Assembly (NCBI GenBank): GCA_045568015.1
Contig: JBJLBW010000018.1
Span: forward strand, 1 to 36,184
Direction of reading: 5' to 3'
Length of the DNA: 36,184 nucleotides
Source of the DNA: Candidatus Poseidoniales archaeon
Lineage (GTDB): Archaea > Thermoplasmatota > Poseidoniia > Poseidoniales > Thalassarchaeaceae
Every line of letters begins with the position of its first letter. Positions within the stretch are counted from its first letter, which is position 1. The notes beneath the pieces were generated by a model, which made no database searches, was not told the DNA's origin, and saw only the letters and a program-made list of their open reading frames with translations. Shown here one piece after another: positions 1-36,184 of the stretch. The position numbers and the translations under genes were made by a program.

Positions 1-126
1 GGTGGTGTGAACAAGAAAGAACTCGATTCACTATTCAATTGGGTCGAGGATGGGTGGCGTTGGATGGCACGTGGCAGGGGCATCCTCGGCGTGAACCTCG
101 CCGGAGACGAGGGTTTGCTCGACTGA
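1..126 (+). CDS. 3' end of a CDS entering from the left window edge (hypothetical)
   Basis: Frame 1 is open from base 1 to TGA at 124-126 (GGVNKKELDSLFNWVEDGWRWMARGRGILGVNLAGDEGLLD*) and has protein-like composition. An intergenic gap follows. Confidence 0.5.
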   Translation, partial: GGVNKKELDSLFNWVEDGWRWMARGRGILGVNLAGDEGLLD

Positions 127-160
127 AATTGAAAAACGGTGTGCTGAGGGGCTGTTCTCG

Positions 161-175
161 CGCGCGAGCGCGCGT
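161..175. repeat. Alternating-CG palindromic element CGCGCGAGCGCGCGT, copy 1
   Basis: Identical 15-mer at 24185-24199. Inverted repeat CGCGCG-AG-CGCGCG. Both copies are intergenic. Confidence 0.6.
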
Positions 176-244
176 ATACGTGCCTGCGCGCGGGCGACGG
201 ATTGATATTCAGAAGGTTCTCGCGGTAGGTTGGGTGGGACGAGT

Positions 245-2233
245 ATGCGTGGAAACGTGAGCGGCTGGTATGCAAGATTAGATCGAGAATGTGAAGACAG
301 AATCGAACAAATGAATATCTGGTTAAGTGCTTGGGAAGAAGCACTCAGAACTCACCAACCTCAAGCGAGTCAATTGCCAAGTGATTGGCCTACATTGCCC
401 GCAAGCCTACTCACGGATCCTGGACATGTTCTGGATCATCTCCTATGCCGACACGATGCAGAATCGGATGGTCGCAGTCCTCGTGGAGCACACCCCACAC
501 CCACCCGACTTGCGGACGCGATCATTGCTGACGAATTGAAATCCGATGTGGACATGGGTGGTTCTGCACCTTCTATCTCCAACGTCAACCTCGCAGCTCT
601 GCCCCCTGCATTTAGGGCACAGGCTGAAGCTCTCAACGACGAAAATGAAGCCGCGAGAGAAGCGGAAGTTGATGAGGAAACTGAGCAAGAGATTGCCGCG
701 GGTGCGCGTACGCGTACGGGTGTCCCCCTTCCCTTTGCAGACCCAGCCGTCGGTGGAGGTTTGTTCCCTTCTCGAATTCTCAAGTGGCATGGCGAGAATA
801 TTTCCGATGTCCCACTGGAAGAGCGAGCGCAAGATACTCGCACATTGTTGACTTCTATGCAACTTCTCGATGTTTGCGAGGTTGCTGCGGAGATGACAAA
901 ACGGCGGTTGTTGCTCTCAGCCATTCGAGCTGACCTTGTTCGCTTAGATGACGAGCCGGTTGAAGGCTACCTTACCCGAAGTGAAGCTGAAGAAATTTTC
1001 AGTGATGTTGTTCGAGTTGGCGACGCTCTCAGAGATGATTGGCCCTGGGATGAATCCCCCCGACTCCTCATGGGCAACCCTCCTTGGTTGCGAATCAAGG
1101 ATCGATTCAGAGGACACCCCGATGGAAGCAGTCTAAGGAAAGAACTTGGAGAAGAATTGCGAAGTCTACGCGAAGAGGATGGTTCTCTAAGATTCAGTAC
1201 GCTCCGAGGAAATGTCAACCTATACCGATTGTTCTTGGAGCGAAGTCTGCAACTTGTTCGACCTGGTGGTCGAGTTAGGTTGATTGTACCGGATAGTTTG
1301 CTTCGCGAACAGAGTAGTGCGCCATTGCGCCGCTTGCTGGTCGATTCACATGAATGGACTGGGATCTGGACGTTCCCAGAATCCGCTCGCCTCTTTACAG
1401 GTGTAACACAAGGTGTACTTATTCTCGGAATCACCGTCGAAGGTGTGACCGAGGAATTGATTTGTCACGGACCGACCGAAGCGAACGAACTTTGTTCAAA
1501 GAATGGGTTGGACAAGGATGTGCCTCGCTTCAATCTCGACCGTGAACGCTGGGCACGATGGAGTCGAAAGGAGTGGGCCGTCCCACGACTACCTCGCGAT
1601 CGATATGACCGGCAATCTCTCTTGACAATCATCGATGACCTCGCAGATTTACCCCGTTTGGCTGAATCACATCACTGGCTTGCCGGGAAGAATCGCCTTC
1701 GTGTTCGCGTTGGAGAGGTGGACCAAACAACATGGAGTGCGGACATCAAACCTTGGAAGAAGGGTAGTCGTGGCACACCGTTCATCCGAGGGATCCATTT
1801 CAGAAATGACGAGGCAAAGGGGATTTGGCTACACCATCCTTCCTTTGATTCATCGATTGATGAACATGCTGCTGAAAGAAAACAGGCTCAGTGGCGAGGG
1901 CCGATTAAGGCTCCTAAATATCCACGGCTTGCTTGTCAAGCGATTGTGAACGCACAGCAATTGCGCCGCTTGCGGTGGGTTGTTCTCCCGGCAGGTTGTG
2001 TGCTTGGAAACTCGGTCAACCACCTCGAATTACCAGAGGAAGTTGCAGACCGGCTCTCGAACCAGATCGGCAATCTCAAATCTGCACTCTCATGGCTTTG
2101 TGATTTACTCAACGATCAGCGATTGGATGCATGGGCTCGTGCTTGGGCGGCGAACAACAACGTCAACAATTACGAGTTGGAGATGCTGCCATTACCGCCT
2201 TCTGAAAGTGCGGTTTCTGCGCAGTTTGCTTGA
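245..2233 (+). CDS. N6-adenine DNA methyltransferase, gamma class (Eco57I/TaqI-like MTase plus C-terminal TRD-like region), no nuclease domain
   Basis: Motif X-like GAHPTP, motif I FADPAVGGGLF, motif IV GNPPW, then NLYRLFLERSLQLVRPGGRVRLIVPDSLL and a TaqI_C-like tail ending NNVNNYELEMLPLP. ATG at 245 preferred over TTG at 230. Confidence 0.85.
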   Translation: MRGNVSGWYARLDRECEDRIEQMNIWLSAWEEALRTHQPQASQLPSDWPTLPASLLTDPGHVLDHLLCRHDAESDGRSPRGAHPTPTRLADAIIADELKSDVDMGGSAPSISNVNLAALPPAFRAQAEALNDENEAAREAEVDEETEQEIAAGARTRTGVPLPFADPAVGGGLFPSRILKWHGENISDVPLEERAQDTRTLLTSMQLLDVCEVAAEMTKRRLLLSAIRADLVRLDDEPVEGYLTRSEAEEIFSDVVRVGDALRDDWPWDESPRLLMGNPPWLRIKDRFRGHPDGSSLRKELGEELRSLREEDGSLRFSTLRGNVNLYRLFLERSLQLVRPGGRVRLIVPDSLLREQSSAPLRRLLVDSHEWTGIWTFPESARLFTGVTQGVLILGITVEGVTEELICHGPTEANELCSKNGLDKDVPRFNLDRERWARWSRKEWAVPRLPRDRYDRQSLLTIIDDLADLPRLAESHHWLAGKNRLRVRVGEVDQTTWSADIKPWKKGSRGTPFIRGIHFRNDEAKGIWLHHPSFDSSIDEHAAERKQAQWRGPIKAPKYPRLACQAIVNAQQLRRLRWVVLPAGCVLGNSVNHLELPEEVADRLSNQIGNLKSALSWLCDLLNDQRLDAWARAWAANNNVNNYELEMLPLPPSESAVSAQFA

Positions 2234-2353
2234 TTCCGACATCCGGATATTGTCTGCGGGATTGTGGAAAAAAAAAACCGGTTTGCCCAAGCCTTCATTA
2301 AGCGGGGCACTACCATATCCGAACATCTGCAATCGTAGAGGTGAAACTGGAAG

Positions 2354-2938
2354 ATGGGTATACATCCTAAAATCGGAGTGACAGGATTGCCACGCAGTGG
2401 TAAATCCGCAGTGATGGGAAAAGTCGTCAGTATGTTATCTGATGAAAGGCTCGAAGAAATGCGTGCCCGAGGAGATGATGTTGGGGCCGCTAAATTACTA
2501 GGTGGTATGCGTTGCGAACCCGTGGTCGAAAATGGGGAAAGAGTCGGGTTCAAGTGTATTAATTTTCAAAATGGAGAAGAAGCCGTCATGGCACACAAGA
2601 ACATCGATTCGCGTCTTCGTGTTTTGGGATACGGAATCGATCCAGAAGCACTGGAGCGTGTGGCTGTACCAGCGATTCAAGAAGCGATGGATGATTACGA
2701 GGTTCTCGTGATCGATGAAATAGGAAAATTCAGTGTTGAGAGTGAAGGCTTTGTCGAAGTCGTCCGTAAGGCGATGGAAGTCGACAAGCCCACCCTGTTG
2801 ACTCTACACAAGAAGAGTCGACATCCATTGTTGCAAGACATCCGTCGACGGGATGATGCACGAATCCTTGAGGTGACCCCGGTGAACCGAGCTTTGTTGC
2901 CATACAAGATTCACAAGTTGATGCGAGAGACCTACTAG
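2354..2938 (+). CDS. Nucleoside triphosphatase, THEP1/NTPase_1 family
   Basis: Walker A GLPRSGKS, ERVGF motif and Walker B VLVIDEIGK. GAGGTGA SD at about 2338-2344. Confidence 0.9.
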   Translation: MGIHPKIGVTGLPRSGKSAVMGKVVSMLSDERLEEMRARGDDVGAAKLLGGMRCEPVVENGERVGFKCINFQNGEEAVMAHKNIDSRLRVLGYGIDPEALERVAVPAIQEAMDDYEVLVIDEIGKFSVESEGFVEVVRKAMEVDKPTLLTLHKKSRHPLLQDIRRRDDARILEVTPVNRALLPYKIHKLMRETY

Positions 2939-2939
2939 G

Positions 2940-3374
2940 TCACTCTTCTTCGCCATGTGATGATTCCAGCATCTTGACTTCCATATTGGCCCAAGCGCCA
3001 GAGAGGCGATCGGTGTCATTTGCATCAGCATGATCCATTGACAATCGCTCCGAAATTTGAGATTCAGATTCATGTGGGAAGTACTTGGCAAAAGGCGGGG
3101 GTGTGCCCGATTGGCGGGCCGTTCGATAGACGAAGCCGAGGCCGAGTGCGAGAGCGGCTCCACCTGGGACCAACCACCCGATTGGCGATGATGCCGTGCA
3201 AGGCTCATCGATGAGAGATTCATCGGGTTCTGGACAATCATCAGGGGGTAGGCGGCCATCTATGAGAGCGAATGCTGTGGCCAGCAGTAACGTGAATCCG
3301 AGGCCGAAAAAGAGGCGTTCAGCGGCGCGTGCCGGGGTCTCCATCGTTTGTGCGAGAGGGGTTCGCTGCATCAA
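2940..3374 (-). CDS. Hypothetical membrane protein (2 TM helices)
   Basis: Two hydrophobic segments (LFFGLGFTLLLATAFALI; WLVPGGAALALGLGFVY) flank a Cys-containing acidic loop. Tiles between its neighbours. Confidence 0.7.
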   Translation of the reverse strand: MMQRTPLAQTMETPARAAERLFFGLGFTLLLATAFALIDGRLPPDDCPEPDESLIDEPCTASSPIGWLVPGGAALALGLGFVYRTARQSGTPPPFAKYFPHESESQISERLSMDHADANDTDRLSGAWANMEVKMLESSHGEEE

Positions 3375-3387
3375 TCACTCGGCGAAA

Positions 3388-4002
3388 TCACTTTTGTTCA
3401 AAGACATCAAAGTCGATGAGGAATAGCGTGGCGAATAGGGCGTATCGCTCTTCCAAAGTCAGGTTTTCATCGAAGAACTGGATTGAGAAATTATCCGCTT
3501 GAGTGAATGCCATTTTCATGAATCCTTCAAACTTCTTTGCGATTTTAGCAACGACGATACCGTTTCGGGTAACGTCGAATTCGACCCTTCCAAATTGCAA
3601 AAGACTGCTCGATATGGCAAAGGTATCGACCCCTCCGACAGCAATTTTGTAGTTTCGGTAGATGAAGGCCGTGCGTCTACTTCGCCCGATTGCGGTATTC
3701 CCTTCTACCGCTGTCATTTCTGGATACCAGAATCTGAACGGTTTTCGCAATTGCCCGATTTCTTGTCCTTGGGAATCAAAAATTTGCACCGTCGCCGATC
3801 GTGAACTGTTGAGCAATTGCCGGAGGAGGAAACCACCTGCACCTCCACTCTTTTCTGCGGCCGATCCTAAATTCTCACCATTGCGGCCAAACAGCGCATA
3901 CTTGTTTGCCGTGTCCAAACCAATGAGGACGTTGCTGAGTTCCGTTGCTTGTTGCACGATGATTGCATCTCTGTTGAGGATATGCTCCAGTTGCGGGTTC
4001 AT
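3388..4002 (-). CDS. Phospholipid scramblase / LURP-one (tubby C-terminal-like) family protein
   Basis: Family-typical pattern IIVQQ..E..G.DTANKY..AAE..RQLL..R..RKPFRF..IAKKF.GF.K..FTQADNF.I.F..LIDF..FE. Confidence 0.8.
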   Translation of the reverse strand: MNPQLEHILNRDAIIVQQATELSNVLIGLDTANKYALFGRNGENLGSAAEKSGGAGGFLLRQLLNSSRSATVQIFDSQGQEIGQLRKPFRFWYPEMTAVEGNTAIGRSRRTAFIYRNYKIAVGGVDTFAISSSLLQFGRVEFDVTRNGIVVAKIAKKFEGFMKMAFTQADNFSIQFFDENLTLEERYALFATLFLIDFDVFEQK

Positions 4003-4093
4003 GGTTTTCGCAAGGGTTGGTCCGTATTGAAGATTGACCCGGCGGCAACGAAAGGTTGAGGCACTACATTCTCACGCAAGGTGATTGAGTCGC

Positions 4094-4477
4094 ATGTCAA
4101 ATATTCCGGATGACCTGAAATATACAGCTGAACACGAATGGATTCGAATGGATGATGGAGTCGCCGTAGTCGGGATTACCGATTATGCACAACATGCATT
4201 GACAGATATTGTTTGGATCGAATTCCTCGCCGACGAAGGCGATACAGTAGAGGACAACGGTTCATTCGCAAGTGTGGAATCTGTGAAGTCGGTTTCCGAT
4301 ATTTACGCACCACTCGCAGGAACCATTGTTGAACTAAATCATGATCTGCAAGATGCACCCGAAGTGATGAACGAGGATGCTTATGGGTCGTGGATTGCAA
4401 AGATTGAACTCAATGATGCTGGAGCTGTCGATGGGCTTCTAGATGCTGCCGCATATGCTGCTCTAATCGGAGAATAA
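4094..4477 (+). CDS. gcvH: Glycine cleavage system H protein (lipoyl carrier)
   Basis: YTAEHEWI, VGITDYAQ, lipoyl-lysine motif ESVKSVSD and NEDAYG.W. AGGTGA SD at 4079-4084 supports the ATG at 4094. Confidence 0.95.
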   Translation: MSNIPDDLKYTAEHEWIRMDDGVAVVGITDYAQHALTDIVWIEFLADEGDTVEDNGSFASVESVKSVSDIYAPLAGTIVELNHDLQDAPEVMNEDAYGSWIAKIELNDAGAVDGLLDAAAYAALIGE

Positions 4478-4479
4478 GC

Positions 4480-5031
4480 ATGGACGAGTCGGTTCCGCTC
4501 GCTGATCGGCTTACGCTCTACTTTGACGGTTCGTGCCAAGAAAATCGGAACGTGACTGCAGAGACACCTGCAGGATGGGGTGTTGTCGTTGTTCGCGGTG
4601 ATTCCGGTTTGGGCAAAGGCGATGGAGAAGTTGTCGAGGAGATGAGTGGCCCTGTTGTCACTTCCCCGGATGATGAAGGGTTCCTTGGCGCTGAAGTCGG
4701 GAGCAACAATACTGGTGAATTATCGGCGATGGCCCACACCCTTCGCTGGCTTCTAATCGAAGGGAGTACCAATGCTGTGACCATTCGAGGAGATTCCCAG
4801 TATGCACTCCATATCGCAACTGGTGAATGGCGAGCGAAAGCAAATCGTGAGTTGGCTGCCAGAGTACAGGCGTTGTGGAACGAGGTCACATCACTGCGCA
4901 CTGTAAACGCAGAGCATATTCGTGCACATCGAGGACACCGCTGGAATGAGAGAGCAGATCATCTCGCGTGGCGTGCGTGTATTGGAGAAAATCCGCTACC
5001 ACTGCAATTCTGGAAGCCTGGAACTCGCTAA
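4480..5031 (+). CDS. rnhA: Ribonuclease HI (bacterial type)
   Basis: YFDGSC, NNTGEL, GDSQY and AHRGHRWNERADHLA give the D-E-D-H-D active-site pattern. Confidence 0.9.
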   Translation: MDESVPLADRLTLYFDGSCQENRNVTAETPAGWGVVVVRGDSGLGKGDGEVVEEMSGPVVTSPDDEGFLGAEVGSNNTGELSAMAHTLRWLLIEGSTNAVTIRGDSQYALHIATGEWRAKANRELAARVQALWNEVTSLRTVNAEHIRAHRGHRWNERADHLAWRACIGENPLPLQFWKPGTR

Positions 5032-5041
5032 ACGGCGATGT

Positions 5042-6862
5042 TTAACCTCGAATATTCCTGTTCATTCGAACTATGGGCATCACACCTCGAACGGCTAATA
5101 CGATCAAATTGACGATTATGGCTAGGGGGATGATGAATATCAATGGGGATGTGGTTCCTAAATGCCACTCCAATTCTTCCGCAAATGCGATTCTTGAAGG
5201 GGATTCAGGATCATAATTCACTGTAGTTGGGACTTCCTGTGGTTGGTAGAGGGTTCCATTTTGATTGTCGGAGGATGAAATGTCTTCCCCAAATTCATCT
5301 GTGCAGTACCAATGACTCTCGTTCAAATGATGTTCGCAGTATTGCCACCAAGTATCATATTCAGTCGTTTCACCATTGTAATAGTAGCAAGACCAGAGGT
5401 TGTCATCATGCGGTTCACCTTCCCACTCACATTGCTCATACATCACCCACAAACTCTCACCATGATTTGACCAATATGAGTCAACTACAAACATCTTCAT
5501 GGCCCAATCACAAGGATTCTGTAAAGGTCCAACAGATTCATTTTCTGTGCATCGGTATGGGATCTCAATTCTTTCGTATCCTGATTCGTTATCTCCGCAT
5601 TCCCATTTTTCTGTAGATTGTGTACAATAAATGATGATTGAACCTGAGAAGTAGTCATCGCCTGTATTATCATCATACCAGAAGGTGAAATTATCGCTAA
5701 ACACTGCTGTTGTAGACGGCCATTCACTTGTCCCTTCCATGGATTCAGTCGCCACATTGAACTCATTTGCATACTCATTCTCACCCAAAAACATTGCAAA
5801 GAAAAATACATTGATGACTAGTAAAATCGCTATTGTTCCAAAGACAGATACAGGGATTTTCACATCCCCAATTTGAATTGTTTTTCCTTCTATATTGTGA
5901 CCATCGTTTTCCCACTTGTGCGGTTCGGTGGTGAGATCTTCATCTGAATCAAGGGGTGGTAGTGTGGTGGAAGTGTCACCTGGAACAAAATTCCCGACAA
6001 TGTATTTTTCAGGATACATGAGTGAATGATAGGTCGCCTTGCAACAGAATCCAAAGAGAACAATTCCACACAACGGGAAAATGAAGAAACAGCACAGGAA
6101 GATGTCGATTCCCGACCAACCGGGTAACAGGACCGATTCGTCGTGATTGTCGGGGTTGACATATACAGTTACATTCTTGCCTGGAGGGTATTCGTAATCA
6201 GCATTTTCTGACCATGAATTGCAATTGCCCTCCTTACTGTAACTGAGTGTAGAGCCGTCATAGGTTCTATTTTCGATTGTATAGTCATATTCAACCCATA
6301 GACAGTATGTGATACTCCCTTCGTCACTCTGAGATGTATCCACACCGCTTTCGGTAATCACTCCTCCAACTGGTGTCCAGTCAGCAGTGCGTAAATCTGC
6401 AGTAATGGCTCCTACAATCCACCCTGTAACAAATACGCTCGCGGTGCATACAACGAGAGTGATTACCCAAAAAATCGCAAGGCCCGCCCACGTGCCCTGT
6501 CCTGGTTGCGTTTGGGAATGGTGCCATTCTCGATCTGACTCAGATGAGTTCAGCATCATTAGGGCGAAATCCAAGAAATCCTGAGCATCATTGATTGAGT
6601 CGAAATGTCTGTTTCCCGTCATGTTCATGAATTCACGAAATGACATTGGTTCCATTTCTCGCTTGGCTGCCAGATCATTATACCAATCAACAATGTGTTG
6701 GGCGTCCTTTTTGCTGCTCCAATCATCGACTGGAAAATCTGCGAGGGTTGCTGTAATCTTTCCTGGATCTTCAGTGCCGGCCTCTTCTGTTTCCGCTTGC
6801 TCGACACCAGGGATTCCATCCAGCGAGAACGCTGATTCGTAGTCATCCTCGTCATCTGGCAT
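5042..6862 (-). CDS. Membrane protein with two DUF3592-like modules and a Cys/Trp-rich insert
   Basis: TM-WTPVGGVITES..VEYDYTIENRTY..YPPGKNVTVYVNPDNHDESVL-TM is DUF3592-like. A second TM-WPSTTA...VNYDPESPSRIAF-TM module follows. Confidence 0.7.
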   Translation of the reverse strand: MPDDEDDYESAFSLDGIPGVEQAETEEAGTEDPGKITATLADFPVDDWSSKKDAQHIVDWYNDLAAKREMEPMSFREFMNMTGNRHFDSINDAQDFLDFALMMLNSSESDREWHHSQTQPGQGTWAGLAIFWVITLVVCTASVFVTGWIVGAITADLRTADWTPVGGVITESGVDTSQSDEGSITYCLWVEYDYTIENRTYDGSTLSYSKEGNCNSWSENADYEYPPGKNVTVYVNPDNHDESVLLPGWSGIDIFLCCFFIFPLCGIVLFGFCCKATYHSLMYPEKYIVGNFVPGDTSTTLPPLDSDEDLTTEPHKWENDGHNIEGKTIQIGDVKIPVSVFGTIAILLVINVFFFAMFLGENEYANEFNVATESMEGTSEWPSTTAVFSDNFTFWYDDNTGDDYFSGSIIIYCTQSTEKWECGDNESGYERIEIPYRCTENESVGPLQNPCDWAMKMFVVDSYWSNHGESLWVMYEQCEWEGEPHDDNLWSCYYYNGETTEYDTWWQYCEHHLNESHWYCTDEFGEDISSSDNQNGTLYQPQEVPTTVNYDPESPSRIAFAEELEWHLGTTSPLIFIIPLAIIVNLIVLAVRGVMPIVRMNRNIRG

Positions 6863-6864
6863 GA

Positions 6865-7284
6865 CTATTCCTCTTCATCTGCGAGTGGTCCTTCAATAAC
6901 GAGCCATGCGTATAGCGATGTGAGCAACATCAACAATCCACTGAGCATGATGAACATCGCCATCGGAGCGGGTAAGTTCTCCAGTGTATTTCCAATGATT
7001 TGAGCAGTGAATACGAATGCTACTCCCAGTGCAGCCAATATTCTGATCGAGCTCTTCGGCTGCGTCCACATGTGAAGTGCGGGGATTACGCCCCACATTC
7101 CGAACGTATGTCGATACCATGCTAGATACAGCATGAATCCACCAGCCAAACCAAAGACACCGCGGGTAAACGATTCCGAGCCCCAAGGTCCATCTGGTGC
7201 CCAGCCCGATACCAAGGTCGACAAGACGAGGAGGGTGCCAATCCCCGCTACTGCCGGATGCCGAGATGGGGGGTCGCCGTCCAT
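6865..7284 (-). CDS. Hypothetical membrane protein (about 4 TM helices)
   Basis: Four hydrophobic segments. 2-bp gap to the downstream gene and 17-bp gap to the upstream gene. Confidence 0.75.
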   Translation of the reverse strand: MDGDPPSRHPAVAGIGTLLVLSTLVSGWAPDGPWGSESFTRGVFGLAGGFMLYLAWYRHTFGMWGVIPALHMWTQPKSSIRILAALGVAFVFTAQIIGNTLENLPAPMAMFIMLSGLLMLLTSLYAWLVIEGPLADEEE

Positions 7285-7301
7285 GGTCTTGCGTCGGGTG
7301 C

Positions 7302-8705
7302 TCAGTTGAAAGCATCTGTCCCGACATCGGGAAGTTTAGCGCCATGCTCGATGTGATTTCGCCATGCTGCGGCAGCATCTGGGGAACGCACCGCAAGAAC
7401 TCGCCAAAGATCTTCCAATGAATTGTCGCCATCCATTGATACAATTCGATTCAAAATGCTGGACAATTCCTCTGCGTGACCCTCAACCATGTGCAGGAGT
7501 AGTTCTCTTAGGCGGGTTCGAACGACTTCGTCACCACCAATCCACAATTGCACAGTTAACCCTTTTCGATCGTCTGGATATTGGGCCAAGTAATCACGCA
7601 GCGCGGTTTGGGCAAATCTTCGGTGTATGCTTGAATCAGTATGATGCACGACACGGGCGCATCGATTGGCAAATCCATCTGGATCCAATGTGGCTGTGAG
7701 GCGGATTGAACCCGTTGCAATTCGAATGACATCTGCCGATTCGTCGGAAAGCAATTTGTCTAAGAGAGGAAGTGCATCGACGCCTCTGCGTTGGATGATT
7801 TCATCGAGGGCATCTGCCAAAGCGCACCTCACTTGTGATTCGCGTGCGAGGAGGGTTTGCTCCAATTTCTTTGAACCTTCAAAGTCCAAGTCCCAAGCAC
7901 GAGGGATTAGAGTTGCAATTCTGCTGGAGAGTAAGGCGTCACCATCACCAGCCATTCGATTCAAGCGAGAGAGAATAGACAGTGAGGTGGCGAGAGTTTG
8001 TCGTGCCAATGCAATATCCAACCATTCGACCAACACTGGTCGGGGGGGGTCTGCTTCTTCCATCCGGTCCAGAAGCCAGCCCGCTGCAAATGAGCCGCTC
8101 GCATCTGCTTGCATTGGAGCCGCGGGTTTGACCTCGTGGCCTTCTTGCCAATCGACAAGGTGAGGGCCGGGTGTGGAGCCTCCATGCCAATAGCCGGGTT
8201 TGCGGGCCAGGGCGATACTTTCCATCAGATGATACCCTTGCTGTCTAGAAATTGGACTGTCTTTGGAAGACATCCCGTTCAACAAAGCGATGGCGACCCA
8301 CCATCGATCTACGTCCGGTGCATCTGCATCCAACGCTTGAGCAAGAAGTGTTTCCACTCGTATGAATAAAGCGCGCTCAGCAACTTCATCTCCACGCCTT
8401 TCCAACCACTTGCGCGCTTCACGGGCAGGGTCTGCGGTTAACGACAATCGATGAGGAACCAGTGATTCTCCAATCGATTCAAGATCTCGATCAAAGGCTG
8501 CGCGGTTTGCTTGGAGTAAAGCATGAGCGATTTCGATTAACTTGGCGGGATCTTGTGGTGGACGAACCGGAAAATCTGGATCGGTGAGTGGCGGTTCTGG
8601 TAAAGGCCAATCCTCGCAACCGCGCTGCATGGCGGTTTCAAGGGCCTTTTGTGTGTGCTCAAACAAACGCTGTGAGAGTGCGTTTTGTTCGCGCCAATCG
8701 CTCAT
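7302..8705 (-). CDS. Hypothetical alpha-helical protein, HEAT/ARM-repeat-like C-terminal half
   Basis: 467-aa ORF rich in L/A/R/D/E with HEAT-like segments LLARESQVRCALADAL, LLSDESADVIRIATGSI and GGDEVVRTRLRELL. Confidence 0.7.
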   Translation of the reverse strand: MSDWREQNALSQRLFEHTQKALETAMQRGCEDWPLPEPPLTDPDFPVRPPQDPAKLIEIAHALLQANRAAFDRDLESIGESLVPHRLSLTADPAREARKWLERRGDEVAERALFIRVETLLAQALDADAPDVDRWWVAIALLNGMSSKDSPISRQQGYHLMESIALARKPGYWHGGSTPGPHLVDWQEGHEVKPAAPMQADASGSFAAGWLLDRMEEADPPRPVLVEWLDIALARQTLATSLSILSRLNRMAGDGDALLSSRIATLIPRAWDLDFEGSKKLEQTLLARESQVRCALADALDEIIQRRGVDALPLLDKLLSDESADVIRIATGSIRLTATLDPDGFANRCARVVHHTDSSIHRRFAQTALRDYLAQYPDDRKGLTVQLWIGGDEVVRTRLRELLLHMVEGHAEELSSILNRIVSMDGDNSLEDLWRVLAVRSPDAAAAWRNHIEHGAKLPDVGTDAFN

Positions 8706-8719
8706 CGGCGATCACACCA

Positions 8720-9646
8720 TCAGATGTCGAGTTCGATGTTGAGGTTCTGAATGAGTTCCTTGTATCGGTTTCGGATGGTCACTTCAGTCACACCTGCAAC
8801 CTCAGCAACTTCGCGCTGTGTTCGGCGCTTTCCACACAGTACACTCGCGATGTAGATAATCGATGCTGCGATTCCGGTTGGTCCACGACCACTGGTCAAT
8901 TCTTTTTCTTGAGCTGCCTTGATCAATTCGTATGCTTTGGCTTCAACCTCTGCATCTAGACCTAGACCGGAGCAGAATCGAGAGATGTAATCCTCGGGCC
9001 CAGTTGGCATGATCTTCATCTTCAGTTCACGAACCATGAATCGATATGTGCGACCGATTTCTTTGCGGCCGGTTCGACTGGCTTGTCCAATTTCGTCAAG
9101 TGTGCGAGGTACGCCACACTGTCGGCAAGCAGCATACAGACTTGCAGCTGCAACACCTTCGATTGAACGGCCACGAATCAAACGCTTCTCGACTGCCTTC
9201 TTGTAATTGACTGCCGCGGATTCGCGGACGGTCTTTGGAAGTTCAAGCCGGCTCGCCATACGATCGAGTTCTGCGAGTGCCATGGCAAGGTTGCGCTCTG
9301 TTGCGTTGCTCACACGGCTGCGCTTCTGCCACTTCCGCATACGATAGAATTGGCTTCGGTATCGACTGTTGATCGTCTTGCCAGAGTAATCCTTGTTCTG
9401 CCAATCGATATCTGTGCTGAGACCCTTGTCGTGTAGCATTACAGTCATGGGTGCACCCGTACGCGCGCGTTGGTCGCCCTGTTCAGGACTGAACACACGC
9501 CACTCTGCACCTTGATCGATCACATTGTCTTCAAGGACAAGTCCACAATCTTGGCAGACGATTTCTCCGCGCGTCTCGTCGCGGTCTAGTTTTCTCGAAT
9601 TGCATTCTGGACATTTGACAATGTCTTCTACCTGTTCATCAGCCAT
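8720..9646 (-). CDS. tfb: Transcription initiation factor IIB (TFB)
   Basis: Zn ribbon CPEC...CQDCG, B-reader [10 protein letters not shown], and two cyclin repeats ([16 protein letters not shown]; [36 protein letters not shown]). Confidence 0.98.
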
Positions 9647-9889
9647 AATTTCACATCCTTCTCCTTACCATTAAACTAAGAGGAAGTGATATAACCCCCA
9701 ATGGGGATGTTATTTAAAATTGATGGATTCATATATCGTTGATTTTGGTTTTAAAAAACCAATAAAATTTGGGAAAAAATACACATTTTCCTCCACCTAC
9801 GGTGGAGGGGATGGGTAAGCCCGTATCGGTATCGGGCTGTTTCCGAACCGTCATATAGGCGCGCCCATTAGAGAAATCTGGGTGAGTTT
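9647..9889. promoter_or_regulatory. Divergent promoter region between tfb and the aconitase-family gene, with several inverted repeats
   Basis: AT-rich. TATA-like TTTTAAATA (minus strand, about 9711-9719) and TCATATA (plus strand, about 9851-9857). GGTGA SD at 9881-9885. Inverted repeats at 9691-9713, 9745-9762, 9790-9808 and 9818-9838. Confidence 0.6.
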
Positions 9890-11887
9890 GTGTCCGTGTC
9901 CTGGCCTCCGGAATCGATTGCACTCAACCCAGGGAAACGGGTTCTCTTTTTGACCAAGGATTTGAATCTCATCAAAGAACAATTGTACAATGGTTTGGAT
10001 CTAAGGATGGAGGACTTGTCCGTCGATGATCTTCTCGATGATATCAACACGGATGTCATGACGCCGGCTTGGGTTTGTTTCGACCATGAGCCTAGTGTTA
10101 TCGCTGAAAATGCATATGCGGGATTGCTCCATGAAGGTCAACGAGTTTTCGAATCTGGCGCGTTGAAGAATGGTGGGTTTGAGGTTATTGTCAGTGGTCA
10201 CAGAAAGGGCACTGGTAGCAGCCGAGAAACCGCACCCCAATGTGAAAGGTGGTCAGGGATTCGGGTTGTAATCGCAGCTTCATTCGCCCCTATTCATGAG
10301 AGGAATAACATCAACCTCGGACAAGTTATGGGCGACCATGCAATGTTAGAAAGATTGCAAAATGGGGAATCGATTCAACTCTCTGAATTTACCGAACATT
10401 ACGATTCGGTCACTCGCTTGATTCTTGAGAATGGGGGGATACTCCCCTTTGCCAAGAAATTGAAGGCAGGGGAAATCGAACTACCTCCAGTCTCTACTGA
10501 ACAACGTGGAATGACGATGGTTGAGAAGATTGTTGCAAACAAGCTGATTGGACGAAATGGCGAGGCGTGCTATGTATCTCCGGGTGATGCCGTGCTAGCT
10601 GCTGTTGATGGTGGCTACAGTCATGAGTTCACCACCGCCCAAGTTCACAATTTCCTTGCTGAGGAATATGGGGCTGACTATGCGATTCCCAATCCACCAA
10701 AGTTCGCTGTCTTTGAGGACCACTTGCTCTATGCGACCGGTGTGCCAAGGTTCGGGCCATTCGCCGATAAGATTCAGACGTTGAGAGATTTGCAAGTAGC
10801 GTTCCAGCAACATACCGGGGTTCGAGATTACTCAGCCAAAGATGGGATCAGTCCTGGGATCTGTCACCAAGTGGCAAGAGAGGAATTCATTGACGTTGGC
10901 GATTTCATCCAAGCGACGGATAGTCACACCTGTATGGGTGGGGCGTCCAATGCTCTGACCTACGGTGTGGGTTCAACGGAATACGCCAATCTTGTTTACA
11001 ACCAATTTGCATTCGTCAAAGTTCCCGAAAGTATCCGATTCGAACTCACGGGCACACTGAATCCAGGATGCACTGCAAAAGATGTGATTCTCCACATTTT
11101 GTGGCATTACGCGAAACATTCCGATACCCTCGATCGTTCGATGGAATTTGGTGGCCCTGGTCTGGCATCGATTTCAATGGATGAGCGCGCGACATTGTGC
11201 AACATGGCGACCGAATGTAGTGCAAAGACTGGGATTTGTGATCCAGATCAGTTGACCATCGATTGGTTGCTCTCTCGCCGAGATAATTTGACCGAAGAAG
11301 GGATTCGTTCCGCTTTCGTGTTTGCTGATCCTGATGCCCATTACGATGGTGGAATACACACGATTAATCTCGATGAGATTCGGCCGATGGTCGCTCACCC
11401 TGGGAACCCAGATGAGGGGGTTCCTTCCGATCCAACCAATGGCGCCTACATCGATGAAATCGGTGATGTGGAGATAGATATCGCCTATGCAGGCTCTTGC
11501 ACCGCTGGTAAGGATGACGACTTCGCATACTATGCAATGGTGACGAAAGCGGCATTGGATGCCGGGCTCACTGTAGCGGATGGTGTGGATTGTTACATCC
11601 AATTTGGATCGAAGACTGTGAAGGAACTCTCAGAGCGCAACGGTTGGACTGCAATGTTCGCTGAAGCGGGTGTGAAATTGATTGATCCCGGTTGTGGCGC
11701 TTGTATCGGTGCTGGCCCGGGTGTCAGTGACGATTCCGAACAAGTCACGGTTTCGGCCATCAACCGAAATTTCCAGGGACGCTCAGGCCCAGGTAAGTTG
11801 TATTTGGCCAGCCCACTCACTGTCATGGCATCGGCGTTCACAGGGAAAATTACAGCATGGAAAACTGGGCTTTTTGAAAAGGTGTAA
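9890..11887 (+). CDS. Aconitase-family [4Fe-4S] hydro-lyase: 3-isopropylmalate dehydratase-like small (swivel) subunit fused N-terminally to the large subunit
   Basis: N-terminal LeuD-like DDINTDVMTPA and GTGSSRETAP..GIRVVIAASFAPIH.RN.IN.G. LeuC-like MTMVEKI, EDH, GICHQV, TDSHTC.GG, MDERATLCNM, cluster cysteines GSCT and PGCGACIG, and NRNFQGRSG..YLASP. Confidence 0.85.
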   Translation: MSVSWPPESIALNPGKRVLFLTKDLNLIKEQLYNGLDLRMEDLSVDDLLDDINTDVMTPAWVCFDHEPSVIAENAYAGLLHEGQRVFESGALKNGGFEVIVSGHRKGTGSSRETAPQCERWSGIRVVIAASFAPIHERNNINLGQVMGDHAMLERLQNGESIQLSEFTEHYDSVTRLILENGGILPFAKKLKAGEIELPPVSTEQRGMTMVEKIVANKLIGRNGEACYVSPGDAVLAAVDGGYSHEFTTAQVHNFLAEEYGADYAIPNPPKFAVFEDHLLYATGVPRFGPFADKIQTLRDLQVAFQQHTGVRDYSAKDGISPGICHQVAREEFIDVGDFIQATDSHTCMGGASNALTYGVGSTEYANLVYNQFAFVKVPESIRFELTGTLNPGCTAKDVILHILWHYAKHSDTLDRSMEFGGPGLASISMDERATLCNMATECSAKTGICDPDQLTIDWLLSRRDNLTEEGIRSAFVFADPDAHYDGGIHTINLDEIRPMVAHPGNPDEGVPSDPTNGAYIDEIGDVEIDIAYAGSCTAGKDDDFAYYAMVTKAALDAGLTVADGVDCYIQFGSKTVKELSERNGWTAMFAEAGVKLIDPGCGACIGAGPGVSDDSEQVTVSAINRNFQGRSGPGKLYLASPLTVMASAFTGKITAWKTGLFEKV

Positions 11888-11890
11888 CCC

Positions 11891-14020
11891 ATGGATATTG
11901 TACTCATTCTTTCTTTCCTGTTCTTCATGTCGGTCTTTGCCGGCGTCGGGATGGCTTCGATGCTTGTCAAGCAAGATACAACCGATGATTATCTCGTGGC
12001 TGGACGAGGGATGCATCCTGCTCTCGCCGCTCTATCGGCAGTCAGTACTTGGAACTCCGGATACATGTTCATTGGATTTATTGGATTCATTTACTTGATG
12101 GGTTATTCTGTAATTTGGTTGGCGTTGGTTTCGACAGCAGGACAAGTCCTAGCTTGGATTTGGCTTTACAAATTCATTCAAGAAGAAGGGCAAGAGAGAG
12201 GGCTCAGATCTCTATCTTCATTGGTTGCTGAGAAAGCTGGAGCGCCTGAAGCAAAATTGGCGGCTGTACTCTCTGTTCTATTCCTCAGCGTCTATGCGGC
12301 CGCCCAACTCACATCTGGAGGGAAGGCGCTCTACGTCATGATGGGGTGGTCTGAGATGGTTGGAATCCTGATTGGATTTGTACTCGTGGTTGCCTACTGT
12401 TACGCAGGTGGGATTCGCGCATCGATTTGGACCGATGCTGCACAATCATGCGTGATGGTAGTTGGATCCACGATTCTCTGTTGGATTGCGGTTGACACAG
12501 TAGGAGGGTTTGGTGGGTTACATGCAGGACTTGAAGCACAAGATCCGTTGTTGACAAAATTCTATCCTCCCGATTTGAAATTTGGAATTTCAATGTGGGC
12601 CTTTGCATTCTTCTTGGGAGGATTGGGTGTTGCGGGCCAGCCTCAAGTGGTGTCAAGAGTGATGACGCTGGGTTCAGAGAGTGACCGTAAGCAAGCGATG
12701 ATCTGGTTCTTTGTTTGGCAAACACCTTTCATCGTCCTTATGTTCATCATCGGCCTTGCGAGTCGTGTATTGTTTGGTTCGTTCGGTGGATTTGATGCTG
12801 AACTTGGATTGCCAACGATAGCGATGGCAACCATGCCCGCCATTGGAGTGGGTATGGTTCTCGCATCCATTTTTGCCGCAACGATGTCAACGGCTGACAG
12901 TCAGGTCCTCGCGTGTACGGCTGCGATTACCGATGATATCAAACCGGAATGGAGAGGGGATTACAAGACGACGAAGATTGTCACACTTGTCGTAGCTGCT
13001 TTCGCTACACTGATTTCAATCGGTGGACTATACATCCCTGGTGGAGACTCTGTATTCCTCTTGGTGGTTCTAGCCGTTTACGGACTCGGTGGTATTTTCA
13101 TTCCACTGTTGACGATTCGTTGGATGGGATACAAGCCCGATTCTACACATTCGATTGCCATGATGGTTGCAGCATTCACTGGTGTAATCGGTTGGATATT
13201 GCTTGGATTCGGTGGTGCAGATGGAATCTTCCCCTCCGTACCCGGCATGGGTGCAGCATTCGCCACTCACTTCATCATGAATGCAATTCGAACGCCTGAC
13301 GTATCTTCGCTTGGAAGATTCGAGTTGCCGGATCAGAAGAAAATGGGTGCAATCGCTGCCGCTATCCTGATTCCATTTTGTGCCTTTGAAGTCTCATATC
13401 TCGTTGCGGGGCCAAGTAATTCATCCGGAGGTGTTGGCGATTATGTTGTGATTATACAAGAGGATTGGCAGACATTGGCCCAAGGTACCGAGTACGTTTC
13501 CGATGGAGAAACCCTGACCCTGGAATTCGATACTGATTCGATTGAATCGTGGCCAAATGGTGACAATGTGGTCGGTGTTTGGGTTACTCTCACCTATAAT
13601 GAAGACGAAACTAGCGGCGGATTAGGTTGCCTTGCTTCCGGCGGAGGTGCTGAGGCGGATACGATTACTGGGGCGATTACTCGTGGTGAATTCAACAACT
13701 CAGAATCAGGAATGAATAGTGATGATGGTACCCAAAGTCACTATCTGCAATCCACATGGTATGATGAAGAATGGATTGATTTTGTTTGGTTTAATGGACT
13801 AGTTTCTGGGTACAGTGAATCTGAAATTGAAGACAAACTGGATGTGGGAGGTGTGGGGCTTGGCGACTACAAACTTGACATTACAGTCGATGTTGAGATG
13901 GGTGGAGCGGCGGGCTGTTCGCACAGTGATGATGGGGAAGAAGTGGATTATTGGATTGAAGTTGTGACAATGAGTCAAACAATCATTCCATTTGATGAAT
14001 TCTTAGGTGACCTCGTTTGA
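11891..14020 (+). CDS. Sodium:solute symporter (PutP/proline-like) with a C-terminal extracellular domain
   Basis: DDYLVAGRG, ALSAVSTWNSGYMFIG, GGIRASIWTDAAQ, GQPQVVSRVM and AATMSTADSQ motifs. About 13 TM helices plus an extra TM and an acidic tail of about 200 aa. Confidence 0.9.
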   Translation: MDIVLILSFLFFMSVFAGVGMASMLVKQDTTDDYLVAGRGMHPALAALSAVSTWNSGYMFIGFIGFIYLMGYSVIWLALVSTAGQVLAWIWLYKFIQEEGQERGLRSLSSLVAEKAGAPEAKLAAVLSVLFLSVYAAAQLTSGGKALYVMMGWSEMVGILIGFVLVVAYCYAGGIRASIWTDAAQSCVMVVGSTILCWIAVDTVGGFGGLHAGLEAQDPLLTKFYPPDLKFGISMWAFAFFLGGLGVAGQPQVVSRVMTLGSESDRKQAMIWFFVWQTPFIVLMFIIGLASRVLFGSFGGFDAELGLPTIAMATMPAIGVGMVLASIFAATMSTADSQVLACTAAITDDIKPEWRGDYKTTKIVTLVVAAFATLISIGGLYIPGGDSVFLLVVLAVYGLGGIFIPLLTIRWMGYKPDSTHSIAMMVAAFTGVIGWILLGFGGADGIFPSVPGMGAAFATHFIMNAIRTPDVSSLGRFELPDQKKMGAIAAAILIPFCAFEVSYLVAGPSNSSGGVGDYVVIIQEDWQTLAQGTEYVSDGETLTLEFDTDSIESWPNGDNVVGVWVTLTYNEDETSGGLGCLASGGGAEADTITGAITRGEFNNSESGMNSDDGTQSHYLQSTWYDEEWIDFVWFNGLVSGYSESEIEDKLDVGGVGLGDYKLDITVDVEMGGAAGCSHSDDGEEVDYWIEVVTMSQTIIPFDEFLGDLV

Positions 14021-14142
14021 GGCAGAAATCCTGTTTTGTTCCTTGAGGCTTATACGCTGTCGCGATGCCCGAGCGGTTTGCGGCCTGCTGGCCCCTCCGC
14101 ATTGGGCGTAGGGAGGACCTGGAGCCGTGGAGCGCGAGGCAC

Positions 14143-16281
14143 ATGGCAAGAAAGTCATCTGGAATGCAGCAGGCAAGCATCAGTGAATTCTTTGAGAAGA
14201 ACAAACACTTTCTGGGCTTCGATACGCTACCACGGTCCATCATCACAGCAGTCAAAGAATCTGTAGACAACTCATTGGATGCTGCGGAAGAGCATCGGAT
14301 TTTACCTGAGATCTCAATTGAAGTTTACAAGGTTCCCGGAAAGAAAGACCTGCTGCGATTGGTGACTCGGGACAATGGTCCTGGAATTGCTCAAAAATCG
14401 ATTTCAAAGGTATTTGGTTCGCTACTGTTTGGTTCACGGTTCCACACCATTCGACAAACTCGGGGGCAACAGGGGATTGGAATTACTGGTGTGGTCATGT
14501 ACAGCCAATTGACGACTGGTAAGCCGACCGCTGTGATTTCAAAAATCGCAAGAGATGCGAGTGCGGTTCGAGTCAATATCGGATTGGATACGAAGAAGAA
14601 CAAAGCCATCCTTAGCAACGAAAAGAGATTCTCAGAAGATGATGTGAATGAGGCGAAGGGGCTTCATTGGATTGGGGATCATGGTATTCGAATCGAGACC
14701 CTCATGAAAGCAAAGTATCAGCGTGGTAAACAATCCGTACATCAATATCTCAAGATGACCAGTATTGTCAACCCACATGCGAGTATTGATTTCAAAGCCT
14801 ATGACGAAGAGGGCTCAATCATTGATGAGGCATCGTGGCCCCGTGTCACCGATGAGTTGCCTCGTCCTGTCAAGGACATCAAACCACACCCACATGGTTT
14901 GGAAATTGGGACGCTGCAACGCTTGCTTCGCGATACGAAGGTTCCCAGTGAAGGCGAAGGCGCGAACACACCGCTCCGGTATTTCCTCAGACACACATTT
15001 TCTTCTGTCACAAACCCCCGGGCTCAAGACATCATCAGCAAAGCCGGATTGGCGCCCAAGGATAAGCCGCACTTGCTGAAGCCGGATCAAGTGAGTGATC
15101 TTCTCGCGGCTTTTGGAAAGGTCAAACTCACGGCCCCTCCAACCGATTGTCTTTCTCCAATCGAAGATTTACTCATCAAAAAAGGTCTTTCGAAGGCCAT
15201 TGATTCTCGATTTGTTTCAACGGTCACCCGAGAGCCCAAAGTGACCAATGGCAACCCCTTCCAAGTCGAAGTTGGACTCATCTTTGGAGGGGATTTACCC
15301 GGGGATCAGCCGATCCAAGTGCTGCGTTTTGCAAATCGTGTACCCTTGATGTACCAACAGGGTGGATGTCTTCTAACAAAGGCACTCGAATCGGTCGATT
15401 GGAAGCGGTATGGATTGGATCATCCAGGTGGTAGAGGCATCCCCAAGGGTCCTGCTGCAGTATTGATTCATCTTGCAAGCACCAACGTACAATTTACCAG
15501 CGAGGCAAAGGAAGCGCTCTCAGACAATGTCGATGTTCACGATGAAATTCGACTCGCGATGCTCGAGGTTGGCCGTGGATTGCGAAATCACCTCAAGAAG
15601 CAAAAGCAGAAGGCGAAAGCGCAAGAAAAGTTTGAACTTGTCAATATCATATTGCCTGAAATTCACGATAAGGCCATCGGAATTTTAGGGGCTGAGCCGG
15701 TTCCATTGGCTCCAGTCATTACCAAGATTATGAATGCCGTATTCCTTGAAGAAAAGATCGAATGGGAAAAGGAAGAGAAGGTTACTAGAGCAACGGTTGA
15801 GGTTTACAATTACACCGCGCGACCTCGCGCATACACCTTGCTGTCTACTTGGCCCGAACGGGATGGTGTCGAGATGATTGACAACCAAAGAGGCGGTAAA
15901 AGAGAGGCGAAGGGGTTGTGGGCTTGGAAACTCGAGACACTTGATCCGGGAACTTCTACGACTGTGACATTTACAGTTGGAGGGTTGTCGAAAGGTGATT
16001 GGACCGAATTTGACATCTTTTTCCGTGGGGCTGGCGACATCATTGGTGCGACTAAGATCGATGAAGAAATCCTAGCGGAAATGCTGCGTGAAGAAGATGC
16101 GGGCGTCGAGGACGAAGATGAATCTGCAGATGAATCGTCAGAAGTGGTGATTGAAGATGTGGTCAGTGAAGAACCTGCAGAGTATGTTGAGGTTGAACCC
16201 GACGTGGTTTTCAAAGGGGCAGAGATGGAGGCTGAACCAGAACAAGGTTGGTTCGGTGTTGGAAGAGGTGAGGAAGAATGA
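14143..16281 (+). CDS. top6B: DNA topoisomerase VI subunit B
   Basis: SISEFFEKNKHFLGFD, GHKL motifs KESVDNSLDA, DNGPGI and RGQQGIG, KPHPHG, RFANRVPL, FTSEAKEA. ATG at 14143 (MARKSS) preferred over 14065. Confidence 0.97.
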   Translation: MARKSSGMQQASISEFFEKNKHFLGFDTLPRSIITAVKESVDNSLDAAEEHRILPEISIEVYKVPGKKDLLRLVTRDNGPGIAQKSISKVFGSLLFGSRFHTIRQTRGQQGIGITGVVMYSQLTTGKPTAVISKIARDASAVRVNIGLDTKKNKAILSNEKRFSEDDVNEAKGLHWIGDHGIRIETLMKAKYQRGKQSVHQYLKMTSIVNPHASIDFKAYDEEGSIIDEASWPRVTDELPRPVKDIKPHPHGLEIGTLQRLLRDTKVPSEGEGANTPLRYFLRHTFSSVTNPRAQDIISKAGLAPKDKPHLLKPDQVSDLLAAFGKVKLTAPPTDCLSPIEDLLIKKGLSKAIDSRFVSTVTREPKVTNGNPFQVEVGLIFGGDLPGDQPIQVLRFANRVPLMYQQGGCLLTKALESVDWKRYGLDHPGGRGIPKGPAAVLIHLASTNVQFTSEAKEALSDNVDVHDEIRLAMLEVGRGLRNHLKKQKQKAKAQEKFELVNIILPEIHDKAIGILGAEPVPLAPVITKIMNAVFLEEKIEWEKEEKVTRATVEVYNYTARPRAYTLLSTWPERDGVEMIDNQRGGKREAKGLWAWKLETLDPGTSTTVTFTVGGLSKGDWTEFDIFFRGAGDIIGATKIDEEILAEMLREEDAGVEDEDESADESSEVVIEDVVSEEPAEYVEVEPDVVFKGAEMEAEPEQGWFGVGRGEEE

Positions 16282-17384
16282 GTGTAACGCAAAGAAAAAC
16301 GAAAGAAGAAGTGGTGGAAAATCTCCACGGTGTAGCTCGAGAGATGTACAAACGAATGTCGAAGGGCGAGGCGCCGACCATGACCTTGCCTGTTCGGACC
16401 AAGAACAACATTGGGTTTGACGATAAATTAGGTGTTTACAAATATGGTAGTAAGCGCTCTATTCGGGATGCTACGAGCCTGGGGAGTGCCAGACAACTAC
16501 TACGGGCATTGCACATCATCGAATTTATTGAAGAGATGATTGGAGGTGGGAAATCTTCGACTCTTCGTGAAATGTACTACATCTCGGAGGCTTGGGGCCA
16601 TGGTAAATTTGGTTCCCAAAACGAGAGCAACAACCTCGCTGAAGATCTTGAAATTGTCACCAAGTGTTTACGAGAAGACTTCAAACTCCGACCTGAAGAA
16701 GATGGTGCGCGAATGATTGGGAATCTAACGCTAAATGAGCGAAATCGTCGTGGCGAATGGATGCGAATCAATGCACGTGATGATGTTGGCGATTCGGGTT
16801 ATGGTGTGCCATACAATGTAGAGACTGAAAAGATAGAATTGGTTGAGCATGACATTGATTTCATCATGGCGATCGAGACGGGTGGTATGTTTGACCGACT
16901 TGTCGAAAATGGATTTGATGAAGACTTCCGTTGTGGCTTACTTCACCTGAAAGGGCAGCCTGCTCGTTCAACAAGACGGATCATGAAACGGATGAATGAA
17001 GAATGGAATGTGCCGATTATTGTCTTCCTCGACGGGGATCCGTGGTCGTTCCGAATCTTTGCCAGTATTGCCTATGGTGCGATTAAGACTGCGCACATCT
17101 CCGAATATCTCGCGACGCCTTCTGCTCAATATTTGGGTATCACTGCAGATGATATTGAAGCCTATGATTTGCCAAGCGATAAGCTCTCGAGCAAGGACGT
17201 TGAGGCGTTGAAGGCTGAATTGAGTGACCCTAGATTTGCCGAGGGTTGGTGGCAAGAACAAATTCAGATGATGCTATCATTAGACAAGAAGGCTGAGCAA
17301 CAGTCTCTAGCAAAGTATGGTTTGGATTTCGTTACAGATACATATCTTCCCGAAAAATTGGCAGAAATCGGACTTGGCAATTGA
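16278..17384 (+). CDS. top6A: DNA topoisomerase VI subunit A
   Basis: TLREMYY catalytic tyrosine motif, TOPRIM IETGG and DGDP, and KAEQQSL. ATGA overlap with top6B and a GAGGTGA SD. Confidence 0.97.
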   Translation: MSVTQRKTKEEVVENLHGVAREMYKRMSKGEAPTMTLPVRTKNNIGFDDKLGVYKYGSKRSIRDATSLGSARQLLRALHIIEFIEEMIGGGKSSTLREMYYISEAWGHGKFGSQNESNNLAEDLEIVTKCLREDFKLRPEEDGARMIGNLTLNERNRRGEWMRINARDDVGDSGYGVPYNVETEKIELVEHDIDFIMAIETGGMFDRLVENGFDEDFRCGLLHLKGQPARSTRRIMKRMNEEWNVPIIVFLDGDPWSFRIFASIAYGAIKTAHISEYLATPSAQYLGITADDIEAYDLPSDKLSSKDVEALKAELSDPRFAEGWWQEQIQMMLSLDKKAEQQSLAKYGLDFVTDTYLPEKLAEIGLGN

Positions 17385-17415
17385 ACATAACTGACATGAA
17401 CGTTGACAGTGAGGC

Positions 17416-18270
17416 GTGGTTGTGAGCCAAAGCGTGTGGCCGAAGCGATTGTTGATTGCTGGCGCGATTATACTGAGTGTGTCCATCGCGGTAATGGTAT
17501 CTGTATGGCCATCTTGGATGGAGACTCTCGACCCTGAAGAAAACCATCTATTGAAATTGGATGGGAATGACAATGGGACCGTCAACCTCAGCAAAGAGAG
17601 CTCATACCTCTTATTTCGGCTTGAAAGTGGGGCTCATAACTGCACGGTAATCGAAGATGCCACTGGAACAGAAGTCACCATTGGCTCTCCGAGTTGGATT
17701 CAATCGGATCGAGAGGGGGTTGATGGTGAATGGTACTATGCTGTCGGTACATTCATTCCCGACGAAAGTGGTTCACATGACATTCAGAATAATGGCGGAG
17801 ATGATGATATTCTATGGGTCATCGACGAAATGAGTTTGGCCAGTAATTCTGATTCAACATACATTACTGGTGGCTGCCTTGGCATCATCCTTGGTGGGTG
17901 TCTATTGCCAATCGCTTTTGGATTGTGGATGAGTGGTCGAAAGAGTTCACAGAATACCGGACTTGTGATGCAAACTGCCAATGGGGTGATGATTCCAATC
18001 GCTCCAACGGATGGAGCTGTTCAGCAACGTGTGCCAACAACCGATGAAATCTGGCGAAGTGTGCATGGTGGAGAAGTACTCGACCTGACGGTTCAACAGG
18101 TGCCTGCCGGAGATGAAACCCCTGCACCTTTCGCTGATCGTCCCGACCGTGGGGGGGAATTGGCAAAGGTTGTCGATGATATTGAGACCGTCGAAGAATC
18201 AGTGCCGCAGTCTATCGAAGATGATGGCGAACCAACCGAAGGTGGTTGGAAGTCATGGGACGAGGGGTGA
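17416..18270 (+). CDS. Hypothetical membrane protein (N-terminal TM, extracellular beta domain, second TM, acidic cytoplasmic tail)
   Basis: Hydrophobic segments LLIAGAIILSVSIAVMVSVW and GGCLGIILGGCLLPIAFGLW. Fills the gap between top6A and the regulator. Start codon uncertain (GTG). Confidence 0.75.
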   Translation: MVVSQSVWPKRLLIAGAIILSVSIAVMVSVWPSWMETLDPEENHLLKLDGNDNGTVNLSKESSYLLFRLESGAHNCTVIEDATGTEVTIGSPSWIQSDREGVDGEWYYAVGTFIPDESGSHDIQNNGGDDDILWVIDEMSLASNSDSTYITGGCLGIILGGCLLPIAFGLWMSGRKSSQNTGLVMQTANGVMIPIAPTDGAVQQRVPTTDEIWRSVHGGEVLDLTVQQVPAGDETPAPFADRPDRGGELAKVVDDIETVEESVPQSIEDDGEPTEGGWKSWDEG

Positions 18271-18322
18271 ACCAGACGAGGATTCATAGGAGTCCGATGG
18301 CTAGTTAACATCGGGTTGTGAA

Positions 18323-19072
18323 GTGGTCACCGATTTTGACACCGCGCTTTCTATACTAGAAAATCGCACGCGGCGATCGATTTTGGAGCATCTTGTTCGT
18401 GAGGCGCATTACCCACTCCAACTCGCAGAATTACTCGATGTTTCGCAGCAAGCGATCATGAAACATCTGAAAGTACTCGAGAATGCTGGCTTTGTCGTCA
18501 GTGAAAAGGTCCCGAGTGAGAAAGGAGGGCCTCCAAAGCGAATCTATGCGATTACGCAATCCTTCTCCCTCCGACTCGATTTAGGACCTGATCTTTTTCG
18601 TGCAGAACATCGACAATTGCCACAAGGTGGCCCTACTCGACTTTCAAACCGATTACCCGAGGATGTGTTGGGTGTCGCTGAGCGCGTGGGAACTCGACGG
18701 AGGTTGCCCATGGCTGAAGCATTGGGGATGCTTTCAGAATTGAACGATGAACTAGACCGGCTCGATGCTGAGCGGGATGCGTTGATTGCGCTACACCAAC
18801 AAATCAAGCAAAAAGCTAGTCGTGTTGTTGATGATACATTCGAAGTTTACGAAGAGAGGCAGTTGGCCCATGTTTTGCTTGAAGCCCCAAGACGTCCCGT
18901 CGATTTAGATCAGTTCTGCGCGGGCATGCAAATTCAACCACAGCGCGCAGAGGAGATGATGGATACCTTACGTGGTGTGATGATGCGGCAACTGGGAGCT
19001 GAAACGGGGACAATCATCACATCGAACGACGATCGATTGCTGCCTTGGTGGTTAGCCAAGACTGATTCGTAG
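18323..19072 (+). CDS. ArsR-type winged-HTH regulator with coiled coil, COG1777 (Phr/HSR1-like) family
   Basis: LSILENRTRRSILEHL..HYPLQLAELLDVSQQAIMKHLKVLENAG..GGPPKRIY..SFSLRLDLGPDLF, followed by a heptad region LSELNDELDRLDAERDALIALHQQI. Confidence 0.85.
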   Translation: MVTDFDTALSILENRTRRSILEHLVREAHYPLQLAELLDVSQQAIMKHLKVLENAGFVVSEKVPSEKGGPPKRIYAITQSFSLRLDLGPDLFRAEHRQLPQGGPTRLSNRLPEDVLGVAERVGTRRRLPMAEALGMLSELNDELDRLDAERDALIALHQQIKQKASRVVDDTFEVYEERQLAHVLLEAPRRPVDLDQFCAGMQIQPQRAEEMMDTLRGVMMRQLGAETGTIITSNDDRLLPWWLAKTDS

Positions 19073-19084
19073 TGTGAATCGCAA

Positions 19085-22000
19085 TCAGAATCGAAGGTTG
19101 TCATCGATGGAAATCATGCTGGACTGAGCATCGACGCGAGCCAGTGCTTCTCGTCGACGGCCAACCATGACCATTCCTGCCACGGCAATCAATGCGATGG
19201 TAAGTAGCAAAATCATCGTTGGAACCGACCAGGTTCCTGCTGCTTCCATAGCGACATCGATCCAACCATTTTCACTCGAAAGTTCTCCGAGCTCCTTGCG
19301 GTTGTTGGCCTCATTCGCTTCAATAATCAGATTTCCGGGGTCGACGATGACTACAACGTCGTGGCTTCCCGCTGTAACCGGATAGAGAAGTGTAATCTCG
19401 ACCGCTTCAGCGGATCCACTATCATCGGGTGGCATCAATGCACCAATCACTTGGCGATAAGCGACATTTTCTTCAGAACAAATGTTGTTTCGAATATTGT
19501 CTTCAGTCTCGTCCTCACAGAGTACGATGTTGATGTCTGTCGCGTGAACGTTTCCTCGGTTGATGATTTCAACGTTTACTGGAATCATCTCTCCAACCGG
19601 TGCTTCGGTGCCACCGATTGCGGCCACGTCAAGGATTTCCAAATCGGGTGCACGGAGGCGGATACGGAGAACCTGCTCATTCGTGTCACAAGGATATACG
19701 TTGTCTAAGACGCCGTCATTGTCTGCATCAATTGTACAACTATCTGACCAAGATGCGGTTTCATCGGTGTCACCATTGGGTGAACCACCATAGTTTGACA
19801 ACACCTTGATGCCAATCTCTCGATTTGCGAGTGTGGCTGATGGGCTGATGTCTACGATCACCATGACTTGCACGGTTGTGTAAGCTGGCATTTCTGCTAG
19901 ACTCCATGTCCCATCTGCGTGATATGCACAACCGTATAACGGTGCAGATTCGCCAACCCCAAGTTCAGCACAAGGAATCTCGCGTGGCAATTCGGTATCG
20001 AAATCTTCGACCATTGCATATTCCACATTCCAACTCGACAACGAACCCATGCTTGGCTGATCATTCCAGTCGTTTCCACTCTTGGTGTGGTTGTGTAAGG
20101 TGGGAATGTCTGGTACGTTACCATTGTTGGTCACATTCAACAAATATCGCACTGTTCGACCCGGTGCCGTGGTCTTGATTTGGCTCTCCACGGTTTCATC
20201 CAACCAAATCTGCATGTCATGGAATTGGTTGACAGTGATGTCAAACAAAATCGCATCTCGCTCATCGGTTCCCTCGAAGTATTCCTCACTGAAGGCCTTC
20301 AGAACAACCTGATAGTCGCCAGCAACAATTTGTCCTGGAATGTTGATGACAACGTCGACTGTCTCTGCATCATCGCGTTCCAATTCGGATAGCGTCGCTC
20401 TTGGAATTTCAATGTCCCAAAGTAGTTGCGAACCATTGCTATCTGTAATCAGAGCGGTACGCATGTCGTATCGATCTGGTCCATTGCCGTTGTTTGTCGT
20501 GGTGATGGGAATCACCAAGGCTTGGCCGGGGTCGACGGAATGTGTTGTCGATGGTGCGTCCATCTCCAAATCATAGACGTGTTCGACATTCGTTGATAGA
20601 ATCACGGCATCCGATACGCGGGAAGCACCTTGCAGGTGTGCTTTCACAGTAATTGCTGGACCGAGTCCTGCACTTGCATTGAGTGGTGCACACACAACGA
20701 CTGCGACCTCGTATGGGACATTGATTTGGGACCAATGCCGTGGTTTACTCATCTCGCCCTCATTCCCACCCGGGGCGTTACTAAAGTCCAAATTAACTGT
20801 CCAATGATCGTATTGCCACTCATTCATGGGCATACCTTCTGGCTTGGCATCAGGTGCGCCAGGCGTGGTGAAGATGAGATATCCTGGTGCGAATTTCTTG
20901 ATGACATCAATTGTGTAAGTGTGGCACTCGCCGGGCATGACATATTCTGATGTATCGAATATTTCGAAGATGATGTTGCCTGTAGAACGAATACTAACGT
21001 TCACCCACAATTCCAACACATCGTATGTACCCTTATCCAAACTCTTGACGGGTTCGCCCATAGACCAACCCTTGAGATAGAGAGCGAATGTACCTGGATC
21101 TTGTGTTGTCGGCACAGAAATCTCGAGATTCTTTGTGACCGATTGTCCGGGGTCCAAGCTAACCATCAATGGGAAGTTGATCTGCCAACCCCATGGCAAC
21201 AACCATTCTTGCTGACCCTGCAATGTTGTTGGGTCATAGAATGCAAATGTGTCAAACACGTTACCCGTATTGGTAATCGTAATCGAGAAAATTGCGGTTT
21301 CACCCTGTTCGACGTCGGACTGATAGTGACTTGTTTCCAACTCAATGCCGTGAACCACGTCCATCAGAGTCAATGTCAATCTATCACTCCGAATCGCTGG
21401 ATCTTTGTAAGATACGGCAGACACTACAATTGGAGCGAGTTCGTCCTCATTTGCTTGGTAAATCGATGGGGCGCGGACGCGCAAATAGACCCTTACGGAT
21501 TCACCTCCAAGCAAGAAGATTGGAGTTTCAGGGAAAATCGCAGTGTGGTTGTCCGCGAAGAATAAATTCGCCGTCCAGTTCACAGGAACGCCTGAAAGGT
21601 TCACTGCAAAGGTATCCGATACCAAATCGATCGGGCCTGGTGTTGAATTGTTCACTGTCAAGTTGTAAATCGTTTGTTCACCCGGTTCAATCACGTGATA
21701 GTACGTCTCATCGTCTGCAAGTTCAACATCCACTTGGCCCGTTAGGACGTGGGTGTAACAAAGCGTATAGGCACCATTGTTAGAATTCTCATTGCATTTA
21801 TTGGTGTCAGACCACGCAATATGCGCTCCGCTACCGAGGTCATTGGAAAATGCAGGTGGTTGCGATAGTTCTGGATTGCGACCACTGTTCGGGCCGAGTT
21901 TGTCACTGTTCCATTCTGTCACATCGACGCGCTCCCAAGGATCCAATACTGCAGCTGCAATACTGTTCAATGGCCAGTCACCAACGTCGTTGGTGTGGTT

Positions 22001-24100
22001 CAAACGAGTATACATGATGGATTCGCCTTGAGATGTGTTTGAATTCTCAAGCCAAGAAATGTGAACGTTGTTTTGGTTATCCGCAAGAACTTGTGGCATG
22101 TACGAAGACGCTCTGTAGTAATCATTCGGATTGACGTTTGCTGACCCTTCAACATACGATATTCGAGTGTCTACAATCTTCTTGATTCCGTAGGTGGGCA
22201 GACCTCCTGAAACGCCGTCCCACTCGGCTGCACCACGAAGGCGGAGGCGAGAGTAGTACACCTCGTAGTTGTCATCCTTGTCAAACCCGTAGTCTCGGGT
22301 GTCCATCCACGTAAGGTGGGTATCACCACTGTTGTCAATGGCCAAAGATGGGTGCAGACTGAATGCGTCATCCAGTGTGACACGGGTGTCGTTCACTACG
22401 ACTAGGTGGCCGTAGCCATTCGCATCTTGGCTGGGGCCCAAATCCTCAGTGTATCTGTTGTTAGATTCATCTGTTCCAGATTGACCGTAAACCCAGCCTG
22501 GTGCTGGGCTCTGAATCTTCGCATATGGATCCAAAACTGTCATGTAAATCTCACGACTGTTGTTTGTTGCGAGGAAAACCATTGCCTCAACCAATGTAGC
22601 CATGTTGTTGGCTGAAGATGCGGGGAAAGCATACACTTGCCCTCCAGCATCAGTATTTCGAGTTGTGGAACCTGGACAAACTCTCGGGTTCATGTTCACC
22701 TGCCCATTTGGACATTGTGCGAGATCCTTCATGTGGCTTGCAACTTGGTTGTTTGCTCCCCATGATGAACCATAAATCCCTACAGGGATTACTCCTGCAT
22801 CAACGCAAGCGTCGTGTGCTTCGTTGATACTGGCAATGTCATCTGATTGTTGTGGTGGGTCTCCACCTTTGGGGCCTTCATCACTGATTGGAATAACAAT
22901 CTTTGTCGCATTGGGATTCCATTTGTGATCGTTTGTAGTCGGTGGGTTGCCGGGTACGTTGCCTTGTGCATCTACCCAAGACAAACATGACCAAGCACTT
23001 CCTGGTCCCCAATCTTCACCTTGGTAGCCGCCACTTTGTGCGCCACCATTGTAGATGGTTGAGTGTAGTTTGATGAGGCCGCCTGAGTCATCTCCTTGCG
23101 TAAGGTGATTGGCTCGTGGGTTCTCGTGGTGTGGGGGTGTAGCACATGCGCCGCTTGTTGCAGCACTTGGGAAAAATCCACCCAATGCATACAATGTTTC
23201 GAATACCGAAATGTTCGCCTCTTCAAGCATTGGCTTGATTCCAGTGAAGGAACCTCCGCTGGACCATTGGCCTCCGTAGAACACAACACACATGTCAGCC
23301 CATTCTGAATACATGGAACCTGATGTGTCAATTACAGAAACAATCTCTACCTTGCCACCTCGCGTATCGTCCCATGCAATCTGCACAAGGTCGTCGGCAT
23401 CAATAGCGATGTCCGGGTGACCCTTGTGACCGATGATTGGGGTTAGCAATGTGCTGTCAATCGCTGTGATTGCTTCACGTGATGCTTCATCGATTTCCAG
23501 GAATTTGTAGTAAATCTGGGGCTGTTGGAAGTATTTGTCGTGGCGGTCATAGGAGTCTTCCCAAACGATGTGGGCGTTGTCCTGACTGTCAACAGCGATT
23601 GCTGGCCAATCGCGGTTCTGCTGACGACGGGTGATTTCAGTGTCATCAATGATTGAGATTGTGCCATCATCTGCTGAGCTGCCATCTTGATCATCCAAGC
23701 TAGGGTCGAGTAGCGTGTAGAGGATTTCGTGTTGGCTGGCTTTGTTTGCCCAAGTTACGTGGACTCGGTCTTCCGAATCAATATCGATGTCTGGGTGCCA
23801 TGCGCGATGGCCTCCACCATTGGAAATTTGTGTGACGTCGATGACTGTCTGAGCACGTGGATCGAGCATTGTGTAATACAGATGCTGTGTGTTACGTGAC
23901 CAAACGACGTGGATATTCCCGTCACTGTCACTTGTCATTGATGCCATACGTTCGTTGACGGCTCCACCATCTACAAGCTGCACTGCATCGGTAATTACAA
24001 CCGATGCACCTTGCGCAACTGGTGGTGTGTAACCAATCAACAGCGTACTCATTACGAAAATCATCACCAGTGTGATGCTGCTACGTTTTGTATTTTCCAT
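19085..24100 (-). CDS. Large cell-surface protein: signal peptide, 7-repeat beta-propeller with inserted vWA domain, NEW3/CARDB-type Ig-like repeats, C-terminal TM anchor
   Basis: Seven P.I..D.....H..W...I.Y repeats, MIDAS DTSGSM and ISDEGP, repeated xxPG....I.ITN.GN..D units, CARDB-like PDLEI..VDPGNLIIEANEANN, TM ILLLTIALIAVAGMVMV and an RRR stop-transfer. Confidence 0.85.
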   Translation of the reverse strand: MENTKRSSITLVMIFVMSTLLIGYTPPVAQGASVVITDAVQLVDGGAVNERMASMTSDSDGNIHVVWSRNTQHLYYTMLDPRAQTVIDVTQISNGGGHRAWHPDIDIDSEDRVHVTWANKASQHEILYTLLDPSLDDQDGSSADDGTISIIDDTEITRRQQNRDWPAIAVDSQDNAHIVWEDSYDRHDKYFQQPQIYYKFLEIDEASREAITAIDSTLLTPIIGHKGHPDIAIDADDLVQIAWDDTRGGKVEIVSVIDTSGSMYSEWADMCVVFYGGQWSSGGSFTGIKPMLEEANISVFETLYALGGFFPSAATSGACATPPHHENPRANHLTQGDDSGGLIKLHSTIYNGGAQSGGYQGEDWGPGSAWSCLSWVDAQGNVPGNPPTTNDHKWNPNATKIVIPISDEGPKGGDPPQQSDDIASINEAHDACVDAGVIPVGIYGSSWGANNQVASHMKDLAQCPNGQVNMNPRVCPGSTTRNTDAGGQVYAFPASSANNMATLVEAMVFLATNNSREIYMTVLDPYAKIQSPAPGWVYGQSGTDESNNRYTEDLGPSQDANGYGHLVVVNDTRVTLDDAFSLHPSLAIDNSGDTHLTWMDTRDYGFDKDDNYEVYYSRLRLRGAAEWDGVSGGLPTYGIKKIVDTRISYVEGSANVNPNDYYRASSYMPQVLADNQNNVHISWLENSNTSQGESIMYTRLNHTNDVGDWPLNSIAAAVLDPWERVDVTEWNSDKLGPNSGRNPELSQPPAFSNDLGSGAHIAWSDTNKCNENSNNGAYTLCYTHVLTGQVDVELADDETYYHVIEPGEQTIYNLTVNNSTPGPIDLVSDTFAVNLSGVPVNWTANLFFADNHTAIFPETPIFLLGGESVRVYLRVRAPSIYQANEDELAPIVVSAVSYKDPAIRSDRLTLTLMDVVHGIELETSHYQSDVEQGETAIFSITITNTGNVFDTFAFYDPTTLQGQQEWLLPWGWQINFPLMVSLDPGQSVTKNLEISVPTTQDPGTFALYLKGWSMGEPVKSLDKGTYDVLELWVNVSIRSTGNIIFEIFDTSEYVMPGECHTYTIDVIKKFAPGYLIFTTPGAPDAKPEGMPMNEWQYDHWTVNLDFSNAPGGNEGEMSKPRHWSQINVPYEVAVVVCAPLNASAGLGPAITVKAHLQGASRVSDAVILSTNVEHVYDLEMDAPSTTHSVDPGQALVIPITTTNNGNGPDRYDMRTALITDSNGSQLLWDIEIPRATLSELERDDAETVDVVINIPGQIVAGDYQVVLKAFSEEYFEGTDERDAILFDITVNQFHDMQIWLDETVESQIKTTAPGRTVRYLLNVTNNGNVPDIPTLHNHTKSGNDWNDQPSMGSLSSWNVEYAMVEDFDTELPREIPCAELGVGESAPLYGCAYHADGTWSLAEMPAYTTVQVMVIVDISPSATLANREIGIKVLSNYGGSPNGDTDETASWSDSCTIDADNDGVLDNVYPCDTNEQVLRIRLRAPDLEILDVAAIGGTEAPVGEMIPVNVEIINRGNVHATDINIVLCEDETEDNIRNNICSEENVAYRQVIGALMPPDDSGSAEAVEITLLYPVTAGSHDVVVIVDPGNLIIEANEANNRKELGELSSENGWIDVAMEAAGTWSVPTMILLLTIALIAVAGMVMVGRRREALARVDAQSSMISIDDNLRF

Positions 24101-24184
24101 GTTCTTCGACCCCCGGAGAGACTCTCCAGTGCTTTGGAAACGCTGTTTCCCTCCTACTTAACCGAACCCCTTTGCGGTCAGTTA

Positions 24185-24199
24185 CGCGCGAGCGCGCGT
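24185..24199. repeat. Alternating-CG palindromic element CGCGCGAGCGCGCGT, copy 2
   Basis: ACGCGCG-AG-CGCGCGT is a 7-bp inverted repeat (24184-24199). The core is identical to 161-175. Confidence 0.6.
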
Positions 24200-24208
24200 G
24201 CGAGAGGG

Positions 24209-24829
24209 TTATGCCCACTCAGATGGGTCGAAACCAGTTCCGAATCCGCCGGTTTCATCGGTTTCAACCTCTTTGGTTGAATGAGCGGTATCTGGTGCTG
24301 GTTGAGGGCCGCCTTTGGCCCAATCATCCACTGGCCCAGGTTTTCCAACGCCGGGACCATATGAAAATTTAATTTCATGAATAACTGACAATTTTGAAAG
24401 CCACAAACGGCGGAGTGTTTGCATCACTTCGTTCTGTGTGACACCGTCAAACCATGTCGGCATTGAAAGGTTGAATGCTTGAAGTGGGCCCGGTTTTTCT
24501 TCGCCGTGGCCCACATGCAACACCCAATCAACGTGTGATCGGGTTAGTTGAAGTCTGGTCTCATGTAGCCATTCTTCCCAACCATCGGGATCATTCACTG
24601 CGTGTTTGGACATCTCATCTTGTTGTCCTGAATCGACTTGTGTGACGCTTGAAATCACCAAGAGGTTTCGCTTCTTGGGAGACAATACGTTGAACAGGTG
24701 GCCATGTTTTGTTGGGGGGTATCGAACCAGAAAGTGGAAGTCGGCCCGGGGGTCTTCACGTTCCTTGATCTCAAGTCCTTCGCCAGATAACCAGTTTCGG
24801 ACGCGTTCCTCAATATCTCGAGTCGCCAT
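24209..24829 (-). CDS. DUF2299-like archaeal conserved protein
   Basis: IEERVRNWLSGEGLEIK..DFHFLVRYP..FNVLSPK..WFDGVTQNEVMQTLRR resembles the archaeal DUF2299 family (by recall). Confidence 0.6.
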   Translation of the reverse strand: MATRDIEERVRNWLSGEGLEIKEREDPRADFHFLVRYPPTKHGHLFNVLSPKKRNLLVISSVTQVDSGQQDEMSKHAVNDPDGWEEWLHETRLQLTRSHVDWVLHVGHGEEKPGPLQAFNLSMPTWFDGVTQNEVMQTLRRLWLSKLSVIHEIKFSYGPGVGKPGPVDDWAKGGPQPAPDTAHSTKEVETDETGGFGTGFDPSEWA

Positions 24830-24850
24830 GAACAGGTGGCGGGCGGCAAC

Positions 24851-26392
24851 CTATTTCAGCGCAGCGAGAATATTGCTCGTGTCATCGACAATCGCTTGGT
24901 TTTCTGAAGAGCGGTTGAGTTGGCCGATTTTTCTTGCATTCCGTGCGATAATATGCAAATCCCATGCGACAAGTGATATCTTATTCGAAAGGTGGAATGC
25001 AAAGGGTAGCAATATTGCAATCAAGATGATTTGTGTGTAGGGCAAAGCCCACGGCCCAAACGCTGCGAAGAGGATGAATGCTGTAATTGGAAGTGGCCAA
25101 ACGATCATCGGACCCAACATCGCTGCCAAGAAGTGGTATGTGGTACGTGCGTCAAGTCCTTCGTCGGTATTATCTCCAAGGACTTTGGCAATTACAATCA
25201 TCAAACCGCTTCCAAACAATGTCAATGGTACTGTGAGTATGGCGAGCATGATTGCTGGGATTACAGCCAAATGTTCGCGTATTGATGGATTGCGGAGGCC
25301 ACTAGAATCCAATGCCCTTCCATCTAACCCTACAGAGTGAAGTTTGTGGCCAACTCGGTCAGCCGCCTCTTGTTTAGATGTGAGATTTTTGTCGCCATTT
25401 CGGATTTCATCACGGATTGAGCGAGCGGCGAGGACCTCTTCACGCCATGAATTCAAACGGTTCCCACGGGCAATCGCTCGTAGATGTCCAAGAACATGCC
25501 AAGCACGATGTTCATCCCACGTTTCTGCATCTGGGGTCATTGGAGCGAGGCGTTCGCGTACTTTGTCCCTCAATGCATTGACTCGATCTGCGGGGGCCTC
25601 GAGCCATTCGCCATCGAGAAGTTGCTTGCGCTCCTCTTCGGGATGGATTGCACCATCAAGGGAAATCGGCGCCCCATACTCAAACCAAGCATCGGTTCTG
25701 AAAAACCATGAGACGCGGTAGTGCAGACCCACGGGCAACAAATGGGGTGTGGGCGTTCCTTTTTCATGAGAAATGGAATTGGCCGCAATGACCGAGCGCA
25801 TTGGGCCTGTGCGAAGGCGGCGCATCTTCGAATCTTCATGAGATGTTCCTTCTGGGAACAAAGCGCTACCATTACCGGTGGCAATACATTCTGCAAGCGT
25901 CAGCATCGTTTTCGAATTGATTCTGTTAGCGGCCTCCCCCGAAGCGCCTCCGCGGGCACGCTCAGCCTGACGAATGACTGGTTGTGTGCCTGAGATTGAA
26001 GCGATATTGCCAATAAGGGGGCGAGTGAGAAGATCGTGTCTGGCTCCAAACACCAATCGCTTTGGTTGAGTCACAAAAATTGTTGCAGAATCAATGAGGG
26101 CGTTTGTGTGCCATGCGACCGTCAGAATTCCTGCATCTTCCGAGATGTGTTCTTTGCCTGTCACCTCGATCGTGCGAAACTGTTGCTTGAGTGCCATGCG
26201 GCACAGTCCTCTAACCATATTGTAGAACCACGAGACGCCAGGATGCTCGCCTGAATTCGATGCATGTCTTCGCCGCCGCTCGATTTTTGCGACATCGATT
26301 CGTGATGCGCTCTTTGACAGAGGAGGGAGGATGTCTCCATGGTGGTCTACCGCTCCATCATCACCAGATTGAACTGTTTTCTTCGCCATCAT
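24851..26392 (-). CDS. Glycerolipid acyltransferase (PlsC/LPLAT superfamily, GPAT-like) with C-terminal TM helices
   Basis: Motif I WHTNALID, FGARHDL, PVIR, motif III LFPEGTSH and LLPVGLHY, plus 3-4 C-terminal TM helices. Confidence 0.85.
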   Translation of the reverse strand: MMAKKTVQSGDDGAVDHHGDILPPLSKSASRIDVAKIERRRRHASNSGEHPGVSWFYNMVRGLCRMALKQQFRTIEVTGKEHISEDAGILTVAWHTNALIDSATIFVTQPKRLVFGARHDLLTRPLIGNIASISGTQPVIRQAERARGGASGEAANRINSKTMLTLAECIATGNGSALFPEGTSHEDSKMRRLRTGPMRSVIAANSISHEKGTPTPHLLPVGLHYRVSWFFRTDAWFEYGAPISLDGAIHPEEERKQLLDGEWLEAPADRVNALRDKVRERLAPMTPDAETWDEHRAWHVLGHLRAIARGNRLNSWREEVLAARSIRDEIRNGDKNLTSKQEAADRVGHKLHSVGLDGRALDSSGLRNPSIREHLAVIPAIMLAILTVPLTLFGSGLMIVIAKVLGDNTDEGLDARTTYHFLAAMLGPMIVWPLPITAFILFAAFGPWALPYTQIILIAILLPFAFHLSNKISLVAWDLHIIARNARKIGQLNRSSENQAIVDDTSNILAALK

Positions 26393-26410
26393 ACCACCTG
26401 TAAATCGATA

Positions 26411-26851
26411 TCAATGAGCTTGTAGGCGCTCGGATAGTTCAGACAATGCTACAAAATCAGGGTCTCCACCAGGAGGTGGTGAATCTGGCCAGCAAGCCAT
26501 CAATGTGAGGCCACCATCGCCGAATGTTCGGGGGCAAACATGGATGTGGACATGGGGCACTTCTTGACCCGCGGTGGGGCCATCGTGTACCCCTACGGAG
26601 AAGTCGCTTGTACCAAACTCTGCTGACAACCGCCTCTGAACTTCGACGACCCCTTCCATCAATCCATGAAGACTTGCAGGAGAAAGATCAGCAATCCTTT
26701 GCGCCTGTTCTTTTGGAACCACCAATGTGTGGCCGATTCGTCTCGGATAAATGTCGAGGAATGCATACCATGTCTCGCCTTCAGCTACTTTCGACGATGG
26801 GATTTCACCACGGATGATTTTGGTGAACAATGTAGCCTCTTCCATGTCCAT
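26411..26851 (-). CDS. HIT family nucleotide hydrolase
   Basis: LFTKIIRGEIPS, AFLDIYP..GHTLVVPK and the histidine triad AGQEVPHVHIHVCPR. Confidence 0.93.
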   Translation of the reverse strand: MDMEEATLFTKIIRGEIPSSKVAEGETWYAFLDIYPRRIGHTLVVPKEQAQRIADLSPASLHGLMEGVVEVQRRLSAEFGTSDFSVGVHDGPTAGQEVPHVHIHVCPRTFGDGGLTLMACWPDSPPPGGDPDFVALSELSERLQAH

Positions 26852-26879
26852 CCGATGGCGACACCTATGATAAATCGAC

Positions 26880-28163
26880 TCAGGGCGAGGTGAAGGTCAA
26901 TGTCAATTCAGCAAGTGTAAACAAATCACCGCCCTGATTCATTGGATCGTGGCTTGCGACGAGGAAACTGTCACGGTCGATTGGGGCGATTGTGAGCATT
27001 CTGTGTGGGTCTGTTGTCGTGATATCGTGGCGAATCCACGTCGAGTCCTGTTGTTCAAGAAGGATTACTTGAACCCTTTCAGTTTCTTCAGAAAATTGGC
27101 CTTCGGTTTGCAAACAAATCAGTACCATGTCAAGATCTCCGTCGTTGTCAATATCCGAAATGGCAGTGTCGTAAGCCCCCCAGTTTCGAGTGATGTCATG
27201 GTGGGTGAATTCTCCAGCCCCATTATTTTCCAACCAAGCAACGCCATGCAACTGATTTGGATTGATTTCAGGTGGTGTGTCAAAATCCATTGTATCTCCA
27301 TTGGTGAAGATGATATCATTGTCACCATCTTTGTCCAGATCGGCAATCCGCAGGCCGCTCATTCCATAATATGTTAAATTGGAATCATAGAGTGATTCAG
27401 AGATGAAGTTCCCCTGACCATCATTTCGATACAGCATGATCTCTTCAGCGTCCTGAGATAAGACCGCCACGATGTCTAAGTCTTCATCCCCATCAACATC
27501 CACGGGTATGGCGTGAATGCTTCCTGAGCGGTTATCCAACACGTGTTGAGTCCAATTTCCTTCTTCGTTCTCAAGCCATGAGACTGTCCCTTCATCATGT
27601 CCGAATTCACAGACAGTGAGGTCGATGTCACCGTCGCCGTCGAAATCTCCAGGTTCTGCACAAACTGTACGACCGATTCCTTCGAGGATGGTGGTAGATG
27701 TTTGTGTTCGATAATCGAAGAGGATAACCCGCCCTTGTTTTTCATTGGAAGGATGGAGGATTCCAATGTCAGATACAATCCAAACATTGGTGCCGTTTGC
27801 TCCAAGTGCACCCTCGGATACGCGTACTGGCGCAAATGATGAGTTCTCTGACAAATTGTAGGATTCGGATACTGCCGTGCCCCAGTGTGGACAAGTGGAC
27901 TCGAAAGCACAGGATGGGAGGGTGGCGGTACTGAATATTCCTTCAAGCGGTTCTGTGAAGACAATTACTTGGCCACCCTGATCTTGAATGATACCGATGT
28001 TTGCCACGACCGGAGTGGTGTCAACAACTCCGAACAGGATCGGTGTAATCGTCGCGTTCCACCCGGGTTCCTCTTCAGACACTTCTGAAGTTTCCGAGGC
28101 TAAGCATCCCGACAGGAAAAGACAGAGGCAAATGATTGCGAATGATGTACTGCTCCTTCGCAT
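26880..28163 (-). CDS. FG-GAP/VCBS repeat lipoprotein
   Basis: Start at MRRSSTSFAIICLCLFLSGC (lipobox LSGC). Ca-binding repeats GDFDGDGDIDL, VDVDGDEDLDI, ADLDKDGDNDI and SDIDNDGDLDM. The ORF-track 5' extension to 28397 overlaps the upstream gene and is spurious. Confidence 0.85.
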   Translation of the reverse strand: MRRSSTSFAIICLCLFLSGCLASETSEVSEEEPGWNATITPILFGVVDTTPVVANIGIIQDQGGQVIVFTEPLEGIFSTATLPSCAFESTCPHWGTAVSESYNLSENSSFAPVRVSEGALGANGTNVWIVSDIGILHPSNEKQGRVILFDYRTQTSTTILEGIGRTVCAEPGDFDGDGDIDLTVCEFGHDEGTVSWLENEEGNWTQHVLDNRSGSIHAIPVDVDGDEDLDIVAVLSQDAEEIMLYRNDGQGNFISESLYDSNLTYYGMSGLRIADLDKDGDNDIIFTNGDTMDFDTPPEINPNQLHGVAWLENNGAGEFTHHDITRNWGAYDTAISDIDNDGDLDMVLICLQTEGQFSEETERVQVILLEQQDSTWIRHDITTTDPHRMLTIAPIDRDSFLVASHDPMNQGGDLFTLAELTLTFTSP

Positions 28164-28215
28164 GGGGAGACGGAGTGGCCTTGGCCTCTTATCATTGGCT
28201 ACCACAAAGGCGTAT

Positions 28216-29850
28216 TCAGTTGCGTAGTGGTAGTGTGCCCGGGTATGCGAAAGAGTGGAATGAATGGTGCGATTGTTCATCATCCGTTTCAGGGAAATCT
28301 GTTCGGACATGAGAACCTCGGCTCTCTTTGCGTTCGGCTGCAGAACCCACAGCACTCCTTGCAACATAGACCAAACCTTTCGTTCGCAGCATTGCAACCA
28401 ACTCGGTATTCATGACTGGGCTGGTATCGGAAATAGCCATCTTGGTTTCACTTAGTTCTTGGAGTATTGATTGTGCCTTTTCCAATCCCCCTGCAGATCT
28501 TTCGTGGCCCATGTGTGCCTGCATCGTAGCGGCAAGTTGGGATTGGATATTACCCGTACTTGTGCCATCTGAACCCGCCTCTGCCAAAATCGAATCGTGC
28601 AAGTGATGAGCCTCGGTGAGCATGCCTGAAATTGCGCTGGAGCCAACAAACTTTGATCCGGATGCATGGTTGGCTGCGGTAGCACCTGCAACGGAGCCGC
28701 TTGTCAATGCACCCAGTAGATGGTCGCCACTGTTCATTGATGCACCATGTAAACCGGTGCAAGCGGCATCACCTGCCGCGAAAAGGCCAGGGATAATGTC
28801 CCACTCAAAACTGCAGACGTTTCCTGATGGATTGGTCGGAAGCCCTCCAATCGTCGTGCTGACAATCGGCTTGAGGGGGATGAGTTGTTGGGAGTAGTCA
28901 ATTCCACATCGAGACAACAATGCATCTGCAACATTTGCGAACCAAGGGGCGTCTGTGCGTGAAATAGCGGTCAAATCAAGGGAGCCGCCGCCTGATTTCA
29001 AAATCTCTCGAGCGAGCGCATCCGGCCCGTCATCCATCGAAATCGGTTGGCCATCTGAGCCGTTTACGATACCGCCTGAACCGAGGACATCGAGTGGGAT
29101 CTGTAGATTGGTGTCCGCTACCGTGAGAGGGTGGTATGATGTGAATTCCAAATCCGACAAATAATGGCCTAATTTGAGGAACAAATGAGCGGATGTGCCC
29201 ATCCCGATTCCATCTCCATTCCATGCGCTTTGGAAGCCGGAACCCGCCAATACAACAGCTTTTGATTGAATCGCGAATATTTCCCCCGATTGGATATCCA
29301 GGGCGATGAGGCCGCACACATCGAACCCGTCATCGGAACTTGAGAATCTCGGACCGCCTTTCGTATTATCATGATCTTTGTGAACGATATCAAGAATCTC
29401 GATATCGCCTCTACGGGGGATGTTACGCTTGATGCATTGTTCTTCGAGGATGGTGCGAACTTCGCGAAGTGTCGAATCACCGGTGCTAGCGGTTCGTGGA
29501 TTGGATTGTCCTGGCAATTGACCGAGGTGAGGCGAACCGTTTCGATCCCTTCGAAGGTTGAGACCCCAACGTTCCAATTCGGCCAAATGGGCTACAGCGG
29601 AATTTGTCGATGATGCAACAACATCCGTCTCGCACAAATCGGCACCAACTCTTCGAGTGTCCGCTGCATGTTCAGAGGGATTGGTTTCTCCGGAAGAGGT
29701 TGCCAATCCACAACTCGTGGTGTCATCAACGAATGCAGAAGAGGACGAGGGGGTGAGGACCGTGACCGTTGCACCTTCATCGGATGCTGCGATTGCGGCC
29801 CGCAAAGATGCAATGCTACCACCAACGACGACGACATCCCATGCCTGCAT
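28216..29850 (-). CDS. SdhA/FrdA/NadB-fold flavoprotein homolog with a degenerate active site
   Basis: DVVVVGG..RAAIAA, LERWG, KAVVLAG, DLEF..YHP, GGLPT, PGLFAAGDAAC.GLHGA and RKESRGSHVRTDFPE. Key catalytic residues are substituted (see findings). Confidence 0.85.
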   Translation of the reverse strand: MQAWDVVVVGGSIASLRAAIAASDEGATVTVLTPSSSSAFVDDTTSCGLATSSGETNPSEHAADTRRVGADLCETDVVASSTNSAVAHLAELERWGLNLRRDRNGSPHLGQLPGQSNPRTASTGDSTLREVRTILEEQCIKRNIPRRGDIEILDIVHKDHDNTKGGPRFSSSDDGFDVCGLIALDIQSGEIFAIQSKAVVLAGSGFQSAWNGDGIGMGTSAHLFLKLGHYLSDLEFTSYHPLTVADTNLQIPLDVLGSGGIVNGSDGQPISMDDGPDALAREILKSGGGSLDLTAISRTDAPWFANVADALLSRCGIDYSQQLIPLKPIVSTTIGGLPTNPSGNVCSFEWDIIPGLFAAGDAACTGLHGASMNSGDHLLGALTSGSVAGATAANHASGSKFVGSSAISGMLTEAHHLHDSILAEAGSDGTSTGNIQSQLAATMQAHMGHERSAGGLEKAQSILQELSETKMAISDTSPVMNTELVAMLRTKGLVYVARSAVGSAAERKESRGSHVRTDFPETDDEQSHHSFHSFAYPGTLPLRN

Positions 29851-29930
29851 GATTTCACCGGACAGTCTTGTCCAACTGAGGGGGCATCATAAACGCACCC
29901 CATAGAATGCATCCCAAAACTGTCTCGCAC

Positions 29931-31436
29931 CTACGGTGCGATGAACTTGGAACGGTCCGTGTGAGTCAATGCTTGGTTTTGCCAGCGACGTGCAACCGTC
30001 CGAGCAACACCCATGCGACGGCGGAGAGACTCTCCACCACTTGAGCGGGGGTGTACACGAGTCCAAAGCGTGTCAGAACTGATAGTTTGGCCGTCCACAT
30101 GTCTAATGGTAATTCGAACTGGTCTGCGGCCTTCGATGTTGTCTGCCCAAGCAACACCGAGCCAGAGAACGTGAGCGGCTCCGACCAAATTACTGAGCCA
30201 AGTGACCACATCTTCTTCATCGTTCGACCACATGGGCAATGGATGATCGGGTGGTGTCATCGGAGAGGGGGTTAATCTGAATCTTTGACGCGATGGTTGT
30301 CCATCCGGTACATGAACTTCAAGTTCGATTGGAGTTGATTCCGTACCTAGATTGTTGACCATTATGAACAAGTCTCCGCGGGATTCCCCGCACCGAAGGG
30401 GCAAACTCGCATCCAAACGCCAAGAGTGGCCTGCAATCGAATCGTTGTGAACCATTAGGCCGAATTGTAAACGATCCATTTGACGAAATAAATCACTCTG
30501 CCAGGCACGGGTATGGCCCATCAAACGCGAAAGGGTGGGTAAATCGAGATGTGGGTTTTCCAAGAGAGTCGAGTCGACCTTTTTGGGGCCCACTAACTTC
30601 CCAAACTCTTCAACCAATTGATGATGCGAAAGCATATTTTGTCCGTGTAGATGTACCAGATGAAGAACGTGTTCAATCGATTGATTTGGATTGATCTGTT
30701 GCTTGAAGTTCTCAACTAAACTCGACCTCCATCGTGAAAATCGACTGGCGCTTTCGGGATCGAGATGGGCCGTGAGAATTTCTGTCAGAGGATCCTGTAG
30801 AGTACTCTTGTGCTGGCTTGGGGCGTGATGGACAAGGAATGGTAAGTCGTCGGAATGACTCGGTGTACGTCGCTCAACCAAGATGGAGTGGGCAACCGCG
30901 ATGCTGGCTGCAAGAATACTGCCGACCAACAACAATCCTCGAGTTTCGTCCCCTGGTGGGAATCGATCGGATAGCCAAAGTAGGAACGAGAAGCCCAAGA
31001 GATTGCAAAAGCGCATATGCTCGTGCAATCGCGATTCGGTGAGGGTGTTCAATATGCGCTCGATGCTGCTGTCTTGTTCGTCGCGATTACGCCCTCTCGC
31101 ACCCAGTCTGTCCAAGCCGACCCAAAGAGAGAAATTGCTGGATATGACCGATGGGCCGATGAAAAGAAGAATGATTGCTCCTGAGACATAAGCTGCAATT
31201 GACGGGTTGACTTCCTCCGGAAGTGCCATCACGGCAACCGAGGTGAAAATCGCCACCATGGGGATCAAATGACGGGCAAGGGTGAGGAGCCAGGTATCTG
31301 TCAGTCGACCCCAAAATCTGCGGCCTTTCTCCATGCGATTGAGGCGATTGGCAATCAAATCCTCAAGCCCATCGTCATCGTCAAACGCTTCGCCGTAGGG
31401 CCGAGGGAGAATCACACCGCCATCGTCTCTTGCCAT
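29931..31436 (-). CDS. Hypothetical membrane protein (about 4 N-terminal TM helices, large soluble C-terminal region)
   Basis: 501-aa ORF with four hydrophobic segments. AGGTGA-type spacing is not clear. Divergent from the tRNA. Confidence 0.75.
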   Translation of the reverse strand: MARDDGGVILPRPYGEAFDDDDGLEDLIANRLNRMEKGRRFWGRLTDTWLLTLARHLIPMVAIFTSVAVMALPEEVNPSIAAYVSGAIILLFIGPSVISSNFSLWVGLDRLGARGRNRDEQDSSIERILNTLTESRLHEHMRFCNLLGFSFLLWLSDRFPPGDETRGLLLVGSILAASIAVAHSILVERRTPSHSDDLPFLVHHAPSQHKSTLQDPLTEILTAHLDPESASRFSRWRSSLVENFKQQINPNQSIEHVLHLVHLHGQNMLSHHQLVEEFGKLVGPKKVDSTLLENPHLDLPTLSRLMGHTRAWQSDLFRQMDRLQFGLMVHNDSIAGHSWRLDASLPLRCGESRGDLFIMVNNLGTESTPIELEVHVPDGQPSRQRFRLTPSPMTPPDHPLPMWSNDEEDVVTWLSNLVGAAHVLWLGVAWADNIEGRRPVRITIRHVDGQTISSDTLWTRVHPRSSGGESLRRRMGVARTVARRWQNQALTHTDRSKFIAP

Positions 31437-31526
31437 CGTAACACGGCAGGTGAGTCAGTAATAGGTCATCAGGATGACGCTTGGAGCCGCCGCAACCTCC
31501 TTCAATGTCGGGCAAGAGGAATGTGT

Positions 31527-31600
31527 GGGCGCGTCGCATAGCTGGATATTGCACCGGCCTCCTAAGCCGGGTTCCGTGGGTTCGAATCCTGCCGCGCCCG
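31527..31600 (+). tRNA. tRNA-Arg(CCU), intronless, CCA not encoded
   Basis: Acceptor stem GGGCGCG/CGCGCCC with discriminator G, D-loop AGCTGGATA, anticodon arm CCGGC-CT CCT AA-GCCGG and T-arm GTGGG-TTCGAAT-CCTGC. Confidence 0.96.
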
Positions 31601-31604
31601 CTCA

Positions 31605-32699
31605 TTACCTTCGCCGTCGTGCGCTGGCAAACATGCGATCGTAGTGCCGTCCACGAATTCTGTCAATGGTGTCTCTGGTTGCGTTCAACAAAAGTCCGTC
31701 AGAATCGCCGTGTTCACCGATTCCCCTTTCCAACTCATCTCTCAACGGGTCGAGATGGCGCAAAGCATCGTTGTCGTTGTCGCTGAGGCGGTTGATCATT
31801 TTGATTCGTACATTCGGGCAAATGGGTGCTGAAATCAAGTCGCGAAGTAACCAGTCTCTCTGGTATGCAGGGAAGTTGGGTTCAGTGTCGCAATCGAGTT
31901 CATACAACTTGTCAATTGCGAACGCCAATTCATCACGATCGATTATATCCAATTCACCCAAAGCCCACTTTCGAACGATCATTGACACATCTTGTGCAAT
32001 CATTTGCTCGTAGAAATTTGGCCAAAAATGCCCATCCTGGCCGAGGAGGTTTGGTATTCCAGCTTGGATTAATTGTGATTCTCGTTCGGTTCGTTCTGCA
32101 ACCATCTGAGCACGGCGTTCTCTGTGGGTCCTCTCGAGTTCTAGCATTGCTTGACGGTGAGCTTCCCTCTCCGCCTCCTTGCTCTCTGCAATCTCTGCTT
32201 TCGTAACCGATCTCAAAACTTCTTTACGAATGTCATCCAGTGTATTGATTGCATCGACCATAACGCCGTTATGGAACATCGAAATTACATTTGCCAAATA
32301 ATCGCCTACTGGAAGGTTGCCTGAAAATACACAGGCCACGCGGCTTGTGTAAAAAACCCCAGATGGGGTGGCGGCGAGGGCTCGAATCGAAATGTGCTGG
32401 TCTCTATTGACCGCCATGTAGATTGAGTCGACAACGTTGAGAATCCAAATGACTGTGTGGTCGTTGAATTCATCAACCAATTCAACTCTACCAACATTTG
32501 TTCTAATTCTATGGTCGCTTTCAAGTTCGGAGAGTTGTTCAATAAAGAGTTTCAAACTCTTTTTTGTTGGCTCATCGAGATTCGGCTCAAATGAGGTCTT
32601 CGGAAATATGATGGTTTCAGCGGGATCAAATCGCCGCTCATTGGCCCAATCATCGAAGGTTATGCGACGGGTCACACCATCTGTAGTTGGTCGGTTCAC
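31605..32699 (-). CDS. Hypothetical protein, paralog of 32699-33532, with a coiled-coil insertion
   Basis: 364-aa ORF whose GTG start overlaps the upstream TAG. Shares RRFxPxET, KKSLxLF, GRVxLxDEF, VIWxLNV, HIS, LPxGDYLA and INTL with its neighbour. Confidence 0.8.
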   Translation of the reverse strand: MNRPTTDGVTRRITFDDWANERRFDPAETIIFPKTSFEPNLDEPTKKSLKLFIEQLSELESDHRIRTNVGRVELVDEFNDHTVIWILNVVDSIYMAVNRDQHISIRALAATPSGVFYTSRVACVFSGNLPVGDYLANVISMFHNGVMVDAINTLDDIRKEVLRSVTKAEIAESKEAEREAHRQAMLELERTHRERRAQMVAERTERESQLIQAGIPNLLGQDGHFWPNFYEQMIAQDVSMIVRKWALGELDIIDRDELAFAIDKLYELDCDTEPNFPAYQRDWLLRDLISAPICPNVRIKMINRLSDNDNDALRHLDPLRDELERGIGEHGDSDGLLLNATRDTIDRIRGRHYDRMFASARRRR

Positions 32700-33532
32700 T
32701 AAAACCTGTTCACATCATTTTGCATTCGTTCAATGGCGTAATCAATCGCCCGAAGAAGGCGTTCATCGTCATGTCCTGCTTCTCTTGTCGAGAGGAGCCG
32801 TGCATAGGCTCCCTCACATGTATTGAGTCTCGCCACAATGAATCGTTTGACATCAGGGTCATCGCACTGCTCAAAGATGTCTAGGAATACAAGGTGCAAT
32901 TCATCATGGGTTAGATGTAATTCAAAATCGAGGTCAAGATTGAACAATCGACGGACGATGTATAGGAGATGTTCTTGTTCCAGTGCAAGAGTTGTGGTGA
33001 CCCTTTCTTCATGGTTCGTATCTTGGGCGATTACAGCTTCGTAATATGGTTGCCAATGGACCTCTAGAGGGTCGATCCGGGAATATGTTCTGTTTGGGTA
33101 GGTGACGCGCATGGCAGCTGTTTTGAGTGTGTTGATTTCGGCCATATGCATTCCATTTGAAAATAGTAGCAGAAATTGTGCCAAATAATCTCCAATTGGA
33201 AGTTTTCCCTTTTTCTCAACGCAGACGTTCTTTTCTCTTGTCTGGCCCGATTCAGGCTCTCCTATTGCCGTCAGTGAAATGTGCTTATCTTTACTCATTG
33301 ATTGAAGGATTGAGGATTTGACGTTCAATTGCCATATGACTTGTTTACCTTCGAATTCATCCTTGAGGTCCACCCGGCCCGTTGCGGTACTGAATCTCTC
33401 ATCATCCCGGAAGTCCTCGAGTACCTCTACAAATAATTGGAGGCTCTTCTTGAGAGAATTCGTCACCATTGGGTGGCTCGGAGAGCGCAAAAAAGCGCTC
33501 ACGGTCTCAAGTGGATTGAATCTGCGTGACAC
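32699..33532 (-). CDS. Hypothetical protein, paralog of 31605-32699
   Basis: 277-aa ORF with colinear similarity to the downstream gene. A TATA-like TTCAAATA lies about 25 bp upstream on the minus strand. Confidence 0.8.
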   Translation of the reverse strand: MSRRFNPLETVSAFLRSPSHPMVTNSLKKSLQLFVEVLEDFRDDERFSTATGRVDLKDEFEGKQVIWQLNVKSSILQSMSKDKHISLTAIGEPESGQTREKNVCVEKKGKLPIGDYLAQFLLLFSNGMHMAEINTLKTAAMRVTYPNRTYSRIDPLEVHWQPYYEAVIAQDTNHEERVTTTLALEQEHLLYIVRRLFNLDLDFELHLTHDELHLVFLDIFEQCDDPDVKRFIVARLNTCEGAYARLLSTREAGHDDERLLRAIDYAIERMQNDVNRF

Positions 33533-33576
33533 GGGTGGGATTGCCCCTCAGGGTATTTGAAGGCACGGTTGGAAAC

Positions 33577-34734
33577 TCAACTCATCGCAAGGCCATGTCT
33601 TCGACCTGCTGCTGATACTTGATGCAAGAAATACTCGATTTGGATGCGAGAGTGGATCGTTCTTCTTAGGGATGTGTCGCAATCTGCAAGGGCGTCGAGT
33701 ACCTCGTTCCTGAGTGATGGAGCCAGCATGAGGCGGTTGCCGACGAGTTCCATGTGGACCTGATGGACGATGTCTTCTGCATCGAGCGCGTGTGCACCCA
33801 TCATCTCGTCCAACTGGCCCATCGCACCCTCTAAGGTCTTGATATTACGGCCACCCTTTTTCTCCCATCGCCATTCTATCACGCGCCCTCTAAGAGCGAG
33901 TTCAAGCATTCTGCGAGCATGTTGTAGTGTACTGGCAGACACCACTTCGTAGAGTCTGTTTCGCTCTTCTGTCATTTGGCGACGAGCGAGTAGTTCAATC
34001 GTGAACAAAGCCTTCCGCAAATTCCCAGCAGCAACGTGTGCAATGTCCTCAGCCATTCCTTCTGCCATCGTAACGCCTTCTAACGAGGTGACTTTGCGAA
34101 CGGTTGCGGCAATTTCTTCGGAAGGAATTGGGGGGATTCTGATGTGTTGCATCCGACTTCGAAGTGCGTCGATGATTCGACTTGGTGCACGGGCGGTGAA
34201 GATGAATCGGGTGGTGTGGGATTCCGATTCCATCATCCGGCGGAGATAGGGTTGACGACGAGGCCCAAGGTGGTCTGCATCTTCGATAATGATCAAACGA
34301 CTGACAGGTGCACGGCCAAACTCAATCTGTGTTTCCTCGCCGCAGGGGGCCTCCCCCACATCGCCAGTCCACATGTTGCGATCGAATGCGTCAAGGCTGG
34401 TTCTACTTGCAAGGGTGTCGGATGAACCCAAGCCCGCTGGACGCAAAAATTCCTCAAAGGTTTTCATTGCCCCCGCCTGTCGAGATAAATCTCTGGCCTG
34501 AAGGATGTGACTCGTTGATTTCCATCCTGGACCCAGTACCTGCCGAGCGACAAGTCGCCAAGCCGCGGTTTTCCCGACGCCTGCTGGGCCCGTAATCAAC
34601 AAATGGGGTGGGTCGCCGGTTGAGCTCGCTCTGATGAATTGATCCCGAACGGGTTCGGGCACAGCCAATTCATCAAATCGCTTGGGTGCGTGGGTAGAGA
34701 GCCACGATGCCATCAAAAAGAGCGGGTTTGTCAC
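33577..34734 (-). CDS. Replication factor C small subunit-like AAA+ ATPase (divergent)
   Basis: WLSTHAPKRFDEL (cf. WxEKYRPxxLxE), PHLLITGPAGVGKT, IIIEDADHL..Q..LRRMME, RFIF..SRIIDALRSR and GNLRKA. Start may be the ATG at 34713. Confidence 0.85.
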   Translation of the reverse strand: MTNPLFLMASWLSTHAPKRFDELAVPEPVRDQFIRASSTGDPPHLLITGPAGVGKTAAWRLVARQVLGPGWKSTSHILQARDLSRQAGAMKTFEEFLRPAGLGSSDTLASRTSLDAFDRNMWTGDVGEAPCGEETQIEFGRAPVSRLIIIEDADHLGPRRQPYLRRMMESESHTTRFIFTARAPSRIIDALRSRMQHIRIPPIPSEEIAATVRKVTSLEGVTMAEGMAEDIAHVAAGNLRKALFTIELLARRQMTEERNRLYEVVSASTLQHARRMLELALRGRVIEWRWEKKGGRNIKTLEGAMGQLDEMMGAHALDAEDIVHQVHMELVGNRLMLAPSLRNEVLDALADCDTSLRRTIHSRIQIEYFLHQVSAAGRRHGLAMS

Positions 34735-34753
34735 AGTCTTTCAACAAGACGTT

Positions 34754-34900
34754 TCAAATTGCATCGAGGGTTTTGTGACCCTGACGTCGTGGCTTGACAA
34801 AAATACGGAAGCCGCACGCCTTGCATGCGATTCCCGTTCGTGTGTGTTGGTGCTCATCGGTGTGACCGCAGCGCAGACACTTGTAGGTAACAGTAGCCAT
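34754..34900 (-). CDS. rpoP: DNA-directed RNA polymerase subunit P (Rpo12/RpoP), 48 aa, absent from the ORF track
   Basis: Hand translation gives MATVTYKCLRCGHTDEHQHTRTGIACKACGFRIFVKPRRQGHKTLDAI*, a YxCxxCG...IxCxxCGFRIxxKPR zinc ribbon signature. Confidence 0.85.
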   Translation of the reverse strand: MATVTYKCLRCGHTDEHQHTRTGIACKACGFRIFVKPRRQGHKTLDAI

Positions 34901-34967
34901 CGAATTCGCCGACCTACCCCTCCCATTTGAAGCCGTCGCCTATTGAGATGTGGGAAAAACGGCTGAA

Positions 34968-35561
34968 TCACTGCGTATCGCGCGATTCGCGACATACTTC
35001 AATGAAATTTTGGAACATGTTTTGGCCATATTCTGAGTCATTTACTTCGGGATGAAATTGTAAACCAAAGCGATCCCCTGATTCGTTCTCCATTCCTTGA
35101 ACTTCACACGATTTGCTGCTCGCGGTAATGAAGAAGCCCTCTGGAAGTTCGTCGACTTCGTCGTTGTGTGACTCCCACACAATCTGCTCTTCCGGAGTAT
35201 CTGCGAAAATTTTACCTCCGCCGTTCAAGAGTGTGATGTTAGCAGCACCAAATTCTGGTTCGGGAGCTTCTGCTGCACTCCCGCCGTAAAACCCAGCCAT
35301 GAATTGATGCCCAGCACAAATCCCCAAGATTGGGATCTCGAGTTCGAGGTATGCTCCACAGTTTCCAAGTTCACCGGTAAGGCCAACTCTTGCAGCACCC
35401 CCCGAGAGAATCAATCCATCGAGTTCTCGAAGTTCAGAAACCGGAGTCATATTGTTGATGATTTTGGTGTCAACACCGAGATAGCGCAGCATGCGCCATT
35501 CACGATGCGTCCATTGGCCGCCATTGTCGACGACATCAATCACCAACGGAGCATCACTCAT
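34968..35561 (-). CDS. guaAA: GMP synthase subunit A (glutamine amidotransferase class I)
   Basis: VVDNGGQWTHREWRMLRYLGV, GLILSGG, nucleophile GICAGHQ, WESHNDEV and GLQFHPEV triad. ATG at 35561 preferred. Confidence 0.93.
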   Translation of the reverse strand: MSDAPLVIDVVDNGGQWTHREWRMLRYLGVDTKIINNMTPVSELRELDGLILSGGAARVGLTGELGNCGAYLELEIPILGICAGHQFMAGFYGGSAAEAPEPEFGAANITLLNGGGKIFADTPEEQIVWESHNDEVDELPEGFFITASSKSCEVQGMENESGDRFGLQFHPEVNDSEYGQNMFQNFIEVCRESRDTQ

Positions 35562-35602
35562 TGATGTGTGGCGAGGTTGACGCTCAATCAAGGTGGCGGA
35601 AC

Positions 35603-36172
35603 TCAAAGGTCCGCCAATTCACTGAGGTAGAGGATTCTCATGCTGTGCTCAAAGGCCGCAGCATGACCCCAGGCTTCCAACAAATCAGCACCCAATGCGT
35701 ACACTCCGTGGCCTCGCGCGACGAACAACTTGTTCCCTGTTTGCTTGAGGGCTTCTGTAATTTCAACAAGATATCCTTCCATGTCATCATACTGGACGTC
35801 GACAATGGTGGCGCGACCATAATTTGAGCGGCCTTCGAAATCGCTAGGAACCAATGCGTAACGATCTTTCTCAAGGCTCAATGTAGTCGTGTAGGGAGCG
35901 GCAACATGTACACACGCACCTCGGCCTTCGTTCTCTAGACTCGCGATGGCCAAGGCAACGCTGTGAATCTGCCAATCTTCACTGGCCCGATTGGGGGCTG
36001 CATCACCTAAGCGACCTGTGATCAAATCTGATTCATTCATCAATCCGAGAGCTGCTCCCTCGCGTGTAATGTGTACCAGCCCGGGGGACTGTGTGGAAAG
36101 GAGGCTGAATGACCCGGTTGTGCCATGTAGCAAGCGTTCTTTGTGCAACTGTCGCCCAAGTGTTGCGAACAT
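35603..36172 (-). CDS. Class II aldolase/adducin-fold protein (degenerate metal site); may extend beyond the window
   Basis: GTTGSFS, ITREG, W..H, CVHVAAPYTT and ARGHGVYALG.DLLEA...AAAFEHS. The frame stays open upstream of the ATG to the window edge. Confidence 0.8.
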   Translation of the reverse strand: MFATLGRQLHKERLLHGTTGSFSLLSTQSPGLVHITREGAALGLMNESDLITGRLGDAAPNRASEDWQIHSVALAIASLENEGRGACVHVAAPYTTTLSLEKDRYALVPSDFEGRSNYGRATIVDVQYDDMEGYLVEITEALKQTGNKLFVARGHGVYALGADLLEAWGHAAAFEHSMRILYLSELADL

Positions 36173-36184
36173 CCCTACAATCTC

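What the first reader, a model, noticed from the sequence alone, without database searches (positions are those of the whole stretch)
19085..24100. Integrin-alpha-like architecture in an archaeal surface protein: seven-repeat propeller with an inserted MIDAS vWA (I-like) domain on an Ig stalk
Seen: exactly seven repeats, SDSDGNIHVVW..LYY, HPDIDIDSEDRVHVTW..ILY, WPAIAVDSQDNAHIVW..IYY, HPDIAIDADDLVQIAW..[insert]..EIY, HPSLAIDNSGDTHLTW..VYY, MPQVLADNQNNVHISW..IMY and PPAFSNDLGSGAHIAW..LCY. Repeat 4 is split between its W strand and its EIY strand by about 260 aa (nt about 23350-22560). The insert starts VSVIDTSGSM (DxSxS at D258), contains IVIPISDEGP and has several cysteines, so it is a vWA domain inserted into the propeller. 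About six Ig-like units follow (IEPGEQ, VEQGET, VMPGEC, VDPGQA, TAPGRT, CARDB-like), then one TM and a cytoplasmic tail of about 24 aa. Established: metazoan I-domain integrin alpha chains have a 7-blade propeller with an inserted vWA domain, Ig-like legs, a TM and a short tail. Inference: the blades are not FG-GAP type and the insertion point differs, so this is likely a convergent metal-dependent adhesin or receptor for particles, cells or proteins. This is my best candidate for an undescribed system in the window.
Basis: partly seen in the sequence, partly recalled or inferred. Interest (0 to 1): 0.82.

Follow-up and report, generated by a model that had tools for sequence, protein, structure and literature searches.

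The report
Archaeal surface protein with integrin-like head
A very large membrane-anchored surface protein, present in almost every genome of the abundant ocean archaea called Marine Group II, carries a metal-binding adhesion-type domain inserted into a seven-bladed propeller, a design that resembles animal integrins but appears to have arisen independently.

Summary
ORF 19085-24100 (-) encodes a 1671-aa type-I membrane protein with seven blade repeats. Repeat 4 is interrupted by about 268 aa. AlphaFold models and Foldseek indicate one closed 7-blade propeller of BNR/GH145/lectin type, not FG-GAP. The insert alone (pLDDT 86) matches vWA folds in the PDB, with integrin beta I domains on top.

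D258, S260, S262, E362 and D407 are all present in 58 of 74 aligned family rows. They are lost together in divergent paralogs that keep the scaffold and all six cysteines. This argues for a MIDAS-type metal site with Glu where alpha-I domains have Thr. I could not inspect coordinates, so the site geometry is inferred.

At least four CARDB-like beta-sandwich units follow, then one TM helix and a conserved 23-aa tail. The gene was found in 149 of 151 Poseidoniales genomes at a syntenic site. It was found in 0 of 165 other Thermoplasmatota genomes sampled.

Function is untested. My best reading is a metal-dependent surface binding protein; an S-layer or envelope protein is the main rival. My literature searches found no description of it. 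Verdict: a real, convergent integrin-alpha-I-like architecture, a new variant of a known kind.

The parts
19085..24100 (-). Whole gene, 1671 aa plus stop. Type-I membrane surface protein, pI 4.3, 182.6 kDa.
   Evidence: ORF list and translation; composition; 577 homologs at E<=0.001, the 120 listed at 60-93% identity over the head.
24008..24100 (-). N-terminal signal-like segment (residues 1-31).
   Evidence: Hydrophobic window at residues 7-29. This is the least conserved region, 37% mean identity. No signal-peptide predictor was run, so cleavage is inferred.
23360..24007 (-). Propeller blades 1-3 and the first two strands of blade 4 (residues 32-247).
   Evidence: Blade motifs at residues 58, 102, 165 and 228. 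AF2 pLDDT is 80-95 here. Foldseek matches 7-bladed propellers.
22556..23359 (-). Inserted vWA-fold domain (residues 248-515) with long conserved loops and six conserved cysteines.
   Evidence: AF2 of residues 244-528 gave pLDDT 86.2 and pTM 0.86. The PDB hits listed at ranks 1-50 are vWA-type domains, integrin beta I first. Most named viral-library hits are VWFA proteins. hhalign against 16 canonical PF00092 domains gave 74-83% probability. The Pfam VWA model itself scores only 11.9 bits against a cut-off of 23.8.
23315..23329 (-). D258-T-S260-G-S262, the DxSxS motif at the end of vWA strand beta1.
   Evidence: Invariant in the 25-row MGII alignment. hhalign aligns it to the canonical DxSGS. 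Co-varies with E362 and D407.
23015..23017 (-). E362, candidate fifth MIDAS ligand. It sits just before the helix WGPGSAWSCL.
   Evidence: Present in all 58 rows that have D-S-S...D, and replaced in 5 of 8 full-length rows with a degenerate motif. The assignment is inferred, not seen in coordinates.
22871..22885 (-). S406-D407-E-G-P at the end of vWA strand beta4 (KIVIPISDEGP). D407 is the MIDAS Asp.
   Evidence: hhalign aligns it to the canonical 'iiVlTDG' motif at 83% probability, E 8.5e-6. Conservation and co-loss are shown.
21731..22555 (-). Last two strands of blade 4 and blades 5-7 (residues 516-790).
   Evidence: Motifs at residues 583, 668 and 748, and third-strand motifs at 518, 614, 695 and 780. 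AF2 strands are listed, with lower confidence (pLDDT 40-90). Foldseek alignments of about 780 columns to 7-blade propellers span this half as well.
19265..21730 (-). Stalk (residues 791-1612). At least four CARDB/DUF7507-like beta-sandwich units plus two unassigned segments.
   Evidence: Pfam CARDB 43.3 bits, DUF7507 32.7 and NPCBM_assoc 29.0, all above their cut-offs. Piecewise scan. Internal hhalign S2-S4 92%, S2-S5 74%, S4-S5 64%. Weak match of the first segment to archaeal bundling protein AbpX, E 0.023.
19157..19219 (-). Single C-terminal transmembrane helix (about residues 1628-1648).
   Evidence: Hydropathy maximum of 2.68 at residues 1629-1647; aligned in homologs.
19088..19156 (-). 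Cytoplasmic tail, 23 aa, pattern RRxEAxxRxxE(Q/K)SS, then an acidic stretch and usually a terminal F.
   Evidence: Tail alignment of 25 homologs. Mean identity is 48%, but the pattern and length are kept.

Best explanation
The gene encodes a type-I membrane protein displayed on the cell surface of a Marine Group II (Poseidoniales, Thalassarchaeaceae) archaeon.

**Proposed layout**
- A Sec-type signal exports the protein, and one C-terminal helix anchors it.
- A stalk with at least four CARDB-like beta-sandwich domains holds the head away from the membrane.
- The head is one closed 7-bladed propeller of the BNR/GH145/lectin structural type.
- A divergent, disulfide-rich vWA domain is spliced into the hairpin between the second and third strands of blade 4. 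By general propeller topology (inference) this puts it on the ligand-binding 'top' face.

**Proposed mechanism**
- The vWA domain carries a MIDAS-type site: D258, S260, S262, E362 and D407. The Glu stands where alpha-I domains have Thr, as in integrin beta I domains (recalled).
- In seawater the site would hold Mg2+ or Ca2+. Its coordination would be completed by a carboxylate of a ligand.
- The ligand could be an acidic residue of a protein, or an acidic group of an algal or particle polymer. The neighbouring propeller face may contribute to binding.
- The conserved cytoplasmic tail may tie the protein to an intracellular partner.

**Shown:** ORF, repeats, fold assignments, motif conservation and co-variation, phyletic distribution.
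**Inferred:** site geometry, metal, ligand, orientation, any signalling.

The resemblance to I-domain integrin alpha chains is convergent.
For: - **Topology:** signal-like N-terminus, one C-terminal TM helix and a 23-aa tail.
- **One propeller:** The head model has pTM 0.69. Foldseek hits of about 730-816 alignment columns to 7-bladed propellers reach target-normalised TM 0.54-0.61 (5mum GH145 0.58, 5mxf PHL lectin 0.61, 7esl PL42 0.55, 5uam PL25 0.54). Hits that cover only one half (about 200-230 columns) reach 0.33-0.38.
- **vWA fold:** The insert model has pLDDT 86.2. The PDB hits listed at ranks 1-50 are vWA-type domains: integrin beta8/beta3/beta1/beta2 I domains at E from 2.1e-4 with probability 0.97-1.0, alphaM I domain with TMt 0.51, and BatB, CMG2, collagen VI, TFIIH p44, Sec23/24 and Rpn10. 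In the viral library the best hit has E 3.3e-5, and most named hits among the top 25 are VWFA proteins.
- **Independent profile test:** hhalign against 16 canonical PF00092 domains from other Thermoplasmatota aligns VIDTSGSM to VlDrSGSM and KIVIPISDEGP to iiVlTDG, with probability 74% (global) and 83% (local), E 3.4e-6 and 8.5e-6.
- **Site behaves as a unit:** D-S-S-E-D is complete in 58 of 74 rows. In 8 full-length rows with a degenerate DxSxS, D407 is replaced in 7 and E362 in 5. WGPG..WAC.SW and all six cysteines are kept.
- **Strong constraint:** The gene was found in 149 of 151 Poseidoniales genomes, 57 of 58 high-quality ones and 22 of 22 genera. The head is 63-69% identical across families, similar to topoisomerase VI B.
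- **Language-model lead:** ESM Atlas feature neighbours include VWA and 'integrin beta chain VWA' clusters. Scores are 0.82-0.87, so this is a lead only.
Against: - No experiment of any kind supports this reading.
- The Pfam VWA model does not reach its threshold (11.9 against 23.8 bits). Neither a PDB sequence search nor a profile search finds any vWA protein.
- Foldseek E-values are modest (2e-4) and query-normalised TM is about 0.4. The domain is about 90 aa larger than classical vWA domains.
- I could not obtain model coordinates. The five proposed ligands were never shown to be close in space, and E362 is assigned by position and co-variation only.
- The rows with a lost motif belong to a few clades, perhaps two to four independent losses, so the co-variation rests on few events.
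- Blades 5-7 and the whole-head insert region were of low confidence in the head model.
- Near-universal, mostly single-copy presence with housekeeping-level conservation fits a structural envelope protein at least as well as an adhesin.
- The propeller's nearest structural relatives include enzymes (GH145, PL42, PL25, sialidases), so a catalytic role is not excluded.
Confidence: 0.55

Rival explanations
1. It is the main envelope (S-layer-type) protein of Marine Group II archaea. The TM-anchored beta-sandwich stalk would act as a pillar and the propeller head would tile into a canopy. The vWA metal site would make cation-dependent contacts between neighbouring subunits, not with outside ligands.
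For: - Found in 149 of 151 genomes of the order. Usually one match per genome in one family and 1-4 in the other.
- It sits at a fixed syntenic site among housekeeping genes in 7 of 8 loci examined.
- It is large, acidic (pI 4.3), has a signal peptide and a C-terminal anchor, and is conserved evenly along its whole length.
- In the key MGII genomics papers I searched, no S-layer protein of the group is discussed. 'S-layer' occurs 0 times in PMC6461757 and PMC6336850, passages only.
Against: - N-glycosylation sequons are not enriched: 17 observed against 15.1 expected from composition.
- 60% identity between families is unusually high for S-layer proteins, which as a rule diverge quickly (general knowledge).
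- Paralogs without the metal-site residues exist in the same genomes.
- No abundance, lattice or oligomer evidence was obtainable here.
Confidence: 0.25
2. It is a surface-anchored carbohydrate-active enzyme or lectin. The propeller would be the working part, cleaving or binding algal polysaccharides like its structural neighbours GH145, PL42, PL25, sialidases and PHL lectins. The vWA domain would be an accessory.
For: - The best structural matches of the head are glycoside hydrolases, polysaccharide lyases, sialidases and fucose-binding lectins.
- Relatives of the blades give sub-threshold to marginal BNR_4 (PF15892) hits.
- MGII are thought to use high-molecular-weight algal matter (abstracts and passages of PMC6336850 and PMC6461757).
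Against: - Sequence identity to these structures is 5-12%.
- No Pfam or NCBIfam enzyme family is hit.
- No catalytic residues could be mapped.
- The residues that co-vary as a unit lie in the vWA domain, not in the propeller.
Confidence: 0.1
3. It is a true, horizontally related homolog of metazoan I-domain integrin alpha subunits, not a convergent look-alike.
For: The overall order of parts is the same: propeller with inserted vWA, beta-sandwich legs, TM helix and short tail.
Against: - The blades are not FG-GAP. There is no Pfam hit here, although FG-GAP_3 is detected in the neighbouring gene by the same scan.
- The insertion lies inside blade 4, not between blades 2 and 3 (the integrin position is recalled).
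- The stalk domains are CARDB/DUF7507 type.
- The vWA domain is closer in structure to beta I domains than to alpha I domains.
- The segment was found only in Poseidoniales among 201 Thermoplasmatota genomes sampled.
Confidence: 0.02

Closest known systems
Metazoan integrin alpha subunits with an inserted alpha-I (vWA) domain (alphaL, alphaM, alphaX, alphaE, alpha1, alpha2)
   Same: - A seven-bladed propeller with a vWA domain spliced into it.
- A DxSxS-type metal site (PMC12422189, passages).
- Beta-sandwich legs, one TM helix and a short cytoplasmic tail.
- AlphaM and alphaL I domains are among the Foldseek hits, with TMt 0.44-0.53.
   Different: - The blades are BNR/GH145-like, not FG-GAP.
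- The insertion is within blade 4, between strands 2 and 3, not between blades 2 and 3 (the integrin position is recalled).
- A Glu, not a Thr, is the likely fifth ligand.
- The legs are CARDB-type.
- No GFFKR-like tail motif (read from the sequence; the motif itself is recalled).
- No beta-subunit partner is known.
Integrin beta subunit beta-I domain
   Same: - These are the best structural matches of the insert: beta8, beta3, beta1 and beta2, E 2e-4 to 5e-3, probability up to 1.0.
- Both are vWA domains enlarged by extra loops, and both are inserted into another domain.
- Both would have an acidic residue (Glu) at the fifth MIDAS position (for integrin beta this is recalled).
   Different: - The host domain is a propeller blade, not the hybrid domain.
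- Sequence identity is only 8-13%.
- ADMIDAS and SyMBS sites were not identified here.
- There is no PSI, hybrid or EGF module.
Bacterial pilus-associated vWA adhesins: Gram-positive tip pilins of the RrgA/GBS104 type, and PilY1 of type IV pili
   Same: - A vWA/MIDAS domain is presented at the end of a stalk or fibre for adhesion.
- RrgA-type vWA domains carry inserted arms and are nested in an Ig-like domain (recalled).
- PilY1 combines a vWA domain and a beta-propeller (titles and abstract starts of PMC11331964 and PMC11525922 in the listing).
   Different: - Those proteins are pilus subunits, not TM-anchored proteins.
- In PilY1 the vWA domain and the propeller are in tandem, not nested.
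- No sequence relationship was detected.
Seven-bladed BNR-like propellers: GH145 (5mum, 5mvh), PL42 rhamnose-glucuronate lyase (7esl), PL25 ulvan lyase (5uam), Photorhabdus PHL/PLL lectins (5mxf)
   Same: Best whole-propeller structural matches, TMt 0.54-0.61, E 1.7e-7 to 1.5e-4. Blade relatives give weak BNR_4 hits.
   Different: - Identity is 5-12%.
- None of these has a vWA insert.
- Catalytic or sugar-binding residues were not mapped.
- P0001 itself has no Pfam hit anywhere in the propeller.
Archaeal S-layer glycoproteins (for example the haloarchaeal and thaumarchaeal Ig-domain S-layer proteins)
   Same: A large, acidic, secreted protein that is C-terminally anchored, rich in beta-sandwich domains and core to its lineage.
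   Different: - As far as I recall, no described S-layer protein has a vWA domain inside a propeller head.
- Sequons are not enriched.
- The tail is a true TM helix plus a 23-aa cytoplasmic segment. No PGF motif is seen in the sequence, so it is not a PGF-CTERM-type signal (the motif is recalled).

Membership tests
Integrin alpha subunit with I domain | Seven-bladed beta-propeller head | tested here: met
   Seven blade motifs. The head model matches 7-bladed propellers across both halves, TMt 0.54-0.61.
Integrin alpha subunit with I domain | Blades of FG-GAP type | tested here: not met
   No FG-GAP family hit even at E<=10 for the head. The same library finds FG-GAP_3 at 1.8e-21 in ORF 26880-28397.
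Integrin alpha subunit with I domain | vWA domain inserted between blades 2 and 3 | tested here: not met
   The insert lies inside blade 4, after VQIAW243 and before REIYMTVL517-524. The integrin position is recalled.
Integrin alpha subunit with I domain | Heterodimer with a beta subunit; GFFKR-type membrane-proximal tail motif | not testable with these tools
   No partner could be sought by structure. The tail reads RRREALARVD..., with no GFFKR (the motif is recalled).
vWA domain superfamily | Alpha/beta Rossmann-like vWA fold | tested here: met
   Insert model pLDDT 86.2. The PDB hits listed at ranks 1-50 are vWA-type domains. Most named viral-library hits are VWFA proteins.
vWA domain superfamily | Sequence membership in Pfam VWA (PF00092) above the gathering score | tested here: not met
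   11.9 bits against a cut-off of 23.8, E 0.27. Profile-profile comparison with 16 canonical domains gives 74-83% probability.
vWA domain superfamily | MIDAS: DxSxS after beta1, Thr or Glu before helix alpha3/4, Asp after beta4 | tested here: inconclusive
   DxSxS (258-262) and D407 align with the canonical motifs and are conserved. E362 co-varies with them. The 3D convergence could not be inspected because coordinates are not returned.
BNR_4 / GH145-PL42-like propellers | Pfam PF15892 above threshold, or mapped catalytic residues | tested here: not met
   No PF15892 hit for P0001. Blade relatives score 18-33 bits against a cut-off of 27.3. The similarity is structural only.
CARDB domain | Pfam PF07705 above the gathering score | tested here: met
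   43.3 bits against 22.7, residues 1485-1602.
Archaeal S-layer glycoprotein | Secreted, C-terminally anchored, lineage-wide | tested here: met
   Signal-like N-terminus and TM anchor. Found in 149 of 151 genomes.
Archaeal S-layer glycoprotein | Forms a regular lattice and is among the most abundant proteins | not testable with these tools
   Only a few short RNA-library contigs could be laid, and they do not measure abundance.

The most novel reading that the evidence does not exclude
Marine Group II archaea independently invented an integrin-like transmembrane receptor. A MIDAS vWA domain on a propeller head would bind algal or particle ligands in a cation-dependent way. The conserved cytoplasmic tail (RRxEAxxRxxEQSS, then an acidic stretch and a terminal F) would pass occupancy to an intracellular partner. 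This would make it a core adhesion and sensing device of the most abundant surface-ocean archaea.
Probability: 0.12. Interest if true: 0.9.

Novelty: new variant of a known kind. Interest (0 to 1): 0.62.

Why it matters
- Marine Group II archaea are among the most abundant archaea in surface oceans, and none is in culture. How they meet particles, algae and viruses is unknown.
- This gene is nearly universal in the order and as conserved as a topoisomerase subunit. Public sources name it only 'CARDB domain-containing' or 'hypothetical'.
- A vWA domain nested in a propeller on a stalk gives a concrete, testable handle. The five proposed metal-site residues can be mutated, the head can be expressed, and ligand panels can be screened.
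- It is also a clean case of convergent evolution of the integrin alpha-I design from unrelated blades and a different insertion point.
- Natural 'knock-out' paralogs have lost the metal site but keep the scaffold.

Tried and rejected
- **Sequence searches of the PDB.** A single-sequence search and a 74-row profile search found no vWA or propeller protein. They returned only CARDB-like NMR structures, at E 0.003-0.01, and AbpX at E 0.023-0.03.
- **NCBIfam.** It gave only sub-threshold hits: choice_anch_T at 61.8 against 70, and PDIAV_lipo at 36.6 against 90. A literature search for 'PDIAV' gave nothing relevant.
- **Whole-head AF2 with 25 close homologs.** The insert came out below pLDDT 50. 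I therefore refolded the insert alone with a 74-row alignment.
- **Stand-alone relatives of the insert.** All 97 hits of 156-499 aa were 44-95% identical pieces of the same family, many on short contigs, and none had a Pfam domain. No stand-alone donor was found with this word-based search.
- **ESM Atlas.** Scores were 0.82-0.87, below the 0.9 level, so this is a lead only. The Atlas holds no structure for this protein.
- **RNA evidence.** Two seawater metatranscriptome runs from one study held small shares (0.09 and 0.06). When laid, they gave 7 and 8 short contigs. Three of these, 151-265 nt long, were identical to the window (20495-20759, 21094-21244, 23120-23279). A third run gave one partial piece. 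Contigs from RNA libraries may contain DNA and do not measure expression, so I treat transcription as not shown.
- **Operon and neighbour logic.** DUF2299 and an ArsR-type HTH gene flank the gene in 7 of 8 loci. The whole region is syntenic, including topoisomerase VI and the acyltransferase, so adjacency is not evidence of a functional link.
- **Literature searches for a prior description.** I ran the searches, and looked for terms in PMC6461757, PMC11706807, PMC6864105 and PMC6336850. None describes this protein.


Full report
**1. The observation**

ORF 19085-24100 on the minus strand is open and encodes 1671 aa. A blade pattern (aromatic or His, Pro, x, hydrophobic..D...H, hydrophobic, x, W) occurs six times in the first 790 residues. 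With the looser first repeat SDSDGNIHVVW this makes seven. In 2000 shuffles of the protein the mean count was 0.0005 and the maximum 1.

Each repeat also has a third-strand motif of the xIYYxxL kind. The one belonging to repeat 4 (REIYMTVL, residue 517 onward) lies about 274 residues after its W strand (VQIAW243). The intervening stretch starts VEIVSVIDTSGSM, with D258. It contains KIVIPISDEGP (residues 400-410) and six cysteines.

The protein has a hydrophobic N-terminal signal-like segment. It has one C-terminal TM helix at about 1628-1648 and a 23-aa tail. Its pI is 4.3.

**2. Organism and distribution**

Neighbouring genes include both topoisomerase VI subunits. Sources name the closest homologs, at 60-93% identity over the head, as Candidatus Thalassarchaeaceae, Poseidoniaceae or Poseidoniales archaea, that is Marine Group II.

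- With the head as query at E<=1e-20, 149 of 151 genomes of the order have a match. This includes 57 of 58 high-quality genomes and 22 of 22 genera. The two genomes without a match are 94% and 84% complete. One family mostly shows one match per genome, and the window's family shows 1-4.
- The window's own 57%-complete genome has one copy.
- With the insert plus flanks as query at E<=1e-10, 36 of 201 Thermoplasmatota genomes match. These are the window's genome plus 14 of 14 and 21 of 21 genomes of the two main Poseidoniales families. None of the other 165 matches.
- The exhaustive representative search found 1158 proteins at E<=0.001. Full-head relatives reach down to 33% identity. Many other hits match only the blades and have different architectures.
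- The gene sits at a fixed syntenic site in 7 of 8 loci from other genera. The order is topoisomerase VI B and A, a variable gene, an ArsR-type HTH gene, this gene, DUF2299, an acyltransferase. The one locus from the small third family is not syntenic.

**3. The propeller**

Pfam and NCBIfam find nothing above threshold in the head. An AlphaFold2 model of residues 30-800 from 25 homologs had mean pLDDT 63 and pTM 0.69. Blades 1-4 were confident (80-95), while blades 5-7 and the insert were weaker.

Foldseek against the PDB gave its best long alignments to single seven-bladed propellers:

| Target | Family | Target-normalised TM |
|---|---|---|
| 5mum | GH145 | 0.58 |
| 5mxf | PHL lectin | 0.61 |
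| 7esl | PL42 lyase | 0.55 |
| 5uam | PL25 ulvan lyase | 0.54 |

These alignments have about 730-816 columns, so they span both halves of the head. Alignments confined to one half (about 200-230 columns) reach only 0.33-0.38. This is what one closed ring predicts, and it argues against two separate half-domains.

The DSSP string shows four strands per blade. The last blade has three C-terminal strands, and there is a short N-terminal strand ahead of blade 1. This is compatible with the usual 'velcro' closure, but that is an inference.

Blade relatives elsewhere give weak BNR_4 hits. No FG-GAP signal exists here, although the same scan detects FG-GAP_3 in ORF 26880-28397.

**4. The insert**

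Pfam VWA scores only 11.9 bits. I refolded residues 244-528 alone with a 74-row alignment that includes relatives down to 33% identity. The model has pLDDT 86.2 and pTM 0.86, with an alternating beta/alpha pattern.

- **PDB search.** The hits listed at ranks 1-50 in the PDB are vWA-type domains. Integrin beta8, beta3, beta1 and beta2 I domains come first (E from 2.1e-4, probability 0.97-1.0). The alphaM and alphaL I domains follow (target TM 0.44-0.53), then BatB, CMG2, collagen VI, TFIIH p44, Sec23/24 and Rpn10.
- **Viral library.** Most named hits among the top 25 are VWFA proteins.
- **Independent test.** I collected 16 canonical PF00092 domains from other Thermoplasmatota genomes and compared profiles. 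hhalign gave 83% probability locally, with KIVIPISDEGP aligned to iiVlTDG. It gave 74% globally, with VIDTSGSM aligned to VlDrSGSM.

The E-values are modest, and the domain is about 90 residues larger than classical vWA domains. I conclude that the fold assignment is sound but that the lineage is very divergent.

**5. The metal site**

In the 25-row MGII alignment D258, S260, S262, the SDEGP motif and long loop motifs are invariant. Across the 74 rows the pattern D258-S260-S262-E362-D407 is complete in 58.

Eight full-length rows have a degenerate DxSxS: P0124, P0130, P0135, P0137, P0138, P0139, P0271 and P0284.
- D407 is replaced in 7 of these 8.
- E362 is replaced in 5 of these 8.
- The neighbouring WGPG..WAC.SW motif and all six cysteines are kept.

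E362 lies immediately before the helix WGPGSAWSCL. This is the position of the MIDAS Thr in alpha-I domains and, as I recall, of a Glu in integrin beta I domains, which are the best structural matches. The joint loss indicates that the five residues act as one unit. However, the losses fall in few clades, and I could not see model coordinates. The geometry, the metal and the 'complete MIDAS' remain inferred.

Canonical PF00092 domains were not found in 21 sampled Poseidoniales genomes. They were found in 68 of 121 genomes across the phylum.

**6. Stalk, anchor and tail**

- Pfam finds DUF7507, NPCBM_assoc and CARDB above their thresholds.
- Profile comparison of six stalk segments links four of them: S2-S4 92%, S2-S5 74%, S4-S5 64% and S2-S6 38%. 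Segments 791-915 and 1046-1170 remain unassigned.
- Identity to homologs is 69% for the propeller, 68.5% for the vWA domain, 64% for the stalk, 58% for CARDB and 48% for the tail.
- The tail keeps its length and the pattern RRxEAxxRxxE(Q/K)SS, then an acidic stretch and usually a terminal F.

**7. How it most likely works**

The parts fit a membrane-anchored protein that holds a propeller and vWA head away from the cell on a beta-sandwich stalk. The insertion is in a strand 2-3 hairpin. In propellers these hairpins lie on the same face as the 4-1 loops, which is the usual ligand face (recalled). The vWA domain should therefore cap that face, as the alpha-I domain does in integrins.

A MIDAS-type site would be metal-loaded in seawater and would bind a ligand carboxylate. 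Whether that ligand is external (particles, algal polymers, other cells, viruses) or a neighbouring copy of the same protein (an S-layer-type lattice) cannot be decided here.

- Universality, near single-copy state and housekeeping-level conservation favour a structural role.
- The lack of sequon enrichment (17 against 15.1 expected), the high conservation of the head and the existence of paralogs without the site favour a specific binding function.

I put a metal-dependent surface binding protein at 0.55, an envelope or S-layer protein at 0.25, an enzyme or lectin with the propeller as the working part at 0.10, and true integrin homology at 0.02.

**8. Comparison and novelty**

The design matches I-domain integrin alpha chains in the order of parts only. 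Blade family, insertion point, leg domains and the probable fifth ligand all differ, and the segment is confined to one archaeal order. It is therefore convergent.

Other analogues are integrin beta I domains (nearest fold), Gram-positive tip pilins with nested vWA domains (recalled), and PilY1, where the vWA domain and the propeller are in tandem (listing).

My literature searches and term look-ups in four MGII papers found no description of this protein. PMC6461757 discusses adhesion only through archaella, thrombospondin and flotillin genes (passages). Supplements were closed and could mention the gene. Public names are 'CARDB domain-containing protein' or 'hypothetical protein'.

I rate it a new variant of a known kind, with interest 0.62.

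Noticed in passing
window 26880-28397 (-): A 505-aa ORF with three FG-GAP_3 repeats (E 1.8e-21) lies 2.8 kb upstream. These are the true integrin-alpha-type blades. It has no counterpart in the eight syntenic or homologous loci of other genera, so it looks like a genus-specific insertion.
   Followed up: partly
window 24209-24829 (-): A DUF2299 gene lies directly upstream on the same strand, with a 108-nt gap. It is kept next to the big gene in 7 of 8 loci at 54-59% identity. The whole region is syntenic, so a functional link is open.
   Followed up: partly
window 18323-19072 (+): An ArsR/HTH_20-type regulator with a long C-terminal extension (249 aa) converges on the gene. Its stop is 12 nt from the gene's stop. 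It is conserved in 7 of 8 loci at 44-60% identity.
   Followed up: partly
window 24101-24208: The intergenic stretch upstream of the start codon holds a GC-rich palindrome (cgcacgcgcgctcgcgcgt) just after the DUF2299 stop. No promoter analysis was possible, because the scanner covers only bacterial sigma-70 sites.
   Followed up: no
P0122, P0123, P0124, P0127; window about 19688-19750 (residues about 1451-1471): More distant family members replace the distal stalk with runs of thrombospondin-type-3-like D-x-D-x-D-G repeats. P0001 has one weak TSP_3-like motif (Pfam E 0.17). These may be the 'thrombospondin' genes reported for MGII in PMC6461757.
   Followed up: no
G005, G007, G011, G015, G023, G025, G027: Genomes of the window's family carry one to three extra paralogs at 38-53% identity over the insert. 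Clades such as P0130/P0284 and P0135/P0137/P0271 have lost the metal-site residues. One copy in G023 (C1:644274-645215) has an in-frame TAG.
   Followed up: partly
window 17416-18270 (+): A 284-aa ORF with predicted membrane segments has no Pfam hit and only 28% identity to the gene at the same position in two other loci. This slot between topoisomerase VI A and the HTH gene is variable.
   Followed up: no
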